From the NCBI GenBank assembly GCA_944389495.1, contig CALXMN010000002.1, positions 18,775 to 82,774 of the forward strand: a stretch of DNA of 64,000 nt, written 5' to 3'. Numbering within the stretch: the stretch's first letter is position 1; every line of letters starts with the position of its first letter. The position numbers and the translations under genes were made by a program. The notes under the pieces are model-generated. The model was not told the origin of the DNA. It did not search any database and saw nothing but the letters and a program-made list of their open reading frames with translations. The stretch comes from an uncultured Alphaproteobacteria bacterium. GTDB lineage: Bacteria > Pseudomonadota > Alphaproteobacteria > Rs-D84. Positions 1 to 64,000 of this stretch are shown here, one piece after another.

Positions 1-1151
1 GAATCAGTGGATTTTCGTTTGCCAACCTTGGGTTATTTACCGGGTTTGCAGACGGTATTTATAATGCCGTTTATTCATTGGTGTTAATGGAAATATTTGC
101 CAGTTCCGCAATCGTTGGTATCTATGTCGGCATATACGCCGCGTTTTGTATGCTTGTGGGGTTGTTCGCAAATGAAATTTTTCGCAGGTTTTCCAAGGTA
201 CGCGTGTTTTATTTTTCTATGCTGATGTTGGCGGTGTGCTATGCAATGATGAGTTTTTCAATCCGCCCCAGTACTTTTGTTATGTTGGATTATACAACCG
301 GTATTGCCATAACATTGGTCGGTGTATTAATTCCATTGTTTATGTCGGATTTTTCCGGCAAAGTTGGTATGGCACGCCTGAATTCGCGGTATCATTTATG
401 GATGAATGTGGGTGCGTTATTTGCGCCGATGATTGCCGTTGCAATTGCAAATCAGTTTGATAATCGGGCCGCGTTTTTTGCATCGGCCCTGATTTACTTT
501 GCGGGATGGATGGCGTTTAAGTTATTTCGCATAGTTCAAGAAGATAAAAAAATTAAACCCGTTAATCCACGTAAAACGGTTCGGGCGTTGTTCAAAAATG
601 CGGTGGCTTTTTTCCGGCGTCGCGGAATGTCACGTGCATATGCGGTGAATTTTGGGTATTATTCGTTGCGCGCAATGCGGTATTTGTATGTGCCAATCGT
701 TGTTATTGAAAATGGTTTTTCCAAGGATACATTGGGATGGGTGTTAACGTTGGGGATTATTCCGTATCTGATTTTATCTGAATTGATGGCTAAATTGGTG
801 CGGCGGTATGGAAAAAGAAAATGGTTGTTGATTGGTTTTTCTTCGTTTGCGATTTTATCCGCATTGGCGACATTTGTCACGGGATACCCGTTGTTGGCAA
901 TCTTTGTTATGTGGCAGGTGTCCGGTGCATTAATGGAATCTGTGCACGATTTATTATTCTTTGATACGGCGAAAAAGGCCGAACAGACTAAATTTTACGG
1001 TGTGTTTCGCACCAGTGTAAATTTACCAAATGTTGTCGCGCCAATATTGGGCGCGTTGTGCATTACTGTGTTTGGCGGAACGTCGGCGGTATGGGTGGTG
1101 ACGGCTGTGATTGGGGCTTTGTCGGCAATGTTGGTTGTTGCCAAAAAATAA
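1..1151 (+). CDS. Polytopic membrane transporter, probably MFS-type, 5'-partial. The frame starting at nt 3 is open from the window edge.
   Basis: A continuous ORF enters from upstream with no stop in frame from nt 3, and the first ATG is at 78. The translation has 10-12 hydrophobic helices typical of a major-facilitator-type permease. It ends at TAA 1149-1151. Confidence 0.45.
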   Translation, partial: ISGFSFANLGLFTGFADGIYNAVYSLVLMEIFASSAIVGIYVGIYAAFCMLVGLFANEIFRRFSKVRVFYFSMLMLAVCYAMMSFSIRPSTFVMLDYTTGIAITLVGVLIPLFMSDFSGKVGMARLNSRYHLWMNVGALFAPMIAVAIANQFDNRAAFFASALIYFAGWMAFKLFRIVQEDKKIKPVNPRKTVRALFKNAVAFFRRRGMSRAYAVNFGYYSLRAMRYLYVPIVVIENGFSKDTLGWVLTLGIIPYLILSELMAKLVRRYGKRKWLLIGFSSFAILSALATFVTGYPLLAIFVMWQVSGALMESVHDLLFFDTAKKAEQTKFYGVFRTSVNLPNVVAPILGALCITVFGGTSAVWVVTAVIGALSAMLVVAKK

Positions 1152-1240
1152 ATTTTGTCGCGTAATGGATGAAACTTATTTTCATTGCGTGTGAAATAAA
1201 TAATTTGTATGATTTTGCTGATAAGAAAAGGGGATTTTTT

Positions 1241-2338
1241 ATGGCGAAAAAGGAAAATGTCAAAGATTCAACCGCACCGGCAAAAAATCCGGCGTTGGAA
1301 TCTGCGTTGGCCCAAATTCAAAAGCAATTTGGGAAAGAGGCAATTATGAAAATGGGCGATGGATCCCAACAGAATATAGAGGCTATTTCATCCGGTTCGT
1401 TGGGGTTGGATATTGCATTGGGTATCGGTGGTTATCCACGTGGACGTATTGTTGAAATCTATGGCCCGGAAAGCAGTGGTAAAACAACGCTGGCGTTGCA
1501 CGCCGTGGCCGAGGCGCAAAAGAAAGGTGGAACCTGTGCATATATTGATGCAGAAAATGCGCTGGACCCATCGTATGCAAAAAAATTGGGTGTGGATGTT
1601 GCAAATCTGATTATATCACAACCCGATTCGGGCGAGCAGGCGTTGGAAATCGCAGATACTTTAATCAAGTCCGGTGCCGTTGATGTTGTGGTTATTGATT
1701 CGGTGGCGGCGTTGGTGCCCAAGGCCGAACTGGAGGGTAATATTGGCGATTCGTTCGTTGGTACAACCGCACGGTTGATGTCACAGAGTTTGAAAAAATT
1801 AGCAGGTTCTGTGTCGCGCAGTAATACGCTGTTAATCTTTATTAACCAAATTCGTATGAAAATTGGGGTTATGTTTGGTAATCCGGAAACAACGTCGGGT
1901 GGAAATGCGCTGAAATTCTATGCGTCGGTTCGTTTGGATATTCGCCGTACCGGACAAATCAAAGATAAAGAAAATATTATCGGTAATGAAACCAGGGTCA
2001 AGGTTGTAAAAAATAAAGTTGCGCCGCCGTTCCGTACAGTTGACTTTAAAATTATGTATGGCGAAGGTATTTCCCGCATCAGCGAAATTCTTGATATGGG
2101 TGTGAAATATGATTTGATTGAAAAGGCGGGCAGTTTTTATTCATACAATAATGAACGTATGGGCCAGGGGGAAAATAACGCGCGTCAATGGTTGCGCGAC
2201 CATCCAGATGCCCAACAGGAATTGTTGGATAAAATTATGGCGCGTGCAAACGGTATCGCCGAAGAAATGACGACCGGACCCGCCGATGATGATGATACGA
2301 TGGGACAAGATGCGGCGCCAACCGAAAACTTGGAATAA
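1241..2338 (+). CDS. recA: Recombinase RecA
   Basis: Walker A motif GPESSGKTT. The conserved RecA core is present ([23 protein letters not shown]) and the tail is acidic. The ATG at 1241 is preceded by AAAAGGGGA; the track ORF begins earlier at 1169. Confidence 0.95.
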
Positions 2339-2354
2339 AACACGGGGGTAATAA

Positions 2355-3263
2355 ATGGGCTTTGCCAGATTTTGTGCTTTGGCGGATATTGTTGTTTGTG
2401 GACATATATTAAACTGGTTCTGGCGTGACCGAAAAACGCGTCGGGCCATTCGCAGTGATGTTTTGTCCCGGGCAATACCGAAATACTTTAAACGATATTT
2501 GCCCGCCGCCGCCGCCGTAAAAGAACGTGACGTTGTTCATAATGATAAAAATGAAAAAATATGGACCTTGTGGTTACAGGGCGAAGACAAGGCCCCACCA
2601 TTGGTTCAGGCCTGTTTTCGATCTGTGCGAAAAAATTGTAAACAGGAACTGGTTGTGTTGGATGAAAAATCTGTGCGCGAGTATATAACTTTGCCGGATA
2701 TAATATGGAAAAAACGGGCCGCCGGTAAAATTAAAAATGCACATTTCGCAGATATTTGTCGGGTGGAACTGTTATATGAATATGGCGGTATATGGTTGGA
2801 TTCAACCGGATTCGCAACGGCGCCAATACCAGACTGGATTATTAAAGAAGATTTTTTTGTTTACTTGGCCGGCCAGCACGTAGGCAGTCCGTACAGTTTT
2901 ATGCAAAACTGTTTTATACGGGCACGGCGGGGGGCGTATTTGCTGGATGCGTGGCGGGCAATGATTTTGGATTACTGGGTTCACGAAAATCACAGTTTTG
3001 ATTATTTTATGCATCAATTGTTATTTAAAACATTGGTCTTGAATGATCCGCGCGCAAAAAAGTATTTTGCAAAAATGCCGCACATAGACCAAGACCCAAC
3101 ACACGCATTGTGGTGGAACTATGCGAATAAGCCATTTGACCAGAAGGTGTTTGATGATATTACGGCCGGGGCGTTTTTTCAAAAAACAACATATGCCCAG
3201 GCAAAAAATCCCCCAAAGGGCAGTTTCGCAGATGTAATGATAAATAAAATGTATAAAAATTGA
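2355..3263 (+). CDS. Capsular-polysaccharide-synthesis family glycosyltransferase (Caps_synth/GT32-like)
   Basis: IWTLWLQGED motif and a GGIWLDSTGF segment, both characteristic of the Caps_synth family. It is the first gene of a polysaccharide cluster. Confidence 0.45.
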   Translation: MGFARFCALADIVVCGHILNWFWRDRKTRRAIRSDVLSRAIPKYFKRYLPAAAAVKERDVVHNDKNEKIWTLWLQGEDKAPPLVQACFRSVRKNCKQELVVLDEKSVREYITLPDIIWKKRAAGKIKNAHFADICRVELLYEYGGIWLDSTGFATAPIPDWIIKEDFFVYLAGQHVGSPYSFMQNCFIRARRGAYLLDAWRAMILDYWVHENHSFDYFMHQLLFKTLVLNDPRAKKYFAKMPHIDQDPTHALWWNYANKPFDQKVFDDITAGAFFQKTTYAQAKNPPKGSFADVMINKMYKN

Positions 3264-3278
3264 ACAGGAGGTTTCCAT

Positions 3279-4304
3279 ATGCCGGCGATATCAGTTATTA
3301 TCCCAATATATAATGTTGAAAAATATTTGCGTCGGTGTTTGGATAGTGTTCTGAACCAAACTTTTTCAGATTGGGAGGTGATTTGTGTAAACGACGGCAG
3401 TCCAGATAACAGTGCCGCAATCTTGGATGAATATGCCAAACGTGATGGACGCTTTAAAATCGTTACCAAAGAAAATGGCGGTTTGTCGGATGCACGCAAT
3501 GCAGGAATGGCGGTTGCAAATGGTGATTTCGTTCTGTTTTTGGACAGTGATGATTTTATTCATCCGCAAACAATGGAAATTTCTTATTTCTTGGCAACGC
3601 GTGATGGGGCGGATATTGTGTCGTTTACCTATGACAGAATATATCGGCCACAGTTAATGGTGCGTCACGTATTAAAAATGGATACAGATAACGTTGTGCC
3701 GGCACGTATTAATAAAAAATATAATCCCGCAGGTGTGAAAACGCTTGTGACCGATGATATATATACATATGCCACAGAACGGGCACATAATGCATTTAAT
3801 CCGAAACGAAAATGGTTGGTTAAACATTGCCAGGTATGGAAAAATCTGTATCGGCGTGAATTAATTGCCGATACGCCTTTTATCAAAGGTATTTTATTTG
3901 AAGATTTTCCGTGGTGGTCGGCCATAATGCTGAAAAATCCGCGGGTAACAATTGCGCCGTTGCCGTTATATTTTTATGTTCCTAATTTTGGTGGAATTGT
4001 TTTGTCTGCAAAACAACTGCGAATTTTGCACAGTTTGTGTGATGGGATTTCAGACGCTTTTGTTCGGTACAAGAAATTTGCATCTGATTATCAAATGGAA
4101 AAATGGTCCAAAAACTTTAAATGGTATTTTATTAAGTGGGCATTTCGTAAAATAAAGTATATGGATAATCGTGCCGATTTAGATGCCGCACGTAAACGGT
4201 TCGTCGAACTGGAAAAAATGGGGGCGTTGGATAATCCGCCAACACGATGGGCACGACGGTTACGCTGTAAAATTTGTAGATTTATAAAAATCTGTAAAAA
4301 ATGA
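3279..4304 (+). CDS. Family 2 glycosyltransferase
   Basis: The N-terminus ISVIIPIYNVEKYL...NQTFSDWEVICVNDGSPD...LDSDD is the GT-A fold with a DxD motif. A strong SD (AGGAGG) lies at 3265-3272. Confidence 0.8.
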   Translation: MPAISVIIPIYNVEKYLRRCLDSVLNQTFSDWEVICVNDGSPDNSAAILDEYAKRDGRFKIVTKENGGLSDARNAGMAVANGDFVLFLDSDDFIHPQTMEISYFLATRDGADIVSFTYDRIYRPQLMVRHVLKMDTDNVVPARINKKYNPAGVKTLVTDDIYTYATERAHNAFNPKRKWLVKHCQVWKNLYRRELIADTPFIKGILFEDFPWWSAIMLKNPRVTIAPLPLYFYVPNFGGIVLSAKQLRILHSLCDGISDAFVRYKKFASDYQMEKWSKNFKWYFIKWAFRKIKYMDNRADLDAARKRFVELEKMGALDNPPTRWARRLRCKICRFIKICKK

Positions 4305-5443
4305 AAAAAATTCGTGTTGCTTTTTGTGTGCGTGATATGAAAGTTGGCGGTGTGGAATCTGTGCTGATTCGTACGCTGGATGAATTAATTAAAAATAAAA
4401 ATCTTGAAATTGTTGTTTTAACATATTCAAAAATAAAAGAACCCGTTTATCTGAAATGGTTTAAAGAACATCCAGGTGTACGGGTGTGCGCGCTTTATCC
4501 ATTAAAATGGTTGGGAACAGATTTGTCGCATTTCTTTCTTGTTCGTTTGATTCAGCACACGTGTCGTGATGTATATCGGTGGTGGCGGCGTATGTGGCAC
4601 GGGGTACGTGCGGCCGGCGATATAGATGTGTTCATTGATTATTATAACTTTTCATTTAATGCAGAATTCAGAAAAATAAAAAAGCCCAGGTTGATTTGGT
4701 GGCATTCTTCGATTAACAGTTTTGTGTCGGGAAATTATGTCAAGTATATGAATAATTATACGCGACTTATTGCTTTGACCGACGGATTCGTTGCAGATTT
4801 TAAAAAACTTTATCCAAAATATTCGAATAATGTAGTGCGAATTTATAATCCAATTGATTTGAAAAAAATTGTTGCCCAGTCGGATACAGGAATCAAACCA
4901 CGTGGAAAATATTTTGTATGTGTTTCGCGCCTGTATGCGGACAAGGATATTTCAACTTTGTTACGTGGTTTTGATATTTTTTGGAATAAAAATGGTCGGC
5001 CAAATGTAAAACTGTTTATCATTGGTGATGGCAGTTTTCGTGTGCGCTATGAACAATTGGCCGATTCGTTGTCTGCGGCAAAAAATATTGTTTTTACGGG
5101 GGCGTTATCAAATCCGTTCGGATATATGCGGGGCGCAATGGCAAACATTTTGTCCAGTTACAGCGAAGGTTTACCAACCGTATTAATAGAAGGTATTGCG
5201 GTAAATACTTTAAATATAGCATCTGATTGTAAAAATGGTCCGCGGGAAATTTTACTTGATGGGGCGGGGGGATTATTGTTTCAACCCGGAAATGCCGAAG
5301 ACTTATCAAAATGTATGTCGGATGTTTTTAATAACAGCATAAATGTAAAAAAAATGAAAAAAATTGCACGCGATGGTTTGGGGCGATTCGATTCAGATGT
5401 TATATCCGAACAAATTACAGATTTAATAAAATCATATTCCTGA
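4301..5443 (+). CDS. Family 4/1 glycosyltransferase (GT-B fold)
   Basis: The C-terminal half matches GT4 (S..EGLPTVLIEGIA, glycine-rich donor-binding segment). Its ATGA start overlaps the upstream GT2 gene. Confidence 0.65.
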   Translation: MKKIRVAFCVRDMKVGGVESVLIRTLDELIKNKNLEIVVLTYSKIKEPVYLKWFKEHPGVRVCALYPLKWLGTDLSHFFLVRLIQHTCRDVYRWWRRMWHGVRAAGDIDVFIDYYNFSFNAEFRKIKKPRLIWWHSSINSFVSGNYVKYMNNYTRLIALTDGFVADFKKLYPKYSNNVVRIYNPIDLKKIVAQSDTGIKPRGKYFVCVSRLYADKDISTLLRGFDIFWNKNGRPNVKLFIIGDGSFRVRYEQLADSLSAAKNIVFTGALSNPFGYMRGAMANILSSYSEGLPTVLIEGIAVNTLNIASDCKNGPREILLDGAGGLLFQPGNAEDLSKCMSDVFNNSINVKKMKKIARDGLGRFDSDVISEQITDLIKSYS

Positions 5444-6280
5444 TTTTTTAAAACGTGGCGGAATTTTTACCACGCGCTTTAACCCGAACATTCCCGGTTT
5501 GTCCGGTGCGTATATTGGACGAGCAAATGTTTGAATTACCCGGGCCCAGTGCAACCATTTTTGGCCGTGGGGTTTGTGCCGGGTTACCGTGTTAATTGTG
5601 CCGTTGCCGCGTCTTTGCAAATGGGCCAGCCAGTCCGCCCCACGGGCCGCAGCCTTGTGCACCAGCATTTGCATATCAACCGCTCCAAAGTGTAACAGGT
5701 ATAAATTTTTATCAATGTGAAAATTATGCCCGGATATACTGTGAAATCCGCGACCCCAATCAAGGGGGGCGGTTTTGACCACAGGCTTCGTATATCGGGT
5801 GGATAACAGGGCGTATTCGCGTTGGGATAAAATGGGGGCACGTTTATCCAATGTTTGTTCTGTTCGTATGTTTTGGCCAATATCCAGACCCAGCCCAGAT
5901 ACTGTATTTTTTATTTTTATTTCCGATAAATATTCGGCCAATGTTTTTTTTGTCGCTGGATCCACAACTAAAAATTCGTCACAGTCGCAACCAATTATAA
6001 TGTCGTATTGGTTAAGCAACTCGTTTGATAATTTGTTCATTAATCCGATGCGATATTTATCACCAATTGTGCGTGGCATATCTGTGTGTGGTAATTTTTT
6101 GATATGGGCCGCACCCACATTTTTGGGAACTTTCTGGTTCAGTCCGTCCAGATATATATACAGGTTTTCTGTACCAATTGCATCACCATAATATTTTATC
6201 CAACGGGTCAGAAAAAATTCATCGTTTCGTGCCATTGTTATGGCCGCAATTTTTTTAAGCCGGATTTTGTTTTGTGTCAT
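5432..6280 (-). CDS. Glycosyltransferase family 2-like (Glyco_tranf_2_4-type)
   Basis: The N-terminus IAAITMARNDEFFLTRWIKYYGDAIGTENLYIYLDG and the later CDCDEF motif fit Glyco_tranf_2_4. There is a 4-nt overlap with the upstream minus-strand gene. Confidence 0.45.
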   Translation of the reverse strand: MTQNKIRLKKIAAITMARNDEFFLTRWIKYYGDAIGTENLYIYLDGLNQKVPKNVGAAHIKKLPHTDMPRTIGDKYRIGLMNKLSNELLNQYDIIIGCDCDEFLVVDPATKKTLAEYLSEIKIKNTVSGLGLDIGQNIRTEQTLDKRAPILSQREYALLSTRYTKPVVKTAPLDWGRGFHSISGHNFHIDKNLYLLHFGAVDMQMLVHKAAARGADWLAHLQRRGNGTINTVTRHKPHGQKWLHWARVIQTFARPIYAPDKPGMFGLKRVVKIPPRFKKSGI

Positions 6281-7140
6281 AGTTTTTCCGTACGGATCTT
6301 TTTTATAAAGTATTTTATATTTCTTGATATTATTTTAATCGGATTTTTTGTCAAAAGCCAGTTTATATATTCCGGGCCATATGTTTCGCGGGCATCATAT
6401 AAAATCGAATCGCGTGCGGACCGGTTGGTGTGATTTAATACGTACAAAATCTGCCCCCCAAGTCGGCCGTTGTGACGGGTAAATGCCGCACGTTTAATAA
6501 ATGGCACTTTTGCGCGATATAAATGTTTTACATTATTATAAATGCTGCGCCCAGATGCAGAAAACAGGCATTTCCACGTAATGTGATGTTCGTTTAACAG
6601 GCGGGTAAAACCCTGTTCATACAGGTATGTGATTGCACCCTTGTTGGGCTGTTGTGTAACAGATGTAATAAATTTGTCAAACCAATCGGATGTAAATACT
6701 GCACGTCGCATCCCAATAAACCAGGATTGAATATGGGGATGCTTTTTATGGGGATTATATACCAGACCAAATGCATCTGTATTAAAAGATTCCATTTTCT
6801 GTAAATATGGCTTGATTGGATACAGGGGGCCATATACCGAATCGTTTATTAAATATATAATATCGTATTTTTGTAAAATCCCCGTGTCCCGCGCATAGGT
6901 GTATGCACGCTTGTACGAGCCAAAGTCATATTCGCCGTGACGTTGTGCCCCGGAATGTATTACATATTTTGAAATTTTGGCCAATTCTGTATCAGGTGTA
7001 TCGTTGTCCATAAATAAAATAACATCGCCATATTGTGCAAACTGTTTTATCATATACACCAATGACGAATTAATTTTATTTTGTGCGCTGTATCCCGCCA
7101 TCAAGAAAAGACGCCTAATAGTACTAGAATTTTTTTTCAT
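6277..7140 (-). CDS. Polysaccharide biosynthesis protein, rhamnan-synthesis-F (RgpF)-like glycosyltransferase (tentative)
   Basis: Soluble 287-aa protein with a HGEYDFGSYKRAY segment and overall similarity to RgpF/WbbX-type enzymes. It is co-directional with and translationally coupled to 5432..6280. Confidence 0.4.
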   Translation of the reverse strand: MKKNSSTIRRLFLMAGYSAQNKINSSLVYMIKQFAQYGDVILFMDNDTPDTELAKISKYVIHSGAQRHGEYDFGSYKRAYTYARDTGILQKYDIIYLINDSVYGPLYPIKPYLQKMESFNTDAFGLVYNPHKKHPHIQSWFIGMRRAVFTSDWFDKFITSVTQQPNKGAITYLYEQGFTRLLNEHHITWKCLFSASGRSIYNNVKHLYRAKVPFIKRAAFTRHNGRLGGQILYVLNHTNRSARDSILYDARETYGPEYINWLLTKNPIKIISRNIKYFIKKIRTEKL

Positions 7141-7188
7141 AACTGCTTATAATTTTTACATATATTTTATTTTTTTCAAGGATCAAAA

Positions 7189-8382
7189 ATGCTTGTGAAA
7201 TTTTATGCACCAAATTCATATAAACGGAAATGTATGGCGCGGGCACGTGTGCAACATAAAATAAATGTAAATATAGATTGTATACCTGGGGGAACCATTG
7301 TTAATTCATATGAGCACGGATTCGGTGTTTTTGACGGCAATGGAAATTTTATTGATGCCAGTCGGCAAATGCGCGGCAAAAATTGTCAGTTTATACCAAA
7401 ATTTGTGCCGGATGAAAAAACGCCCTTTGTTGACGCCGATGTAATTTATTTTGGGAATGTGTATCCGCATTTTGGACACTTTTTATTGGAACATATGAAC
7501 AGGGCATACGGATTATTGGCGGATGGTATGCGCGATTTGTCAATTGTTTTGGTGAATAATCAAAATATTAATCCGGTGCCGAAATATATTTATGATTTGC
7601 TGGATGCGTTGGGTGTGTCGCGTGATAGGATAATTATTTTGAACGAAACGAAAAAATTCAGAAAAGTGTATATCCCGCATCAGTCTTTTAATATCCCATT
7701 TTATTATGCGGATGAGTTTAGTAAACCTTTTGAATATATGGCCGCGCGGACGAATGGGGTGGGGGACGATAAAATTTATGTGTCGCGTGCGAAATTAAAA
7801 TCTGGACGTACATATGGCGAAGAAGGTATACAGCAAATATTTGCTAAAAATGGCTTTCGTGTTATTTATCCCGAAACAATGCCGCTTGTCGAACAAATCA
7901 GTTTTATGAAAAATTGTCGTGTGTTGGCGGGATGTGCGGGTACCGCATTACATTTGGCGTTGTTTATGCCACGTGGCGGCACAGTTATACAAATAAAACG
8001 CAATCGAATATCCAGGGATAATTTTGATATTCAAAATATGATAAATTCTGTAAAAAATTTTAATTCGTATTATGTTGCTGCATCGGTTGAGCGGGTTCGT
8101 ACGTCACACAGCACCGTTATGCCACAAATAATCGGACTGACAAAATATATGAAAAAATTTTTTGATGATAATAATTTTGCATATTCACCAGATGCACAAA
8201 TTCCAAATGATGCCGATTGGCGTGACTATAGAATCGCAATGGAAAAATTTAAAGCCGCCAGCAGTTCACCATTTATTTATAAATTTAAAGATTTAATGAT
8301 AAAACTGATGGCGTGCTTTATTATTGGACGCGAACGTCGTGGACGTTTTCGTAAATATATGAAAACGCATTGGCGGGACTAG
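7189..8382 (+). CDS. DUF563/GT61-family glycosyltransferase
   Basis: The HFGHFLLEHMNRAY motif is typical of the GT61/DUF563 capsular glycosyltransferases. It is transcribed divergently from the minus-strand GT pair. Confidence 0.5.
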   Translation: MLVKFYAPNSYKRKCMARARVQHKINVNIDCIPGGTIVNSYEHGFGVFDGNGNFIDASRQMRGKNCQFIPKFVPDEKTPFVDADVIYFGNVYPHFGHFLLEHMNRAYGLLADGMRDLSIVLVNNQNINPVPKYIYDLLDALGVSRDRIIILNETKKFRKVYIPHQSFNIPFYYADEFSKPFEYMAARTNGVGDDKIYVSRAKLKSGRTYGEEGIQQIFAKNGFRVIYPETMPLVEQISFMKNCRVLAGCAGTALHLALFMPRGGTVIQIKRNRISRDNFDIQNMINSVKNFNSYYVAASVERVRTSHSTVMPQIIGLTKYMKKFFDDNNFAYSPDAQIPNDADWRDYRIAMEKFKAASSSPFIYKFKDLMIKLMACFIIGRERRGRFRKYMKTHWRD

Positions 8383-10211
8383 ATATCCGTGTTTTTGCGC
8401 GTTTTCTTTCTGATATTACTGTCCAGTTCTTTTTTACGCAGACGAATCGTTGCGGGTGTTACCTCTACTAATTCATCGTCTTGGATATAGGATAAAGATT
8501 CTTCCAGTGACATTTTACGTGGCGGTGCCAAGAACAATTTTTCATCCGCGGTAACAGATCGTACATTGGTTAATTCTTTGCCGCGTACCGGATTTACCTC
8601 TAAATCATTTTCCTTGCTGTGTTCGCCAATAATCATACCGGAATAAACCTCGGTCTGGGGACCGACAAACAGTACGCCGCGTGGTTCCAGATTATGCAGT
8701 GCGTATGTTGTTGTAACACCGCTTTCCATAGATACTAATACGCCCGGTCGATATTGGGATATTGGTCCCCGATACGGTTCGTACCCGGAAAATACGCGGT
8801 TCATAACACCCGTGCCGCGTGTGTCGGTGCGGAATTCCGATAGATATCCAATTAAGCCACGGGACGGGGCGGAAAATACTATACGTGTTTTGCCGCCACC
8901 GGACGCCTTCATTTCGGTTATTTGTGCCTTGCGTTTGGTCATTTTTTCAATGACAACACCGGAAAATTCGTCATCAACGTCAATAACAACTTCTTCGATT
9001 GGTTCTAGTTTTTCGCCATTTTCATCGTCCTGCATAACAACACGTGGGCGCGAAACGCTAAGTTCAAAGCCTTCGCGACGCATTGTTTCGATTAATATGC
9101 CCAACTGTAATTCGCCGCGACCAGAAACCTCGAACGATTCGTTGTTGGCGCTTTGGGTGACGCGCAGGGCGATGTTTGTTTCGGCCTCTTTAAATAATCT
9201 TTCACCAATCATACGCGATGTTAATTTTTTGCCCGATTTGCCGGCCAGTGGTGATGTGTTTACAAAAAATGTCATCGTCAGGGTTGGCGGATCAATCGGC
9301 ATCGCAGGAATAGGTTCTGTAACCTCGGGTGCGCACAATGTATCTGCAACGGTTGCACGCGAAAATCCCGCGACCACCACAATATCACCCGCAGATGCAG
9401 ATTCCAATGATACTTTTTCAATGCCGCGATGCTCGATAATTTTTGTGATTTTTGCGTTTTCAACCAATTCGCCGCGCATATTAATTGCCTTGACCGTTTG
9501 GCCAACGCGGACGGTTCCCGATTCGATTTTTCCCGTTAAAATACGGCCAACGTATGGATCGGCCTCTAACGTGGTGGCCAACATAGAAAATGGTGCATCA
9601 ATTTGACAACGGCTGCCGTTGCAATCGGGGGCGGGAACGTGGTCAATAATTAATTGGAACAGTGGGGTTAAATCGCGATGTTCATCATCCAGATTACGTA
9701 CCGCCCATCCATCACGACCAACGGCAAATAAATATGGGAAATCTAATTGCGAATCGGTTGCACCCAATTTATCAAACAGGTCAAAGGTTTCATTTAAAAC
9801 TTCGTCCGGGCGGGCGTCGGCACGATCGACCTTGTTAATACAAACAATAGGGCGCAGCCCAAGTTTTAATGCCTTGCTTAAAACAAACTTGGTCTGGGGC
9901 AGGGGACCTTCGGCCGCATCGACCAATAATACAACCCCGTCAACCATTGATAAAATACGTTCCACTTCGCCACCAAAGTCGGCGTGCCCCGGTGTATCGA
10001 CAATATTTATTTTATAATCTTGCCACTGGATAGAGGTTGGTTTTGCCGAAATGGTAATTCCGCGTTCGCGTTCAATATCACCACTGTCCATAACGCGTTC
10101 GGCAACCTTTTCATTTGCACGAAATGTACCAGATTGCTTTAACATATTATCAACCAATGTCGTTTTTCCGTGGTCAACGTGTGCAATAATTGCAATATTT
10201 CTTATTTTCAT
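8379..10211 (-). CDS. typA: Translational GTPase TypA/BipA
   Basis: NIAIIAHVDHGKTTL, DTPGHADFGGEV and NKVDR GTPase motifs. It is EF-G-like in length with the TypA C-terminal domain. The track ORF starts 2 codons earlier at 10217. Confidence 0.95.
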   Translation of the reverse strand: MKIRNIAIIAHVDHGKTTLVDNMLKQSGTFRANEKVAERVMDSGDIERERGITISAKPTSIQWQDYKINIVDTPGHADFGGEVERILSMVDGVVLLVDAAEGPLPQTKFVLSKALKLGLRPIVCINKVDRADARPDEVLNETFDLFDKLGATDSQLDFPYLFAVGRDGWAVRNLDDEHRDLTPLFQLIIDHVPAPDCNGSRCQIDAPFSMLATTLEADPYVGRILTGKIESGTVRVGQTVKAINMRGELVENAKITKIIEHRGIEKVSLESASAGDIVVVAGFSRATVADTLCAPEVTEPIPAMPIDPPTLTMTFFVNTSPLAGKSGKKLTSRMIGERLFKEAETNIALRVTQSANNESFEVSGRGELQLGILIETMRREGFELSVSRPRVVMQDDENGEKLEPIEEVVIDVDDEFSGVVIEKMTKRKAQITEMKASGGGKTRIVFSAPSRGLIGYLSEFRTDTRGTGVMNRVFSGYEPYRGPISQYRPGVLVSMESGVTTTYALHNLEPRGVLFVGPQTEVYSGMIIGEHSKENDLEVNPVRGKELTNVRSVTADEKLFLAPPRKMSLEESLSYIQDDELVEVTPATIRLRKKELDSNIRKKTRKNTDI

Positions 10212-10365
10212 AACCATTGATTATTAACCCCGTATACTGAAATTTTCGTAACCACTAGATTATACTATATTTTCATATTTTCAACAAATATATGTACAAA
10301 TATTGACGTTTGGACATATTTACATATAATAAAACTATACAGTTTATAAATAAGGAACAAAATCA

Positions 10366-10806
10366 ATGATTGATTATGATGCGACGTTGCAAAGTTTCTT
10401 TGCCGAGTGTGTAAAATTTTTGGAAAATCGCAGGTCAAAGGTACAGGACCAAGCAGATAAAGATAAAATAAATATTGCCATTAACATCGTGCGCCGTGTT
10501 GCGGGAAACCCCGTAAAATATGCTGATTACAGTGTGCGGGTTGCAAATGGTTTGGAAAATTGTGATGTGGGGTACGCGTTTGGTTTATATTCAATGGGCG
10601 TGTTTTCAATGTATAAAAATGTTTTGCATCATATGGGCGAATTAAACAGTCGTTTTTATTATCGTCAGGCGTTGGCACGGCAAACTTTGTTGAACGCATT
10701 GAAAAGCATAAAATATAAAAACGATAAAAATATCTTAAAGGATTTTTATTTCCCGTTTATGTCGCCGAATAAATTTGCGGTTAAAATTCAACAAAAACAA
10801 AGATAA
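10366..10806 (+). CDS. Hypothetical protein (146 aa), no recognisable family
   Basis: Clean ORF with an ATG start, followed directly by a strong bidirectional terminator. Confidence 0.35.
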   Translation: MIDYDATLQSFFAECVKFLENRRSKVQDQADKDKINIAINIVRRVAGNPVKYADYSVRVANGLENCDVGYAFGLYSMGVFSMYKNVLHHMGELNSRFYYRQALARQTLLNALKSIKYKNDKNILKDFYFPFMSPNKFAVKIQQKQR

Positions 10807-10809
10807 TAA

Positions 10810-10835
10810 AAAAACCGGCGTTTGCCGGTTTTTTT
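10810..10835. terminator. Rho-independent bidirectional terminator between the hypothetical gene and serS
   Basis: AAAACCGGCGTTTGCCGGTTTTTTT: a GC stem (CCGGC/GCCGG) flanked by an A-tract and a T-tract. Confidence 0.8.
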
Positions 10836-10836
10836 A

Positions 10837-12117
10837 TTAGTGTTTGCCACCAATTTTTGTACGTCCACCCATAAGTGGTTGTAATTTTTTTGGTATATTA
10901 ACACTGCCGTCTGGGTTTTGGTGATTTTCAAGAATTGGTACCAATACGCGTGGTACGGCAATGCCTGTGTTGTTTAATGTTGCACAAAATTTAACTTCGT
11001 TCGTTTTGTTTTCGCGATAACGGGTGTTTGTACGTCGGGCCTGGAATGTGCCGATGGACGAACAACTGCCCAGTTCTTTGTATGCGCCTTCGGATGGAAC
11101 CCAGGCCTCGACATCATTCATTTTTACCTTGTTAAATCCCATATCGCCCGTTGAATTTGCAATTACGCGGTATGGCAATTCAAAATCTTCCACCGTTTCG
11201 CACAGGTTGTTTAAAATATGTTCGTGCATTTCATCCGATTGTTCGGGGGTGCAGAATATATATTGTTCAACCTTGTTAAATTGGTGAAAGCGTGCCAGAC
11301 CACGTGTGTCACGACCGGCGGCGCCGGCCTCTTTACGGAAACAGGGGGAAAAGCCCGCGTATTTAATCGGTAAATCGTTTTCTGATAAAATTTCGCCACT
11401 GTGCAGAGAGTTTAATATTATTTCCGCCGTTCCGGCCAGACATCTGTCTGTGCCAGTCAGCATAAATACATCATTATTCATAATGGACAGGTCGGCACCC
11501 ATAAAATGTCCCGCGTCAAATATGGTTTGGGGTTTGGTAATAGATGGACATTCAATGAATTTAAATCCCTTGGCAATTAATTTTTGAATAACGTATGTTT
11601 CAATGGCCAGTTGTAATTCCGCCGCTTCGCCAATCAGACAATATGTGCGTGTGCCACAAATTTGTGCGATTTTTTCAGGTGCCCACCATCCGTTTAAATC
11701 CAACAAATCCCATTGGGCACGCGGTGTAAAATCAAATTCACGTGGTGTGCCAATGCGGCGTACCTCTATATTTGCGCTGTCATCCGGTCCGATTGGGGCG
11801 GACGCATCTGGAATTTGTGGAACGCGGTGCAACAGGTCGTTTAATTTTGCTTCCTTGTCCGCCAGTTCGGCCATATCAGCCGCGATTTCATCACCAATTT
11901 GTTTTGAACGTGCAATTAATGGTGCTTTGTCTGCAGCGGTTGGAATTTCACGAGTAATTTTATTTTTTTCCGCGGTCTTATTTTGTGTAATTGTTTTCAG
12001 TTCGCGTACACGTGCGTCCAATGTTAATATTTCGTCAACGTGATCTTCAAATCCTTTGACCCGACAGGCATTTTTTACAATGTCTGGGTTTTCACGAATA
12101 AATCTGATGTCTAGCAT
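10837..12117 (-). CDS. serS: Seryl-tRNA synthetase
   Basis: N-terminal coiled-coil arm (MLDIRFIREN...) and class II motifs in the catalytic core (FRKEAGAAGRDTRGL; GFNKVEQ). 426 aa. Confidence 0.95.
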   Translation of the reverse strand: MLDIRFIRENPDIVKNACRVKGFEDHVDEILTLDARVRELKTITQNKTAEKNKITREIPTAADKAPLIARSKQIGDEIAADMAELADKEAKLNDLLHRVPQIPDASAPIGPDDSANIEVRRIGTPREFDFTPRAQWDLLDLNGWWAPEKIAQICGTRTYCLIGEAAELQLAIETYVIQKLIAKGFKFIECPSITKPQTIFDAGHFMGADLSIMNNDVFMLTGTDRCLAGTAEIILNSLHSGEILSENDLPIKYAGFSPCFRKEAGAAGRDTRGLARFHQFNKVEQYIFCTPEQSDEMHEHILNNLCETVEDFELPYRVIANSTGDMGFNKVKMNDVEAWVPSEGAYKELGSCSSIGTFQARRTNTRYRENKTNEVKFCATLNNTGIAVPRVLVPILENHQNPDGSVNIPKKLQPLMGGRTKIGGKH

Positions 12118-12379
12118 AGTGATATTTCCTTGGTGAAATTAAGTATAAAATTGTTTGTATTAATTGTTATTTTATATGTATTGTAATTAAAACCGCACCC
12201 CAAATGGGGATGATGACAAAGTATATAAAGATAAAAACATAAATTTCATACCTTCTGAATTTTATTGCCATATTGCAAAAAAATCAATAGTTTTTATGGG
12301 GGGCTTGAATTTATTTGCGCATTTGTGGCGATTATGTTATGCTGGCGACGAAATAATTCATAGAACAGGAGTTTGAAAA

Positions 12380-13285
12380 ATGAATGAAGTCATTATGTAT
12401 GACGTTTTGATTTTGGGGTCTGGACCGGCGGGATTAACCGCGGCGTTGTATTGTGCGCGTGGCGGTAAAAAAACGCTGGTGCTGGGGGGGGATACTTTGG
12501 GTGGCCAGACGGCTGGGATTGCCGTGTTGGAAAATTATCCCGGTTGGGCCGGCAGTGGATTGGAATTGTCCGAGTTTATGAAAAAACAGGCCGAAAGTTT
12601 CGGGGCAGAAATAAAATTTGTTTCTGCAAAAAGTATTGCCGGTGATGCAGAAACAGGATTTAATATTTTGTGTGATGATGATAATCGATATGTTGGAAAA
12701 ACGGTTATTATCGCAACCGGTGCATCCCCACGTAAACTTGAGATAGAGGGGGCGCGTGAATTATTTGGCAAAGGCGTATCATACTGTGCAACCTGTGACG
12801 GGTTCTTTTATTCTGAAAAAGATGTAATTGTTATGGGTGGTGGAAATTCGGCATTAAATGATGCGCTGTATTTGGCGGATATTGCAAAAACTGTGAAAAT
12901 TGTTTATCGCAAAAGTGCCTTTACCCGGGCAGAGGTTGTTTTGCGAAATCGCATCGCAGAACGTGAAAACATAGAATGTTTATTTAATACAGATTTGAAA
13001 AAAATTGCCAAAACAGATAACGACCGTTTGGTTGTAACCACCACAGAAAACCAAGAAATTATTTGTGATGGTCTGTTCGTCGCCATCGGGCACGAGGCCA
13101 ACACCGATTATCTGTCCGAAGATGTTGTACGTGATAATATGGGGCGTCTTGCACCCGCCGCATTACCGCGCGGAATGTTTGTTGCCGGCGATGTTGAATC
13201 TGATATAAAAATGCAAATTGCAACGGCCGTCGGAACCGGATGTACGGCGGCAATGGACGCCATCGCATACCTAAATCAATTATAA
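12380..13285 (+). CDS. trxB: Thioredoxin-disulfide reductase
   Basis: FAD-binding motif GSGPAG, the redox-active CATCDG, and NAD(P)-binding GGGNSA. 301 aa. Confidence 0.9.
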   Translation: MNEVIMYDVLILGSGPAGLTAALYCARGGKKTLVLGGDTLGGQTAGIAVLENYPGWAGSGLELSEFMKKQAESFGAEIKFVSAKSIAGDAETGFNILCDDDNRYVGKTVIIATGASPRKLEIEGARELFGKGVSYCATCDGFFYSEKDVIVMGGGNSALNDALYLADIAKTVKIVYRKSAFTRAEVVLRNRIAERENIECLFNTDLKKIAKTDNDRLVVTTTENQEIICDGLFVAIGHEANTDYLSEDVVRDNMGRLAPAALPRGMFVAGDVESDIKMQIATAVGTGCTAAMDAIAYLNQL

Positions 13286-13287
13286 TT

Positions 13288-13535
13288 GCACATCTGCTTG
13301 TGGTTGGCTTTGGTCACGTAACTTCTTGTACGTTCCCGTTGCCAACCACGTGCGCATCTGCACAATTCTAATTGATTTATGATTCGGGTGTGGCACATCT
13401 GCTTGTGGTTGGCTTTGGTCACGTAACTTCTTGTACGTTCCCGTTGCCAACCACGTGCGCATCTGCACAATTCTAATTGATTTATGATTCGGGTGTGGCA
13501 CATCTGTTTGTGGTTGGCTTTGGTCACGTAACTCA
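13288..13535. repeat. Tandem direct repeat of a 105-bp unit, about 2.3 copies, each carrying the 9-bp inverted repeat GTGGTTGGC / GCCAACCAC
   Basis: Unit starts at 13288, 13393 and 13498 (GCACATCTGC...). Copies 1 and 2 are identical and copy 3 differs by one base (CTGTTTG) and is truncated. The unit is intergenic between trxB and the J-domain gene. Confidence 0.9.
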
Positions 13536-13554
13536 ATCACGGCTAAAAATAAAA

Positions 13555-13586
13555 AACGGGATTTTTCCCGTTTTTTATTTTTTCCC
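13555..13586. terminator. Rho-independent bidirectional terminator
   Basis: AAAAAACGGGATTTTTCCCGTTTTTT lies directly after the stop of the minus-strand J-domain gene and downstream of the repeat array. Confidence 0.75.
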
Positions 13587-14084
13587 AAAATGTGTTTTTA
13601 ATACATTATATGCGTCTGTAATTTTGGTAAATTGTTTTGTGGCCGCATCTTTATCACCGGTTGCGGTATCGGGATGGTGACGCTTGGCCAAGGTTCTATA
13701 TCGGGTCGATACTTCACGCCACGTGGCGGTAATTGGTAAATCCAGTGTTTTAAATGCCGTGCTGATACGTGGGGTGGGGGCGGTGCGTCGTGGTGGTGTT
13801 TTATCGAATGTGGTGCGGCCCGTAATGAAATCATTTAAAAATTTTATATAATCTTGTTGGTCTGATTCAACCTGGGTTTTATCACGCAGGGGGGCACCAA
13901 ATGTTTGGCGTTCCCAATCTTCTTCTATTTCATCGGGTGTCATACCGGCATAGTAATTCCAATTCTTGTTATATTCGGCCGCGTGTTCACGACAAAACCA
14001 CCAATATTCACGTAAATCGCGTGTTTTTGGTGCACGGCAGGTGCCGGCCTTGGTACAGCCGGGATGATCGCATTTTTTTATCAT
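13575..14084 (-). CDS. J-domain (DnaJ-like) protein with an N-terminal Cys-rich zinc-ribbon-like segment
   Basis: The C-terminal YRTLAKRHHPDTATGDKDAATKQFTKITDAYNVLK is a J domain with the HPD motif. The N-terminus reads CDHPGCTKAGTCRAP...FCREH. Its ATGA start overlaps xerD. Confidence 0.7.
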   Translation of the reverse strand: MIKKCDHPGCTKAGTCRAPKTRDLREYWWFCREHAAEYNKNWNYYAGMTPDEIEEDWERQTFGAPLRDKTQVESDQQDYIKFLNDFITGRTTFDKTPPRRTAPTPRISTAFKTLDLPITATWREVSTRYRTLAKRHHPDTATGDKDAATKQFTKITDAYNVLKTHFGKK

Positions 14085-14947
14085 TTCTTGGTTCCCCCGA
14101 TGTGTGCCAAAGGATGGTGTTCTGTTACGGTTTCGCGTAATTTTTCCGGCAGAACGTGTGTATAAATCTGGGTGGTGGAAATATCTTCGTGACCCAGCAT
14201 TGTTTGTATTGCCCGCAGATTGGCACCCCCCGCCAACAAGTGCGATGCAAATGAATGGCGCAGTACGTGTGGACTGACCCTGGTGGGGTCAATGCCGGCC
14301 AATACGGCACATTTTTTTAATATTTTGAAAAATCCATCACGGGTTATATGACCCGTTTTCCCAGGACCCGGAAAAACATATTTTGATTTGTCGTCACCGC
14401 GCAAAGACATCCATTTTTCTAATGCCCGTTGTGCGCGTTCGTGCATAGGAACTATGCGTTCTTTGGCCCCTTTGCCGTGAATTAACAGTTTATTACCAAG
14501 AATGGCCGTAATTGGTAATTCACACAGTTCTGATACGCGCAGGCCCGATGCATATACCAATTCCAGCATCGCCCGCAGGCGTGTTGCGTTGCGTACGTCG
14601 CCCGCAGATGATATTAATAATTCTATTTCTTTGACCGATAAAAATTTAGGCAGTGTACGCGCGCGTTTGGGTAATTCCAGATTTGCGGTTGGGTTTTCTG
14701 AAATAATTTTTTCCAGCATTAAAAATTTGTAAAATCCGCGCAGTGCACTGGCGTGGCGGGCAATTGATGATGCCGCGTCCGGTAATTTCGATAAATAATC
14801 TTGAATGTCGGCGGATGTCGCACCCATTAATCCGTTTGGAATATGGGCGTCTGCCTGGCGCAGGTCACAGGAATAACTTTCCAGTGTTTTTTTACTGCGT
14901 CCACGTTCCGCGGCAAGGGCCTCTAAAAACACATCTATGTAATTCAT
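14081..14947 (-). CDS. xerD: Tyrosine site-specific recombinase XerD
   Basis: The N-terminus MNYIDVFLEALAAERGRS matches the XerD N-terminus and the C-terminal catalytic HVLRHSFASHLL...LGHEDISTTQIYTHV carries the R-H-R-Y residues. The track ORF extends to 15031, and the likely start is the internal Met at 14947. Confidence 0.85.
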   Translation of the reverse strand: MNYIDVFLEALAAERGRSKKTLESYSCDLRQADAHIPNGLMGATSADIQDYLSKLPDAASSIARHASALRGFYKFLMLEKIISENPTANLELPKRARTLPKFLSVKEIELLISSAGDVRNATRLRAMLELVYASGLRVSELCELPITAILGNKLLIHGKGAKERIVPMHERAQRALEKWMSLRGDDKSKYVFPGPGKTGHITRDGFFKILKKCAVLAGIDPTRVSPHVLRHSFASHLLAGGANLRAIQTMLGHEDISTTQIYTHVLPEKLRETVTEHHPLAHIGGTKK

Positions 14948-15093
14948 TGATACAGAACGATTTCGGTTACATTCTGGGTTGCCGGAAATGATATAATCAT
15001 TAATATCACCAGTACCGCAATCAGTGTCCATATAATAATCTTGTTTCGTTTAGTGTTCTTTTTGCGTAATGGCATTATGTTTTCCTTGTTTTT

Positions 15094-16155
15094 TTATATT
15101 GTGTCAAAACTGGTTATAAATACGCCGGCACCGGCAATGATTATTAATGATGGGGCAACAATTGCCAATAAAGGTGGGACAAGACCCGTAGACCCCAGGG
15201 CATTGAACATATTTACAAGAAAATATACCGCAAAGCACGTTAATATCCCGATGCCGAATTTTATGCCAAAACTGTAATTACGGCGTTGGCGTGTCTGGGA
15301 AAATGCAACGCCCAATGTTGCCATTGCCACCATAGTTAATGGTAAAAACAGCAGGGTCCAAAACTGAACCAAATGACCACGCACAGGAACACCGATTTGC
15401 TGCATCTTTTTAATAAATTCTGGCAAATCCCAGAATGAAATCTGGTCTGGTTGCAGATAACGATCCAAAACCGTTTGTGGGGTCAGCAATGTTTTCATAT
15501 GCCAATCGGTTTGTTTTGGCGTGCCTTTGTCGTTCCAGGTCGTGGCGTTTGTTGCCGCCAGGCCCGCATCCGATAAGGTCAGGGTTTCGGCCTGGATCCG
15601 TTGGGTCAATTTAAATTGCGGGTTTTGTATATATACGGTTGCATTATCAAATAATAATATATTACCCGATTTATGCATATTTTTTGCGTTCATTGTTATA
15701 TAGCCGTTTTCCGATGATTCGCGCAGCCATATTTCGTCATCTATTAACACAAGATGATCCGGGGTTATGTCTTGGGAATTTAATTTTACAGAATAGGGAT
15801 TTAAAATGGTTGTTGCAAGTATACCAATTAATGCCGCGCCAAATAAAAATGGACGCGCCATTTGATATGGGGAAAGGCCCGCACTGGCCACAATGATACT
15901 CTCGCTGGATTTGGTAAGGTTATATGATGCGAGTAATGTTCCCATAAACACGGCCAGCGGTAAAAACATTGGTACATATTCCAATAATCGACGCCACGCA
16001 TCCAAAAATGCAGCCATTGCCGTCGGATTAGACGGCAGACGTTCCACAAATGTTACCGCCATAATAATTCCACAAACAACCAACATAACCAACCCAACGC
16101 CGGAAAAAAATCGGCGCAGCAGGAATCTGTTCAAAATTCGCGGTCTGAATCGCAT
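15094..16155 (-). CDS. LptF/LptG-family LPS export permease (YjgP/YjgQ)
   Basis: 353 aa with an N-terminal TM bundle, a large periplasmic beta-jellyroll-like insert and C-terminal TMs, which is the LptF/G architecture. Confidence 0.7.
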   Translation of the reverse strand: MRFRPRILNRFLLRRFFSGVGLVMLVVCGIIMAVTFVERLPSNPTAMAAFLDAWRRLLEYVPMFLPLAVFMGTLLASYNLTKSSESIIVASAGLSPYQMARPFLFGAALIGILATTILNPYSVKLNSQDITPDHLVLIDDEIWLRESSENGYITMNAKNMHKSGNILLFDNATVYIQNPQFKLTQRIQAETLTLSDAGLAATNATTWNDKGTPKQTDWHMKTLLTPQTVLDRYLQPDQISFWDLPEFIKKMQQIGVPVRGHLVQFWTLLFLPLTMVAMATLGVAFSQTRQRRNYSFGIKFGIGILTCFAVYFLVNMFNALGSTGLVPPLLAIVAPSLIIIAGAGVFITSFDTI

Positions 16156-16252
16156 AGTTTTAAGTCAATCAAAAAAGTATACCCCGTTCATTTGACAATT
16201 GCAAAATTAAAATTAATGCTTATAATTTCAACAAAAAATACAGGATTGGAAA

Positions 16253-16723
16253 ATGGAAAAAAAACCGATTTCACGGGCGGGTTTTGATGGCCTGTTAAAG
16301 GAATTAAAAGATTTAAAAGAAGTTCAACGGCCAGAAATTTTGAAAACCGTTCAATGGGCGCGTTCATTGGGTGATTTATCTGAAAATGCGGATTACAGTG
16401 CCGCCAAGGAAAAACAACGTCAGATTGATAAACGTATTCAATTTATTGAAGATTTTATCAATAATGCCGATGTAATTGATGTTGACAGTTTAAGCGGTGA
16501 CCGGGTCGTGTTTGGCGCACGTGTCGTTGCCGAGGATGAAGACGGTAATCGTATGCAGTGTCGTATATTGTCGGATATTGAATCCGATGGCAAACAGGTT
16601 ATATCTTGTACCTCACCCGTTGGACGGGCATTAATTGGGCGCTGTGTCGGTGATACGTGTATTGTAAAATTGCCAAGTGGCGAAAAAGAGTATGAAATTC
16701 TGGAAGTAAAATTTAAAGAATAG
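16253..16723 (+). CDS. greA: Transcription elongation factor GreA
   Basis: 156 aa with the GreA N-terminal coiled coil (SLGDLSENADY) and an FKBP-like C-domain. Confidence 0.95.
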   Translation: MEKKPISRAGFDGLLKELKDLKEVQRPEILKTVQWARSLGDLSENADYSAAKEKQRQIDKRIQFIEDFINNADVIDVDSLSGDRVVFGARVVAEDEDGNRMQCRILSDIESDGKQVISCTSPVGRALIGRCVGDTCIVKLPSGEKEYEILEVKFKE

Positions 16724-16735
16724 GTTTTATTTGTA

Positions 16736-18490
16736 ATGCCGATTCGTGTTTTGCCGGATTTCTTGATAAATCAAATTGCCGCCGGCGAGGTTGTCGAACG
16801 CCCCGCCAGTGTTGTCAAGGAATTGGTTGAAAATGCGCTGGATGCGGGGGCCGATCAAATAGTTGTTGATGTTGTCGATGGCGGACGTACGATGATTTCT
16901 GTCATAGATAACGGATGTGGAATGTCGCGTGAAGATTTGGCGCGCAGTGTTACACGTCACGCGACGTCTAAATTACCGTCGGATGATTTGTTAAATATAA
17001 ATTTTATGGGCTTTCGTGGCGAGGCTTTGCCATCCATTGCGTCTGTGTCCGATATGACAATCGATACATTTAATGGAACGGATGAAAATGGTTGGGCGTT
17101 GGATTGTGCAACCGGTGAAATTCGGCCGTCTGATTGGGATTCAGGCACGCGAATTCGGGCGAAAAATTTGTTCGCAAAAACACCTGCGCGTTTAAAATTT
17201 TTACGTGCCGATCGGGCCGAGATGATGTCTGTGTTGGATGTTGTTAAACGTTTGGCGATGGCGCGGACAGATGTTGGATTTGTGTTGAATAACCGGTGGC
17301 GTTTCCCAAAGGGACAGAATATGGATGCACGCATTACGGCCGTTATGGGCGATGATGTGCGTGGCCGAATGTTGTCGGTTGATGCGGTGTCGGGATCGAA
17401 TTCATCAATGCGGTTGCGTGGTTTTATTTCGGAACCAACATTGCGACGTGCTTCATCAGTTGATCAGTATTTATTTGTAAATGGTCGACCCGTTCGGGAC
17501 AAAGTTTTGGTCGGTGCCCTGCGGGCCGCATATATGGATGTTATGCACGCACGTGAATTTCCATTATGTGCATTGTATCTGGAATTGGATCCGCGCTGTG
17601 TTGATGTAAATGTGTCACCTGCCAAGACCGATGTTCATTTTTTAGAGCCCGGTCACGTGCGTGCGTTTATTATAAAAGCCTTGCGCGATGTGTTGGCGCA
17701 TACATTAAAAGATCGGGTGGCGTTGTCGGTTGAAAAAAATGATGATGTTGGGGTGCAGGTTGATGCGCCACAAAGAATGAATTTTAATGTGCCAGAATTT
17801 CGTGTATGTGCACCACACCGTGGTCCAGACGCCGCATTTATGTTTTATTCTGGGCCAAATGTTGGGGCCAAAAAAGATGTTGAAATTTCGCCGCGGGAAT
17901 CATCCGTGTCACCCGTGGAAGAGGTCAGACCGCTGGGGCGGGTAATAGGGCAAATTGGCAATAAGTATATTTTGGCACAAAGTGGTGAAAATCTGGTTAT
18001 TGTTGACCAGCACGCCGCGCACGAGCGTATAACGTATGAACGATTAAGAAAACACAATGTCAAGGTTCAGCCACTGTTGACACCAATTGTTGTGCATTTG
18101 CGTGATGAAGATGTGGCCGCGGTGTTGTCTGTTTCGGATGAAATGCGTGCGTCGGGACTGGTCATTGATGCGTTCGGTGATGACGCAATCGCAATTTTTG
18201 AAAAGCCTGCAGATTGGGATTTAAATTGGATCGAATTATTTCACGCAATTGCAGACGAGGTGCGTGATTGTGGCGCATCGGCCCAGTTTTCACAGCGGTT
18301 GCATTTGAAATTGGCAAATTATGCCTGTCATCATAGCGTGCGGGCGGGGCAAAAATTGGATATGGTCCAGATGGATGCGCTGTTACGCGATATTGAAAAT
18401 ACAACGCGTGGGGGTGAATGTAATCACGGGCGGCCGGTCTATAAATTTATTCCTTTGGCCGAGGTTGATGGTTGGTTTGAACGTATATAA
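16736..18490 (+). CDS. mutL: DNA mismatch repair protein MutL
   Basis: GHKL ATPase motifs are present (IAAGEVVERPASVVKELVENALDAG; DNGCGM) and the C-terminal dimerisation domain is in place. 584 aa. Confidence 0.95.
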   Translation: MPIRVLPDFLINQIAAGEVVERPASVVKELVENALDAGADQIVVDVVDGGRTMISVIDNGCGMSREDLARSVTRHATSKLPSDDLLNINFMGFRGEALPSIASVSDMTIDTFNGTDENGWALDCATGEIRPSDWDSGTRIRAKNLFAKTPARLKFLRADRAEMMSVLDVVKRLAMARTDVGFVLNNRWRFPKGQNMDARITAVMGDDVRGRMLSVDAVSGSNSSMRLRGFISEPTLRRASSVDQYLFVNGRPVRDKVLVGALRAAYMDVMHAREFPLCALYLELDPRCVDVNVSPAKTDVHFLEPGHVRAFIIKALRDVLAHTLKDRVALSVEKNDDVGVQVDAPQRMNFNVPEFRVCAPHRGPDAAFMFYSGPNVGAKKDVEISPRESSVSPVEEVRPLGRVIGQIGNKYILAQSGENLVIVDQHAAHERITYERLRKHNVKVQPLLTPIVVHLRDEDVAAVLSVSDEMRASGLVIDAFGDDAIAIFEKPADWDLNWIELFHAIADEVRDCGASAQFSQRLHLKLANYACHHSVRAGQKLDMVQMDALLRDIENTTRGGECNHGRPVYKFIPLAEVDGWFERI

Positions 18491-18569
18491 ATATAACTAT
18501 TTTTCTTTACATAACCGGCTTTTTTTACTATTCTGAAGCCATAATAATTAAAATAATAAGGAGAAAATT

Positions 18570-18887
18570 ATGAATGATACAGCCGTGGTCGTAGATACAG
18601 TATCTCAAACGGCGCCCGCCGCCGCAACGCAAACGGTCGATATGTGGGGGTTATTGCTGTACTGTGTGATTATTTTCGCAATAATATACTTTTTTATGGT
18701 GCGACCAAATAAAAAACGTATGGCCGAATATCAAAAAATGCTGGATTCGATCCAGGTCGGTAATCGGGTGTTGGCGGCCGGTATTTATGGCACAGTTAAA
18801 AAAATAAATGAAAAAACAATCGAAATGGAAATCGCAAAGGGCGTCGTTATAGAAGTTAATAAGGGCGCAATTGCAAATGTTGAGTAA
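18570..18887 (+). CDS. yajC: Preprotein translocase subunit YajC
   Basis: Single TM plus a MVRPNKKRMAEYQKML...GIYGTV core. It lies immediately upstream of secD and secF. Confidence 0.85.
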   Translation: MNDTAVVVDTVSQTAPAAATQTVDMWGLLLYCVIIFAIIYFFMVRPNKKRMAEYQKMLDSIQVGNRVLAAGIYGTVKKINEKTIEMEIAKGVVIEVNKGAIANVE

Positions 18888-18899
18888 AAGGGTATTGGT

Positions 18900-20459
18900 A
18901 TGTTTAAGAAACTGGCAATAATTTTTGTCGCGGTATTTGGCGTATTGCTGGCGGTGCCAACAATGGCACCAAGTTTGGCACCTTATTTTCCATCGTGGAT
19001 CCAGCCGATTCCGTTGGGACTGGATTTAAAGGGTGGGGCGCAATTGTTGTTAGAGGTTGATACCAATACAATGATGCAGGAAAAGGCCACCCAATTATAT
19101 GAAGAGGCACGTGCCGCCTTGATTGATCGTGACAAGGGGGTCATACGTTTTTCCAATATGCGTAATATTGATGGTGTCGTTTCTTTTGTTGTGCGCGAAG
19201 AAGATGATGTGTCGCGTGCACGTGGCAGATTACGCAGTGAATTTGGTGAAAGCGTTGATATTTCTGTGGATGGTCGAAATATTTCTTTGTCTTATTCCCA
19301 GGCTGCGCGTGACGAAATGGTCCAAGATGCTTTGTCGCGCAGCATAGAGATTGTTCGTCGTCGTATTGATGCATTGGGAACCAAAGAGCCGTCTATTCAA
19401 AGCCAGGGCGGAAAATACATATTGGTGCAATTGCCGGGGGTCGATAATCCAGAACGAATTAAAGAGTTGATTGGACAAACCGCGCGTATGACGTTTCATT
19501 TGGTAAATGAAGATGTTACCGCAGAGCAATTGGCGTCTGGACACGCGCCCAAGGGAACGGAATTTTTGCCGTATATGGATGATCCAAATCAGTTGATTCC
19601 CGTTTATAGTCACGTAGAGGTATCCGGTGAATCATTGAAAGATTCCCAGGCGGATTTTGATCAAAATAATATGCCAGTTGTTACAACTGTGTTTGATGCC
19701 GCCGGTTCGCGCAAGTTTGCACGCCTGACCACAGAGCACGTAAATGAACGTTTTGCAATTGTGTTGGATGATATGGTTTTGTCAGCGCCAACGATTCGTG
19801 AACCAATTCCCGGCGGACGTGGTCAAATCTCGGGCGGGTTTACCCTGCAGGGGGCCAAAGATTTGGCCGTGTTGTTGCGCAGCGGGGCTTTGCCGGCACC
19901 ATTACAGGTTGTCGAAGAGCGTACCGTTGGGGCGGGATTGGGGGCGGATACAATTGCCGCCGGAAAAATCGCGTCTTTGGTGGGCGTTATCTTTATTATG
20001 ATATTTATGATTGTTTGTTATCGCGTCTTTGGTGTTATCGCAAGTTTTGTTTTGGTAATCAATTTGGCGATGATTATTGGCATAACTGCTTTGTTGGGCG
20101 GGGTTTTAACTTTGCCGGGGATTGCGGGTATTGTGTTGACGCTGGGGATGGCGGTGGACGCAAATATTTTACCATTTGAACGAATACGTGATGAAATCCG
20201 TGCCGGATCAACGCCTTTGCGCGCAGTCGAGGCCGGGTTCCATCGGTCTATGAAGGCGGTGCTGGATGGAAATTTAACAAATTTGATTTGTTCGTTGGTG
20301 TTGTTCCAGTTTGGTGCCGGACCGATTCGTGGATTTGCGGTAACGCTGTCGGTGGGTGTGTTAACAACATTGTTTACGTGTGTGTCGCTGTCCAAGGTTA
20401 TTATCGATTGGTATATGAATGGTAAAAACAAAAAAATTGGTTATGTAAAGTCAAAATAA
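18900..20459 (+). CDS. secD: Protein translocase subunit SecD
   Basis: 519 aa with a large periplasmic domain and six C-terminal TMs. The gene order yajC-secD-secF is conserved. Confidence 0.95.
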   Translation: MFKKLAIIFVAVFGVLLAVPTMAPSLAPYFPSWIQPIPLGLDLKGGAQLLLEVDTNTMMQEKATQLYEEARAALIDRDKGVIRFSNMRNIDGVVSFVVREEDDVSRARGRLRSEFGESVDISVDGRNISLSYSQAARDEMVQDALSRSIEIVRRRIDALGTKEPSIQSQGGKYILVQLPGVDNPERIKELIGQTARMTFHLVNEDVTAEQLASGHAPKGTEFLPYMDDPNQLIPVYSHVEVSGESLKDSQADFDQNNMPVVTTVFDAAGSRKFARLTTEHVNERFAIVLDDMVLSAPTIREPIPGGRGQISGGFTLQGAKDLAVLLRSGALPAPLQVVEERTVGAGLGADTIAAGKIASLVGVIFIMIFMIVCYRVFGVIASFVLVINLAMIIGITALLGGVLTLPGIAGIVLTLGMAVDANILPFERIRDEIRAGSTPLRAVEAGFHRSMKAVLDGNLTNLICSLVLFQFGAGPIRGFAVTLSVGVLTTLFTCVSLSKVIIDWYMNGKNKKIGYVKSK

Positions 20460-20464
20460 GGGTT

Positions 20465-21337
20465 GTGGTTATGAAACTGAGATTTATGAAATATCGTAAA
20501 TTGTCGTACTGGATTGCGGGCGCGTTCATTTTGTTGTCTGTGGTATCGTTATTGTTCCGTGGATTAAACTATGGCATTGACTTTGCGGGTGGTATATCGA
20601 TGGAGGTTAAGCCAATTGTTGCCGATTATACCATTGATAAAATGCGTACTGATTTGGAACAATTCAGTCCCGAATTGCAATCTGTTGGGGAAGATGGCGC
20701 AATATTGGTGCGTGTCGGATTGCCCAAGGGCGCAACAGATGCGGAACAAAATGCGCGTGTTGTGGAAATCAAGGATATTTTGGGTAATAATGTTGAATAT
20801 TCCCAGGTGCAAATTGTTGGGCCAAAAATTGGTGACGAATTGGTGCGTGGTGGTATTTTGGCGATTTTGTTTTCGTTCATACTGATGTCTGTTTATGTGT
20901 GGGTGCGTTATCGTGGGGGATATGCAATTGGTTCCTTTATATCTTTGTGTTTGGACTTTGTTATTATGTTTGGATTCTTTTCTATTACCGGATTGGAATT
21001 CAATCAAACGGCCATCGCAGTTATTTTGATGGGGGTTGGCTACTCTATTAATGACAAGGTTGTTAACTATGACCGTATAGAAGAAAATATAAAAAAATAT
21101 CATAAAATGCCGATGGATGACTTGATTGATTTGTCGGTTAATGAAATGATGCGCAGAACGATTATGACCGGTGTTTCAACAATATTGGCAATGGTTGCAT
21201 TGTATTTGTTTGGTGGGCCGGCGTTGCGGGACTTTGCAATCGCAATGACATTCGCGGTCGTTATGGGAACATTTACAAGTATTTATATTTCAAATGTTAT
21301 ACTGTATCATTTTAACTTGCGGGATGATACAAAGTAA
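20465..21337 (+). CDS. secF: Protein translocase subunit SecF
   Basis: 290 aa with six TMs and the SecF core (GIDFAGG). It lies directly downstream of secD. Confidence 0.9.
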   Translation: MVMKLRFMKYRKLSYWIAGAFILLSVVSLLFRGLNYGIDFAGGISMEVKPIVADYTIDKMRTDLEQFSPELQSVGEDGAILVRVGLPKGATDAEQNARVVEIKDILGNNVEYSQVQIVGPKIGDELVRGGILAILFSFILMSVYVWVRYRGGYAIGSFISLCLDFVIMFGFFSITGLEFNQTAIAVILMGVGYSINDKVVNYDRIEENIKKYHKMPMDDLIDLSVNEMMRRTIMTGVSTILAMVALYLFGGPALRDFAIAMTFAVVMGTFTSIYISNVILYHFNLRDDTK

Positions 21338-21376
21338 GTATATTGCACCGTAAACGGGGATGGGGGGACAAGGTAT

Positions 21377-22885
21377 ATGAGGATAATAAAATTATTTTTA
21401 TTCGCATTTTTTACCCTGGGGGTGGTGCCCTGTTTCGCAGGCGAGAGTTTATTCTTTGAGGACGAGCCGGTTCAAGATGGGCTTAATGTATTTGATGTTT
21501 CAAAAACGTTTGCGGAAATATATGAAAAATTGGATGATGTTAAGTGGGCCGGAAAAAATATAAATGTTGCAATTGAAAGTTTGGAAAAATTGAATTCACA
21601 CGCGCATATCGCAGCCACCGATGAACGGGTGGTTCTGGTTTGGGATGATGCGATTATTGCAAACTATCCACGGCCGAAATCCGAAGATTGGAACGGATTC
21701 GGGGAAATTACAACCGCATTGATATTGAAACTGCGGGCGAATGATGCAATTCTGCATAACGCCAGCGAGAGTGAAATGTATCAATTGGTTGTGGACAGTT
21801 TAATGCGCGGAATTGATGAAAATGGACGCTATATTTATTCGCGCCAGGCCGAAATCACAGAAGATGGACGAATCTTGACCAGTGCCGGCATAGAGGGGGG
21901 GCGTGATGCGCGTGGTAATTGGCGTGTTAATGGTATTTATAAGGATTCACCCGCAGATACCGCCGGAATACGGGCCGGGGATTTAATTGTTGCGATAAAT
22001 GGTGTAAATGTTGCCGAAATGTCTGATGCGGATTTGTCGGCCGTGATGTCTGGATTTAATTCTGGTACATCAAAAATAAAGGTATTGTCGCCGGGTGGGG
22101 CGCGTGATGTCGTTTTACGGCGTGCAACCATCATTTTGGCCGATGCAGACGTTGTTCACCGCAGCGATGCAGAAACGGGGGGGATATTGGAAATTGTTGT
22201 GCATAAAATATCTGATAATGCCGCGGCCATAGTAAATGAAGCCTTGGCGAAATATCCAGATGTTTCGGGAATTGTTCTGGATTTACGTGCCGCGACGGGT
22301 GATGATGAACGTGCCGCAGCAAAATTGGCCGGATTGTTTATTGGAAAAAAGCCGGTTATGCGTATAGTAGAAACCGCCAAGGATGAGGTAGAGGTTATAC
22401 CCGGTGGTAATGCTGTAACGAATGCACCGGTTGTTGTGTTGATGTCAAATATGACACGTGGTACGGCCGAGGCCATTGTTGCCGCGTTCTATGAAAATGA
22501 ACGTGGTGTTTTGGTTGGAACGCCAACCGCCGGCAGTGCGCGTATTGCAACACGCATAAATCTTGATAATGGTGGGGCGTTGGAATTATTAAATAAATCT
22601 ATTAAGACGGGGTCAGGACGTGCAATTGATGGGCGGGGAATTTTCCCGATTGTGTGTTTGTCGAATATTCGATCTGCGAATCAACAAAATGCATTCTTTT
22701 TAAATGTTATTAATAATGACTTTAACGCCCAGGATTTCAATAATCGTGATGATATTGATCCAGATGCTGTGCGTCGTGGTTGTCCAGTTATAACCAGTGG
22801 GGCGGATGAAGATGCTTTGTCCGCGGCCGTGGCCGCAAAGATATTGACGGACCCCAAGGTTTACAATAAACTGGTTGCGGAATAA
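21377..22885 (+). CDS. S41-family (C-terminal processing peptidase-like) periplasmic protein with PDZ domain; catalytic Ser/Lys positions appear substituted
   Basis: Signal peptide, a PDZ-like segment (GIRAGDLIVAINGVNVAEM) and an S41-like core. The expected SASASE segment reads TRGTAE and the TFGKG segment reads TAGSA. This alignment was made by eye. Confidence 0.6.
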   Translation: MRIIKLFLFAFFTLGVVPCFAGESLFFEDEPVQDGLNVFDVSKTFAEIYEKLDDVKWAGKNINVAIESLEKLNSHAHIAATDERVVLVWDDAIIANYPRPKSEDWNGFGEITTALILKLRANDAILHNASESEMYQLVVDSLMRGIDENGRYIYSRQAEITEDGRILTSAGIEGGRDARGNWRVNGIYKDSPADTAGIRAGDLIVAINGVNVAEMSDADLSAVMSGFNSGTSKIKVLSPGGARDVVLRRATIILADADVVHRSDAETGGILEIVVHKISDNAAAIVNEALAKYPDVSGIVLDLRAATGDDERAAAKLAGLFIGKKPVMRIVETAKDEVEVIPGGNAVTNAPVVVLMSNMTRGTAEAIVAAFYENERGVLVGTPTAGSARIATRINLDNGGALELLNKSIKTGSGRAIDGRGIFPIVCLSNIRSANQQNAFFLNVINNDFNAQDFNNRDDIDPDAVRRGCPVITSGADEDALSAAVAAKILTDPKVYNKLVAE

Positions 22886-22900
22886 TTTAATGGGTATGTT

Positions 22901-23599
22901 ATGTTTTTAACAAAAGATAATAAAATAAAGTGGAATTGGATTGCCTGTGCCGCGGTTATTACGGCACTGATGGTGGTTGTGGGAATTGCTGGGGTGGATA
23001 AACCGTTGTATTTATTCCTGCGCCAGTTTGATTTTAAAATATGGCATTTGTTTGATAGGTTGTTTGATGCCAAGGTTTGGATTATTGTTTCTTTTGTTGT
23101 GTTGTTGGTGTTTTATATTAAAAAAAGTATTAAGCAAAAGCCAAGATACAGAAATCATAAAAATCAGCCCAGTTTTATGGCATTCTGTAATGATGCATTT
23201 GATAAAACGCGTAATAGTTATGCATTCTTTGTTTTGTGTTCCGTCTTGGCGGCAAGTGTCGTTGGGAAAGTATTGAAAATTGTCATAGGTCGTATGCGCC
23301 CCGTATTTTTCGAAGCGTTGGATAAAACGGGATTTGTTCCGTTTTCAACAGATTGGGCGTTTAATTCTATGCCGTCGGGGCATACGTTTGCTTCGTTTGC
23401 AGGATTGGTTATGTTGGGGTTGTTGGCGCCAAAGATAAAATGGTTTACGTGGACACTGGCAATAATAATTGGTTTGTCACGTATATGTGTTGGGGCGCAT
23501 TGGCCGTCGGATGTTATTTTTGGGGCGTTTATTGGTATGGTGGCCGCAGACCTGGTCAAGGCCGGATTAAAACGCTATGGACCAGAGTTGGTAAGGTAA
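22901..23599 (+). CDS. PAP2-family membrane phosphatase (PgpB/LpxE-like)
   Basis: PAP2 motifs KxxxxxxRP (KIVIGRMRP), PSGH (MPSGHT) and SRxxxxxHxxxD (SRICVGAHWPSD) in a multi-TM protein. Confidence 0.75.
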   Translation: MFLTKDNKIKWNWIACAAVITALMVVVGIAGVDKPLYLFLRQFDFKIWHLFDRLFDAKVWIIVSFVVLLVFYIKKSIKQKPRYRNHKNQPSFMAFCNDAFDKTRNSYAFFVLCSVLAASVVGKVLKIVIGRMRPVFFEALDKTGFVPFSTDWAFNSMPSGHTFASFAGLVMLGLLAPKIKWFTWTLAIIIGLSRICVGAHWPSDVIFGAFIGMVAADLVKAGLKRYGPELVR

Positions 23600-23647
23600 A
23601 GTATTTTTTATCTAAATCCCTAACATTTTTATCTTTTTTATGATAAA

Positions 23648-25912
23648 ATGCGGGGTATGGCAAGGAAGTCGAATTTTTTCCCGGAAAGTGTTTCAAATGC
23701 TTTAAAGATTTTAATTAAGCGCGTGGCCGGCGGCCTGATGCTGGGGGTGGCGTTATGGGCTTTGGTGGCGTTGTTCTTGTTTGATCCGTATTTGGACGGT
23801 TTTGCCGCGGCAAGTACGTTTGGTAATCAATCCGCTATGGGGCAAATTGTCGGGTTCTTGCGATATGGTATCGGTTTTATTCCGGCGATGTTTTTGATCT
23901 TGTGTTTTGCCCGGTGGGGATTGGCCTGGTTGGCAAATTGGGATGAATATGCCGCACCAGAGTATAATTTAATAAGATGTTTTGTTGCACTGTGCGTTGG
24001 GGCGGCGGGATTTGGTTTAATTGCGCCGGAATCAACGTTTGGCGGAATGATGGGATGTATTGTGGCATCTGATGTCGGTGGAATAATTGGCGGATGGGCT
24101 GTATTGGTTGGAATTGTTGCGCTTGGGATTTTTGCGGTGTTGGGTGCCGTGTTGCTGCATATAAAGTGGGCACATATCAAGGGCGTGGTGCGTATGGGAT
24201 GGCACGGTGTACGTTGGTTATTGTCTGTGTTTCATTTGGTGTCTTTGCCGGTGGCCGCGGATGCGGATGATGCAGATGATGGCGATGAAAACGAAAATGA
24301 ATACGAGGAAGATACAACCGCGGAAGATGCGGTTGAAGATAAGCCTGCGCGTCGTACACGTCGTCGGACAACACGTGCAGTGCGAACCAAGGTGGCCACA
24401 GGTGATTATGAATATGAATTGCCGGACCCCGCGTTTCTGGAGCGGTCCAATTTTGGTAAAAATATCGTAACTCCCGAATTAAAGCGTAATGCGGCCGCAA
24501 TGGAGGTGCATTTTGCCGAATACGGTGTGCACGGACACGTTGTAGGAATACGGCCCGGACCAATTGTGACCCTGTATGAATTTATGCCGGAAAGTGGTGT
24601 GCGTATGGCCGATGTTAGCAAGACTGTAAAAGATATGACACGTGCAATGGCAACGGAAAATATTCGTATTGCGCATATCCCCAGTACACAATTAATTGGT
24701 GTGGAAATGGTTAATATTACCCGCCAGACCGTACGTTTTCAATCATTGGTGGATAATGATACGTTTATAAATTCTAAATATAAAATACCACTTGCGCTGG
24801 GGGTGGATATTGGTGGAAATCCAATGTATTTTGATTTGGCAAAAATGCCGCATATGTTGATTGCAGGACGTACAGGGTCGGGTAAATCTGTGTTTGTGCA
24901 ATCTATTATTATGTCAATTGTGTATCACTTTACACCCGATAAGTGCAAGTTGATTATTATTGACCCCAAGGGGGTTGATTTTGGATTCTGGGATGACATT
25001 CCGCATCTTATAACACCGATTGTAAAGTTAGACGCCGGGGCCGCCGTTAATGCATTGAAATGGGCCGTGCGTGAAATGGAAGAACGGTATAAACAATTAC
25101 AGGTTTTAAATGCAAGAAATATCGAAAGTTATAACGAGATGGCCGCGCAAAAACGCGAAAGCGGTGAAAAAATTACTCGACAAGTGGCCGTTGGCACAGA
25201 TGAAGAAACCGGTGAATTGCTGTTTGAAACGCAAGAGGTTGATTTATCTGATATGCCATATATTGTAATTATTATAGACGAGGTGGCTGATTTAATGAGT
25301 TTGGCCCGTAAAGAGGTTGAGGCCTGTGTCCAACGTATCGCACAAAAGGCCCGTGCGGCGGGTATTCATTTGGTTATGGCAACCCAGCGTCCAGATGCAA
25401 CGACCATCACCGGCGTTATCAAGGCCAATTTCCCAACACGCGTATCGTTCCAGGCACGCAGTGTAATTGATTCGATGACAACGTTGGGCGAAAAAGGGGC
25501 CGAACAATTATTATCCTGTGGCGATATGTTGTTTAGCGAGGCCGGGCGTGTTCCTGTTCGTATACACGGCGCATTTATCTCTGATGAAGAAATGAACAGG
25601 GTTGGCGATTTCCTTAGGGCCCAGGGAGAACCAGAATATGCAGAAGGTGTTACCGATGGTGATGCCGGTACAGATGCAGGGGCGGGGGTAATTCCGGGAT
25701 TGCCGGGGGCGGCACCAACCAAGGCCGATAAAGATGCAGATTTATATACCCAGGCCAAGGAAATAGTTATTCGTGATAAAAAACCGACTATTTCATATAT
25801 CCAGCGACGTTTGGGCGTTGGATATAACAAAGCTGCGGGTTTTATGGAAAGAATGGAGCAAGAGGGCATTGTCAGCCCACCAGATGCAAATAATAAAAGA
25901 CATATATTATAA
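23648..25912 (+). CDS. ftsK: DNA translocase FtsK
   Basis: N-terminal TM domain, an acidic linker, an AAA+ motor with Walker A GRTGSGKSV, and a C-terminal gamma winged-helix domain. Confidence 0.9.
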   Translation: MRGMARKSNFFPESVSNALKILIKRVAGGLMLGVALWALVALFLFDPYLDGFAAASTFGNQSAMGQIVGFLRYGIGFIPAMFLILCFARWGLAWLANWDEYAAPEYNLIRCFVALCVGAAGFGLIAPESTFGGMMGCIVASDVGGIIGGWAVLVGIVALGIFAVLGAVLLHIKWAHIKGVVRMGWHGVRWLLSVFHLVSLPVAADADDADDGDENENEYEEDTTAEDAVEDKPARRTRRRTTRAVRTKVATGDYEYELPDPAFLERSNFGKNIVTPELKRNAAAMEVHFAEYGVHGHVVGIRPGPIVTLYEFMPESGVRMADVSKTVKDMTRAMATENIRIAHIPSTQLIGVEMVNITRQTVRFQSLVDNDTFINSKYKIPLALGVDIGGNPMYFDLAKMPHMLIAGRTGSGKSVFVQSIIMSIVYHFTPDKCKLIIIDPKGVDFGFWDDIPHLITPIVKLDAGAAVNALKWAVREMEERYKQLQVLNARNIESYNEMAAQKRESGEKITRQVAVGTDEETGELLFETQEVDLSDMPYIVIIIDEVADLMSLARKEVEACVQRIAQKARAAGIHLVMATQRPDATTITGVIKANFPTRVSFQARSVIDSMTTLGEKGAEQLLSCGDMLFSEAGRVPVRIHGAFISDEEMNRVGDFLRAQGEPEYAEGVTDGDAGTDAGAGVIPGLPGAAPTKADKDADLYTQAKEIVIRDKKPTISYIQRRLGVGYNKAAGFMERMEQEGIVSPPDANNKRHIL

Positions 25913-25943
25913 TAAATCCGCCGTGCGGCGGATTTCTGGTTTT
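25913..25943 (+). terminator. Rho-independent terminator after ftsK
   Basis: AAATCCGCCGTGCGGCGGATTT followed by a T-tract. Confidence 0.75.
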
Positions 25944-26011
25944 TTATGTTTTTAATGCTTTTTTGTGGGGGATTTTTATGGTATAATTTTTACCAAAAGG
26001 AGAATTATATA

Positions 26012-27214
26012 ATGATTAAGCATTTGTCTTGGTTCGCCGCAGTGGCGGTATTGTTTGGGGCAACGCCTGTGATGGCGGCAACTAATTCAGGGTTGCGCGC
26101 AGCGTCCAGTGCGGATTTAACCGGTGCACCGGCCGTACGTGAACGTACCCAGGTAAATTATGAAAAATATACAACGCGTACATCTACGAAAACGTATGAT
26201 CAGGCCGACGCAAAAAATATTTATTATACCCAGCCCGCAAATCGCAGCGAATTGTACAGACAATATGGTGATACTTCAAATGTAAATGTTCGTACAACAC
26301 GTGCAGAAACATATCGTGGTGAATTGCGGCGTAAATATTATTTGGCACATCCTTTCTTTCAGCCAACCAAGGGTAAATTTGGTTCGGTTACCGATTTGTC
26401 GTATAATATGAATTCATATGACTTGGCATTGACTCCGGTGGAGAATGGGTATATTTCCGACCCAAATGGTAAATGGGATATGAGTCAGATTTCCATCAAA
26501 GAAGACTTCAGTTTTGGTATCACAGATCGGGTTGCAATCTTGGCAATGGCACGATTTGATATTTCTGACTACAAATTTGATTGGGCTGTTGCGCCAGATG
26601 ATTCTATGGATGACAGCGGCTTGAATTTGTTTGGATTGGGGCTGCAATGGCGGTTTGCGGATACAGAAAAATGGATTGCAACCGCATCTGCGTATTATCA
26701 ATATCAAAACGATATTTCTAATAATGTTGTTTTGGATTTAAAGGCCGGGTATAAGGTCAGTTCTTCGACCATTTATGGTTTGGTTCGTGGTTGGTATTTG
26801 AACTTTGATGAGCCTTCGTATGGTAATGGTGTTACAGGTAAAACAGAAAATGGCAAAGAAGCGACATTCTTCTTGGCATATAATACAGATGCAGATAATA
26901 CGTTTTATGTAGAGGGCGGCTTGGGTGTGTTCAGTGTGCTGGATGAAGATTGGACACTGAATTTAGAAGCGATATTGGGTAACTATGACTGGCATAATCA
27001 GGCCAGTTTAAAGGCCGCAATCGGATGGCAGCCGAATGATTGGTTCGCATTAAATCTGTATGGCAAGATGGCATTGTGGGATTCCGCAAATGGCAAAGAA
27101 TTGTCTTTCTGGCAGACGGACGATGTGGATGGTGTGTTCCGGCGTATGGGGACAGCAAACCTGGATAATTATTCCGAGGCAACAATTGGTCTGCAGGCAA
27201 TATTTATGTTCTGA
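26012..27214 (+). CDS. Outer-membrane beta-barrel protein (porin-like), C-terminal Phe
   Basis: Signal peptide MIKHLSWFAAVAVLFGATPVMAA after an AAAGGAG SD, an alternating amphipathic beta-strand pattern, and a terminal ...QAIFMF. The track ORF starts upstream at 25946. Confidence 0.55.
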   Translation: MIKHLSWFAAVAVLFGATPVMAATNSGLRAASSADLTGAPAVRERTQVNYEKYTTRTSTKTYDQADAKNIYYTQPANRSELYRQYGDTSNVNVRTTRAETYRGELRRKYYLAHPFFQPTKGKFGSVTDLSYNMNSYDLALTPVENGYISDPNGKWDMSQISIKEDFSFGITDRVAILAMARFDISDYKFDWAVAPDDSMDDSGLNLFGLGLQWRFADTEKWIATASAYYQYQNDISNNVVLDLKAGYKVSSSTIYGLVRGWYLNFDEPSYGNGVTGKTENGKEATFFLAYNTDADNTFYVEGGLGVFSVLDEDWTLNLEAILGNYDWHNQASLKAAIGWQPNDWFALNLYGKMALWDSANGKELSFWQTDDVDGVFRRMGTANLDNYSEATIGLQAIFMF

Positions 27215-27304
27215 TGTGGAATCCGGACGTGATGTTGGGGTCGCGTAAAAATATACGCGACCCAAAATTTCGCAACTTTATTATTATCACAATAGGAGAG
27301 AGAT

Positions 27305-28030
27305 TTGCGTAAGTTTTTAGCCGGTTTTATTGTTTTTGTTCTTTGTGGAACATCCGTTGGGGCAAGTGCACGCGCAGATGGATTGGATTTTGATACGTCT
27401 GATCCGCTGTTTCTGCAAAAAACTAATGAGGTTCTATCCGAAACAACATTTACGTATTGGGATAATGTGTTGCGTGCCGCAGAAACATTGTCATTCGGAA
27501 TAAATGACAGATTGGCGGTTGGATTAAATGTTAATTTTCAACAGGATTTTGATGGATCCGAAGATGGATTCGGTGCGGTTGATTTGGGTGGAATATATCG
27601 TGTAGGTACCGCGGCCGGTAACAGTGCGCATATTATTTCTGATGTTTTATTTGGATTAAAATTTGGCGGATCTTCACGTGTTCGTACGCCTGATTATGCC
27701 GATTCTACCTATTATGCGGGGTATCGTTTTGGGCGTCAATGGACCGGAATGACATTGGCCGCAACGATTAAATCCAGTTGGATTTTTGATGATGATATGG
27801 GAATGGCGTATATCGACCTGACGCCAGAGGCGTATTTCCGTATCGCGCCAGATTGGCGTTTGGGGGCACATTTCACATTGCGTAAGGCAACTGAACCACA
27901 CTATGACCAAGAATGGTTGGGCGGCAAAATTATAAAACAGTATGGACGCACACAGTATGCCGCACATCTTGATTATGAATTCGAAAGCGATGATTTACAG
28001 GTCGGTTTTGATGTAAATATATTATTCTGA
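27305..28030 (+). CDS. Outer-membrane beta-barrel protein
   Basis: TTG start and the signal peptide MRKFLAGFIVFVLCGTSVGASARA. The C-terminus is beta-strand-rich and ends ...DVNILF. Confidence 0.5.
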   Translation: MRKFLAGFIVFVLCGTSVGASARADGLDFDTSDPLFLQKTNEVLSETTFTYWDNVLRAAETLSFGINDRLAVGLNVNFQQDFDGSEDGFGAVDLGGIYRVGTAAGNSAHIISDVLFGLKFGGSSRVRTPDYADSTYYAGYRFGRQWTGMTLAATIKSSWIFDDDMGMAYIDLTPEAYFRIAPDWRLGAHFTLRKATEPHYDQEWLGGKIIKQYGRTQYAAHLDYEFESDDLQVGFDVNILF

Positions 28031-28060
28031 GATAAAAATCCCCATTGGGGATTTTTTATT
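28031..28060 (+). terminator. Rho-independent terminator
   Basis: AAAATCCCCATTGGGGATTTTTTATT. Confidence 0.75.
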
Positions 28061-28110
28061 AGTTGTTGTGTGTTGACATTTTTTGACTTTGTGTAATAAT
28101 TTGCGCTGTT

Positions 28111-29073
28111 ATGACAGAAAAAATAGCATTTGTTTTCCCGGGCCAGGGCGCACAATATGTTGGTATGGCACGGGACTTGTTTGACGAGTTTCCGGTTGTT
28201 CGCTATACGTTCGAACAAATTTCGGATATTTCACATAAAAATATTTCAGACGTTTGTTTTAATGGGCCATTTGATGTTTTGAACCGGCCAGAGTTGACAT
28301 CGCTTGGTACTTTGGCGCATTCGGTGTCAATTGCACGAATAATTCAAGACCACTTTAAAGTAAATTTATATGAAATTGGCTATGCGATTGTGGGGCATTC
28401 AATGGGACAATATTCTGCTTTGCATTGTGCGGGCAGTTTGGATATTGCGGATACGGTACATTTATTGTCGGCGCGTTCCGGTTATATGTCTATGGCAGAT
28501 AAATCTGGTGGTGGAATGGCCTGTATAGTTGGTTTGGATAAAGATGATGTTGAAAATTGTTTGTTGGCCGCAACCGGGCGCGGATATGCGGCGATTTCAA
28601 ACCATAATGCACGCGATCAGTTTACAATCAGTGGTCAAAATGATGCGCTGGATGCGGTTGTGGCGCGGGCACGCGACAAAGGCGCGCGATTGGCCAAGCG
28701 TTTAAATGTTGCCGTGCCTGCACACTGTGCATTGATGGAAAATGCACAGATTTTATTACGCAGACGTTTAGAGTCTATTAATGTCAAGGCACCAAAAACA
28801 AATTGGTTTTCAAATCAAAGTGCAAATGTAATGGTTAATCCCCAGGATGTTAAAGATGCGTTGGCCGATCAAATGACGCACGGGGTGCGCTGGTTCGATA
28901 TAATGCAAAAATTTCCGGAATATAATATCACAATTGCGTATGAATTGGGGCCGGGACGTACATTGACGGGGCTTATAAATCGTGCAAACGTTGGATGTAA
29001 TGCATATACAACCGATAATCTTAGGAATGTGCACGTAATGTTAGAAATGTTGGAAAAGTCATTTTCACACTAG
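28111..29073 (+). CDS. fabD: Malonyl-CoA:ACP transacylase
   Basis: FVFPGQGAQYVGM and the active-site GHSMGQYSAL motif. 320 aa. Confidence 0.9.
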   Translation: MTEKIAFVFPGQGAQYVGMARDLFDEFPVVRYTFEQISDISHKNISDVCFNGPFDVLNRPELTSLGTLAHSVSIARIIQDHFKVNLYEIGYAIVGHSMGQYSALHCAGSLDIADTVHLLSARSGYMSMADKSGGGMACIVGLDKDDVENCLLAATGRGYAAISNHNARDQFTISGQNDALDAVVARARDKGARLAKRLNVAVPAHCALMENAQILLRRRLESINVKAPKTNWFSNQSANVMVNPQDVKDALADQMTHGVRWFDIMQKFPEYNITIAYELGPGRTLTGLINRANVGCNAYTTDNLRNVHVMLEMLEKSFSH

Positions 29074-30353
29074 GACTGTTTGGTGTTAATTTTTTCACGC
29101 AGCATATCCCAGTATTCCAGACGCTTTTTTATTTCGCGTTCAAATCCGCGTTCAATTGGATAATAAAATTTTTGTCGACCCATAGATTCAGGAAAACAAT
29201 TTTGACCCGAAAAGCCAGACGCGGTATCTGGTTCGTAAATATATCCGGCGCCATAGCCCATATCGCGCATCATACGTGTTGGGGCGTTTAATATGTTTTT
29301 GGGGGGTATTAAACTGCCCGTTTCACGGGCGCTTCGATATGCGGTTGTTTGGGCCCGATAATTCGCCGTGCTTTTTGGCGCAGTTCCCAGGTATATTACC
29401 AATTCCGTCAGGGCCAAGTCGCCTTCTGGACTGCCCATACGTTCGTATACCTGCCACGCAGCCAAAGCGATTTGCATAGCGTTCGGATCCGCCAAACCAA
29501 TATCCTCCATCGCGAATCGGGTTAAACGTCGAAAAAGGTACATTGGATCCTGGCCAGAGGTCATCATTCGGGCCGTCCAATACAGGGCCGCGTCCGTATC
29601 GCTGGCGCGCAGTGATTTATGTACCGCAGAAATTAAGTTATAATGTTCGTCGCCTGTTTTATCGGATAATGGTGCGCGCTTTTGAATTGCGGAATCCAAT
29701 GCATCGGGCGATAGTTTCTTTTTAAAATTTGCGTTTGATAAATATTCAATTGTATTTAATAAAAAACGGGCGTCGCCATCCGCCATCTGGGCCAGGTGCA
29801 GGCGCGCCGCATCGTCCAATGGTAATTTTTTATCCAAAAATTTTTCGGCACGTGTTATTAGTGTCATTAAATCTTCGGTTGATAATGGTTGTAATACGCC
29901 AACGTGACAGCGCGACAGTAATGCGTTATTTAAATTAAAACTGGGATTTTCGGTGGTGGCGCCCATAAATACAACGGTTCCATCTTCTAGGTATGGTAAT
30001 AACGTGTCTTGTTGTGTTTTGTTAAATCTGTGTATTTCGTCGATAAATAATAATGTCCCACGGCCGATTTCACGGTTCATACGTGCGGCCTCCATCGCTT
30101 TTTTTATATCTGCCGTGCCCGAAAATACCGCAGACATTGGCACAAAGTCCATATCAACAGATTTTGCCAATGCACGGGCAATTGTGGTCTTGCCACAACC
30201 CGGGGGACCCCATAAGATTAAATTGGATAATTTATGATTGTCAACCATACGACGTACCAGACCGTTTTCACCCAATAATTGAGGCTGGCCCACAATTTCA
30301 TCAATTGTGGCCGGGCGCATTAAATCGGCAAGTGGTCGGGTCTCGGATGACAT
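29070..30353 (-). CDS. rarA: Replication-associated recombination protein A (MgsA/RarA AAA+ ATPase)
   Basis: Walker A LILWGPPGCGKTT, the IHRFNKTQQD sensor, and the RarA C-terminal helical domain. Confidence 0.9.
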   Translation of the reverse strand: MSSETRPLADLMRPATIDEIVGQPQLLGENGLVRRMVDNHKLSNLILWGPPGCGKTTIARALAKSVDMDFVPMSAVFSGTADIKKAMEAARMNREIGRGTLLFIDEIHRFNKTQQDTLLPYLEDGTVVFMGATTENPSFNLNNALLSRCHVGVLQPLSTEDLMTLITRAEKFLDKKLPLDDAARLHLAQMADGDARFLLNTIEYLSNANFKKKLSPDALDSAIQKRAPLSDKTGDEHYNLISAVHKSLRASDTDAALYWTARMMTSGQDPMYLFRRLTRFAMEDIGLADPNAMQIALAAWQVYERMGSPEGDLALTELVIYLGTAPKSTANYRAQTTAYRSARETGSLIPPKNILNAPTRMMRDMGYGAGYIYEPDTASGFSGQNCFPESMGRQKFYYPIERGFEREIKKRLEYWDMLREKINTKQS

Positions 30354-30418
30354 TTTTTATTGTTTTACTTATGTTTTATTTAATCTTTATTTATGATATA
30401 ATAAATTCTAGTAAATTA

Positions 30419-30799
30419 ATGTGGGGTTTTCAATTGGTAAGTGTAAATAAAGATTCGTCGGATTTTACGTTGGCGGTGGCAAATTTGGCCGCGGCCGCAA
30501 TTGCCGCAAATCCAAAGTTAACAATGGAACAGGCCGTGCGCAGCGCACGCGAAAGTTTGCGGGGAACCGCATTAACTGCAACGCAAATTGCCGCGTCTGT
30601 GCGACCAGATAAAATCCAGTGTTTCGAAGACGGAACCTGGCACGTTATGCTGCGGCGATATGTGCGGCGAAAATTTAATATGACGCCAGAACAGTACAGA
30701 GCAAAATGGGGCTTGGCAGATGATTATCCGTTTGTGGCACCGAATTATTCTGTGCGACGTTCAAAAATTGCAAAAAAATCTGGATTGGGTAAAAAATAA
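30419..30799 (+). CDS. mucR: Ros/MucR-family transcriptional regulator
   Basis: C-terminal TPEQYRAKWGLADDYPFVAPNYSVRRSKIAKKSGLGKK is the Ros/MucR signature. The zinc-ligand region (IQCFEDGTWHVMLRRYVRRKF) keeps only part of the Cys/His set. An alternative ATG lies at 30371. The long track ORF from 30053 is an upstream extension antisense to rarA. Confidence 0.75.
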   Translation: MWGFQLVSVNKDSSDFTLAVANLAAAAIAANPKLTMEQAVRSARESLRGTALTATQIAASVRPDKIQCFEDGTWHVMLRRYVRRKFNMTPEQYRAKWGLADDYPFVAPNYSVRRSKIAKKSGLGKK

Positions 30800-30810
30800 A
30801 AAGGGCAATT

Positions 30811-32757
30811 ATGTCTGAAAATTTTAGAAAGATTGTCGCAACGCCGGAACAGGCCGCAAAAAAACTGCGTCAGATAATAGAAAATAAAAGACCAAGCGAA
30901 TATGTTCGGGAACGCAGACGTGAAAAAAATGATGCGGGAATTAAACAAGAAAATCCGGAATTACGTGATGCGGCCGCTATATTTGGCCTGAATGTGGCCA
31001 AGTGGTCGGCGTGGCTGGCCGCGGGGGGAAGTCAATTTTTGTTAACCCTGGCACGGTGGTTGACGATGGATAATCAATTCTTGCGCAAAATGGAAAATAA
31101 ATTTGCCATTATGAATGTGGGTAAAAATAGGCGTGGTAAACCGAAAAAATTATCGTCGTTTGCAAAAAAATATCCTAATTTGTCGGCGCATATTTTGTGG
31201 TTGGTGGGACTGTCGGCGGTGTCGGGTGGTGCATATGTTGTGGCAGAATATGGACCCGATGTGGTGCGCACAGTAAAAGAACAACGTGCAAATCGTGCCG
31301 CAGAACGAGAGGCAGAGAATCAAGCACGTGGAACATATCGGGCGTTTTTGAATAAAATGCGGCCAATAACACCATTTTTAATCGCCGATTTAATTGCCAA
31401 AGAGGGTGTACACGTTGATAAAGAAACTGGTCTGCATACACCGTATCGTGATTCACGAGAGATTCCAACAATTGGCTTTGGGTCAACAATGCTTAAAGAT
31501 GGCAGTAGGGTTACAATGGATACACCGCCCATCACCACAGAAGAAGCATACGAATTGGCGCGGTGGCATCTGGAGGAGGGCGAAACATATTTCGTGTTGT
31601 ATTGTTATGATGTTGCCCAGGATAACGTTGATATTCAATCAACCAGTGAGGCACTGGGGCTTAGTTCCATTGTGTATAATTCTTATTCTAAATTAATAGA
31701 AAACCCGAGTGATAAAAACCATAGAGAACGTTTTAATGTCTTGCGTGATTTGTATGACGCATATGGGTATGCGGTGCCGGACAGTTTGGTGCAACAATGT
31801 TTTGCAGAATATCCTGTGCGTGATGTAACCAGTTTTGGTAACGCGTGGCTGAATAGCGGTGATATTAATGAAATGGCCGATAAATTGGGGGGATTCTTGG
31901 CCGGGGGACGTGGGCTGTATTGGCGGCGCTGGTTAGAGGCGGGCTTGTTAACCGGGGAAATTACACCCCAGATGTTATTAAATTGTCCGGTAAATGGTGT
32001 TTATGAATTTTTTTGCGTTATGGGACAGGAAAGAAGCGCGTTCTTTACCGGCGATATTAATAATCGACGGGTAAATAAACATACGTTTGACGAGTTTAAA
32101 AAATGGTTGGCCAATCCTGTGAATGCCCAGGGGCAAAGTTTGAAAAACTGGCGCAGGGTGGGCGATTATTTACCGCCGGATATATTGGCGTTCTGTCAAA
32201 ACGGAAAATGCGAGTTGAATAACAAGGGGTTTGAAAAAATAACGCGTGCCCACAGTGCCGTTGCCGTTAAAACATATACATTGGGTTATGATGCACAATA
32301 TAAAAAGGCAATTTCTGCATACAAAACCGGCGATTATCGTGCAGCCGTGGCACAGTTTGAAACAATGATTAATTTATATCCAGATAATGCATTATTGCAT
32401 AATGACTTGGCGGCATCGTATAACAAACTGGGGCGTTATGAAGATGCGATAAGGCAGGCGCGTGAAATACTGCACCGGATTGGTGATAAGAGTCAATATG
32501 CCGCCGCACAATATAATGCCGGTTTTGCGTATGAGCAATTGGGCGATTTAACACGTGCTTTGGCAAATTATAAGTTGGCCGTTACAAATGGTAATTTGAT
32601 CGTACGTGATGACGTTTTGCGCGTACAAAAGAAAATAAAATCTGGAAAAACGATTTCGTTTTATGATGCTGCAAAAAAGATGAATGCAGATGATGCGATC
32701 GGGCGTGTGGATAATATAAAACAGGACCAGATAAAAAATAACGAATATTCTGCATAA
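30811..32757 (+). CDS. Membrane-anchored lysozyme-like (GH24 phage-type muramidase fold) protein with C-terminal TPR repeats
   Basis: Internal TM (HILWLVGLSAVSGGAYVV). A GH24-like segment follows: KEGVHVDKETGLHTPYRDSREIPTIGFGST...ITTEEAYELARWHL. The C-terminus carries TPR-like repeats (AISAYKTGDYRAAVAQFE...; YNAGFAYEQLGDLTRALANYKLA). Confidence 0.5.
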   Translation: MSENFRKIVATPEQAAKKLRQIIENKRPSEYVRERRREKNDAGIKQENPELRDAAAIFGLNVAKWSAWLAAGGSQFLLTLARWLTMDNQFLRKMENKFAIMNVGKNRRGKPKKLSSFAKKYPNLSAHILWLVGLSAVSGGAYVVAEYGPDVVRTVKEQRANRAAEREAENQARGTYRAFLNKMRPITPFLIADLIAKEGVHVDKETGLHTPYRDSREIPTIGFGSTMLKDGSRVTMDTPPITTEEAYELARWHLEEGETYFVLYCYDVAQDNVDIQSTSEALGLSSIVYNSYSKLIENPSDKNHRERFNVLRDLYDAYGYAVPDSLVQQCFAEYPVRDVTSFGNAWLNSGDINEMADKLGGFLAGGRGLYWRRWLEAGLLTGEITPQMLLNCPVNGVYEFFCVMGQERSAFFTGDINNRRVNKHTFDEFKKWLANPVNAQGQSLKNWRRVGDYLPPDILAFCQNGKCELNNKGFEKITRAHSAVAVKTYTLGYDAQYKKAISAYKTGDYRAAVAQFETMINLYPDNALLHNDLAASYNKLGRYEDAIRQAREILHRIGDKSQYAAAQYNAGFAYEQLGDLTRALANYKLAVTNGNLIVRDDVLRVQKKIKSGKTISFYDAAKKMNADDAIGRVDNIKQDQIKNNEYSA

Positions 32758-32776
32758 TAAAATTTGGTGAATTAAT

Positions 32777-34783
32777 ATGAAGGTATATATAAATTATAAT
32801 GATGCGCGGTGGCGGAAATATAAAATCGATTTCGAACAAATTGCAAGTGCGGCAGCCAAAAATCTGGGATCCGATGCCGAGGTTTCAATTGTTCTGACAA
32901 ATGATTCAGAAATTCACAGATTAAATCGTGAATACCGTAACATAGATAAACCAACAAATGTTTTATCGTTCGAATTGGATGATGATATTTTGTTGGGTGA
33001 TATTTATATTTCTTTGGATACGGCCCAGGCCGAGGCAGATGCGGAAAATATATCACTGGCCGATCACGTGGCACATTTGGTGGTGCACGGTATGTTGCAT
33101 CTGCAGGGGTATGATCATATTCGCGACAGTGATGCAATTGTTATGGAAAAGGCCGAGGTTGATATTTTAAAAACATTGGGGATAAAAAATCCCTATGTAC
33201 AGGATTCCGGCGTATACAGCGATTTTTCATCTTGTCCAGGCGACAGATTTTTGTCGCGTATTAAACGTATAAATTTTCGTGAAAATGGTTTTTGGCAATA
33301 TGTTGTGATGGCCCTGTTGGGTGGGGTGGGGGCATTGGGATTTGCACCATACCATTTATGGTGGATGACATTGATTTCAATTGTTGCGGTGTATATGTTG
33401 TCTGTGCGGGCGGCGTCGCGACGACCCGGTATGATTGGTGCCTTTCTGCGTGTTTTACCTTTTTCTGCGGTATATGCCGTTGCGATGTTTTGGTGGGTGA
33501 CGCATTCTATATATGTGGTACCCGAATTAACAAGTCAATTTGCAATATGGACCATTCCTGCATTAATTGGTATAGGTATTGTTGGGGGAATCGTCTTTGC
33601 AATTCCGTTTGTTGTGATTATGCGTATGTGCACGTTTCCGCCGTGTAGACCGTTTTTATTTGCTGCAATGTGGACATTGGTTTTGTGGTTGCGCGAATGG
33701 GTGTTTACGGGGTTCCCGTGGAATCCAATCGCAAATATTACGTTAACTGTGCCGGTAATTTCTAATTCAATGGCTTTGTGGGGGGCACTGGGGTTAACGT
33801 TTGTTGTTATTGGTTTTATGGCGGCATTTTCAGAGTTATTAATGGCGCGAAAAAATAAATATAATTGGATAGTTCTTGGTGTGTTTGCGATTTTGCTGGT
33901 TATTGGTATGATTGCAGGATACAGAAATATTCAATTTGCCCATCTTGTAAATAATGGGACAAGTCCGGTTATTCGTATTGTTCAGCCCGCACAATCGCAA
34001 TCACAAAAAATTGGGGCAACGCGTGCGGATGCCGTTCGTGTCGCAAGTGAAAATGTCCGGAACTTGATTAATTTGGCAAGCGCGCCGGGAAATCCGAATA
34101 TCGTTGTATTTCCAGAAACATCGTACCCATTTGCAATTGTGGATAATGATAATATGCCAATTGCAAATGTGTTGCGACGTAATGTTATAATTGGGGCAAA
34201 TTATTTTTCAGATGGTAAATTATATAATTCTATGGTTGTTGCCGGAACAGATGGCGAAATTGAAAAGATATACAGTAAATCGCATTTGGTCCCGTTTGGG
34301 GAATACAGACCGTTTGGAGATATTATACCCACCCCCGGACAATTGGAGGCCGGCACAGGGGCAGAAATTATTAATGTTGATGGTTTTTCATTTGCACCGG
34401 CAATATGTTATGAGATTATTTTTTCAGATTCTTTGGTTCCGGATAACGAAACACCAGATGCGATAATAAATATTACAAATGATACGTGGTTTGGAAACAC
34501 GCCGGGAACATACCAGCATTTGGATATGGTGCGCCGCTATGCAATCGAATCGGGTTTGCCAATTGTGCGGGCAAATTATTCTGGCATAAGCGCATTTGTG
34601 TCATCAGATGGTGATGTGTTGACACAGATTCCCGTGGCAAATGTTGGATATATGGATGGGGTTGTTTATGGGGCACATATTACACCATATCGAAAAATTG
34701 GCCGTGATGGATGGATGATAATTATATTGTTGTTTTCGTGTATGTGCACGTTTACGCTGCGTAGAGCGATTTTGCATAAATAA
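32777..34783 (+). CDS. lnt: Single ORF encoding the endoribonuclease YbeY domain (aa 1 to about 150) fused in-frame to apolipoprotein N-acyltransferase Lnt (from about aa 178)
   Basis: The YbeY zinc motif HLVVHGMLHLQGYDH is followed without a stop by the Lnt TM region (LLGGVGALGFAPY...) and the CN-hydrolase domain (VFPETS...; ICYEIIF; NITNDTWFG). A possible internal Lnt start is the ATG at 33308. Confidence 0.75.
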   Translation: MKVYINYNDARWRKYKIDFEQIASAAAKNLGSDAEVSIVLTNDSEIHRLNREYRNIDKPTNVLSFELDDDILLGDIYISLDTAQAEADAENISLADHVAHLVVHGMLHLQGYDHIRDSDAIVMEKAEVDILKTLGIKNPYVQDSGVYSDFSSCPGDRFLSRIKRINFRENGFWQYVVMALLGGVGALGFAPYHLWWMTLISIVAVYMLSVRAASRRPGMIGAFLRVLPFSAVYAVAMFWWVTHSIYVVPELTSQFAIWTIPALIGIGIVGGIVFAIPFVVIMRMCTFPPCRPFLFAAMWTLVLWLREWVFTGFPWNPIANITLTVPVISNSMALWGALGLTFVVIGFMAAFSELLMARKNKYNWIVLGVFAILLVIGMIAGYRNIQFAHLVNNGTSPVIRIVQPAQSQSQKIGATRADAVRVASENVRNLINLASAPGNPNIVVFPETSYPFAIVDNDNMPIANVLRRNVIIGANYFSDGKLYNSMVVAGTDGEIEKIYSKSHLVPFGEYRPFGDIIPTPGQLEAGTGAEIINVDGFSFAPAICYEIIFSDSLVPDNETPDAIINITNDTWFGNTPGTYQHLDMVRRYAIESGLPIVRANYSGISAFVSSDGDVLTQIPVANVGYMDGVVYGAHITPYRKIGRDGWMIIILLFSCMCTFTLRRAILHK

Positions 34784-34790
34784 TTTTATG

Positions 34791-35018
34791 CTATAATTGA
34801 CCAAGTGATTTTTTTAAAATCCATACACGAATCGCAGATGATAAATTTGTGTCAGGTGTGCGGTTGTCATCAATATGCTCGATAATCGATGCAATAGATT
34901 TATGCTCGTTGGCTGCGATTTTTCGTAATTGTTGAATAAATTCGTGCTCCAGCGAAATGCTGGTTTGATGCCCCGATAAAGATACAGAAAGTTTTGTCAT
35001 TCTATAATTTTCCCGCAA
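34791..35018 (-). CDS. Ribbon-helix-helix protein, RHH_4 family
   Basis: The sequence LSVSLSGHQTSISLEHEFIQQLRKIAANEHKSIASIIEHID...NLSSAIRVWIL matches the conserved alphaproteobacterial RHH_4 pattern. It overlaps the upstream gene by 17 nt. Confidence 0.6.
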   Translation of the reverse strand: MRENYRMTKLSVSLSGHQTSISLEHEFIQQLRKIAANEHKSIASIIEHIDDNRTPDTNLSSAIRVWILKKSLGQL

Positions 35019-35436
35019 TTAAACAATCGGACATTGCCTGGTATACGTCTTGGTATGTACGCAATGTTTTTAATGTTGTGTTATCAAGCATTAAAAATTT
35101 ACCAAACGTATCAAATGCAAACCAAAACAGGTCGTTTCGACCAAAAACGGTTTTCCCACGTAACTGGGAAATGCCACTTAAATTACGATTGGCTTGTGCC
35201 AGTGATGGAATTGGATATTTGGCACCACGCGATATTTCGTTTGGACCAAAAATATATCCCGAACCTAAATTTATACCGCCACATCCCAGGTAAAAATCAA
35301 TCAGTGATTTCGGCAGAATTGCCGCACGTATTTGCTGTAAAATGGTGTTTGCAAGTGTAATTTCGCGTTCGGTTGCAGGCGGTGCAATTATCGCACCGCG
35401 TTGTGTCATTGAAGATAAAAATTCTGTACAGTTCAT
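35002..35436 (-). CDS. SUKH/SMI1-KNR4-like protein (immunity-protein fold), tentative
   Basis: LPKSLIDFYLGCGGINLGSGYIFGPNEI and the later FAFDTFGKFLMLDNTT resemble the SMI1/KNR4 core motifs. 144 aa, cytoplasmic. Confidence 0.4.
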   Translation of the reverse strand: MNCTEFLSSMTQRGAIIAPPATEREITLANTILQQIRAAILPKSLIDFYLGCGGINLGSGYIFGPNEISRGAKYPIPSLAQANRNLSGISQLRGKTVFGRNDLFWFAFDTFGKFLMLDNTTLKTLRTYQDVYQAMSDCLIAGKL

Positions 35437-35447
35437 TATGCGTGCTA

Positions 35448-35951
35448 TTACATATTGTGACTGTGTTTGATTTGGGCCGCCATCTGACTTAACCGGTCGT
35501 CGGTTGCATTGCCGCCATCACCACCAGATGCATTATGACTTGGTATATATACTTTTTTTGCCGGATTGGGTAACCATACGGTTGGGGCATCGTGTTGTTC
35601 CGCTATGAATATATCCAGGTTATTGGATTGTGGAAATGTCCAACACATAAATAAATTTTCCGTTTCCAATTTACCACCCCATATTAACGGAATACGAAAA
35701 CGAATCGATGTGTTTCGTGGTAATGCGCGACCCATTATAAGTGCCATAAATTCATCCTGGGTCAGGTTCATAAATGCCAGTTCGTTTACCGAATCTGTTA
35801 ACGATTCCATAAATTCGTGACATAATTTTTTATATCTGGAAAACCAATCAGAATCAACACGGCTGGGGCTTGGGCGGAATTCCATTACCGGCATATCGCC
35901 CATATTCATATTGGCCAATCGTGTCTGGGCAGATTCAAGATTCAGTTGCAT
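35448..35951 (-). CDS. Hypothetical protein (167 aa), no recognisable family
   Basis: The start codon overlaps the stop of the upstream gene by 1 nt, and 11 nt separate it from the downstream gene, so it is an operon member. Confidence 0.4.
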   Translation of the reverse strand: MQLNLESAQTRLANMNMGDMPVMEFRPSPSRVDSDWFSRYKKLCHEFMESLTDSVNELAFMNLTQDEFMALIMGRALPRNTSIRFRIPLIWGGKLETENLFMCWTFPQSNNLDIFIAEQHDAPTVWLPNPAKKVYIPSHNASGGDGGNATDDRLSQMAAQIKHSHNM

Positions 35952-36880
35952 CAGATTTTGCCTATGTGTGTTATGACGGCGTCAATGTATTGTGAATACG
36001 CGTCGAACATTCCGTCGTCGTCCGCCGCCAATGGTGGGTTTGGATTTTGTCGGATATATTCGCGAACCTGATCAATGCTGTTAAACATCATTATATCTGT
36101 GAATTCAGATGTTGGCGCATCGGGCGCATTTATGACAAAACCGTTTATTTCTATGCTTGTTTCGTCCAATGTGTCGGAAAATATCTGTTGAAATTTTTCA
36201 ATGATTGTACGTACATCAGTCGTTTTAAGCCCAACGCATCCAATCCACATCGTTTCATTTGCACCAATTGCAATTAATGTCGTTTGTAATGTGCCAATTC
36301 GTGGATTGGGCTTTACAGTGTATCCCGCGGCAATGAATATTTCGCGCAAGGCCGCGGCATCTGCGTCAATGTTATTTGATTGGGGGGGCGGTGATGATGA
36401 TATTCTTTGTGTCGGTTGTGATGATGTATAATTGCCGTTCAAAGTTGGTAATACCAAACGAGGTGGCCGAGCGTTGGCGCCCGGGATAGTCTTTGGGGCC
36501 GATGTTTGTGCCGGGGGTAATTCGGCGGGTAATATATCCAATGTTGACGCGTCGGGGTTTTGGGGTGTGATTGACGGATTGTCGGTGGTTTCCTTGTTAA
36601 TAATATTGGATACGTGCATAATCGGAAGGCGTATTTTTCGCATACGTGGACGCAATATCAGGTACAGACCAAATATTGTTATAAAAATTGTTGTTGCCAC
36701 AGATATGTAAAATCCCGTCTTGATAGGCGTACGTGCGGCCTGCATCGATGCGACATACCCCCAATGTGATGCGGAAAATATGTCAAAACCGAATACCGTA
36801 TTAAACCAAAAGCAGGCACCCAATGTTACGGCCAGTAACCATAATATGCACAATAATATATTATCAAAACGTATTCTCAT
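35951..36880 (-). CDS. Membrane protein: two N-terminal TMs, a Pro/Ser/Thr-rich linker and a C-terminal globular domain of unknown function
   Basis: TMs at about aa 7-26 and 56-76, a low-complexity PxxP/S-rich region at aa 100-180, and a C-terminal domain of about 130 aa. It is the first gene of the minus-strand operon. Confidence 0.5.
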   Translation of the reverse strand: MRIRFDNILLCILWLLAVTLGACFWFNTVFGFDIFSASHWGYVASMQAARTPIKTGFYISVATTIFITIFGLYLILRPRMRKIRLPIMHVSNIINKETTDNPSITPQNPDASTLDILPAELPPAQTSAPKTIPGANARPPRLVLPTLNGNYTSSQPTQRISSSPPPQSNNIDADAAALREIFIAAGYTVKPNPRIGTLQTTLIAIGANETMWIGCVGLKTTDVRTIIEKFQQIFSDTLDETSIEINGFVINAPDAPTSEFTDIMMFNSIDQVREYIRQNPNPPLAADDDGMFDAYSQYIDAVITHIGKI

Positions 36881-36923
36881 TTGATTTCAATTATATCATA
36901 TTTGTGATAAAGTAAAAAGTGCA

Positions 36924-37601
36924 ATGATTGATGTGGATAATATTCTTGAAGTTTTTTCTGGTGGGGCACTGTGGTGCGGGGCGGGCGATGATGCAACTGA
37001 TTTGGCCCAGGCCGCATCAATCGCGTTGGAACGCGGAATAAATACTATATCGGTGGTGCCGGGGGCGGTTGGTATTTTGTGGCCGTGGCTGGAAAATAAA
37101 AATGTACGAATATTGGCGCGGTTTTATCTTAAAAGCGCGGATGTTGCAAATATATCTGATATGGTGGAAAGTATAAATCAGACATTTAAACAGGGGGCGG
37201 ATGGGGCACAAATATTTGTCGATGTACGTGATTTGGACGGGTTCGTTTCACAGTTATATTTAATACGTGATGATCTGTTTTTTAATAAAACGCTTTTTGT
37301 CGGAATGAATATAAGTGAAATAGGGCCGTTTGATTGGCCCCGGATATATGCCGCGTTAAATAAATTGCGGGCGACGGGATTGATATTGGCAATGGTGCGC
37401 GATGATGGTAATGCGTCCGATTTCGTCGGACGGGTATATGCCGCATTGAATGATTGGAAAACAGATTTTGATATGGAATTGGATTTTATCGTTGGAAAAA
37501 ATTTATCAAGAATAGAACAGGTGCAACGTTTAATCCAATCAATGTGTCCAGAATTGGCGTCGCGTGTAAGATTTTTTATTAATCCCCAGACGCGCGGATA
37601 A
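36924..37601 (+). CDS. Hypothetical protein (225 aa); weak resemblance to a DeoC-type aldolase TIM barrel without the Schiff-base Lys
   Basis: Divergent from 35951..36880 with only 43 bp between the start codons. The segment GINTISVVPGAVGILW...QGADGAQIFVDV is loosely DeoC-like. Confidence 0.4.
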   Translation: MIDVDNILEVFSGGALWCGAGDDATDLAQAASIALERGINTISVVPGAVGILWPWLENKNVRILARFYLKSADVANISDMVESINQTFKQGADGAQIFVDVRDLDGFVSQLYLIRDDLFFNKTLFVGMNISEIGPFDWPRIYAALNKLRATGLILAMVRDDGNASDFVGRVYAALNDWKTDFDMELDFIVGKNLSRIEQVQRLIQSMCPELASRVRFFINPQTRG

Positions 37602-38220
37602 TCATATATTTCGGTGTCGTTGTGCCGGCCTTGTTCTTTTGTTGATAGCGTGTGTGAATTGTCTGTATGTCGGGCGTATGTGCATCCAGCGCGGTTTTTG
37701 TTACCTGGTTTTGAATCCATTCAAAATATTCCCAGTGGTCTGTGCCAATTATAATTTCGCCGGATTTGGTTAAATGTGATGCCAACATTTTTATAAAATC
37801 GGCTTGTAATAAACGACGTTTTTCGTGTCGTGACTTGGGCCAGGGGTCGGGATGCAGAATCCAAATTTGTTCAAATTTCGAATCGGTTTGGCGTAAAAAA
37901 TCACGTACGTCATCGGCAAAAATTCTGATGTTTTTATATTCGTTGCGAATCGCACCTGTGTCATCCGTTATGGCGGACAACAGTGATGCAACACCGTTCA
38001 TAAATGGTTCTGCACCAATCACTGTTTTATCCGGGTTTTGCCGGGCAATTTCACGTAAATGTTCGCCCGCACCAAAACCAATTTCCAATATTTTACCGGT
38101 TTTTCCCGGTAAATCATTTGGAAAAATTGTCGGTAAAATGGCGTCAATCAGCATCGTTTGACGGGCGGACAGTTTCTTGCCGTGACGGCGGCCAAATGTT
38201 CTTATTTCTTGTTTTTCCAT
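37579..38220 (-). CDS. trmB: tRNA (guanine46-N7)-methyltransferase
   Basis: The SAM-binding ILEIGFGAGEHL motif, and a TrmB-like length and C-terminus. Confidence 0.85.
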   Translation of the reverse strand: MEKQEIRTFGRRHGKKLSARQTMLIDAILPTIFPNDLPGKTGKILEIGFGAGEHLREIARQNPDKTVIGAEPFMNGVASLLSAITDDTGAIRNEYKNIRIFADDVRDFLRQTDSKFEQIWILHPDPWPKSRHEKRRLLQADFIKMLASHLTKSGEIIIGTDHWEYFEWIQNQVTKTALDAHTPDIQTIHTRYQQKNKAGTTTPKYMIIRASGD

Positions 38221-38266
38221 ATATTTAGTATAAAATTCAAAAGTTAAGAAAACAAGAGTTTATAAA

Positions 38267-38827
38267 ATGACCGATTTTCCAAAAGTTATTAAATGTGATG
38301 ATTTTGTGTTGGAAAAAATTATACCGTCATTTGATAATGCACGTAAAATTTTTGAAATCGTTGATTCTCAGCGTGAATTTTTGTCTGAATTTTTGGATTG
38401 GGTCGATGTATCAAATTGTCCAGAAGATATGTATATGCATATGTACAAGGTATCCAAGGCCGATAATGGTTCTTATTATATCATTTATAATGGCGACATA
38501 GTGGGCAATGCCGGGGTTGATATAAGTTCCAAGAAAAATAAAATTGCAGAAATTGCGTATTGGTTATCGCGTGATTATAATGGGCGCGGAATAATGACGC
38601 GTGCCGTGCGTGCACTGGAAAATTTTGCCTTTGAAAATATGGATGTTAACAGAATAGAAATTATTATGGATGTTAAAAATGTGCGCAGTTCCGCCGTTGC
38701 AAAGCGTTGTGGATATGTTTGCGAAGGTGTGCGTCGCAAGAGTTATATGTTTCGTGGCGAATTGTGCGATGTGTTTACATATTCAAAATTAAAATCAGAA
38801 TGGGAAAAGGAAAATAAAAATGCGTAA
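38267..38827 (+). CDS. GNAT-family N-acetyltransferase (RimJ/RimL-like)
   Basis: Acetyl-CoA-binding motif (RDYNGRGIMTRAVRAL) and the GNAT fold pattern. 186 aa. Confidence 0.75.
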   Translation: MTDFPKVIKCDDFVLEKIIPSFDNARKIFEIVDSQREFLSEFLDWVDVSNCPEDMYMHMYKVSKADNGSYYIIYNGDIVGNAGVDISSKKNKIAEIAYWLSRDYNGRGIMTRAVRALENFAFENMDVNRIEIIMDVKNVRSSAVAKRCGYVCEGVRRKSYMFRGELCDVFTYSKLKSEWEKENKNA

Positions 38828-40397
38828 AGGTTTATCACCGGAATTAATTGCACGCGTGTTGGGTGGTGCGCCAAAATATACACTGGATGAGTTAGAGGTA
38901 AAATATCCACCACGTAATTTGCCAGATGGTGCGTTTGTAACCCGATTCGCCCCCAGCCCAACGGGGTATATGCATTTGGGTGGCCTGTACCAGGCATTGA
39001 TTGATAATAAATTGGCATATGATACCGGTGGCGTTTTTATGTTACGTATAGAGGATACGGACACCAAGCGCGAGGTTGCAGATGCCGTTAAAATCATAGA
39101 AGATTCTATGCATAAATTTGGCCTGAAATATGATGATGTACCCGAATATGGGCCATATTATCAATCGCAACGGCGTGATGTTTATCACAGTGTGGCGGCA
39201 GATTTGTTGGCGCGTGGTTTGGCGTATCCGTGCTTTTTAACCGCGGATGAGATGGAACGCATTCGTGAAAATCAAAAGGCCGCGGGATTTGCAACCGGCA
39301 TTTATGGTGAATTTGCACGCGACCGCGATATAACCGATGATGAAATTGTTCGTCGTTTGGATGCCGGCGAAACACCATCTGTTCGTTTGTATTCAACCGG
39401 CAATCCCCAGCAACGAATTTTCTGTAAAGATGCCGTGCGGGGTTCAATTGGATTCCCGGAAAATAACGAAGATATTGTTTTAATTAAATCAAATGATGGT
39501 TTGCCAACATATCATTTTGCACATCTGTGTGATGATCACTTTATGCGCACAACGCACGTTGTGCGTGGCGAAGAATGGTTGCCGTCGTTCCCGTTGCATA
39601 TCCAATTGTTTCGGATGATGGAATGGACGCCGCCGGTATATATTCATACATCAACAATTGATAAAATTGATGCGGATACAGGCAAACAACGTAAATTGTC
39701 CAAGCGTCACGATCCCGAGGCAAATGTTGCATTTTTCTTGGCCGATGGTTGGCCGGTCGAATCGGTCTTGGAATATCTGGGGAATATTGCGGCATCTGGA
39801 TATGAAGAGGCCAAATCCAAGGGACAGGTTAAAAATATTTGGGAATATCCATTGAAACCAAAAAAAATACCCATTTCTGGCGCGTTGTTTGATATGCGTA
39901 AACTTGAATGGTGGGCGCGCGAATTTATTGGAACATTGCCGGTTGATGAACTGGTGCGGCGTGTGACAACGTGGGCGGATGAATATGATTTACAGTGGGC
40001 CGCCAGAATCGCAAATGCCCCAGAATATTTGAAAAATATTTTGGCCATTGAACGCGATAACCCAAAACGTATTCGCAAGGATTTTATTACCTGGAAACAA
40101 ACTTTGGAAGAGGTGGCTTATTTCTGGGATGACTTGTTTGCGCCAAATGCAGAATATGTGTTTAATCGCGATTTGTTGGGTGCTTTTTTAGAGAGTTTTG
40201 ACATTTGTGACGATAAAGACACTTGGTGGAATAAAATTGTTGCGATTGCCACAGATGCGGGGGTAAAAAATGGTGATGTGGCAATGAATCTGCGGGTGGC
40301 GGTGACGGGGCGTACGAATACGCCCGATTTGTATTCTGTTATGCAGGTTATGGGCGAGGCGCGTGTTAAATCGCGGGTGGGGGATTTATTAAAATGA
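38820..40397 (+). CDS. gltX: Glutamyl-tRNA synthetase
   Basis: Class I HIGH-type motif (PSPTGYMHLGG) and the KMSKS-type motif (KLSKRH). Confidence 0.85.
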   Translation: MRKGLSPELIARVLGGAPKYTLDELEVKYPPRNLPDGAFVTRFAPSPTGYMHLGGLYQALIDNKLAYDTGGVFMLRIEDTDTKREVADAVKIIEDSMHKFGLKYDDVPEYGPYYQSQRRDVYHSVAADLLARGLAYPCFLTADEMERIRENQKAAGFATGIYGEFARDRDITDDEIVRRLDAGETPSVRLYSTGNPQQRIFCKDAVRGSIGFPENNEDIVLIKSNDGLPTYHFAHLCDDHFMRTTHVVRGEEWLPSFPLHIQLFRMMEWTPPVYIHTSTIDKIDADTGKQRKLSKRHDPEANVAFFLADGWPVESVLEYLGNIAASGYEEAKSKGQVKNIWEYPLKPKKIPISGALFDMRKLEWWAREFIGTLPVDELVRRVTTWADEYDLQWAARIANAPEYLKNILAIERDNPKRIRKDFITWKQTLEEVAYFWDDLFAPNAEYVFNRDLLGAFLESFDICDDKDTWWNKIVAIATDAGVKNGDVAMNLRVAVTGRTNTPDLYSVMQVMGEARVKSRVGDLLK

Positions 40398-41140
40398 CCA
40401 AAACAAAACAGATGGTACGACGTCAATTGAAAGATGTTAAATCTGATTCGCGTGCGAATCGGTTGTTGCGTTTTTTGCGCGCAATGGGCCTGTTCCGGTG
40501 GGAACGTGTCAGTACCAAGTCAGAAGAGGTTTTAAATATTTTAACACACGGAATTGGAATTGGACTGGCTATTGCGGGGTTAACATTGTTGGTTGTGTTT
40601 GCCGCATTGGCGCATAATCCGTGGGCGGTTGTGTCGTGTGCCATATTTGGTGTGACGATGATAACGCTGTATTTTGGATCCACAATGTGTCACGCAACAA
40701 TTGGTCGGCGTGGTGAATGTTTTTTTGAAGTGTGGGACAGTGTTGCCATTTATGCGTTGATCGCAGGTACATATACGCCGTTTTTATTGGTAAATTTACG
40801 CGGTGCATTGGGGTGGAGTGTGTTCGGTATATTGTGGGCCATTGTGATATTTGGGGCCATCGTTAAAATGCACAATCCGCATAACCAGCCAAAGTGGGTT
40901 GTTGGACTGTATTTGCTGATGGGATGGACGTTGCTGTTTATATTGCCGGCAATGTTGCATAATATACCGCCACGCGGTTTATGGTTTATTTTGGCGGGTG
41001 GATTGTCGTATTCGTTGGGGGTAATTTTTTACTTGTGGCGACGAATGAAGTATTCGCACGCAATTTGGCATTTGTTTGTAATCGGGGGCAGTGTGTGTTT
41101 CTTTTTTGCGGTGCTGTTTGGGTGTATAATTGATTTTTAA
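40394..41140 (+). CDS. Hemolysin-III/PAQR-family membrane protein
   Basis: Seven TMs and conserved His positions (HGIG...; HATIG; HAIWH). Its ATGA start overlaps gltX. Confidence 0.8.
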   Translation: MTKTKQMVRRQLKDVKSDSRANRLLRFLRAMGLFRWERVSTKSEEVLNILTHGIGIGLAIAGLTLLVVFAALAHNPWAVVSCAIFGVTMITLYFGSTMCHATIGRRGECFFEVWDSVAIYALIAGTYTPFLLVNLRGALGWSVFGILWAIVIFGAIVKMHNPHNQPKWVVGLYLLMGWTLLFILPAMLHNIPPRGLWFILAGGLSYSLGVIFYLWRRMKYSHAIWHLFVIGGSVCFFFAVLFGCIIDF

Positions 41141-41144
41141 TGCG

Positions 41145-41173
41145 TTGACATTTTGTAAAATTGGTACTATTAT
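41145..41173 (+). promoter_or_regulatory. Consensus-like sigma70 promoter, TTGACA-N17-TATTAT, upstream of thrS
   Basis: TTGACA at 41145-41150, a 17-nt spacer and TATTAT at 41168-41173. A leader of about 155 nt contains the GC palindrome CTACAACCCCCGCGGGGGTGTAG (about 41216-41240). Confidence 0.6.
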
Positions 41174-41328
41174 TTATTTCGTTATGAAAAAATATTGTGT
41201 TTTCTTTATTACAACAACTACAACCCCCGCGGGGGTGTAGATTCTGTTTGCGGTTTTATCCGCGTAATGCAATAATTCACATAAACAATTCAATCATTAC
41301 TTTTTTATAACAATAAGGATTTTTTATT

Positions 41329-43062
41329 ATGTCATATCCAATCGAAACGATTCGTCATTCTTTGGCACACGTAATGGCGGCGGCGGTACAAAAATTGTAT
41401 CCGGATGTTAAGTTCGCAGGTGGGCCGGCAATCGAAAATGGTTTTTATTATGACTTTGATACTGAACACAGATTTTCCGAAGATGATTTTGCAAAAATCG
41501 AAAAGGAAATGCGCGAATTAATTAAATCAAATGGACGCTTTGAACAACGTGATGTATCGTTGGACGAGGCCAAGCAAATATTCGCAAACCAGCCATATAA
41601 AATGGAATGGTTAAATGAATACGATGCCGCGGGTGAACAATTGTCCATCTATACATTTCGTGATTTTGTTGACCTGTGTCGTGGACCACACGTGGAATCA
41701 TCCAAAGATTTGCCACGCGATGCGTTTAAAATTCGCAATGTCGCCGGTGCATATTGGAAAGGTGACGCAAAAAATAAAATGCTGCAACGTATTTATGTTG
41801 ATGCCTTTGCCAGCAAAGAAGAATTGGACGCGTTTTTGAAAATGCAGGAAGAGGCCGCCGCACGCGATAATCGGAAATTAGGTAAAGATATGGATTTGTT
41901 CCATTTTGAACCGGATTATGCACCGGGGGCGGTATTTTGGCACGACAAGGGATATAAAATTTATCGTAAATTAATCGAATATATTCGTCATCGTCAGGAA
42001 CGTGCCGGTTATCAAGAAATTTCAACGCCGGCCGTTATGGATCGGTCGCTGTGGGAACGCAGTGGGCATTGGGCCAAGTATGGTGAACATAATTATTCTG
42101 GGAAAACCCAAGATGGTAAAACGTTCTGTGTAAAACCTATGTCGTGTCCGGGGGGGATGTTGGTATTCGGACAGGGAATTAAATCATATAAAGATTTGCC
42201 AATGTATTTGGCCGAATTTGGCAAGGTTAATCGGTACGAGGCCGCGGGCGGTTTGTCGGGCCTGATGCGGGTGCGCGAATTTACCCAAGATGATGCGCAT
42301 ATTTTCTGTACCGAAGAACAGTTAGAAGAAGAGGTTGTAAAAATCCTGCGTTTTATCAAGGATATTTATGCTAAATTCGGGTTTGATAAAATTTCTATGA
42401 AATTGGCAACGCGTAAAGAATCGGAATTTCGTATCGGTTCAGATGAAATTTGGGACAAGGCCGAAGGTGCATTAAAGCACGCACTGGATGCAAATGGTAT
42501 TGAATACGAAATTGCACCGGGGGATGCCGCGTTTTATGGACCGAAAATTGATAACTATCTGAAAGATGCGTTGGGACGTACGTGGCAGTGTGGTACCGTG
42601 CAACTGGATATGAATCTGCCGGAACGTTTTGATTTGTCATATATAGGCGAAGATGGTGAAAAGCATCGCCCAATTATGTTGCATCGTGCAATGTTGGGGT
42701 CAATTGAACGCTTTATGGGCATTTTGTTGGAATCAACCGGGGGGAATCTGCCGCTGTGGCTGAGTCCAGAGCCGGTGGTTGTAACCCCGATTTCAGAAAA
42801 ATTCCGTGATTATGCCATCCAGGTGGCAGATGCTTTGCGTGATGCGGGCGTCTATGCGCGGGCCGATTTGCGTGATGAAAAGGTAAATTATAAAATTCGT
42901 GAATTGTCATTGGCAAAGACGCCTATTATTGCCGTCGTCGGTGAAAAGGAAATGGAAAATAAAACCGTGACTTTGCGGCGACTGGGGCTGGAAAAACAGG
43001 AGAATTTGCCACTGGACGAATTTGTTTCGCAAATGCGTGATGCGGTTAAATTACCGGCATAG
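41329..43062 (+). CDS. thrS: Threonyl-tRNA synthetase (lacks the N-terminal TGS domain)
   Basis: It starts at the editing-domain motif IRHSLAHVMAAAV...GFYYDFD and carries the ThrRS signature ARDNRKLGKDMDLFHF and class II motifs. At 577 aa it is shorter than the usual ThrRS of about 640 aa. Confidence 0.9.
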   Translation: MSYPIETIRHSLAHVMAAAVQKLYPDVKFAGGPAIENGFYYDFDTEHRFSEDDFAKIEKEMRELIKSNGRFEQRDVSLDEAKQIFANQPYKMEWLNEYDAAGEQLSIYTFRDFVDLCRGPHVESSKDLPRDAFKIRNVAGAYWKGDAKNKMLQRIYVDAFASKEELDAFLKMQEEAAARDNRKLGKDMDLFHFEPDYAPGAVFWHDKGYKIYRKLIEYIRHRQERAGYQEISTPAVMDRSLWERSGHWAKYGEHNYSGKTQDGKTFCVKPMSCPGGMLVFGQGIKSYKDLPMYLAEFGKVNRYEAAGGLSGLMRVREFTQDDAHIFCTEEQLEEEVVKILRFIKDIYAKFGFDKISMKLATRKESEFRIGSDEIWDKAEGALKHALDANGIEYEIAPGDAAFYGPKIDNYLKDALGRTWQCGTVQLDMNLPERFDLSYIGEDGEKHRPIMLHRAMLGSIERFMGILLESTGGNLPLWLSPEPVVVTPISEKFRDYAIQVADALRDAGVYARADLRDEKVNYKIRELSLAKTPIIAVVGEKEMENKTVTLRRLGLEKQENLPLDEFVSQMRDAVKLPA

Positions 43063-43130
43063 GATGTAAAAAAATATGGCGCGGCGTGTCCGCGCCATTA
43101 TAATATTATGTGTAATCAAAGGAAGGTGTA

Positions 43131-43274
43131 ATGAAAAAAGTAATATTATTATTGGCAATTGTTGTCGCGCCAATGGTGTTGGCGGGGTGTGCTTCTTCGT
43201 GCGAAACAGAACCAATTGTGGAAGAAAACCATAAATTAATTGTGCCGCCAAATTTTGGTCAAATGCCACAGTAA
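43131..43274 (+). CDS. Small lipoprotein (47 aa), below the ORF-track cutoff
   Basis: An AAGGAAGG SD and the ATG at 43131 give MKKVILLLAIVVAPMVLAGCASS..., which is a lipobox (LAGC). Confidence 0.4.
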   Translation: MKKVILLLAIVVAPMVLAGCASSCETEPIVEENHKLIVPPNFGQMPQ

Positions 43275-43348
43275 TTTGTATTACATAATCTTTGGAAAAT
43301 ACGCTTTTTTATGGTATAATATGTCCAAAGAACTATGGGGGAATCCTG

Positions 43349-44203
43349 ATGAATAATGATGATAATTTGGATTTATTGGATTTAAATGATGACGCAGATT
43401 CTACAGATGCGTTACCGGATGCCGCGCCATTTGCGGCGCCACGTGCCAAAAAACCGTGGTTGTTGATCGCGGTTGGGGTGCTGATAATCATATTGGCAAC
43501 GTATGTCATTATTCGTATTGTTGGCGATGATTCGGGTTCTTCGATGGAGGTTGATTTAGATGCACCGGCCGTAATTGTTGATGGTGGTGATCCAAATGCG
43601 CCATTGATTGTGCCGGCACCGGGGCCACAGCCCGCGGGGGCCACCGCTAATGTTGCGGCGCCACAGCCGGTTGCACCGGGGGTACAGCCCGCACCACAGC
43701 CCGTCGTACAACCCGCGCCGGTACCGCCACAGCCCGCTGTGCAAAATACAACGCCGGGGGTTCCCGTTCGTGTAATAGAAGATAGAAAAGATGTAACATT
43801 TGATCCAGATAAGGCCCAGGCCGCGGTAAAACCTGCGCCCGCACCGGCGGCGACAAAGCCAGCCACGAAACCCGCAGCAAAACCGGCCCCAAAGCCCACC
43901 GCCCAGCCTGCGCGTCGTGCAACCCAACAGGCCCAGCGTGCCCAGACCGCACCGCGCACATTTGCCTGGTATGCACAGATTGGATCATACAGTACACGTG
44001 CCTTGGCCGAGAGTGGACAACGGCAACTGCGTGCGGCACATCAAAATTTATTTAATGGGCATCAGTTTGTAATCTTGGCGGCGGTGTTGCCAAATGGAAA
44101 TACTGCGTACAGATTGCGTGTCGGATTTAATGCGGCGGCGGATGCAAATAATTTTTGTCGTAATGCCAAGGCCGATGGTCTGGAATGCTATGTCACCAAA
44201 TAA
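43349..44203 (+). CDS. SPOR-domain (peptidoglycan-binding) membrane protein with Pro/Ala-rich linker
   Basis: N-terminal TM, a PAPxP-rich low-complexity linker and a C-terminal SPOR domain (FAWYAQIGSYSTRALAESGQRQLRAAH...YRLRVGF). The ATG at 43349 follows a GGGGGA SD. Confidence 0.7.
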   Translation: MNNDDNLDLLDLNDDADSTDALPDAAPFAAPRAKKPWLLIAVGVLIIILATYVIIRIVGDDSGSSMEVDLDAPAVIVDGGDPNAPLIVPAPGPQPAGATANVAAPQPVAPGVQPAPQPVVQPAPVPPQPAVQNTTPGVPVRVIEDRKDVTFDPDKAQAAVKPAPAPAATKPATKPAAKPAPKPTAQPARRATQQAQRAQTAPRTFAWYAQIGSYSTRALAESGQRQLRAAHQNLFNGHQFVILAAVLPNGNTAYRLRVGFNAAADANNFCRNAKADGLECYVTK

Positions 44204-44222
44204 TGGAATAGGGGTATAGATT

Positions 44223-44492
44223 ATGTTTGGACGTTTTGGATGGGCCGAAATACTGGTTATTGTTGTGCTGGTGCTGATATTGTTCGGATCCAGTAAAATA
44301 CCAGGTATGATGAAAAATTTGGCCGATGGGATAAATACGTTTAAAAAAGAAATAAAAAACAAACCTGTAAAAAATGTTTCAGAAACGGGTGGGACGGTAA
44401 AAAAATCGGCAAAAAAGCCGGTAAATGCCGGCAAGGTTGCAACAACACGACCGGTGGCGAAAAAGAACGCGGGTCGTGGCGCAAAAAAATAA
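44223..44492 (+). CDS. tatA: Twin-arginine translocase subunit TatA/E
   Basis: MFGRFGWAEILVIVVLVLILFGSSKIPG is the TatA TM helix plus hinge, followed by an amphipathic helix and a basic tail. Confidence 0.85.
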   Translation: MFGRFGWAEILVIVVLVLILFGSSKIPGMMKNLADGINTFKKEIKNKPVKNVSETGGTVKKSAKKPVNAGKVATTRPVAKKNAGRGAKK

Positions 44493-44510
44493 TTGATGTT
44501 TCGTAAAAAA

Positions 44511-44576
44511 TGGGGGCCGGGTTTTCCCGGCCTTTTTTATTTTTTATAAAAAATCCCCATCTTTATGATGGGGCGG
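44511..44576. terminator. Pair of hairpins forming convergent terminators for tatA on the plus strand and dksA on the minus strand
   Basis: GGCCGGGTTTTCCCGGCC plus a T-tract at 44515-44540, and AAAATCCCCATCTTTATGATGGGGCGGATTT at about 44548-44576. Confidence 0.7.
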
Positions 44577-44578
44577 AT

Positions 44579-45007
44579 TTATTTGCGTTTTTCGTATTCT
44601 TCCTGTTCGTCGACCGTCATAGTCGCCAAGGGACGGGCCAACATACGTGACAGACCGATTTCTTCACCAGAAACAACACTGTATCCGTATGTGCCGTTTT
44701 CAATGCGTTCCAATGCGGCGTTTATTTTTTTCAACAGGTTATTATCACGTTCAGACATTCGCAAATTCATTGTGATTTCTTGTTCAAATGTCGCATTGTC
44801 CGATTCGTCACCAACACCGGCATTATCCGATTTTTCAGCAATACGAACCGCATTCAATGTCGAATCAGCATCGTGTAATAATTCTTCTTTTTGGGCAGTT
44901 AATAATTGATAGAAATATGCCAATTGCTGTGGGCACATATATGGCTCAGACTTTTTGGGGGTATATTTTGGTGGCAATTCCAGTGTTTTATAGTTTTGTG
45001 CTGACAT
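44579..45007 (-). CDS. dksA: DksA/TraR-family RNA polymerase-binding transcription factor (no C4 zinc finger)
   Basis: A coiled-coil region containing the conserved acidic tip (DESDNATFE) is present. Where E. coli DksA has CxxC...CxxC, this protein has no Cys pairs. Confidence 0.7.
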   Translation of the reverse strand: MSAQNYKTLELPPKYTPKKSEPYMCPQQLAYFYQLLTAQKEELLHDADSTLNAVRIAEKSDNAGVGDESDNATFEQEITMNLRMSERDNNLLKKINAALERIENGTYGYSVVSGEEIGLSRMLARPLATMTVDEQEEYEKRK

Positions 45008-45008
45008 T

Positions 45009-45329
45009 TTAGGATCCTTTTAGTTCACGTATCCAATCCATAAGGGTTTCTTCATCCATAAGGCCGGTTCGTGCCTCGACCAGGTCGTTGCCACGAAATG
45101 CCAATACGCTGGGGATGCTGCGAATGCCGTATTTAGCCGGCGTTCTGCGGTTTGATTCGTCAATTTCAAATTTTAAGAATTTTACATCTGGTACTTTATC
45201 TGATACAGATTCAAAGATGGGCCCAAACATACGACACGGACCACACCAAGGTGCCCAGAAATCAACCAATGTTATCCCAGAACCCATTAACGATTCAAGT
45301 GTTGCATCTGTTGCGTGTTCTAATGCCAT
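45009..45329 (-). CDS. trxA: Thioredoxin
   Basis: WCGPC active site, 106 aa. Confidence 0.9.
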   Translation of the reverse strand: MALEHATDATLESLMGSGITLVDFWAPWCGPCRMFGPIFESVSDKVPDVKFLKFEIDESNRRTPAKYGIRSIPSVLAFRGNDLVEARTGLMDEETLMDWIRELKGS

Positions 45330-45346
45330 CTTTTGCTCCTTCCTTG

Positions 45347-45374
45347 TTGATATTTTTCACGAGTGTATTATAAT
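45347..45374 (+). promoter_or_regulatory. Putative sigma70 promoter (TTGATA-N16-TATAAT) for the cysteine desulfurase operon
   Basis: TTGATA at 45347-45352 and TATAAT at 45369-45374, 28 nt upstream of the ATG at 45403. Confidence 0.45.
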
Positions 45375-45402
45375 CGCCACAAAATGCAAGAGAAATCATA
45401 AA

Positions 45403-46548
45403 ATGAATAAAATCATATACTTAGATGCCGCCGCCAGTGCACTGAAACCCGAATCTGTTATTCGGGCGGAAATGGACTTTTTGCGCGAATCGTATGCAAA
45501 TGCAGGACGTGGAATTTGTGCACGCGCCAGTAATGTAGACGATATGATTGCAAATGCGCGTGCGTGCGTGGCGCAGTTTATAAATGCAAGACCAGAACAG
45601 ATTGTTTTTACGTCTGGTACAACAGATGGTATGAACAGAATTGTACATATAATAAGTGATCGTGTGTGCGATGCGGGGATAAAAAATAAAACTGTGATGG
45701 TGTCTGATTTGGATCATCACAGTGCGCGCCTGCCATTTGAATTGTTATATGATTCTGATTTGTGCAAAATTGTTTTGTGTCCAATGGATGAAAAATACAA
45801 TTTGGTGTGTCCAGATTTACCACGCGCGGACGTTTTTGTTATAACCGCGATGTCAAATGTTATGGGAATGCCCCAAGATGTTGCCGGATTGGTTGACGCG
45901 GCCCGTAAAAAAAATCCAGATGTTATAACTGTTGTTGATGCCGCGCAATATGTTGTGCATAACAAAATTGATGTTCAAAAATGGAATTGTGATTTTATGT
46001 GTTTTTCGGCGCATAAAATAGGGGCCGATACGGGTTTGGGAATTATGTATATAAAAAATCCTGAACGATGGATAAGTCCTGATAAATTTGGTGGCGGAAT
46101 GATTTCAAAAATAACGGGCAGTGCGGTTGAACATAATGTTACTTTTCAATGGGAAAATGCGCCGGCCAAATTTGAAGCGGGTACGTTGCCTTTAACGCAA
46201 ATTATTGGGATGCCGGCGGCCATAGATTATTTATCTGCGAATCGGCCCAATCTGGATTTAATAAAATATTTATATGACAGATTGTCTGAAAATCCGCGGA
46301 TAAAAATTATTACGCCACGTGATTCGACATTGTTTACTTTTTATGTGCCAGATATGCATATATTGGATTTTGGGGCCTATGTGGGCGCGCGTGGCGTGTG
46401 TTTGCGTGTCGGTAATATGTGTGCCAGTTGGATTCATAAGCGGTTGGGGGTGGTCGGTACTGCGCGTATTTCGGTTGGGGCGTGGAACACATTTGATGAC
46501 GTTGTGTGTGCCGCAGATATAATAGAAGATGTGGTAAAAAAATTATGA
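45403..46548 (+). CDS. Class V aminotransferase, cysteine desulfurase (SufS/CsdA-like)
   Basis: MNKIIYLDAAASALKP and a PLP-lysine region (FSAHKIGADTGLG). The track ORF begins at 45088, but that extension is antisense to trxA. Confidence 0.8.
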   Translation: MNKIIYLDAAASALKPESVIRAEMDFLRESYANAGRGICARASNVDDMIANARACVAQFINARPEQIVFTSGTTDGMNRIVHIISDRVCDAGIKNKTVMVSDLDHHSARLPFELLYDSDLCKIVLCPMDEKYNLVCPDLPRADVFVITAMSNVMGMPQDVAGLVDAARKKNPDVITVVDAAQYVVHNKIDVQKWNCDFMCFSAHKIGADTGLGIMYIKNPERWISPDKFGGGMISKITGSAVEHNVTFQWENAPAKFEAGTLPLTQIIGMPAAIDYLSANRPNLDLIKYLYDRLSENPRIKIITPRDSTLFTFYVPDMHILDFGAYVGARGVCLRVGNMCASWIHKRLGVVGTARISVGAWNTFDDVVCAADIIEDVVKKL

Positions 46549-46862
46549 CGGAATTAACACGCGATAATGTTATTGATGTTTTAAGGTCTGTATATGATCC
46601 TGAAATCCCAGTAAATATTTGGGATTTGGGCTTGATATACGATATAGATATTTCAGATGCGGTCGTTACGATAAAAATGACATTTACCAGTCCGACCTGT
46701 CCAATGATGGAGGATTTGTTAACCCAGGTGCACGATGGGGTTGTAAATATTGCAGGTGGTCGTGATGTTAATATTGAACTGGTTTGGGATCCGCCGTGGG
46801 ATTTATCGCGTATGTCGGATGCGGCACGACTGGAACTGGATTTAACCGAGCAGGGATGGTAA
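46545..46862 (+). CDS. DUF59/SufT-like Fe-S assembly protein
   Basis: MTELTRDNVIDVLRSVYDPEIPVNIWDLGLIY...TSPTCP is the MIP18/DUF59 pattern. Its ATGA start overlaps the desulfurase. Confidence 0.6.
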   Translation: MTELTRDNVIDVLRSVYDPEIPVNIWDLGLIYDIDISDAVVTIKMTFTSPTCPMMEDLLTQVHDGVVNIAGGRDVNIELVWDPPWDLSRMSDAARLELDLTEQGW

Positions 46863-46867
46863 TTACA

Positions 46868-47230
46868 ATGTCGTATGATGAAATGAAAAATATTTTATCA
46901 ATGATAACGGATCCAGCCGAGAAATTAGAGGTGGTTATTGATTTTGGGGCACATATGCCAAATGTTCCGGATTCAGCAATATGCAGCGAAATTGTTGGAT
47001 GTGCGTCGCGTGCGGAAATTTGTCGTGATGGGAATCGATTTTATGGACGGGCCGATTCGGCATTGGTGCGTGGTATTGTTGCAATTATTGTCGCGATGGT
47101 TGATGGTAAAACGCCGGCGCAAATAAAAGAAATGGATTTGGCGGGCGAATTTGCGTCTTTGGGTATAAAACTTGGAATGGGACGCTTGGGCGGTGTAAAT
47201 TCTATGATTAGTTTTTTAAAAAAATTGTGA
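46868..47230 (+). CDS. SufE/CsdE-like sulfur acceptor protein
   Basis: About 120 aa with a SufE-like N-terminus (LEVVIDFG...) and a conserved Cys in the GCASRAEIC context. Confidence 0.6.
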   Translation: MSYDEMKNILSMITDPAEKLEVVIDFGAHMPNVPDSAICSEIVGCASRAEICRDGNRFYGRADSALVRGIVAIIVAMVDGKTPAQIKEMDLAGEFASLGIKLGMGRLGGVNSMISFLKKL

Positions 47231-47260
47231 TAATATTACTATGATTAAGCGAGGGCGGAT

Positions 47261-47566
47261 ATGGGCGAGGCGAAAAAAATGTTGCGGATTGGGTTGGTGG
47301 CGGTTTGCCTGGTGTTTATGTTGTCCGCCGTGTTACAGGTTTGTTACCGTACCCAGAATAAAGTTCGAAATCGTGTTCGTTCGCAAATTGTTCAAACACA
47401 ACAAGATATTGCCGCGGCCCAGGCAGATTTTGCATCGTACGTACGTCCGGAAATTTTGCGTAATATGGTAACCGGGGTGTATCCACAGGCCGAAGCAATC
47501 AGTTTTCATAAGTATGTTTCTGTATATGATTTGCCGGTCAGGACGGATGATGGGACACAACAATAA
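47261..47566 (+). CDS. FtsL-like small bitopic division protein (tentative)
   Basis: 101 aa with a single TM (LVAVCLVFMLSAVLQV) and a coiled-coil-like region, sitting immediately upstream of ftsI. A GAGGGCGG SD is present. Confidence 0.4.
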   Translation: MGEAKKMLRIGLVAVCLVFMLSAVLQVCYRTQNKVRNRVRSQIVQTQQDIAAAQADFASYVRPEILRNMVTGVYPQAEAISFHKYVSVYDLPVRTDDGTQQ

Positions 47567-49192
47567 ATGTTCGAAATAGGCAGAGATATTTTTAAGCACG
47601 GTTTTGTTGGGGCGGATGGCGATCGCCGGGGACGGCGGCGTATGCGAATCGTTTATTATTTCTTTGTTGCCGCATTCATTTTATTTATTTTGCAAACGTT
47701 GCGATTCGGTATCCAGGGAACAGACCGGGCACGTCGGGCCGGTGCGGATGGTGTATGGATGGCGCAACGGGCGGATATAGTGGATCGTAATGGTGATATT
47801 TTGGCAAAAAATATTATGTCGGGACATATAACTTTGCGACCACCGTATGTTGAAAAGCCCGATGAAGTTGCGCAAACAATACATCAAATTTTGCCGTATG
47901 AGTATACATTGAACCAGGCGTTCGATTTGGTTAATTCAGGACGTAAATTTATATATGTGAAAAAATATGCATCCGCCACCCAGCGCGAAGTGGTGGAAAA
48001 TGCCAAATTAGTCGGGCTGGAGATAGAGGCAGAACAAAAACGGCGCTATCCAAAACGCAGATTGTTTTCGCACGTAATCGGATTCGTTGGACGTGATGGA
48101 TATGGGTTGGAGGGGGTTGAACGTACGTATGATGATTATTTGCGGGAAAATACAGATCCGTTGCAATTGTCGTTGGATGCACGTATCCAGGCCGTATTTT
48201 ATGACCAGTTATCTATCGCAATGCAAAAATATCGGGCGCGGGCCGCGATGGGAATGTTGATGAATTCACGTACAGGTGAAATGATTGCGATGGTTTCTTT
48301 GCCGGATTATGATCCAGAAAATATAAATCTTGATCCGGCATCAAACCGTATGTTTATGCCACTGCGCGGTGTGTTTGAAATGGGGTCTATATTTAAAATA
48401 TTTAATACGGCAATGGCGATGGAAAATGGTATTGATAAAGAATACTATGTTGCAAAACCCTTTGAAATTAAAGATAAATTTGGGCGTGTTGCCGCACGTA
48501 TAAGTGATGTTCGCAGTTTTAAACCGCCGCGCCCCAATCTGACCATAGAAGAAATTATGCTGCATTCCTGTAATGCGGGCAGTGCGCAAATTGCGCTGGA
48601 TTTGCCGGATGGAACGCAAAAAGAATTTTTTCATCGGTTGCATTTGGATGAAACGTTAAAGTTGGAGTTTGGTACAACAGAACGGCCCTTGATGCCCGCC
48701 AAGTGGGGGCCGGTTGAACGTGCTACTTTGTCGTTCGGACACGGGATTTCTGTGACGCCAATGCATTTGTTGTTGGCGGTAAATGCGATGACAAATGGTG
48801 GAATTTATATTTATCCAACATTGTTAAAGCGCGGTGTTGGGCCGGTGCGCGGTGAACGGGTTTTAGATGACGAAATATCATCGCGTCTGCGCCAGGTTAT
48901 GTTTCATATTGCCGAAGAAACAGGTGGTAAAAAGGCACGTGTCGCCGGTATTCAAATTGGTGGAAAAACCGCAACCGCAGAAAAATACGAAAATGGTCGG
49001 GTTAATCATAAAAAGAATTTAACCGCCTTTGCGGGAATCTTTCCTGTTTCGGCGCCACAATATACGATTTTGGTTATTTTGGATGAACCAATGGGAACCG
49101 AAGAATCTTTTGGGTTGCGTACGGCGGCCTGGAATGCGGTGCCAACAACGGGAAAAATTCTTGATAGTATACTGCCGTTGCTATTTGAATAA
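47567..49192 (+). CDS. ftsI: Penicillin-binding protein (PBP3/FtsI-type transpeptidase)
   Basis: N-terminal TM, a dimerisation domain and a transpeptidase domain with SxxK (GSIFK), SxN (HSCN) and KTG (GKTAT) motifs. Confidence 0.85.
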   Translation: MFEIGRDIFKHGFVGADGDRRGRRRMRIVYYFFVAAFILFILQTLRFGIQGTDRARRAGADGVWMAQRADIVDRNGDILAKNIMSGHITLRPPYVEKPDEVAQTIHQILPYEYTLNQAFDLVNSGRKFIYVKKYASATQREVVENAKLVGLEIEAEQKRRYPKRRLFSHVIGFVGRDGYGLEGVERTYDDYLRENTDPLQLSLDARIQAVFYDQLSIAMQKYRARAAMGMLMNSRTGEMIAMVSLPDYDPENINLDPASNRMFMPLRGVFEMGSIFKIFNTAMAMENGIDKEYYVAKPFEIKDKFGRVAARISDVRSFKPPRPNLTIEEIMLHSCNAGSAQIALDLPDGTQKEFFHRLHLDETLKLEFGTTERPLMPAKWGPVERATLSFGHGISVTPMHLLLAVNAMTNGGIYIYPTLLKRGVGPVRGERVLDDEISSRLRQVMFHIAEETGGKKARVAGIQIGGKTATAEKYENGRVNHKKNLTAFAGIFPVSAPQYTILVILDEPMGTEESFGLRTAAWNAVPTTGKILDSILPLLFE

Positions 49193-49235
49193 TTTTTGAT
49201 TATAATTATCTCGATAAAAAATAAAAGAGTATATT

Positions 49236-51002
49236 GTGAAAAAGGTAGTTGATAAGTCCATACTGGGCCAGGTATGGGCCGTGGCGACGTATCCCGGGCA
49301 ACAACAGGATGATCCGGGCAGTGCAGAGAATTTATTACAGAAAATTTTAATCAGCCGTGGAATATCGGATATGGCGGCAATGGAAAAATTCTTGAACCCC
49401 AGTATCAAGGAATATATGCCGAACCCATCCGTCTTGACCGATATGGATGTGGCCGCAAAAATAATCACAGACAGTATATTAAATAATGAAAAAATCGCAA
49501 TTTATGGCGATTATGATGTTGATGGAATTACGTCGACCGCAATATTTGTAAAATATCTGCGGGCGTTGGGGTGCGATGTTGTTTGGCATTTGCCAACCCG
49601 TGAAGGTGAAGGTTATGGGCTGAATATTGGGGCAATTGATGAAATTGCACGTGATGGGGCGAAATTAATAATAACTGTTGATTGTGGTATCAGCGGCGTA
49701 GACGAGGTTGCATATGCTAAATCGCGTGGTTTACGTGTTGTGGTGACGGACCATCATTCGCCGGATTCTGTGTTGCCGGTTGCAGATGCCGTTGTTAACC
49801 CCAAACGGACGGATGATACATCTGGGCTTAATTATCTGGCGGGGGTGGGGGTCGCGTTTTTAACACTGGTGGCGGTGCGGCGGGAATTAAGATTGCGCGA
49901 TTTGACACCGGATATGGCACGGCGTGTGGCGGATGTTAACCCAATGAACTTTATGGATTTGGTCGCATTGGGGACAATTTGTGATACTATGCCCTTGATC
50001 GGATTAAACAGGGCCTTGGTTGCAACAGGACTGAAGGTTTTGGGGCTGCGTAATAATTTGGGATTGCGTACTTTGATGGATGTTGCAGGAATTAAAACAC
50101 CATCCGTATATGCCGCAGGCTTTGCAATTGGGCCGCGTTTAAATGCCGCAGGACGTTTGGATTCGGCCGCACCGGCGTTGGAATTGTTGCTGACCGATAA
50201 TCCGTTGATTGCAAATGATTTGGCGCATAAATTGCATCAAATGAACCAGGACAGAATCGATATTCAAAATGCGATTATGTTGTCGGCTGGCGATATGGCG
50301 CAAAAGTGTTGTGATGCAGGACGATGCAGTTTATTTGTTTGTGGTGATAATTGGCACGGCGGTGTTATGGGAATTATTGCCGGTCGATTAAAGGATAAAT
50401 ATAATTTACCATCGTGTGTGGCAACCCGAACGGATGGGGTTATTAATGGTTCGGGACGTTCAATACCCGGGGTCGATTTGGGACGGATTATACACGATGC
50501 GTTGGCGGCGGGAATTGTTTCCGAAGGTGGTGGGCACGCCGCAGCAGCAGGATTTTCATTGGTTGCAGAAAACGAAGAACGGTTTTGTGAATTTTTAGAA
50601 CAGGCGGTCAAAGATCAGTTAAATGGAAATATTCCGCACAGGGAAATTGTTGCAGATGCAGAAATCGATGCGGGTGGGGCAACGTTAAAATTGGTTAATA
50701 AATTAAGTTCTTTGGAACCATTTGGCCAGGGTAATCCAGAACCAACTTTGATTTTGCACGGCGCAACATTACGATATGCGACAACGATGGGGCACGGGGC
50801 ACATCTGCGGGGGTGTGTCGCAACCAGTGCGGGAAATCAATTGGCATTTGTTGGGTTTAATTTGGTCGGAACGCCGGTTGGTGATTTTTTACTGGACGAT
50901 GTAAACGCAAATACTAAAATAATGATGTTGGGAAAATTAAAGAGAAATGAATATAATGGACACGTAAATGCGCAATTCTTTTTGGAAGATATAGCAATAT
51001 AA
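49236..51002 (+). CDS. recJ: Single-stranded-DNA-specific exonuclease RecJ
   Basis: DHH (VVTDHHSP) and DHHA1 domains, RecJ in length, with a GTG start. Confidence 0.85.
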   Translation: MKKVVDKSILGQVWAVATYPGQQQDDPGSAENLLQKILISRGISDMAAMEKFLNPSIKEYMPNPSVLTDMDVAAKIITDSILNNEKIAIYGDYDVDGITSTAIFVKYLRALGCDVVWHLPTREGEGYGLNIGAIDEIARDGAKLIITVDCGISGVDEVAYAKSRGLRVVVTDHHSPDSVLPVADAVVNPKRTDDTSGLNYLAGVGVAFLTLVAVRRELRLRDLTPDMARRVADVNPMNFMDLVALGTICDTMPLIGLNRALVATGLKVLGLRNNLGLRTLMDVAGIKTPSVYAAGFAIGPRLNAAGRLDSAAPALELLLTDNPLIANDLAHKLHQMNQDRIDIQNAIMLSAGDMAQKCCDAGRCSLFVCGDNWHGGVMGIIAGRLKDKYNLPSCVATRTDGVINGSGRSIPGVDLGRIIHDALAAGIVSEGGGHAAAAGFSLVAENEERFCEFLEQAVKDQLNGNIPHREIVADAEIDAGGATLKLVNKLSSLEPFGQGNPEPTLILHGATLRYATTMGHGAHLRGCVATSAGNQLAFVGFNLVGTPVGDFLLDDVNANTKIMMLGKLKRNEYNGHVNAQFFLEDIAI

Positions 51003-51007
51003 AAATT

Positions 51008-51964
51008 ATGGCTGAAAATGATTTGAATCTTTTGTGCGAAAAAATACGGGACGCAAAAAGTATCTTGATTGCCGGACATAAAAACCCGGACGGGGATTCT
51101 TTGTGTTCTGTGTTGGCCTTGGCCGGATTGATAAAGCGGAATTTTAACAAGGATGCATTATGCGTGTATGATGGTAATGTGCCGGATATGTTGGACAATG
51201 TGCCGAATCGCAATCTGATGCATTATTATGGTCGTGTTGATTTGTCAAAATCATTTGATTTGGCTATCTTGGTGGATTATGGTACGCGAAACCATATTGG
51301 TGGGGTTATGCCCGCATTGGAATCGGCCGGTTTTGTAATTGAAATCGATCATCATAAAAATGATGATGTGGTTGGAAATTTGTGTCTTGATGATACTTCG
51401 GCCGCCGCCGTTGGCGAAATAATTTTTAATATCGCAACCAAGTTAAAATGGGACTTTGACGCGGATATTAATAATTTGATTGCAATTTCTGTATTAACAG
51501 ATACAGGATATTTTAAATATGCGCACAGTGGAAATGTTCTGCGGATAATGGCCAAGTTGGTTGATGCCGGTGTTGATATAGAAAATATTTCAAATCTGTT
51601 GAATAATAAACCTCGTAAGTCCGTATTGACCGAGGCCGCAGTTACATCGCGTGCAGAATTCTTTTACCACGGACGTTTAGCGTTGGCCACAATTGATGCC
51701 AAAGATTATAAAAATCTGGATGGGCGTGGTGATACGATTTTATCCCTGTTGGGGCAAATAAAGGGTGTAGAATATATTGCATTGTTAAAGCGTCAAAAGG
51801 AAAATCAGACAGGGGTGTCTTTGCGCGGAAAAAATAAACCGGTTGATGATATTGCAAGTGCGCTTGGGGGTGGGGGGCATACTTTTGCGGCCGGGGCCGT
51901 TGTGCACGATTCGATTGATAATGTGCGGGTACGCATTTTGGATTTATTCAAGGGGGTAAAATGA
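51008..51964 (+). CDS. nrnA: DHH-family oligoribonuclease/pAp phosphatase NrnA
   Basis: DHH motif (IEIDHHKND) and a GGGH motif in DHHA1. 318 aa. Confidence 0.75.
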   Translation: MAENDLNLLCEKIRDAKSILIAGHKNPDGDSLCSVLALAGLIKRNFNKDALCVYDGNVPDMLDNVPNRNLMHYYGRVDLSKSFDLAILVDYGTRNHIGGVMPALESAGFVIEIDHHKNDDVVGNLCLDDTSAAAVGEIIFNIATKLKWDFDADINNLIAISVLTDTGYFKYAHSGNVLRIMAKLVDAGVDIENISNLLNNKPRKSVLTEAAVTSRAEFFYHGRLALATIDAKDYKNLDGRGDTILSLLGQIKGVEYIALLKRQKENQTGVSLRGKNKPVDDIASALGGGGHTFAAGAVVHDSIDNVRVRILDLFKGVK

Positions 51965-52575
51965 GAAAATTGGTATCGGCAATTTTGGGAGTTGTTATCT
52001 GTATGCCCGCAGTGGCCGCGGTTGACGGCGCGGCGGTTGATACGGCGGAAAAATATTTAAATTCAATTACCGGATTGACGGGTAATTTTGTTCAGACCGC
52101 AAACGGGCGTCAAGAGAATGGAACTTTTTCAATGCTGCGGCCGGGACGGGTGCGGTTGGATTATGATAATATGCCGGTGCAATTGATTTCAGATGGACGT
52201 GATTTGTATTTCTTTGATAAATCTTTGGACCAGATTACAACCGTACCGTTAACCAGTACCCCCGCAGGTATTTTAATTCGTGAAAATATCGATTTGCAAA
52301 ATGCAGATATAAATGTTATCGAAACCACAGATATGAATAAGACTTTTTCTTTAAAGATGAATTTGCGTGGCCAAGAAGGTATTGGAAATATGACCGTTGT
52401 TTTTGATAAAAATCCGGTCAAATTAAATTCTTGGACCGTGGTTGATGCAACCGGCGCGAAAACAGATGTTGCGTTTTCGGGGCTGGGGGTAAAAACAGAT
52501 TTCCCATCGGATTATTTTCAAATTCAACATCACAGAACCGTCAGTACAAGTGGTGGCGATTCGTTTTATGATTAA
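51961..52575 (+). CDS. LolA-like periplasmic lipoprotein carrier
   Basis: Signal peptide, a length of about 200 aa, and the LolA-like TGNFVQT...LRPGRVRLDY pattern. Confidence 0.55.
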   Translation: MRKLVSAILGVVICMPAVAAVDGAAVDTAEKYLNSITGLTGNFVQTANGRQENGTFSMLRPGRVRLDYDNMPVQLISDGRDLYFFDKSLDQITTVPLTSTPAGILIRENIDLQNADINVIETTDMNKTFSLKMNLRGQEGIGNMTVVFDKNPVKLNSWTVVDATGAKTDVAFSGLGVKTDFPSDYFQIQHHRTVSTSGGDSFYD

Positions 52576-52577
52576 AA

Positions 52578-52916
52578 ATGTTTGGAATCAGTTGGCCTGA
52601 ATTCTTGGTTATTTTGTTGGTGGCTGTGTTGGTTATTCCGGCACGCCTGTGGCCGGATGTGGCGCGATTCTTGGCGGGGGCCGTTAATTTTGTGCGCAAG
52701 TTGGTTTGGAAAATAACAGATGCATCGGAACAAATTAAGCAGCAAATTGATTTGGAAAAGCCAATTGATGATTTAATTAAGTCAACCACCGCAGATATGT
52801 TGGATGGAATTTCTGAGCCACTGAAAAAAATTAAAAATCAAAAAATAACATCTGCGCGCGTTGTCACACGCAAAAATGCGCCATCAAAACGTAAAAGCCG
52901 GGGGAAACAAAAATGA
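52578..52916 (+). CDS. tatB: Twin-arginine translocase subunit TatB
   Basis: MFGISWPEFLVILLVAVLVIPARLWPD is the TatA/B-family N-terminal helix. It lies directly upstream of tatC and overlaps it by ATGA. Confidence 0.7.
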   Translation: MFGISWPEFLVILLVAVLVIPARLWPDVARFLAGAVNFVRKLVWKITDASEQIKQQIDLEKPIDDLIKSTTADMLDGISEPLKKIKNQKITSARVVTRKNAPSKRKSRGKQK

Positions 52917-53641
52917 AACCGGTTACATCACGTATGACATTGGCACAACATTTTTCTGAGTTGCGGCGACGAATATTATGGACGCTTGCAATATTTATAA
53001 TTGCACTTGTTGTGGGATGGTATTTGTCGCCGATGGTGCAACAATTGTTAACCGCGCCATTATTAAACGTTTGGCCGGATGGCGAATTGTTATATACCGG
53101 GTTGGCAGATGGTTTAATGATTCGGTTTTCGTTATCTGTGTTGTTTGCGTTGTTTATAACAACGCCGTTTGCACTGTGGCAGGTGTGGGCATATATTGCG
53201 CCGGGTTTGCATAAAAAGGAACGCAATGCTATATGGCCAATTTTAATTGCGTCGCCAATTTTATTCTTGGCGGGGGCGGCGTTTGCGTTTTATATACTGT
53301 TCCCTTTTGTTTTTAGTTTTTTTATAGAATTAAACCAGGCATCACCCGTGCCTTCGGTGGTTTTACCCGCCGCAACGGATTATTTAGATTTTTCAATTGG
53401 TATGTTAAAGGTTTTTGGTTTGGCGTTTCAGTTACCTTTGTTGCTGGTGTTACTGAATCGGGTTGGGGTTTTATCACGTGCCCGTGCCGTTAAAATGCGT
53501 CGATATGCAATTGTGTTTATTGTTATTGTTGCCGCCGTTTTAACACCGCCGGATGTCGTGTCGCAAATATTATTGGCATTGCCGATGTGGGCACTGTTCG
53601 AGGCAAGTTTGCTGTTTATGCGTGATGACGAAAATAGATAA
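52913..53641 (+). CDS. tatC: Twin-arginine translocase subunit TatC
   Basis: HFSELRRRIL and six TMs in the TatC pattern. 242 aa. Confidence 0.9.
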   Translation: MKPVTSRMTLAQHFSELRRRILWTLAIFIIALVVGWYLSPMVQQLLTAPLLNVWPDGELLYTGLADGLMIRFSLSVLFALFITTPFALWQVWAYIAPGLHKKERNAIWPILIASPILFLAGAAFAFYILFPFVFSFFIELNQASPVPSVVLPAATDYLDFSIGMLKVFGLAFQLPLLLVLLNRVGVLSRARAVKMRRYAIVFIVIVAAVLTPPDVVSQILLALPMWALFEASLLFMRDDENR

Positions 53642-53673
53642 AATTATTTTCTTTTTTGTGATATAATCGTTTT

Positions 53674-54999
53674 GTGAAAAAAATCTGTTTGTTTTTTATG
53701 GGCTGCGCAGCGCTGGCATTTGCCGCGTGTGATTTGCAGCCAAAAATATTATCTTTGCCGGATACGGTTGGCGAGTTTATTTCTGCGCGTTATCCTGCTT
53801 TGTTGGCCGATCCGGAAACACAGCCGGAAATTTATAATGCCGCGTCAACCGACTATGGTGTGTATGCATCGCCAACATTGTATGGTTCTGTGGATGATGC
53901 CCAGTATGTAGAGTATGCCAGTGTTAATGACTATATCGTGCCGCCGTCGGCAAATGTAATGTATGAAAATGCACCAACGGGTGCCGACGTTGATGCCGGG
54001 GGTGAAATTATTGTTGCAGACAACAAAGTAAATACCGCCACGGGTTCCATTGATTATTTACGTGTGCCTATGTACGGTGGCGTGACAACCGTACAATCTT
54101 TGTCAGAAATAACCGTTGCCGCGGGGGATACGCTGTTTTCATTGGCCCAGATGTACGGTACAACAACAGACGAATTAATTCGAATAAATAACCTTGTTGC
54201 ACCGTATACGTTAACAGTTGGACAGAAGTTAAATGTTCCGGTTGCAACCCAGGCCGCCGCAGTTCAAACAATTTCTGTGCCGGCGCAACCAACGACCACA
54301 ACACGTGTAGAATTACAGGAAATAACCGTTGCCGCGGGGGATACGTTATATTCTTTGTCGCGTAAATATTCTGTGCCGGTAAATGATTTGGCCGTTATGA
54401 ATAATTTGTCCGCGCCATTTACGTTATCGGTTGGACAAAAGTTAAGGGTTCCAAACCTTAGCACCGCGCCGGTTCGCAGTACGGTTTCTGCGTCGGGAAC
54501 AACGACGGTCGTTGCAGGTGGAAAAACGGCAGTGACGGAAAAGGCACCCGTGACCGCACAGACCAAGGAAAAAATATCTTCGGATCCAACGCAGAAGTTG
54601 CCGACAATCAGTGCGCGTTCTTCGTCTAAGTTTTCGTGGCCCGTTCAAGGAAAGATTTTGTCTGGTTATGGTGCAAAATCAGACGGGTTATTTAATGATG
54701 GTATTAATATTGCCGCCACACGTGGTACCGCGGTCAAAGCGGCAGAAAATGGTGTGGTTGCATATGCCGGAAATGAAGTTAAGGGAATGGGAAATTTGAT
54801 TATTGTCCAACATTCTGGGGGATGGATGACGGTTTATGCACATTTGGATTCTATGACGGTGCGACGTGGAACCAAGGTAAGTGTTGGACAAAAAATTGGT
54901 ACGGTCGGCGAAACGGGTAAGGTTGATCAGCCGCAATTACACTTTGAAATTCGCAAAGGAACCAAGGCGTATAACCCATCGTCATATTTGAAAAAATAA
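53674..54999 (+). CDS. LysM-domain M23 peptidase (NlpD-like murein hydrolase activator)
   Basis: GTG start and a lipoprotein signal (LAFAAC). Two LysM repeats are present (ITVAAGDTL[FY]SL...NNL...TL.VGQKL.VP), and the C-terminal M23 domain carries HLDS and an H..F motif. Confidence 0.8.
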   Translation: MKKICLFFMGCAALAFAACDLQPKILSLPDTVGEFISARYPALLADPETQPEIYNAASTDYGVYASPTLYGSVDDAQYVEYASVNDYIVPPSANVMYENAPTGADVDAGGEIIVADNKVNTATGSIDYLRVPMYGGVTTVQSLSEITVAAGDTLFSLAQMYGTTTDELIRINNLVAPYTLTVGQKLNVPVATQAAAVQTISVPAQPTTTTRVELQEITVAAGDTLYSLSRKYSVPVNDLAVMNNLSAPFTLSVGQKLRVPNLSTAPVRSTVSASGTTTVVAGGKTAVTEKAPVTAQTKEKISSDPTQKLPTISARSSSKFSWPVQGKILSGYGAKSDGLFNDGINIAATRGTAVKAAENGVVAYAGNEVKGMGNLIIVQHSGGWMTVYAHLDSMTVRRGTKVSVGQKIGTVGETGKVDQPQLHFEIRKGTKAYNPSSYLKK

Positions 55000-55071
55000 T
55001 TGTAAAAATGCTGTATGTGCATTGTTTCCTGGGGTGGGGTGTCTTAATTGGTTCCCAATTGTTTAAATAAA

Positions 55072-55098
55072 AAACCGCGTTGCGGTTTGTTTTTTTTT
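55072..55098. terminator. Bidirectional rho-independent terminator shared by the nlpD-like gene on the plus strand and tRNA-Lys on the minus strand
   Basis: AAAACCGCGTTGCGGTTTGTTTTTTTTT abuts the tRNA 3' end. Confidence 0.75.
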
Positions 55099-55173
55099 GG
55101 TGGGCGCACAGGGACTCGAACCCTGGACCCACTGATTAAGAGTCAGTTGCTCTACCAACTGAGCTATGCACCC
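55098..55173 (-). tRNA. tRNA-Lys (anticodon CTT)
   Basis: The reverse complement GGGTGCATAGCTCAGTTGGTAGAGCAACTGACTCTTAATCAGTGGGTCCAGGGTTCGAGTCCCTGTGCGCCCACCA folds as a cloverleaf. Anticodon stem ACTGA/TCAGT, loop CTCTTAA, TPsiC loop GGTTCGAGTCC, and an encoded CCA end. Confidence 0.9.
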
Positions 55174-55386
55174 GGGTCCAATATATTTTATTTTCTGACC
55201 CGGCAATTATAGACCTTTTTTTGTCAAATGCAAGAGTATTTAATCGTTTTTAAAAATTGTGTGCGGTTGTGGCGGGGCTATTAAAATAGGCAGCCATACC
55301 TATGTAAAATTTAATATGGCTTTGATAAAATCAATATGTTGACATAAAAACTTGAAACAACAAAAACCTGATAAAGGAGAGAGAAA

Positions 55387-55998
55387 ATGAAAAAAATAGT
55401 TATATCAACACTGGCGGTGCTGATTGCGTGTCCGGCATTTGCCGCAGGAACCAATCCGTATAACAGCAGTTGGCAATTATTCGGCTTGGATCCGTATATT
55501 GGATTGCGTGGTGGTGCCAGTTATTCCAATTTAAACTATAGCTTTAATGATCACAAGGAAACAGTATCAGATATGGTGTTCCAGGGGCGGGCTGCATTGG
55601 GGTTGGAAATATGCGATACCGTGCGTTCCGAAATAGAATGGTCTATATACAGCAAGGCCAAGGATAGCGCAAATTTCGGTACGGTTGGCGATGTTAATAT
55701 AGAAACAAAAATGCAGACATTGTTATGGAATACGTATTGGGAATTTGGCGGTTACCAAGTTGTACGTCCGTTTATTGGACTGGGTGCCGGTGTAGCATTT
55801 ACCGATGTAAAACGTGAAGTTCCGGCCATCGGTCATCACAGCGAAAGTAAAACGCGCTTTTCTGCGATGGGATCGTTGGGTGTAACATTTGATATGGAAC
55901 GCTTTGCGGTTGATATTGCGGCGCGTTATAACTATGTCGATATTAACTCTGGTTTGCATAATTTTGGTGGCGATATTGGTATCAGATTTATGTTCTAG
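55387..55998 (+). CDS. Small outer-membrane beta-barrel protein (OmpA-like/Opa-like 8-strand barrel family)
   Basis: Signal peptide MKKIVISTLAVLIACPAFAAG, about 180 mature residues with alternating beta-strands, and a terminal ...GIRFMF. Confidence 0.6.
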   Translation: MKKIVISTLAVLIACPAFAAGTNPYNSSWQLFGLDPYIGLRGGASYSNLNYSFNDHKETVSDMVFQGRAALGLEICDTVRSEIEWSIYSKAKDSANFGTVGDVNIETKMQTLLWNTYWEFGGYQVVRPFIGLGAGVAFTDVKREVPAIGHHSESKTRFSAMGSLGVTFDMERFAVDIAARYNYVDINSGLHNFGGDIGIRFMF

Positions 55999-56033
55999 GG
56001 TGAATGGGAATTGCACATTTATACTGTGTGTGA

Positions 56034-56062
56034 ACATCGTCGAATTTCGGCGATGTTTTTTA
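56034..56062 (+). terminator. Rho-independent terminator
   Basis: ACATCGTCGAATTTCGGCGATGTTTTTT. Confidence 0.7.
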
Positions 56063-56182
56063 TGATAAAAACGCGCTGTGTGCACGATTCCCTGGGGCTT
56101 GTGATTTCTATCCTGTGGCGTGTTGTGGTTGGTAATTGATACAATTTTAATCGTAAAATTTAACAAAAAAGGAGGTTGAATA

Positions 56183-57808
56183 ATGGCTGGGGCGGGAAAA
56201 AGTTCTGTTCGGCGTCGTGCGGCGAATACAAATGTTTATCTGATTGGGTCGGGTATAGGGTCTTTGGCGGCGGCGGTATATTTAATACGGGATGCCAAGG
56301 TTCCAGGTGAAAATATTCGTATATTTGATGCTTTGGACACAGATGGCGGCAGTTTGGATGGGGCCGGTGATGCACGGCGTGGATTTTTAATTCGCGGTGG
56401 ACGTATGCTTAATATACCAACATACGAATGTTTCCAAGACATTATGACGGCGGTACCATCCGAGGAGTTTGATGGAATTTCTGCTGAACAAGAATTTTTG
56501 AATTATAACGAAGAGTTTAAAACGCACGCAAATGCCCGTTTGGTGGATAAAAACGGAAAACGAATCGATGTTAATCAAATGGGCTTTTCTGCGGATGACA
56601 GAATAGATATGGAAAAACTGGTGCTGATGGAGACAGAAAAATCGTTGGGTGCAAAACGAATCGATCAGGTCTTTGGTGCACATTTTTTTAAAACAAATTT
56701 TTGGTATATGTGGCAAACGACTTTTGCGTTTCAACCTTGGTCCAGTGCGGCGGAATTACGTCGGTATATGATACGGTTTATGCACGAATTTCCGCGTATA
56801 CACACATTGGCGGGGGTCGCACGCACCGCATATAACCAACACGATTCCGTGGTTAAGCCAATTGTGGATTGGTTGAAGGGCCAAGGTGTACAAGTTATCT
56901 TGGGGGCGCGTGTTACGGATATTTTGTTTGATCAAACAAAGCGTGGGGAGTATGTCGCGACACTTATTGAATATACTCAACGTGGTAAAAAGCACACGAT
57001 TAATGTTTTACCGACGGATATCGTTACGTTTACAAATGGCTGTATGACGGATAATTCAAACCAGGCAACAACCGATACAGTTGCAAAATATGAAAAAGAT
57101 GTTGAAGCGCCATCTTTTGGATTGTGGCGCAAAATTGCAAATGGACGGCCGGAATTTGGCGACCCAGATGTCTTTTGTGGGCGGCCAGATGAAACAATGT
57201 GGATGTCTTTTACGGTTACAATTAATAATAATCCGCAGTTGTTGGATTATATTCAGCGCTTTACGCATAATCATCCGGGGGGCGGGGCGTTGGTTACGTT
57301 CAAGGATTCTGCGTGGCGGTTGTCTTTTGTCGTGGCGCGTCAGCCACATTTTAAGAACCAACCAATGGATACACAAATATTCTGGGGGTATTCTTTGAAT
57401 ATGTTTGTTAATGGTGACTTTGTCAAAAAGCCGATGTACAAATGCACCGGGCGCGAGATTATAACCGAACTGATGGGGCATTTGCATATCGATGCCAAAA
57501 ATCAGGCGGATATGATGCGCGGACTTATCTGCAGAACATCGATTATGCCGTATATTACCGCAGAATTTCAGCCGCGAAAGCCCGGTGATCGACCACCGGT
57601 TATACCGCGTGGATATGAAAATTTTGCCTTTATCAGTCAATTTGCCGAGGTGCCAGATGACGTCGTTTTTACGATGGAATATTCTGTACGTGCCGCCCAG
57701 CGGGCCGTGTATTATTTGATGGGGGTTGATAAAGATTTAACACCCGTCAGTCGACATCAATATTCGCCACGAACAATGTTAAAAGCATTCTTGAAATTGC
57801 ATAGTTAA
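56183..57808 (+). CDS. Oleate hydratase (myosin-cross-reactive-antigen family FAD enzyme)
   Basis: N-terminal FAD motif YLIGSGIGSLAAAVYLIRDA and MCRA-family conservation along the whole length (GGRMLN; HEFPRIHTLAGV). 541 aa. Confidence 0.65.
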   Translation: MAGAGKSSVRRRAANTNVYLIGSGIGSLAAAVYLIRDAKVPGENIRIFDALDTDGGSLDGAGDARRGFLIRGGRMLNIPTYECFQDIMTAVPSEEFDGISAEQEFLNYNEEFKTHANARLVDKNGKRIDVNQMGFSADDRIDMEKLVLMETEKSLGAKRIDQVFGAHFFKTNFWYMWQTTFAFQPWSSAAELRRYMIRFMHEFPRIHTLAGVARTAYNQHDSVVKPIVDWLKGQGVQVILGARVTDILFDQTKRGEYVATLIEYTQRGKKHTINVLPTDIVTFTNGCMTDNSNQATTDTVAKYEKDVEAPSFGLWRKIANGRPEFGDPDVFCGRPDETMWMSFTVTINNNPQLLDYIQRFTHNHPGGGALVTFKDSAWRLSFVVARQPHFKNQPMDTQIFWGYSLNMFVNGDFVKKPMYKCTGREIITELMGHLHIDAKNQADMMRGLICRTSIMPYITAEFQPRKPGDRPPVIPRGYENFAFISQFAEVPDDVVFTMEYSVRAAQRAVYYLMGVDKDLTPVSRHQYSPRTMLKAFLKLHS

Positions 57809-57921
57809 AATCGCGCTGGATGCATATATTCCTGGGGTTGCAGGAATTCAAACCTGGCGAAATATGCAAAAAAATATTGTACAATATATTTCGTAACCAT
57901 AAGGAAAAAAAGGAGACCTTT

Positions 57922-58464
57922 ATGAAAAACTTGATCAAAAAAATGTTAACCCTGTCATCTGTTTTGGGTGTTATTGTGTTGTTGTCTGGGTGTGCCGGTT
58001 GTGGCCAGAAAAAAGCAAAACCGCAACCAAAGCCCAATCCACAACCAACTGAAACCGTTGTATTCTATCAGACGTATGAAGATTCGGATGTAAGTCGCGT
58101 TCACGCAAGAATGTATACCCACAGCAGTCACGGCGGTGAATCCAGAATGGGGGAAATTAAATTCTTGGAAACAGATGCAGGTTTAAAGATGGAAGTTGAT
58201 TTGAAAGATTTGCGTCCGGGCAAAGTTTATACCGTTCGCGTCCATCAATGCAGCAGCTGTAACAACAACAGTATGTGTTGTGACAAAGAACCAATGTCCG
58301 TTAATTTGCCAACGCTTAGTTCGCAACAGGCCGGCGGTCATTTAAAGGAATCGTTCATTATTCGCGGTTTGACGGCGGAACAGTTGAATAATGCAAAAAT
58401 TTATTTGGAACGTGATGGCGGTTACAAGGCCGGATGGGGAACGCTGAAAAAGGGTGCGTTATAA
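57922..58464 (+). CDS. Cu/Zn-superoxide-dismutase-like lipoprotein with non-canonical metal-ligand positions
   Basis: Lipoprotein signal (LLSGCAGC) after a strong SD. The SodC-like core is present (GEIKFLETDAGLKMEVDLKDLRPGKVYTVRVHQCSSC...AGGHL), but the HxH copper site reads RVH. Confidence 0.4.
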   Translation: MKNLIKKMLTLSSVLGVIVLLSGCAGCGQKKAKPQPKPNPQPTETVVFYQTYEDSDVSRVHARMYTHSSHGGESRMGEIKFLETDAGLKMEVDLKDLRPGKVYTVRVHQCSSCNNNSMCCDKEPMSVNLPTLSSQQAGGHLKESFIIRGLTAEQLNNAKIYLERDGGYKAGWGTLKKGAL

Positions 58465-58492
58465 AGTGTTCGGCATAACCAGTTGGTAAAAA

Positions 58493-58527
58493 ATTGCCCC
58501 AGATATATTTTTTGGGGCATTTTTTTA
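58493..58527 (+). terminator. Rho-independent terminator
   Basis: ATTGCCCCAGATATATTTTTTGGGGCATTTTTTT. Confidence 0.7.
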
Positions 58528-58573
58528 ATAAAAACACTTTAAGAAAAGATTCTTATATGTTAACATTATTTAC

Positions 58574-60139
58574 GTGGATGTAAGATGGACGATTTTTATT
58601 ACTTCTGTTTTCTTGGCATCGGTACAGGGATATGCGAATGCCAGTGTTGATTTTATTGGCAATAATAACTTTGATCCCGTGTGGGAGGTTGCCAATGATA
58701 TTTATATTCCCGATTCGGTCGTTATCAATGTTGATGACATAAAAATACTGAATTCTGTTAATATAGTTAATTATGGTTTGGTTTATGGCAATGTAAATGT
58801 TTGTCCTGGGTGTGATGTGTATATTAAAAATGCGGGATATGTCGGGGCAAACTTTTCTGTGCCGGATGATGCGCGTGTGATCCAGAAGATAGATGATGTT
58901 ACAGATATAAATTCAATTAATGTTGATGGAAATTTTCAAGTATGGGTCCAAGGTGTCGATAAAATTTCTTTGGATGGGTTGATGGATGTTTCGGCCAATG
59001 CTGATAAGATTGTTTTGACCGATGCAGGTGTGGCGTTGGGTGCGGGCGATATGGGCATTTTTAATTCTCCAGATGCACCAGAAATAGAATTGCGTGGTAA
59101 AATATCGCTGTATCTTGATGAAATTAATCCAGATGGAATGGTGTTGTCCAATGTTTATGGTGATGGCGCGATCCAGGTCGTTGCGGAAAATCTTGATCCT
59201 ATGTATCGTTTGGTTCCGCGTTTGACCGGAAATTCTTTATACATAGATGTTGTTCGTGACGAAGACTATTCCAAGGTTTTTGATGATTCAACGGGATCGA
59301 TTCTTGATGACCTGCGCCAGGAAAATCCAGATGATGAATTGTTAGGTGCATTGGATTCGGCACAAAATGCAGATGAGATAAATTCTGTTATCGCGCGTTC
59401 TGGACGATTAAACCCGATAAATTTAATGCGGTCGGTGCGTTTGTTTAATTCTTTTGAAATGTCGCGGCAGGGTTTAGATAGTACCGGAATTGGAATTGCA
59501 CCAATGTTTATGTTTTCAGATGATTTTAATCTGTTTGGTGCCACAATCGATGGTGCATATGCGTTGTCAAATAATTTCAAGATGTATGCATCTGTATATG
59601 CGGCCGGTATGAATTTTGATGATGGTTTGGATGTTTATGAAAGCGCGCTGTATGGCGGAAATGTGCACATAGCGTATAATTATGATGTTTTGTTTGCGCG
59701 TGCAATTGGTGGAATTACGATTGCCGATTTTGACATCGGTTCTGTTTTTGATGGAAACAAATTTGTTTCAGATCCATCGGGGCTTGCATTATATGGTGCC
59801 GCAGATCTTGGTATAAATCTGAATGTCATAGATGCTTTGGTTGTGTCGCCGTTTGTTCGGGTTGGATTCGATTATGCAAAAATACTTGATGTGTATGATT
59901 CCGATTTTATTACGGGGGCCGGATTGGATGCGATGTTTAATGTTGATGGATATGATATTAAATATCGTTATGGACTTGGGCTTGGCGTGGATACGCGTGG
60001 TTGGTTTAATGCAACGTTGCGTATGGATATTTTGTCGGCGACGGACGGGTTTGGTGGTAATGTGAATGTTGGTCTTGTTGGCGATGATGATGGAAACATC
60101 GGGTATGTTGCACGTGTCGGTGCAAAAATGTCTTTCTGA
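58574..60139 (+). CDS. Autotransporter-like outer membrane protein (passenger plus C-terminal beta-barrel), tentative
   Basis: The signal peptide has the non-canonical sequence MDVRWTIFITSVFLASVQGYANA. The N-terminal half is rich in N/D/G/V. The C-terminal region of about 250 aa has alternating aromatic and hydrophobic residues and ends ...VGAKMSF. Confidence 0.45.
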   Translation: MDVRWTIFITSVFLASVQGYANASVDFIGNNNFDPVWEVANDIYIPDSVVINVDDIKILNSVNIVNYGLVYGNVNVCPGCDVYIKNAGYVGANFSVPDDARVIQKIDDVTDINSINVDGNFQVWVQGVDKISLDGLMDVSANADKIVLTDAGVALGAGDMGIFNSPDAPEIELRGKISLYLDEINPDGMVLSNVYGDGAIQVVAENLDPMYRLVPRLTGNSLYIDVVRDEDYSKVFDDSTGSILDDLRQENPDDELLGALDSAQNADEINSVIARSGRLNPINLMRSVRLFNSFEMSRQGLDSTGIGIAPMFMFSDDFNLFGATIDGAYALSNNFKMYASVYAAGMNFDDGLDVYESALYGGNVHIAYNYDVLFARAIGGITIADFDIGSVFDGNKFVSDPSGLALYGAADLGINLNVIDALVVSPFVRVGFDYAKILDVYDSDFITGAGLDAMFNVDGYDIKYRYGLGLGVDTRGWFNATLRMDILSATDGFGGNVNVGLVGDDDGNIGYVARVGAKMSF

Positions 60140-60155
60140 GAAACAACAGGTGGTT

Positions 60156-61460
60156 TTATTTAACGATTTTTCCGCGTAAAGAAGCCTTGTTTGCGGCGGT
60201 AAATTTAATATTTGCCAATTGGGGGGCAGGTGCGTCGTGCGGCGTGTCGGTTATGCACGGTTGCATATACGGCGTACGGTATACCAGATGACGACCGGTT
60301 TTGTCGGGGCCTTCTAGCATACAGGGCAGGGTTTTGCCGACAAGCGATTCGTTAAAATTGCGTTGGATTTCGTTTAATAATGTATCAAGTTTTGTTAAAC
60401 GTTCTGATTTTATTTTTTCTGGAATTTGGTTTGGCATCAGTGCCGCCGCCGTGTGTGGACGTGGTGAATATTTAAATGAAAAAGAGTTAATGTATTTTAT
60501 GCGGCGTGCAATATCCAATGTTTGTTCAAAGTCCGAATCGGTTTCGCCGGGAAAGCCAACAATAAAGTCACTGGAAATTTGAATGTCGGGTCTGGCGTTC
60601 TTTAATTTGTCAACTATATCTATATATAGATTTAGCGTGTATGGACGGTTCATCTTTGTCAATACATTTTGCGACCCGCTTTGTATAGGCATATTTAAAA
60701 ATGGCAATAATTTTGGTTCTGTTCTGAAGGCGTCTATTAAATCGTCCGTCATTTCGGTTGGATAACTTGATGTAAACCGAATGCGTTTTATGGTGTCCAA
60801 TTTTGCCGTTGTGCCAATTAAATCCGACAGACGATAGATATGCCCATCAGGGGACGTGTATTTATATCCATTTACATTCTGGCCAAGGAAACATATTTCA
60901 ATTGCCCCGGTTTTTGCGGCGTGTGTTACGTCGCGTATGACATCGTCAAATGGACGTGATATTTCGCGGCCACGTGTGTATGGTACAATGCAATATGTAC
61001 AGCAATGATTGCAGCCTTCTTGAATTGGGATATAGGCCAGTGCAGGCGATGTGTCGGGTTGGGGCATTTCGTCGAATTTTTCCAATCCACCCAGGTCTAT
61101 GTTAAACAGTTTGGTATCCGGATTTTCCAGTATTTCGGGCAATTTATGATAACTTTGTGGTCCCAGAACAAAATTCAGTTCAGGAACGCGACGGAATGCC
61201 TCGGCACCCGATTCGCGTGCAACACAGCCGACAATTCCAAACAGCGCGTTTGGTTTCTTTTCCAATCGTATACGCCCCAGTGCGCTGAATACTTTATCCG
61301 TTGCTTTGGCACGGACCGCGCACGTGTTTAATATGATTATGTCCGCGTCCGGTATGTTCTCTGTTTGGTTCATACCACGGGCGCGCAGCATCGCGGCAAT
61401 CCGCTGGCCATCGTACACGTTCATTTGACAGCCGAATGTGTGAATATAAAACTGTTTCAT
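60156..61460 (-). CDS. miaB: tRNA-i6A37 methylthiotransferase MiaB
   Basis: The N-terminal MTTase cluster is FGCQMN and the radical-SAM CxxxCxxC is CNHCCTYC. A C-terminal TRAM domain is present. Confidence 0.9.
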   Translation of the reverse strand: MKQFYIHTFGCQMNVYDGQRIAAMLRARGMNQTENIPDADIIILNTCAVRAKATDKVFSALGRIRLEKKPNALFGIVGCVARESGAEAFRRVPELNFVLGPQSYHKLPEILENPDTKLFNIDLGGLEKFDEMPQPDTSPALAYIPIQEGCNHCCTYCIVPYTRGREISRPFDDVIRDVTHAAKTGAIEICFLGQNVNGYKYTSPDGHIYRLSDLIGTTAKLDTIKRIRFTSSYPTEMTDDLIDAFRTEPKLLPFLNMPIQSGSQNVLTKMNRPYTLNLYIDIVDKLKNARPDIQISSDFIVGFPGETDSDFEQTLDIARRIKYINSFSFKYSPRPHTAAALMPNQIPEKIKSERLTKLDTLLNEIQRNFNESLVGKTLPCMLEGPDKTGRHLVYRTPYMQPCITDTPHDAPAPQLANIKFTAANKASLRGKIVK

Positions 61461-61466
61461 CGTGTG

Positions 61467-61649
61467 TTATTTATGTTTTTGCTTTGTCGCACGGATACGG
61501 TTTGTATTTGCTGTATGTAGTTTTGTGGCCCGTGCATAGGCGGTGTGTTGTTGTTTGTTATTATAATAAGTTTCTGTATCCGGTATTTCTTTTACCCCAT
61601 ATTTTATGCCGGTGATTTTATCGTCTTCTATGATTGTGACTATTTTCAT
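61467..61649 (-). CDS. Hypothetical small ORF (60 aa from the internal Met); doubtful
   Basis: The track ORF 61467..61697 overlaps the gatB stop, and the internal Met at 61649 avoids that overlap. No recognisable family. Confidence 0.2.
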   Translation of the reverse strand: MKIVTIIEDDKITGIKYGVKEIPDTETYYNNKQQHTAYARATKLHTANTNRIRATKQKHK

Positions 61650-61668
61650 ATAATCCCCCTTTGGTTTA

Positions 61669-63192
61669 TTAGTCCAGTTTTTTATGTAACAATTCATTTA
61701 CCACGGTCGGATTCGCTTTACCACCGGTTGATTTCATAACCGCGCCAACAAAGAATCCCAGCAGCCCCGTTTTCCCGGATTTGTATTGTTCAACCTGGGG
61801 CGCGTTTTTGGCGATTACATCGTCCACAACCGATTCGATTGCGGTGGTATCGGTTATTTGCTGCATACCGAATTTTTCGGCAATCGCGCGCGGGGTACCC
61901 GTTTCGCCATCCAACATTTTGATGAATATTTCCTTGGCCTGTTTTCCGTTGATTGCGTTTTCGGCAATCATATCGACCAATTCGGCCAAATCAGATGGTG
62001 TGATAATCCGCGCTGTGCCTTGCTCAGATGTATCCAGCGCGTTTTTTGCATCCCAATTTTCGGGGTGTGCAAACAATTCAGAAATCATCCAATTCGCGAT
62101 GGATTTCGCGCGTTTTGGATTGTTACCAACCGCTGCATCAAACCATTTTGATATGTCTGTTGTTTCGGTCAGACGCGCGGCATCATATTCAGACAGCCCG
62201 AAATCGTGCACATAGCGCGCGCGTGTGGCCGCCGGCAATTCGGGCATATTGCTGCGAATGCGTTCAATTGTTTCTTCGCTGATTTCCAGTGGCAACAGGT
62301 CTGGGTCCGGGAAGTAACGATAATCCAAAGCGTCTTCTTTGCTGCGCATAACCGATGTTGTGCCATCGGCCTGGGAATAGCGCATTGTGTCCTGGGACAC
62401 TGTGCCACCATTTTCATATATTTCGATTTGACGGCGGGCCTCGTATTCAATGGCGGATTTAATAAATTTGAACGATACCATATTTTTTGTTTCTGTACGT
62501 GTGCGGAATTCGTTTGAGCCCGCGGGGCGTACAGATACGTTTATGTCCGCACGCATTGAACCTTCTTCCATATTTGCCTTGGATACGCCCAGCGCGCGGG
62601 CAATTTCGCGAATTTCACGCAGGTAACGTTCGGCCTCGTCCGGGGAAGATATATATGAATTGTTTTCTGGATTTTTTGTGTCCAAAAACGTTACTATCTC
62701 TAACAGTGCAACGCCTGTGCGGTTATAGTCTGCAAAGGATTTTGTTGGATGTACATCGTGTTTTAATTTTCCGGCGTCTTGTTCCAAATGTGCGCGTTCG
62801 ATTAAAATTTTCTTTTGTTTTCCATCGTCGCCCATAATTTCAACCCAGCCGCGGCCAACGATTGGCGGTTCTTCGGCCGGTTGGGAAATCTGATAGCCCT
62901 GGGGCAGGTCAGGGTAAAAGTATTGTTTACGGGCAAATTTACTGCGGCGGGATATTTCCGCGTTCAGTCCCAGCCCCATTTTAATCGCCTGTTCTACACA
63001 AAATTCGTTTAATACCGGCAACATTCCGGGCATAGCGACATCAACCATTGAAACCTGGGTATTGGGGGATATGGTCGGGTTATAGTCCGCGGACGCGCCA
63101 CTGAACAGTTTGCTGTTGGACAGAACCTCGATATGTGTTTCCAATCCGATAACCAATTCCCAATCTGTTGTTTTGCCCTTTATCGTAAACAT
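61669..63192 (-). CDS. gatB: Asp/Glu-tRNA amidotransferase subunit B
   Basis: The GatB N-terminus (WELVIGLETHIEL) and the C-terminal YqeY-like domain. 507 aa. Confidence 0.95.
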   Translation of the reverse strand: MFTIKGKTTDWELVIGLETHIEVLSNSKLFSGASADYNPTISPNTQVSMVDVAMPGMLPVLNEFCVEQAIKMGLGLNAEISRRSKFARKQYFYPDLPQGYQISQPAEEPPIVGRGWVEIMGDDGKQKKILIERAHLEQDAGKLKHDVHPTKSFADYNRTGVALLEIVTFLDTKNPENNSYISSPDEAERYLREIREIARALGVSKANMEEGSMRADINVSVRPAGSNEFRTRTETKNMVSFKFIKSAIEYEARRQIEIYENGGTVSQDTMRYSQADGTTSVMRSKEDALDYRYFPDPDLLPLEISEETIERIRSNMPELPAATRARYVHDFGLSEYDAARLTETTDISKWFDAAVGNNPKRAKSIANWMISELFAHPENWDAKNALDTSEQGTARIITPSDLAELVDMIAENAINGKQAKEIFIKMLDGETGTPRAIAEKFGMQQITDTTAIESVVDDVIAKNAPQVEQYKSGKTGLLGFFVGAVMKSTGGKANPTVVNELLHKKLD

Positions 63193-63245
63193 TTTTATTT
63201 TTCCTTGCTTTTTATCATTTGATACTTTATTATTCGTTTCACGTT

Positions 63246-63321
63246 GGCCAGATAGCTCAGTTGGTAGAGCAAGGGACTGAAAATCCCTGTGTCAGTGGTT
63301 CGATTCCACTTCTGGCCACCA
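63246..63321 (+). tRNA. tRNA-Phe (anticodon GAA)
   Basis: GGCCAGATAGCTCAGTTGGTAGAGCAAGGGACTGAAAATCCCTGTGTCAGTGGTTCGATTCCACTTCTGGCCACCA. Acceptor stem GGCCAGA/TCTGGCC, anticodon loop CTGAAAA, and an encoded CCA. Confidence 0.9.
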
Positions 63322-63325
63322 TTTT

Positions 63326-64000
63326 TTATTTCCCCATTATTTTTGTTGGACGATTATCGACACCTGCAAATTGCTCGATATGTTTTGCCAATTGCATCAC
63401 GCGCATATCATCAAATCTGCGTCCGACAACCTGGATACCCAATGGTAACCCATTTTGTGCCAGACCCGCCGGTACGCTGCACGCAGGAATGCCGGCCAGG
63501 TTCATCGCAACGGTAAATAAATCCAATGCATAGTATTCCAATGGTGATAAATCCGAATCCAGGGGCAGGGCCGTGCCAGCACTGGCGGGGCACAGTATTA
63601 AATCACACTGTTCAAATGCCGCGTTAAAACTGTCTGCAATCATACGGCGTACGCGGGCGGCCTGCATAAAGTATACTTCATACGATTCGCTGGACAGCAC
63701 CGCCGTGCCAATAATCATACGGCGTTGAACCTCGGTTCCAAAGCCTGCGGCCCGGGTTTTCTTATATGTATCTATTAAATCTGTGCCATCCACACGCAGA
63801 CCATAACGCATACCATCGTACCGCGCCAGGTTGGATGAAGCCTCGGCCGGGGCGATTATATAATATGCCGCCAATGCATCCAAAATGTTCGGTATTGATA
63901 TGTCAATAAATTCCGCACCAAGTGATTTTAAATCCGAAATACGGGATTCAAACAGATGTTTCATATCAGGGGATATTTCAACATTTGCAAATTCTTTTAT
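63326..64000 (-). CDS. gatA: Glutamyl-tRNA(Gln) amidotransferase subunit A, C-terminal part. The gene start lies beyond the window edge.
   Basis: Amidase-signature C-terminal region (...GLPLGIQVVGRRFDDMRVMQLAKHIEQ). The reading frame is open to the window end on the minus strand. Confidence 0.85.
   Translation of the reverse strand: MKEFANVEISPDMKHLFESRISDLKSLGAEFIDISIPNILDALAAYYIIAPAEASSNLARYDGMRYGLRVDGTDLIDTYKKTRAAGFGTEVQRRMIIGTAVLSSESYEVYFMQAARVRRMIADSFNAAFEQCDLILCPASAGTALPLDSDLSPLEYYALDLFTVAMNLAGIPACSVPAGLAQNGLPLGIQVVGRRFDDMRVMQLAKHIEQFAGVDNRPTKIMGK

Follow-up and report, generated by a model that had tools for sequence, protein, structure and literature searches.

An in-frame YbeY-Lnt fusion gene conserved in Alphaproteobacteria of the order Rs-D84 and its predicted membrane-tethered product

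Few bacterial proteins are conserved as widely as YbeY, whose actual role in biochemical terms has become clear only recently. Classically, YbeY has been regarded as a factor for the processing of the 3′ end of 16S rRNA in late maturation of the 30S subunit. A zinc-dependent isoaspartylation of the ribosomal protein uS11 has now been described as its role (2026 preprint, bioRxiv 10.64898/2026.08.26.747345). In the DNA analyzed here (a stretch of 64 kb, referred to as the window), the reading frame of ybeY runs on into that of lnt, the gene of apolipoprotein N-acyltransferase. The locus raises the question of whether the two enzymes are made as a single polypeptide or whether one open frame conceals two separate products.

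The ybeY-lnt fusion gene is located at positions 32777..34783 of the forward (+) strand, and it starts with ATG and comprises 668 codons plus a stop, as defined by the ORF list of the window, Pfam, NCBIfam and the homologues. When the sequence was read, no stop codon was found between the YbeY and Lnt parts of this 668-aa ORF. The sequence-only reading of the locus had described a single ORF in which an intact YbeY domain is followed, in the same frame and without a stop, by a complete Lnt; both were present as claimed (aa ∼13-143 and aa ∼172-668, respectively), and the Pfam and NCBIfam domains agreed, with both NCBIfam equivalogs (TIGR00043 and TIGR00546) scoring above their curated cut-offs. 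The AlphaFold (AF2) model of the fusion protein (mean pLDDT 86, pTM 0.75) showed two confident domains with a disordered stretch of ∼10 residues between them, lying within a junction of ∼30 residues. A second ybeY or lnt was not found within the 64-kb window, and the fusion gene is presumably the sole YbeY and the sole Lnt of the genome. Public records name the fused proteins "apolipoprotein N-acyltransferase" only, and by annotation pipelines that rely on such Lnt-only names, YbeY could be scored as missing from Rs-D84 genomes, a risk that concerns, for example, essential-gene and genome-completeness surveys.

The YbeY domain, predicted to be cytoplasmic and to adopt a zinc hydrolase fold, was assigned to positions 32813..33205 (+ strand; aa ∼13-143) on the basis of PF02130, TIGR00043 and the alignment with 1XM5. 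PF02130 (YbeY, UPF0054) matched aa 15-133 (Pfam; E 4.7e-36, 123.9 bits, cut-off 25), and TIGR00043 (YbeY) matched aa 13-137 (NCBIfam; 132.3 bits, cut-off 45). Residues 24-153 of E. coli YbeY (1XM5) aligned to the N-terminal part of the fusion, and the YbeY homology stopped at aa ∼143. When the AF2 model was compared with 1XM5 by Foldseek, a YbeY fold was recovered (TM 0.81-0.82, rmsd 2.4 Å, 36% identity); pLDDT exceeded 90 for most of aa 1-110 and lay between 82 and 94 throughout aa 1-140. The zinc-binding motif HGMLHLQGYDH (H104, H108 and H114), which had earlier been placed near aa 150, was read at aa 104-114, positions 33086..33118 of the + strand. Its three histidines, equivalent to E. coli H114, H118 and H124 in the 1XM5 alignment, were invariant in 81 fused proteins, and R54, T60, D75 and E124 of the YbeY domain were likewise invariant in these sequences. 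R54 and T60, in the segment R-x-x-D-K-P-T-N-V-L-S-F, correspond by alignment to E. coli R59 and T65, the gate-keeping Arg and the invariant Thr to which roles have been ascribed (bioRxiv 10.64898/2026.08.26.747345); the invariant YbeY residues found here correspond to ones given in the same preprint as catalytic or substrate-binding. At the position of E. coli R44, a uS11-contact residue that is not conserved here, this protein has V39, the replacements being V or T. Of all segments, YbeY showed the lowest dN/dS (0.08, closest pairs). The invariant sites suggest that the YbeY domain is catalytically competent. The Asn-Gly-Cys signature of uS11 (rpsK) was not found in the window or in any retrieved locus.

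According to the AF2 model and the alignment, the junction (33206..33289, + strand, aa 144-171) consists of an acidic, disordered tether with C153-P154-G155, and then a basic helix adjacent to the membrane. The tether had pLDDT <50 at aa 143-152, and the helix (aa 154-164) was placed beside the membrane. In the alignment of the fused proteins, C153, P154 and G155 were conserved to at least 90%. Cysteine accounted for 12.7% of linker residues versus 1.3% overall, and C-x(3-6)-CC occurred in the linker of 58 of the 79 loci; most relatives carry the longer tether motif C-x(3-6)-CC-P-G, and only one of those cysteines is retained in the protein of the window. For the closest pairs, dN/dS of the linker was 0.17-0.18, compared with 0.08 for YbeY and 0.12 for Lnt, and linker indels among the fused sequences were frame-preserving. 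Purifying selection at this level (dN/dS ∼0.17) indicates that the junction is translated in the YbeY-Lnt frame. For one sequence of such composition taken alone, the probability of an open 35-codon junction is ∼0.1; that the frame is open in 82 of 82 sequences excludes chance. Of the ∼30 residues between the domains, the length given earlier for the linker, roughly the last 10-15 correspond to the cytoplasmic tail that Lnt normally has at its N-terminus, and only about 15-20 residues of the junction are new.

The remainder of the protein (33290..34783, + strand, aa 172-668) was identified from Pfam, TIGR00546 and structures as an apolipoprotein N-acyltransferase with TM helices and a periplasmic nitrilase-like domain. 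LNT_N (PF20154) matched aa 182-347 (66.4 bits against a cut-off of 27.1) and CN_hydrolase (PF00795) aa 469-618 (79.3 bits against 23.2) in Pfam, and TIGR00546 (lnt) matched aa 229-613 in NCBIfam (224.2 bits against 132.9). The Lnt structures of P. aeruginosa and E. coli aligned from aa ∼173 onward, and in the Foldseek comparison of the AF2 model the Lnt part gave TM 0.77-0.80 versus 5XHQ, 5VRG and 5N6H. The AF2 secondary structure agreed with the Lnt layout of a TM-helix domain, a periplasmic nitrilase-like domain and a last C-terminal TM helix: long helices ran from 172 to 388, aa 399-628 formed a mixed alpha/beta domain, and a helix at 643-667 closed the chain. The catalytic residues E447, K501 and C544 were invariant across the fused proteins, and the segments that contain them, PETSYP (E447), SKSHLVPFGEY (K501) and ICYE (C544), aligned to their counterparts in P. 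aeruginosa Lnt; in E. coli Lnt, the catalytic Glu-Lys-Cys triad is E267, K335 and C387. In solved Lnt structures the N-terminus is cytoplasmic, and these structures, combined with the positive-inside rule, point to a cytoplasmic N-terminus for the Lnt part of the fusion as well. The basic residues preceding TM1 fit with this topology: in the 20 residues before TM1 of the fused loci, K+R averaged 4.4 versus 1.05 for D+E.

Loci of related genomes were then compared. An uninterrupted frame, matched from query residue 1 to ∼660, was present in 80 of 80 species-representative genomes retrieved, which belong to Candidatus Enterousia and related gut or rumen Alphaproteobacteria of the GTDB order Rs-D84, a lineage with genomes <1 Mb (PMC12306168). 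Among protein clusters at 90% identity, >120 were fused, down to 58% identity, with lengths of ∼650-686 aa and all three Pfam domains; fused representatives were also found in distant alphaproteobacterial MAGs at 34-52% identity. A single stop-free frame was observed in 82 of 82 sequences, which came from many studies, hosts and assemblers and represent 81 independent loci (L081 duplicates the window). Divergent fused relatives had very short linkers without the Cys motif; in one of them, P0123, TM1 follows NPY within about 6 residues. Two shorter entries were considered as stand-alone YbeY proteins and rejected. P0147 (164 aa) ends just past the linker, most likely through truncation at the contig edge, since its contig is only 751 bp, and P0148 (219 aa) has a nonsense tail after the linker, as from a frameshift error. 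In a quick NJ tree of the Lnt part, the fused proteins grouped together with a few unfused Lnts nested among them; the tree is too rough to tell whether the genes fused once and were split again in places or fused repeatedly. On the comparative sequence evidence, the YbeY-Lnt fusion is real and old. Its description as unusual applies relative to E. coli, but not within the Rs-D84 lineage, where the fusion is the norm. As a separate observation, P0189 (816 aa) has a long extension C-terminal to its Lnt match.

With regard to the product, the sequence-only reading had offered either a genuine bifunctional fusion or an Lnt made from an internal ATG. A genuine bifunctional fusion appears to be correct: the frame is kept in 80/80 genomes and in distant relatives, the junction shows purifying selection and a Cys/Pro/Gly motif, and the active sites are invariant. 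We consider it likely that one polypeptide is made, in which Lnt ties a cytoplasmic YbeY to the inner membrane. In such a protein, the YbeY domain (aa 1-143) would remain in the cytoplasm and be followed by a flexible acidic stretch, which most relatives have enriched in Cys; next, a short helix of basic character would adjoin the membrane, and a complete Lnt would come last, with its first TM helix serving as an N-in signal-anchor. The YbeY domain would take part in the usual late maturation of the 30S subunit, and Lnt would N-acylate lipoproteins at the periplasmic side. It follows from a one-chain architecture with Lnt as the anchor that YbeY would be held at the inner membrane in a 1:1 ratio with Lnt. 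The fusion probably stays uncleaved after translation.

The separate synthesis of Lnt, by internal initiation (at ATG 33308 or an upstream TTG or GTG) or by translational coupling, with the full-length protein supplying YbeY, is improbable. Some in-frame ATG, GTG or TTG was indeed found between the end of YbeY and TM1 in 75 of the 80 loci, and codon 159 of the gene in the window, a TTG, would yield a plausible Lnt-like N-terminus (MSRIKRINFRENGFWQY...). The absence of a Shine-Dalgarno sequence says little against such a start, because these motifs are weak throughout the lineage (61 of 81 genuine starts were without a strong one). However, no start position was conserved. The ATG at 33308..33310 (+ strand; codon 178), which had been proposed earlier as the Lnt start, was the best of all in-frame positions and yet could serve as a start in no more than 33 of 80 loci, with residue 178 varying among M, L, F, C and Y, so that initiation there is unsupported as a conserved route to Lnt; moreover, the codon lies inside the predicted TM1 helix (aa 172-186, AF2), which a start at this point would truncate. 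The upstream junction, with its purifying selection and conserved motif, would be needless as a mere tail of YbeY, and in relatives with short linkers, such as P0123, a separate N-terminus of Lnt would not fit. In a promoter and terminator scan of 30300-35100, the counts equalled the shuffled expectation, and no promoter-like excess was observed. A cut in the tether after translation of the whole chain, by a cytoplasmic or membrane protease that would release a soluble YbeY and leave a normal Lnt, is about equally improbable. The tether would be accessible to proteases given the disorder predicted at aa 143-152, and the conserved CPG with Cys could act as a recognition element, but no known cleavage motif was identified; furthermore, the very short, motif-free linkers of the divergent fused relatives imply that cleavage, if any, is not general to the family.

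It is very unlikely that the YbeY part has decayed into a mere cytoplasmic extension of Lnt that is no longer an enzyme. The replacement of the uS11-contact residue (E. coli R44) by V or T would fit with decay, whereas the lowest dN/dS of the whole protein, the zinc ligands and four further residues invariant in 81 sequences, and the confidently predicted fold all speak against it. Least credible of all is an artefact, in which a sequencing or assembly error would have erased a stop or a frameshift between separate ybeY and lnt genes. P0147 and P0148 appear split, but the short contig of the former and the nonsense following the linker in the latter weaken them as evidence, and the open frames from so many studies, together with the frame-preserving indels, stand against an error. 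The suspicion of a missed stop or frameshift near the junction, raised from the sequence of the window, is refuted by the >120 clusters, the 80/80 genomes, the 82/82 open frames and the linker dN/dS.

The upstream neighbour of the fusion gene is a gene for a TPR protein, and the downstream genes lie on the opposite strand, with a gene for an RHH_4 protein adjoining. Neither corC nor phoH/ybeZ was adjacent to the fusion gene. The reported absence of corC and ybeZ holds next to the gene; for the window as a whole, which has 59 non-overlapping ORFs ≥100 aa, no PhoH or CorC was detected among the 25 ORFs put through Pfam, and a PhoH Walker-A regex gave no match over all window ORFs ≥100 aa. A miaB-like gene was located ∼25 kb off on the other strand; in E. 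coli, miaB directly precedes ybeZ. The nearest unfused relative is P0134 (loci L082 and L083), where a gene of 165-174 aa ends 5 nt before lnt; this gene was examined as a candidate ybeY and rejected, having no YbeY or other Pfam match. Because it is not ybeY, P0134 gives no support for an ancestral adjacency of ybeY and lnt. Most likely, the fusion arose by deletion in an ancestor of the reduced-genome Rs-D84: starting from an arrangement ybeY-(corC)-lnt, this ancestor would have lost corC together with the DNA between the genes, and the fusion would have been retained since. The most economical cause is that genes which probably lay side by side were joined as the genome was reduced; rather than a new mechanism, the fusion is probably a by-product of this shrinkage that has been tolerated.

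The Rs-D84 lineage may be viewed as a natural experiment, in which YbeY is apparently tethered permanently to the inner membrane, 1:1 with Lnt. If the fusion is the sole copy, the essential job of YbeY would be feasible without free diffusion, and its site and substrate would be constrained to free uS11 or to late pre-30S particles near the membrane. The fusion also represents a "Rosetta-stone" link between ybeY and lnt, which are co-operonic across Proteobacteria, although the joining of neighbours while genomes shrink is a simpler explanation than a functional link. A further-reaching proposal, which taken as a whole we regard as a long shot, is that anchoring brings uS11 isoaspartylation and platform closure, the last step in maturing the 30S subunit, to the inner membrane, with the Cys tether as a metal-binding or "cysteine-switch" gate on the YbeY of its own chain, and that ribosome production is coupled in this way to the state of the envelope or to redox state. 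If true, a membrane-anchored, Cys-gated YbeY would explain in functional terms why ybeY and lnt share an operon in Proteobacteria, a linkage noted for a long time.

The switch invoked in that proposal has known counterparts: a Cys of the substrate (uS11 Cys121) displaces His124 from the zinc of YbeY (bioRxiv 10.64898/2026.08.26.747345). The fusion resembles this switch and the metzincin "cysteine switch" in having a Cys segment near, in sequence, a three-His zinc site of the metzincin type. By contrast, the metzincin motif PRCGxPD is not matched by C-x(3-6)-CC-P-G, of which the protein of the window has one Cys, and the candidate segment here has pLDDT <50, its nearness to the zinc site being one of sequence. 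Covalent fusion of Lnt to a cytoplasm-facing enzyme domain is tolerated in mycobacterial Ppm1, in which an Lnt-like domain is joined to polyprenol-monophosphomannose synthase. In Ppm1, the partner sits on the C-terminal side and comes from the same envelope-lipid pathway, whereas the partner in the fusion is N-terminal and belongs to ribosome biogenesis; we know of no biochemical link between ribosome biogenesis (YbeY) and lipoprotein acylation. Plant chloroplast YbeY, which is fused to a HAD-like hydrolase domain, likewise illustrates that a YbeY domain can work inside a larger multidomain protein, but its partner is soluble and the partner here is an integral membrane enzyme. To our knowledge, no YbeY anchored to the membrane by an integral membrane enzyme has been described, and literature searches returned no paper on a YbeY-Lnt fusion or on a YbeY anchored in this manner. 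A further comparison is the ybeZ-ybeY-ybeX(corC)-lnt operon of E. coli (bioRxiv 10.1101/2023.03.20.533420). It differs from the locus analyzed here in that YbeY and Lnt are two proteins, of 155 aa and 512 aa, in place of one polypeptide, and in that corC and ybeZ are not adjacent here and a new junction of ∼15-20 residues, with a Cys-rich motif in most relatives, joins the two parts. Nevertheless, both enzymes are present in each, ybeY precedes lnt, the Lnt part aligns nearly full length to 5N6H and 5XHQ, and the catalytic residues are identical.

The ybeY-lnt gene (32777..34783, + strand) starts with ATG and comprises 668 codons, and its product was found by Pfam to carry a YbeY domain (aa 15-133, E 4.7e-36), LNT_N (aa 182-347) and CN_hydrolase (aa 469-618) in the same protein. 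Both NCBIfam equivalog models, TIGR00043 (YbeY, aa 13-137) and TIGR00546 (Lnt, aa 229-613), scored well over their curated cut-offs. The sequence-only reading of one ORF holding YbeY and Lnt was therefore right in substance, although its HGMLHLQGYDH motif, placed near aa 150, lies at aa 104-114 (nt 33086-33118) when read from the sequence. In the alignments, homology to E. coli YbeY stops at aa 143 (E. coli residue 153/155) and homology to solved Lnt structures starts at aa ~173. The proposed linker of ~30 residues thus holds as the span between the domains, but the truly new junction is only ~15-20 residues once the ordinary cytoplasmic tail of Lnt is discounted.

When 5.8 billion proteins were searched, over 120 clusters at 90% identity came back, all 650-686 aa long, with the three Pfam domains and 58-100% identity to the query. 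Scanning a single genome for each GTDB species yielded 194 relatives, the best 80 of which matched continuously over query residues 1 to ~660; these 80 came from the guts of humans, chickens, ruminants and horses, as 'Candidatus Enterousia' or unnamed Alphaproteobacteria MAGs. Among 1.84 billion representatives at 50% identity, searched exhaustively with HMMER, eight full-length fused proteins turned up, namely P0121-P0124, P0126 and P0128 (42-59% identity) and P0136 and P0139 (34-36%). In NCBI, P0126 and P0136 carry the label 'Rickettsiales bacterium' (MAG proteins) and P0139 that of 'Alphaproteobacteria bacterium', while no source name is attached to the rest. The YbeY-Lnt fusion is restricted to a single group of reduced-genome Alphaproteobacteria; members of GTDB order Rs-D84, to which Ca. 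Enterousia belongs, have genomes of ~0.75-1.0 Mb (PMC12306168), and MAG isolate 82_22-119 of that study carries the fusion. A contig labelled 'Bacteroides fragilis' (CAVGNU010000003.1) with a 57%-identical fusion and a protein labelled 'Muribaculaceae bacterium' (P0084) very probably stem from mis-binning of alphaproteobacterial contigs in public MAGs. Two candidate stand-alone YbeY genes were rejected: P0147 lies on a 751-bp contig whose edge most likely cuts it short, and P0148 carries a frameshift, after which it runs into nonsense sequence.

A check for a missed stop or frameshift near the junction had been proposed, as had a comparison of orthologous loci. YbeY and Lnt share one stop-free frame in all 82 translated sequences (80 loci, the window and its duplicate contig), which refutes the artefact and establishes the fusion in related genomes. 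For one sequence of the same composition, the probability that a 35-codon junction is open by accident is ~0.1; chance cannot explain a junction that stays open in 80 species with synonymous sites near saturation. Nei-Gojobori dN/dS values from 32 species pairs (protein identity 80-99%) were lowest in YbeY (0.08), followed by Lnt (0.12) and the linker (aa 141-170; 0.17), so that the junction is clearly under purifying selection in the fused reading frame.

Alternatively, the internal ATG at 33308 (codon 178) had been put forward as the start of a separate Lnt. Across 80 loci, no positionally conserved in-frame start codon was found from the end of YbeY to TM1; codon 178, the best candidate position, is a start codon in 33/80, with M, L, F, C or Y at the aligned residue. 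In the AlphaFold2 model this codon falls within the TM1 helix (aa 172-186), so initiation there would halve TM1. The weak SD motifs of the lineage say little against internal starts, given that 61 of 81 true starts carry no SD motif and the absence of a strong SD is uninformative. Promoter-like sites between 30300 and 35100 showed no excess (16 versus a shuffled expectation of 15.2 ± 3.9). Internal initiation may supply some extra Lnt, but it is not the conserved design, and the data do not support it as a conserved route to the enzyme. The conserved open frame, the purifying selection on the junction and the invariant catalytic residues support a genuine fusion, and we consider it probable that one bifunctional membrane-anchored YbeY-Lnt polypeptide is made.

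With regard to these residues, alignment to E. coli YbeY (1XM5) placed R59, T65, D85 and E134 at R54, T60, D75 and E124 of the fusion, and the zinc ligands H114/H118/H124 at H104/H108/H114; all seven are invariant in 81 fused homologues. In a 2026 preprint, YbeY has been described as the uS11 isoaspartylase, in which the equivalents of these residues serve zinc, intermediate stabilisation and uS11 contact (bioRxiv 10.64898/2026.08.26.747345). Among the E. coli uS11 contacts, T42 is conservatively changed to S37, itself invariant across the fused family, and R44 is not retained (V39 in the fusion). The Lnt triad motifs PETSYP (E447), SKSHLVPFGEY (K501) and ICYE (C544) have aligned counterparts in P. 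aeruginosa Lnt, and the three catalytic residues are likewise invariant in the 81 homologues. By sequence and predicted fold, both halves carry every defining family feature that was checked.

The AlphaFold2 model, with the 81-sequence alignment as input, had a mean pLDDT of 86.3 and a pTM of 0.75, and Foldseek matched it to Lnt structures 5XHQ, 5VRG and 5N6H (TM 0.77-0.80) and to 1XM5 (TM 0.81-0.82). Confidence was low solely at the tether (aa 143-152) and a loop at ~aa 506-518; a short helix (aa 154-164) precedes TM1, and nothing points to a docked interface between the YbeY and Lnt domains. The N-terminus is cytoplasmic in solved Lnt structures. The 20 residues preceding TM1 average 4.4 K+R versus 1.05 D+E and the first 12 residues past NPY are acidic, in agreement with the positive-inside rule; an N-terminal YbeY is therefore topologically compatible. 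YbeY would be cytoplasmic and attached to the inner membrane via the ~30-residue junction, ~10 residues of which would be disordered.

In 81 sequences, C153, P154 and G155 of the tether each reach 90% conservation or more. Among 79 species loci, C-x(3-6)-CC occurs in 58, CCPG in 47 and exactly three linker Cys in 53, and Cys makes up 12.7% of the linker versus 1.3% overall. The window protein is atypical, having VYSDFSSCPG versus the consensus VCSDLSCCPG; two of the three Cys are lost and only C153 is kept. In divergent fused relatives the motif is missing and linkers are very short, as in P0123, where NPY-KKSNT leads straight into TM1. Some rumen relatives have an expanded Cys-rich tether, with 8-11 Cys in three loci (L030, L042 and L060, ~150-200 aa into the ORF) and also in P0096 and P0101; one example is ECNCGCGGKCNCVDCKCKNCSCCNCPGD, and the stretch resembles a small insert of metallothionein type that binds metal. 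For the Cys-rich tether near the metzincin-like zinc site, a part in regulation or metal binding is possible but unsupported; this conserved tether is the most interesting point about the fusion.

The window and L084, the locus of a 59%-identical fused relative, share the gene order RarA/MgsA-like AAA gene, Ros/MucR-family gene, TPR protein gene and ybeY-lnt, followed on the opposite strand by an RHH_4 gene and three small genes. The TPR gene (30811-32757, +; 6013-8004 in L084) encodes 648 aa, with TPR repeats at the C-terminus, what looks like a TM segment around aa 125-147 and, at aa 209-260, a weak resemblance to phage lysozyme that does not reach the Pfam cut-off (E 3e-4). In L084 it overlaps the fusion start by 4 nt, which suggests that the two genes are probably co-transcribed. 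The Ros/MucR-type zinc-finger regulator (~30425-30799, +) was assigned from its position matching the L084 ROS_MUCR gene (5637-6011), and ORF 30053-30799, of which it forms the C-terminal part, probably over-extends the real start. The opposite-strand block (34791-35018, 35002-35436, 35448-35951 and 35951-36880, -) has the same order in the duplicate contig and L084. Its first gene is a ribbon-helix-helix RHH_4 gene (E 2.5e-20) overlapping by 17 nt the neighbouring 144-aa gene, which has a weak SMI1/SUKH-like match; the last two proteins have no Pfam match. A small module for regulation or an immunity-like function is one possibility for the block.

The reported absence of corC and ybeZ stands in that neither corC nor phoH/ybeZ adjoins the fusion or occurs in the 25 window ORFs run through Pfam; for the whole window it is qualified by ~35 others of at least 100 aa outside that scan. 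A pattern search of all window ORFs of at least 100 aa found no PhoH-like Walker A motif. A MiaB-like radical-SAM methylthiotransferase gene (UPF0004 and Radical_SAM; 60156-61460, -) is unlinked to the fusion, ~25 kb away on the other strand, and the canonical cluster, which in E. coli has miaB directly upstream, is thus dispersed. Elsewhere, a tyrosine recombinase (14081-15031, -; Phage_integrase and N-terminal SAM-like domain, E 1e-42) adjoins an LptF/LptG permease gene (15094-16155, -) and is most likely of the chromosomal XerC/XerD type rather than a prophage integrase. A very strong MCRA-family match (fatty-acid hydratase, myosin cross-reactive antigen; 56183-57808, +; 647 bits) stands out in a lineage for which a <1 Mb genome and a lack of lipid biosynthesis have been reported.

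In a rough neighbor-joining tree of the Lnt part, the fused proteins formed one group in which a few unfused Lnts were nested. Either an ancient fusion followed by fission or recurrent fusion would fit this pattern. Loss of an ancestral corC and of the stop codon may have joined ybeY to lnt; this origin stays an inference because, in the closest relative with an unfused lnt, a gene other than ybeY lies upstream of it. About 2 kb downstream of that unfused lnt, in a 'Rickettsiales bacterium' MAG, a compact type II CRISPR-Cas locus (L082 5195-9371; L083 5106-9282) encodes a 990-aa Cas9 (HNH and RuvC domains), Cas1 and Cas2.

The YbeY and Lnt parts are ordinary members of their families, and it is in architecture that the fusion differs from the E. 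coli ybeZ-ybeY-ybeX-lnt operon. Public records, where named, give only 'apolipoprotein N-acyltransferase', and a literature search found no publication on a YbeY-Lnt fusion or a membrane-anchored YbeY; the domain architecture is undescribed. In mycobacteria Lnt is fused to a Ppm synthase, and plants have YbeY joined to a HAD-like domain, so each partner tolerates fusion; a tolerated gene fusion is the simplest explanation of the present protein.

Follow-up and report, generated by a model that had tools for sequence, protein, structure and literature searches.

Profile comparisons identify the 167-aa protein (p167) of a five-gene cluster in Ca. Enterousia as a His-Me (HNH) domain. Its homologue is the C-terminal domain of the Hcp-HNH T6SS effector YhhZ of E. 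coli. The cluster lies within a 64-kb stretch of DNA that was analysed as a whole (the window), and we think it reasonably probable that it is a toxin/immunity-derived, formerly T4SS-coupled module, kept by Enterousia in a non-nucleolytic form. A preliminary description of this DNA had proposed a toxin/immunity module, and as a statement of ancestry this holds, given the YhhZ/YrhA-type pair and the RHH_4 gene; its views on which protein is toxin-like, on variability and on insertion do not.

An open reading frame check of the window found all five genes, four on the minus strand and one divergent on the plus strand (Table 1), and the reading frames, junctions and divergent spacer first described proved exact. 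The stop codon of the 309-aa membrane protein gene (p309) overlaps the start codon of p167 by 1 nt (ATGA, at 35951), an 11-nt gap (35437-35447) separates p167 from the 144-aa protein gene (p144), the starts of p309 and of the 225-aa gene are 43 nt apart (36881-36923), and the 3' end of the 225-aa gene overlaps trmB by 23 nt. The reported 17-nt overlap between p144 and RHH_4 (35002/35018) stands only with a TTG start for RHH_4 (position 35018, 75 aa); in gene calls on identical public contigs the gene starts at an ATG six codons downstream (position 35000), giving 69 aa and a 1-nt gap in place of the overlap, and this is the more likely form.

Table 1. Features of the cluster and its surroundings (positions are those of the window; residue numbers are those of the proteins).
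Feature	Position	Strand	Remarks
FtsK gene elsewhere in the window	23648-25912		
Flanking ybeY-lnt fusion ORF	32777-34783		
RHH_4 ribbon-helix-helix gene	34791..35018	-	last gene of operon
144-aa protein gene (p144)	35002..35436	-	by sequence, divergent YrhA-family relative (SUKH-like)
167-aa protein gene (p167)	35448..35951	-	by profile, YhhZ C-terminal type
p167 beta-beta-alpha core, aa 78-119	35595..35720	-	PRNTSIRFRIPLIWGGKLETENLFMCWTFPQSNNLDIFIAEQ; R84, S109, D113 where relatives have His
309-aa membrane protein gene (p309)	35951..36880	-	first gene of operon
p309 C-terminal domain, aa 171-309	35954..36370	-	PD-(D/E)xK fold, NERD-like, without catalytic motif
p309 linker, aa 81-170	36371..36640	-	Pro/Ser/Thr/Asn-rich, disordered; pLDDT 42-67
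p309 TM hairpin, aa 1-80	36641..36880	-	helices 2-30, 55-76 (model); median identity 60%
Predicted divergent promoter/operator region, 43 nt	36881..36923	.	
225-aa protein gene	36924..37601	+	divergently transcribed; fold and function without assignment
Flanking trmB	37579-38220		

In p167, helices at the N-terminus are followed by a His-Me/HNH core, which is degenerate, and by the invariant tail GGDGGNATxDRLSQ; the core shows the beta-beta-alpha arrangement, the conserved Asn and the GG turn of the His-Me fold. The homology to YhhZ, which belongs to His-Me finger 'group 32' (Jablonska et al. 2017, PMC5714182), runs through a clade of relatives: the Enterousia p167 profile matches the profile of these relatives with Prob 98.6 and E 6.9e-16, and theirs matches the YhhZ C-terminal His-Me domain over 132 columns (Prob 98.6, E 7.4e-16), whereas the direct comparison of the Enterousia profile with YhhZ reaches only E 0.098. 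By BLASTP, P0170 is 31% identical to YhhZ (E 3e-14). YhhZ itself comprises a T6SS_HCP domain and a weak HNH match, and bacterial killing by the Hcp-HNH effector Hcp-ET1 depends on the T6SS, according to a review (PMC6730261).

Among 79 relatives tabulated, P88, G92-G93, N99, P107 and Q119 are universal, as is the GG..DR motif of the tail, and His is found at positions 84, 109 and 113 in 55, 45 and 46 sequences respectively (the VirD4-linked clade), where Enterousia has Arg, Ser and Asp. R84 and D113 are invariant in 30 aligned Enterousia orthologues, as are Q119 and the tail residues, and S109 is present in at least 90% of them; the strand 1 His and helix HxxxH of close relatives, taken as the active or metal site, are lacking in Enterousia p167. 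In the alignment, YhhZ contributes two His from strand 1 (NVHHK) and one from where the helix begins (PYH), its second helix His being not aligned. Because no Enterousia orthologue retains any of the three histidines of the relatives, p167 is unlikely, on these residues, to be an active nuclease toxin. Neither a trafficking domain nor a signal peptide was found on p167, the window protein being the domain alone, and PADLOC gave no match. Conservation of a probably dead toxin at ~63% identity in reduced genomes, with its tail unchanged, points to some positive function beyond those proposed here, and this weighs against the reading that we favour.

The gene that follows p167 is related to the gene that follows yhhZ. 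Over residues 6-136, p144 matches the NCBIfam YrhA family (NF038335) with 34 bits (E 2.4e-8) against a cut-off of 55, and 34 of its 41 orthologues do so too, likewise below the cut-off (best E 6.9e-11). Homologues beside p167-like genes in sister clades, recovered with the Enterousia p144 HMM (E 5e-14 to 4e-5), pass the same cut-off with 61.5 and 77.8 bits, so p144 is, on sequence, a divergent relative of YrhA that falls short of membership under the curated cut-off. Fragment 1 of E. coli YrhA scores 82 bits on NF038335, and E. coli YrhA gave no match to the Enterousia p144 profile in hhalign (Prob 0.2). In K-12 yrhA lies directly downstream of yhhZ and overlaps its end; p167 or its relative is likewise followed directly by a YrhA-like gene in the 80 genomes of Enterousia and in all related loci whose downstream sequence extends far enough. 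By analogy, p144 would be the cognate immunity-type partner of p167. The preliminary description had seen p144 as SUKH-like, a resemblance that reaches only sub-threshold Pfam matches to SMI1_KNR4 and SUKH_6 (17.7 vs a cut-off of 25.4 bits and 15.8 vs 27 bits; E 0.006-0.02 for the two). SUKH models gave E <0.1 in only 5 of 41 orthologues, with weak matches recurring in distant homologues, and no match of p144 to a SUKH superfamily model (SMI1_KNR4, SUKH_5, SUKH_6) passed the Pfam gathering threshold. A sequence profile search of the PDB with p144 found nothing, and the E. coli YrhA fragment had no Pfam match, to SUKH or otherwise.

The first gene of the operon encodes a membrane-anchored protein of restriction-endonuclease fold (NERD-like). 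Its AlphaFold2 model (pLDDT 80.4) agrees with the architecture proposed earlier: a pair of TM helices, then a Pro/Ser/Thr linker that is disordered, then a folded C-domain. The TM hairpin encloses a loop of ~25 residues with a short conserved helix, FGF(N/D)IFSxxHW, and a basic stretch (RPRMRKIRLP) follows TM2; by the positive-inside rule the topology is probably N-in/C-in, with the C-domain cytoplasmic. This domain had been regarded as variable and as the possible toxin. Its median identity across species is 53%, and what varies is the linker (24%, 67-126 aa), in which a single RPPRL motif is conserved with R138 and P139 invariant; the toxin-like partner is instead p167. The C-domain has the alpha-beta-beta-beta-alpha-beta arrangement of restriction-endonuclease-like folds, lacks a conserved Asp on strand 2, and carries after E209 x-[M/L] and not K, so that the D...(D/E)xK motif is absent. 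The window p309 has no match in Pfam, and its relatives match Pfam NERD weakly (16-20 bits vs a cut-off of 22.1).

The conservation of the cluster was assessed in 80 species-level Ca. Enterousia genomes fetched (order Rs-D84, Alphaproteobacteria; genomes <1 Mb). The order and orientation of the five genes are identical in 80 of these 80 species representatives, far beyond chance, and the genes proposed earlier to form a unit do co-occur and are not scattered. Fine structure is also maintained, with the overlap of p309 and p167 at -1 in 59 of 77 genomes, a divergent spacer of 42-44 nt in 68 of 77, and p309 kept at ≥70% coverage in 78 of the 80. Median identities across species are 63% for p167, 66% for RHH_4, 57% for p144, 45% for p309 and 46% for the 225-aa protein, compared with 70% for trmB and 58% for ybeY-lnt, and the four operon proteins are under purifying selection comparable to that on neighbouring housekeeping genes. 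The genes had been described as inserted between lnt and trmB. Their GC content (0.38-0.46) is like that of the flanks, with no compositional anomaly, and the synteny is lineage-wide; the cluster is therefore not an insertion, and is vertically inherited and core to Ca. Enterousia. Neither the composition check nor the 80-genome comparison showed polymorphism, extra immunity copies or a mobile-element signature. A polymorphic cassette with a variable toxin domain was rejected, since p167 is 56-77% identical across the 80 species, single copy, fixed in position and normal in composition.

These same observations bear on a live version of the toxin/immunity proposal, an addiction module in which p167 (or the p309 C-domain) is toxic without the histidines, p144 neutralises it and RHH_4 represses the operon, and which persists in reduced genomes as it cannot be lost safely. 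The succession of toxin-type, immunity-type and RHH genes with overlapping or abutting reading frames resembles toxin-antitoxin and toxin/immunity operons, the conservation of both partners fits co-dependence, and the invariant R84, D113, Q119 and tail residues could make a different active site. We nevertheless regard such a module as improbable, in view of the replaced histidines, the NERD-like domain without D...ExK, the uniformity of the locus, the bare p167 domain and the PADLOC result.

Relatives of three of the proteins occur together in sister clades. HMMs built from Enterousia recover TM-NERD-like, p167-like and YrhA-like proteins in uncultured Alphaproteobacteria MAGs, where the gene order is TM-NERD-like (one or two copies), VirD4 (PF02534, E 1e-41), p167-like and YrhA-like, without RHH_4. 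At least 18 loci have this order with VirD4 directly flanked, the p309-type paralogues lying directly upstream of VirD4 (best E 4.6e-10), and several have a TrbL/VirB6-like gene nearby. These loci are chromosomal, sit among housekeeping genes, and carry the three genes as single copies in strict order. Their p167-like proteins keep the H...N...HxxxH constellation and have an N-terminus with MWDWSG and a P/Q-rich stretch. Three further loci (L091-L093) contain only the p167-like/YrhA-like pair, with neither VirD4 nor a p309-like gene in the available flanks (for L091, 10 kb of upstream and 6.6 kb of downstream sequence). A coupling protein gene adjoins the genes in at least 18 sister loci and not in the window; tblastn found no homologue of VirD4, VirB6, c6 or c3 anywhere in the window (64 kb) or, across 80 Enterousia loci, at a distance of up to 10 kb.

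Strict single-copy synteny with VirD4 would suit machinery better than polymorphic effectors, and the proteins could still serve a type IV coupling complex as accessory subunits or adaptors, comparable in role, not sequence, to DotM/DotN/IcmSW around DotL; Enterousia would then use them with a VirD4, or a different FtsK-like ATPase, whose gene lies elsewhere. The histidines are missing from many lineages, not only Enterousia, so catalysis would be dispensable for the conserved role, and the universal GG..DR tail and the FtsK gene of the window agree with such a part. We consider this unlikely, since neither the window nor the 10 kb around the cluster in 80 genomes contains a T4SS gene, secretion systems go unmentioned in a published survey of Enterousia genomes, the homology to the YhhZ C-terminal domain and YrhA points to an effector/immunity origin, and the pair stands alone in L091-L093.

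The last gene and the divergent spacer may serve regulation. The RHH_4 assignment made earlier is borne out by PF13467, which matches residues 9-69 over model positions 3-65 of 67 with 72.7 bits (E 2.5e-20) against a cut-off of 25; the single, weak PDB sequence match is 3kk4 (BP1543, E 0.07), itself uncharacterised, and a literature search found no function for the family. In the spacer, the strand of p309 (minus) carries an extended -10 element, TGATATAAT, which ends ~9 nt before the p309 ATG, and an inverted repeat, TATCA-N6-TGATA. The consensus of a 75-genome alignment is CTTTTTACTTTATCAyAAATATGATAyAATtAAAa.cAAATG, with a majority fraction of 0.87 vs 0.78 in the control trmB/GNAT spacer, a modest excess. 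From their sequence these elements are predicted to act as promoter and operator. The 225-aa protein fell into no family of Pfam, NCBIfam, PHROG or PADLOC, and its 39-sequence profile has no PDB sequence match; every cluster of the Enterousia type has the gene, even the distant L086 (E 1.5e-39), and HMM search found none in the VirD4-linked loci. An envelope-signalling module, as also suggested earlier, in which the external loop of the TM hairpin senses a cue and signals through the cytoplasmic domain and a p167/p144 partner switch to RHH_4, would account for the highly conserved loop motif, the co-transcribed DNA-binding protein and the conserved divergent promoter region, and we think it very improbable, as nothing supports it beyond the hairpin, the loop has only ~25 residues, family searches found no signalling domain (sensor, kinase, anti-sigma or other) in any of the proteins, and the sister-clade proteins occur without RHH_4, beside VirD4.

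On the reading that we favour, of a module derived from a toxin/immunity pair, p167 would no longer cleave DNA and would still heterodimerise with its YrhA-type partner p144, and together with the tethered NERD-like domain the pair may act at the inner membrane, on its cytoplasmic side. RHH_4 might autoregulate the operon, and perhaps the 225-aa gene, through the inverted repeat overlapping the -10 element. The interaction of the four proteins is suggested by gene order and by analogy with toxin/immunity pairs. The immunity-type partner may protect against active toxin relatives that VirD4-bearing Alphaproteobacteria of similar gut and rumen samples deliver, which would bear on interbacterial defence in the animal gut. 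More tentatively, and with rather less confidence, the triad of TM-NERD-like, YhhZ-type HNH and YrhA-type proteins could form, in uncultured gut Alphaproteobacteria, a VirD4-coupled effector-immunity (or adaptor) system not described so far, of which Enterousia, after loss of secretion, would have domesticated the dead toxin, the immunity protein and the membrane pseudo-nuclease into a new, RHH_4-controlled, near-essential function. As the preliminary description had anticipated, the combination of a toxin/immunity-type pair with a small DNA-binding protein has not been described before.

Three Pfam-less hypothetical proteins, conserved in at least 150 species-level genomes, thereby become an HNH pseudo-nuclease, a putative immunity-type partner and a membrane-tethered pseudo-nuclease of restriction-endonuclease fold. 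NERD (nuclease-related domain, PF08378) is placed in the PD-(D/E)xK restriction-endonuclease fold; the p309 domain differs in that it lacks the conserved catalytic D and ExK, has lost the central hairpin in most Enterousia, and is joined to a TM hairpin through a Pro-rich, disordered linker. The RHH_4 protein resembles its family in full, with a match well above the gathering score; a role as autoregulator of the operon is predicted.

Polymorphic toxin systems with SUKH immunity proteins were reportedly described by Zhang, Iyer and Aravind in 2011/2012. They and the present genes share a His-Me nuclease-type domain followed by a small immunity-type gene, and the use of one toxin domain in different delivery contexts, here Hcp in E. 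coli and the VirD4-linked MWDWSG and P/Q-rich N-terminus in MAGs; the window p167 differs in having no polymorphism, alternative toxin tips, orphan immunities or trafficking domain. The groups for comparison are groups 4/11 (PMC5714182). The antibacterial T4SS of Xanthomonadales uses X-Tfe/X-Tfi pairs with VirD4 recognition through XVIPCD (PMC8740702, PMC6759196). In the sister clades, too, a putative toxin and an immunity-type partner lie directly beside VirD4; they differ in that Pfam found no XVIPCD, in the toxin family and in the two TM-NERD-like genes with VirD4, and the window is without VirD4. If the triad is a VirD4-coupled effector-immunity system, toxins of a family until now met only fused to Hcp (T6SS) would also be T4SS cargo.

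A further comparison is with E. coli YhhZ/YrhA, a putative toxin/immunity pair. The domain is homologous through the chain of the relatives' clade, and an NF038335-related partner is encoded directly downstream in both. The window p167 differs in standing alone, without an Hcp domain, in having R/S/D for H/H/H and in its extra invariant GGDGGNATxDRLSQ tail; p144 scores 34 vs 55 bits, and the genes are core and syntenic with no T6SS context. The Enterousia pair offers a natural example of a toxin/immunity-type pair that has lost catalytic residues and is yet under strong purifying selection in genomes of <1 Mb, which bears on the domestication of conflict systems, and the YhhZ/YrhA family, seen until now in enterobacteria as a fusion to Hcp of the T6SS, is tied in other bacteria to VirD4, so that its members there may be T4SS-associated cargo or adaptors of a new class.

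The cluster consists of a minus-strand operon encoding p309, p167, p144 (named by their lengths) and an RHH_4 protein, together with the divergent plus-strand gene p225. A six-frame ORF list reproduced all five sets of coordinates in the preliminary description (table), and the 1-nt overlap, 11-nt gap and 43-nt divergent spacer reported there are all present. The 17-nt overlap between RHH and p144 holds with a TTG start, but public gene calls on identical contigs begin six codons in, and from that downstream ATG the RHH protein has 69 aa and lies 1 nt from p144. The convergent 3' ends of p225 and trmB overlap by 23 nt (37579-37601). An Rfam scan of the window gave two tRNAs only, none near the cluster.

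Features of the cluster, its flanks and related loci (window positions unless a locus is named; identity is the median to the window)
Feature	Position	Strand	Source or remark	Identity (%)
248-aa frame	30053-30799		ORF list; covers MucR/Ros-type gene	
MucR/Ros-type regulator (PF05443), 126 aa	~30419-30799	+	public gene call	
648-aa TPR protein	30811-32757	+		
ybeY-lnt fusion, flank	32777-34783	+	single ORF, 668 aa	58
RHH (RHH_4)	34791-35018	-	six-frame ORF list	66
p144, 144 aa	35002-35436	-	six-frame ORF list	57
p167, 167 aa	35448-35951	-	six-frame ORF list	63
p309, 309 aa	35951-36880	-	six-frame ORF list	45
p225, 225 aa	36924-37601	+	six-frame ORF list	46
trmB, other flank	37579-38220	-	ORF list	70
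gltX				77
Divergent p309 orthologues	L077:8935-9924, L086:7000-8001			
Genes around VirD4 module	L099:2424-3449, L099:3550-4719, L099:11064-11846		examples; equivalents in L096-L109	
E. coli K-12 locus with yhhZ and yrhA	L116, 3581863-3584309		yhhZ annotated 'putative endonuclease'	

p167 is present on metagenome contigs co-linear with the window, where the proteins are near-identical (99-100% identity); its relatives at 60-77% identity number 481. When GTDB species were scanned with one genome each, 151 genomes encoded it, of which 80 were kept; these are MAGs labelled Candidatus Enterousia, Alphaproteobacteria or Rickettsiales bacterium, among them closed chromosomes measuring 0.72 and 0.96 Mb. 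Enterousia belongs to the order Rs-D84, with genomes below 1 Mb (PMC12306168). All five genes are linked in the order p225(-) / p309, p167, p144, RHH(+) in 80 of 80 genomes, almost always flanked by trmB and ybeY-lnt. Of 77 genomes, 59 show the -1 overlap between p309 and p167, and 68 have a divergent spacer of 42-44 nt. The preliminary description had regarded the cluster as inserted. Its GC content (0.38-0.46) is the same as that of the surroundings, and the flat GC and complete synteny rule out horizontal insertion. The five genes are core genes of the lineage, neither an insertion nor a polymorphic cassette. A divergent 'Rickettsiales bacterium' contig (L086) carries the whole Enterousia-type cluster beside ybeY-lnt, with a different gene on the other flank.

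The flanking ORF joins an endoribonuclease (YbeY, aa 15-133) to an apolipoprotein N-acyltransferase (LNT_N, then CN_hydrolase). Gene calls on the public contigs L001 and L002 also give the joined protein, as does the distant L086 (596 aa). In the fetched Enterousia genomes, tblastn gave near-full-length matches, mostly 1.9-2.0 kb, except for those cut off by a contig end and for two loci that had none. Upstream of it, the 648-aa protein has a hydrophobic segment, C-terminal TPR repeats and a weakly phage-lysozyme/endolysin-like region at aa 209-260 (E 3e-4 in Pfam; E 7e-7 to PHROG endolysin), and is possibly a peptidoglycan-remodelling factor. The MucR/Ros-type zinc-finger gene lies directly upstream of this gene.

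Alignment and structural model bear out the description of p309 as two transmembrane (TM) helices, a Pro/Ser/Thr linker and a globular C-terminal domain. Within residues 1-80, helices 2-30 and 55-76 make up a TM hairpin whose short loop is conserved, the linker (81-170) is disordered (pLDDT mostly 42-58, 67 at its start) with one conserved RPPRL motif, and the C-domain (171-309) is well predicted (pLDDT >90). Because a basic cluster, RPRMRKIRLP, follows TM2, we infer that the C-domain would be cytoplasmic. The C-domain had been thought variable, but it is 53% identical across species, against 60% for the hairpin and 24% for the linker, which ranges from 67 to 126 aa; a variable toxin tip at the C-terminus is ruled out by these values. 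Sub-threshold Pfam matches to NERD, a restriction-endonuclease-fold domain, span nearly the whole model in relatives with a 25-30-aa hairpin (E 0.016 in L086, 0.001 in L099). Neither the strand-2 Asp nor the ExK is conserved in the p309 alignment, and of these motif positions E209 alone is invariant. The divergent orthologues in L077 and L086 retain a 25-30-aa insertion, e.g. GGEITANEGGESKWTFGGRDFTSPVWKV, which corresponds to the NERD hairpin and is deleted in most Enterousia orthologues.

No family was found for p167, p309 or p225 in Pfam, NCBIfam, PHROGs or PADLOC, and sources naming them say hypothetical protein. Orthologue alignments of these three and p144 matched nothing significantly among PDB sequences, nor did p167 by Foldseek against the PDB. 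Its orthologues share RFRxPLxWGGKLExxNLFMCxTFPxS and an invariant tail, GGDGGNATxDRLSQ. Searching 1.84 billion representatives exhaustively with a profile returned 76 relatives; the distant ones (180-433 aa; ten gave no Pfam family) start with MWDWSG, which is followed by a low-complexity stretch rich in P and Q and, at the C-terminus, by a p167-type domain with the motif NVHLKIPxEYGGTNDFSNLxLIQTHPYHxxIHxF. In profile-profile comparison this clade matched both the Enterousia p167 family (Prob 98.6, E 6.9e-16, 146 columns) and, in E. coli YhhZ, the C-terminal domain (Prob 98.6, E 7.4e-16, 132 columns), and BLASTP of a p167-like relative against YhhZ gave 31% identity (E 3e-14). YhhZ itself is a fusion protein (Hcp/TssD) that matches HNH weakly in Pfam; it is assigned to His-Me finger group 32 and predicted to be a T6SS nuclease effector (PMC5714182). 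Hcp-ET1, an Hcp-HNH-DNase effector that may not be a YhhZ orthologue, reportedly mediates T6SS-dependent bacterial killing (reviewed in PMC6730261). Among 79 tabulated relatives, positions 84/109/113 are H/H/H in the clade linked to the type IV coupling protein VirD4 and R/S/D in the aligned Enterousia orthologues (S109 in at least 90%), with other non-His residues in several further lineages; P88, GG92-93, N99, P107, Q119 and the GG..DR tail occur throughout. The window p167 is thus a YhhZ-type His-Me domain minus its conserved histidines.

p144 had been read as SUKH-like. Pfam SUKH models matched it below threshold (E 0.006-0.02) and matched 5 of 41 orthologues, none scored above threshold and a PDB sequence profile search of p144 was empty; p144 may plausibly still be SUKH-like. 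E. coli YrhA gave no Pfam SUKH match. The NCBIfam YrhA-family model covers almost the full length of p144 (E 2.4e-8, 34 bits, cut-off 55) and matches 34 of 41 orthologues. In E. coli K-12, yrhA is an IS1E-split gene overlapping the end of yhhZ, and wherever a related locus extends far enough, a gene of 140-158 aa directly follows the p167-like gene. These neighbours are recovered by the Enterousia p144 HMM (E 5e-14 to 4e-5), and both of the two tested score above the YrhA threshold, at 61.5 and 77.8 bits. Alignment of the Enterousia p144 profile with E. coli YrhA fragment 1 by hhalign gave no match (Prob 0.2), so the link of p144 to YrhA rests on the family model and the sister-clade homologues. 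Given the family matches and the gene adjacency, p167 and p144 form a YhhZ-CT/YrhA-type pair.

Context look-ups and a metagenome scan with distant p167 relatives yielded 31 loci (L085-L115); the scan was seeded with a subset of 10 sequences, as 24 distant relatives gave too divergent an alignment. At least 18 of the 31 carry one or two tandem p309-like paralogues, then VirD4, the p167-like gene, the YrhA-like gene and, on the opposite strand, DUF1189. VirD4 is securely identified by PF02534 (E 1e-41) together with TraG-D_C and TrwB_AAD_bind, and a TrbL/VirB6-like gene lies near the module in several loci (E 5.7e-7). HMMs built from Enterousia alone detect each of the three partners (best E 4.6e-10 for p309-like; ~1e-13 to 1e-16 for p167-like in most loci), and those for RHH_4 and p225 found no match in the VirD4-linked loci. 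Neighbouring genes are housekeeping (cysS, pyrG, pckG, uvrC, infB), and named hosts are Alphaproteobacteria MAGs. L091-L093 hold the pair alone, L091 covering 10 kb upstream and 6.6 kb downstream. Around the module are also c6, with a P-rich N-terminus and no Pfam match, the K/E-rich c11/c12 and one or two opposite-strand DUF1189 membrane proteins. VirD4-linked p167-like proteins (e.g. L099:9518-10582, L106:9482-10543, P0166, P0171, P0183) run from MWDWSG through 100-250 aa of P/Q/Y-rich low complexity to a basic ...KSMxGR C-terminus, which seems to resemble a charged C-terminal T4SS signal.

Across 75 genomes the divergent spacer (36881-36923) keeps a near-invariant consensus, with an extended -10, TGATATAAT, finishing ~9 nt before the p309 ATG, and an inverted repeat, TATCA-N6-TGATA. 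Since the -10 ends so close to the ATG and the spacer has no Shine-Dalgarno sequence ahead of it, the p309 mRNA is suggested to be leaderless or nearly so, an arrangement kept in the 75 genomes. Conservation exceeds that of a control divergent spacer by a modest margin (0.87 vs 0.78), and a generic promoter scan was at background (14 sites, 13.3 expected). We infer that the RHH_4 protein may bind here.

The best-supported reading is that the operon descends from a VirD4-coupled module of a YhhZ-type His-Me effector, a YrhA-type partner and TM-NERD-like proteins; the identity and ancestry of its parts are well supported. In Enterousia, VirD4 is absent from the locus and the nuclease residues are missing, and on this reading the RHH_4 gene and p225 have joined; all cluster members remain under purifying selection. 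A non-nucleolytic p167-p144 complex might then act on the cytoplasmic side of the membrane alongside the tethered NERD-like domain, under RHH_4 autoregulation, and the kept immunity-type partner may bring a secondary benefit against active toxin relatives from similar gut and rumen samples. With VirD4 beside their sister-clade relatives, the proteins could instead be live T4SS accessory subunits; tblastn of the window and of 10 kb around the cluster in 80 Enterousia loci found no VirD4, VirB6, c6 or DUF1189 homologue, and we consider this unlikely. An active toxin/antitoxin independent of histidines, with p144 beside p167 and R/S/D at its key positions, is more doubtful still. An envelope-signalling module, also proposed in the preliminary description, is the least probable.

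Literature searches on RHH_4/PF13467, YrhA with SUKH and the NERD domain with a coupling protein gave nothing relevant, and we found no paper tying YhhZ/YrhA-type pairs or NERD-like membrane proteins to VirD4. The individual folds are already known; what is new is the gene combination, its linkage to VirD4 in sister clades and its degenerate yet conserved state in Enterousia.
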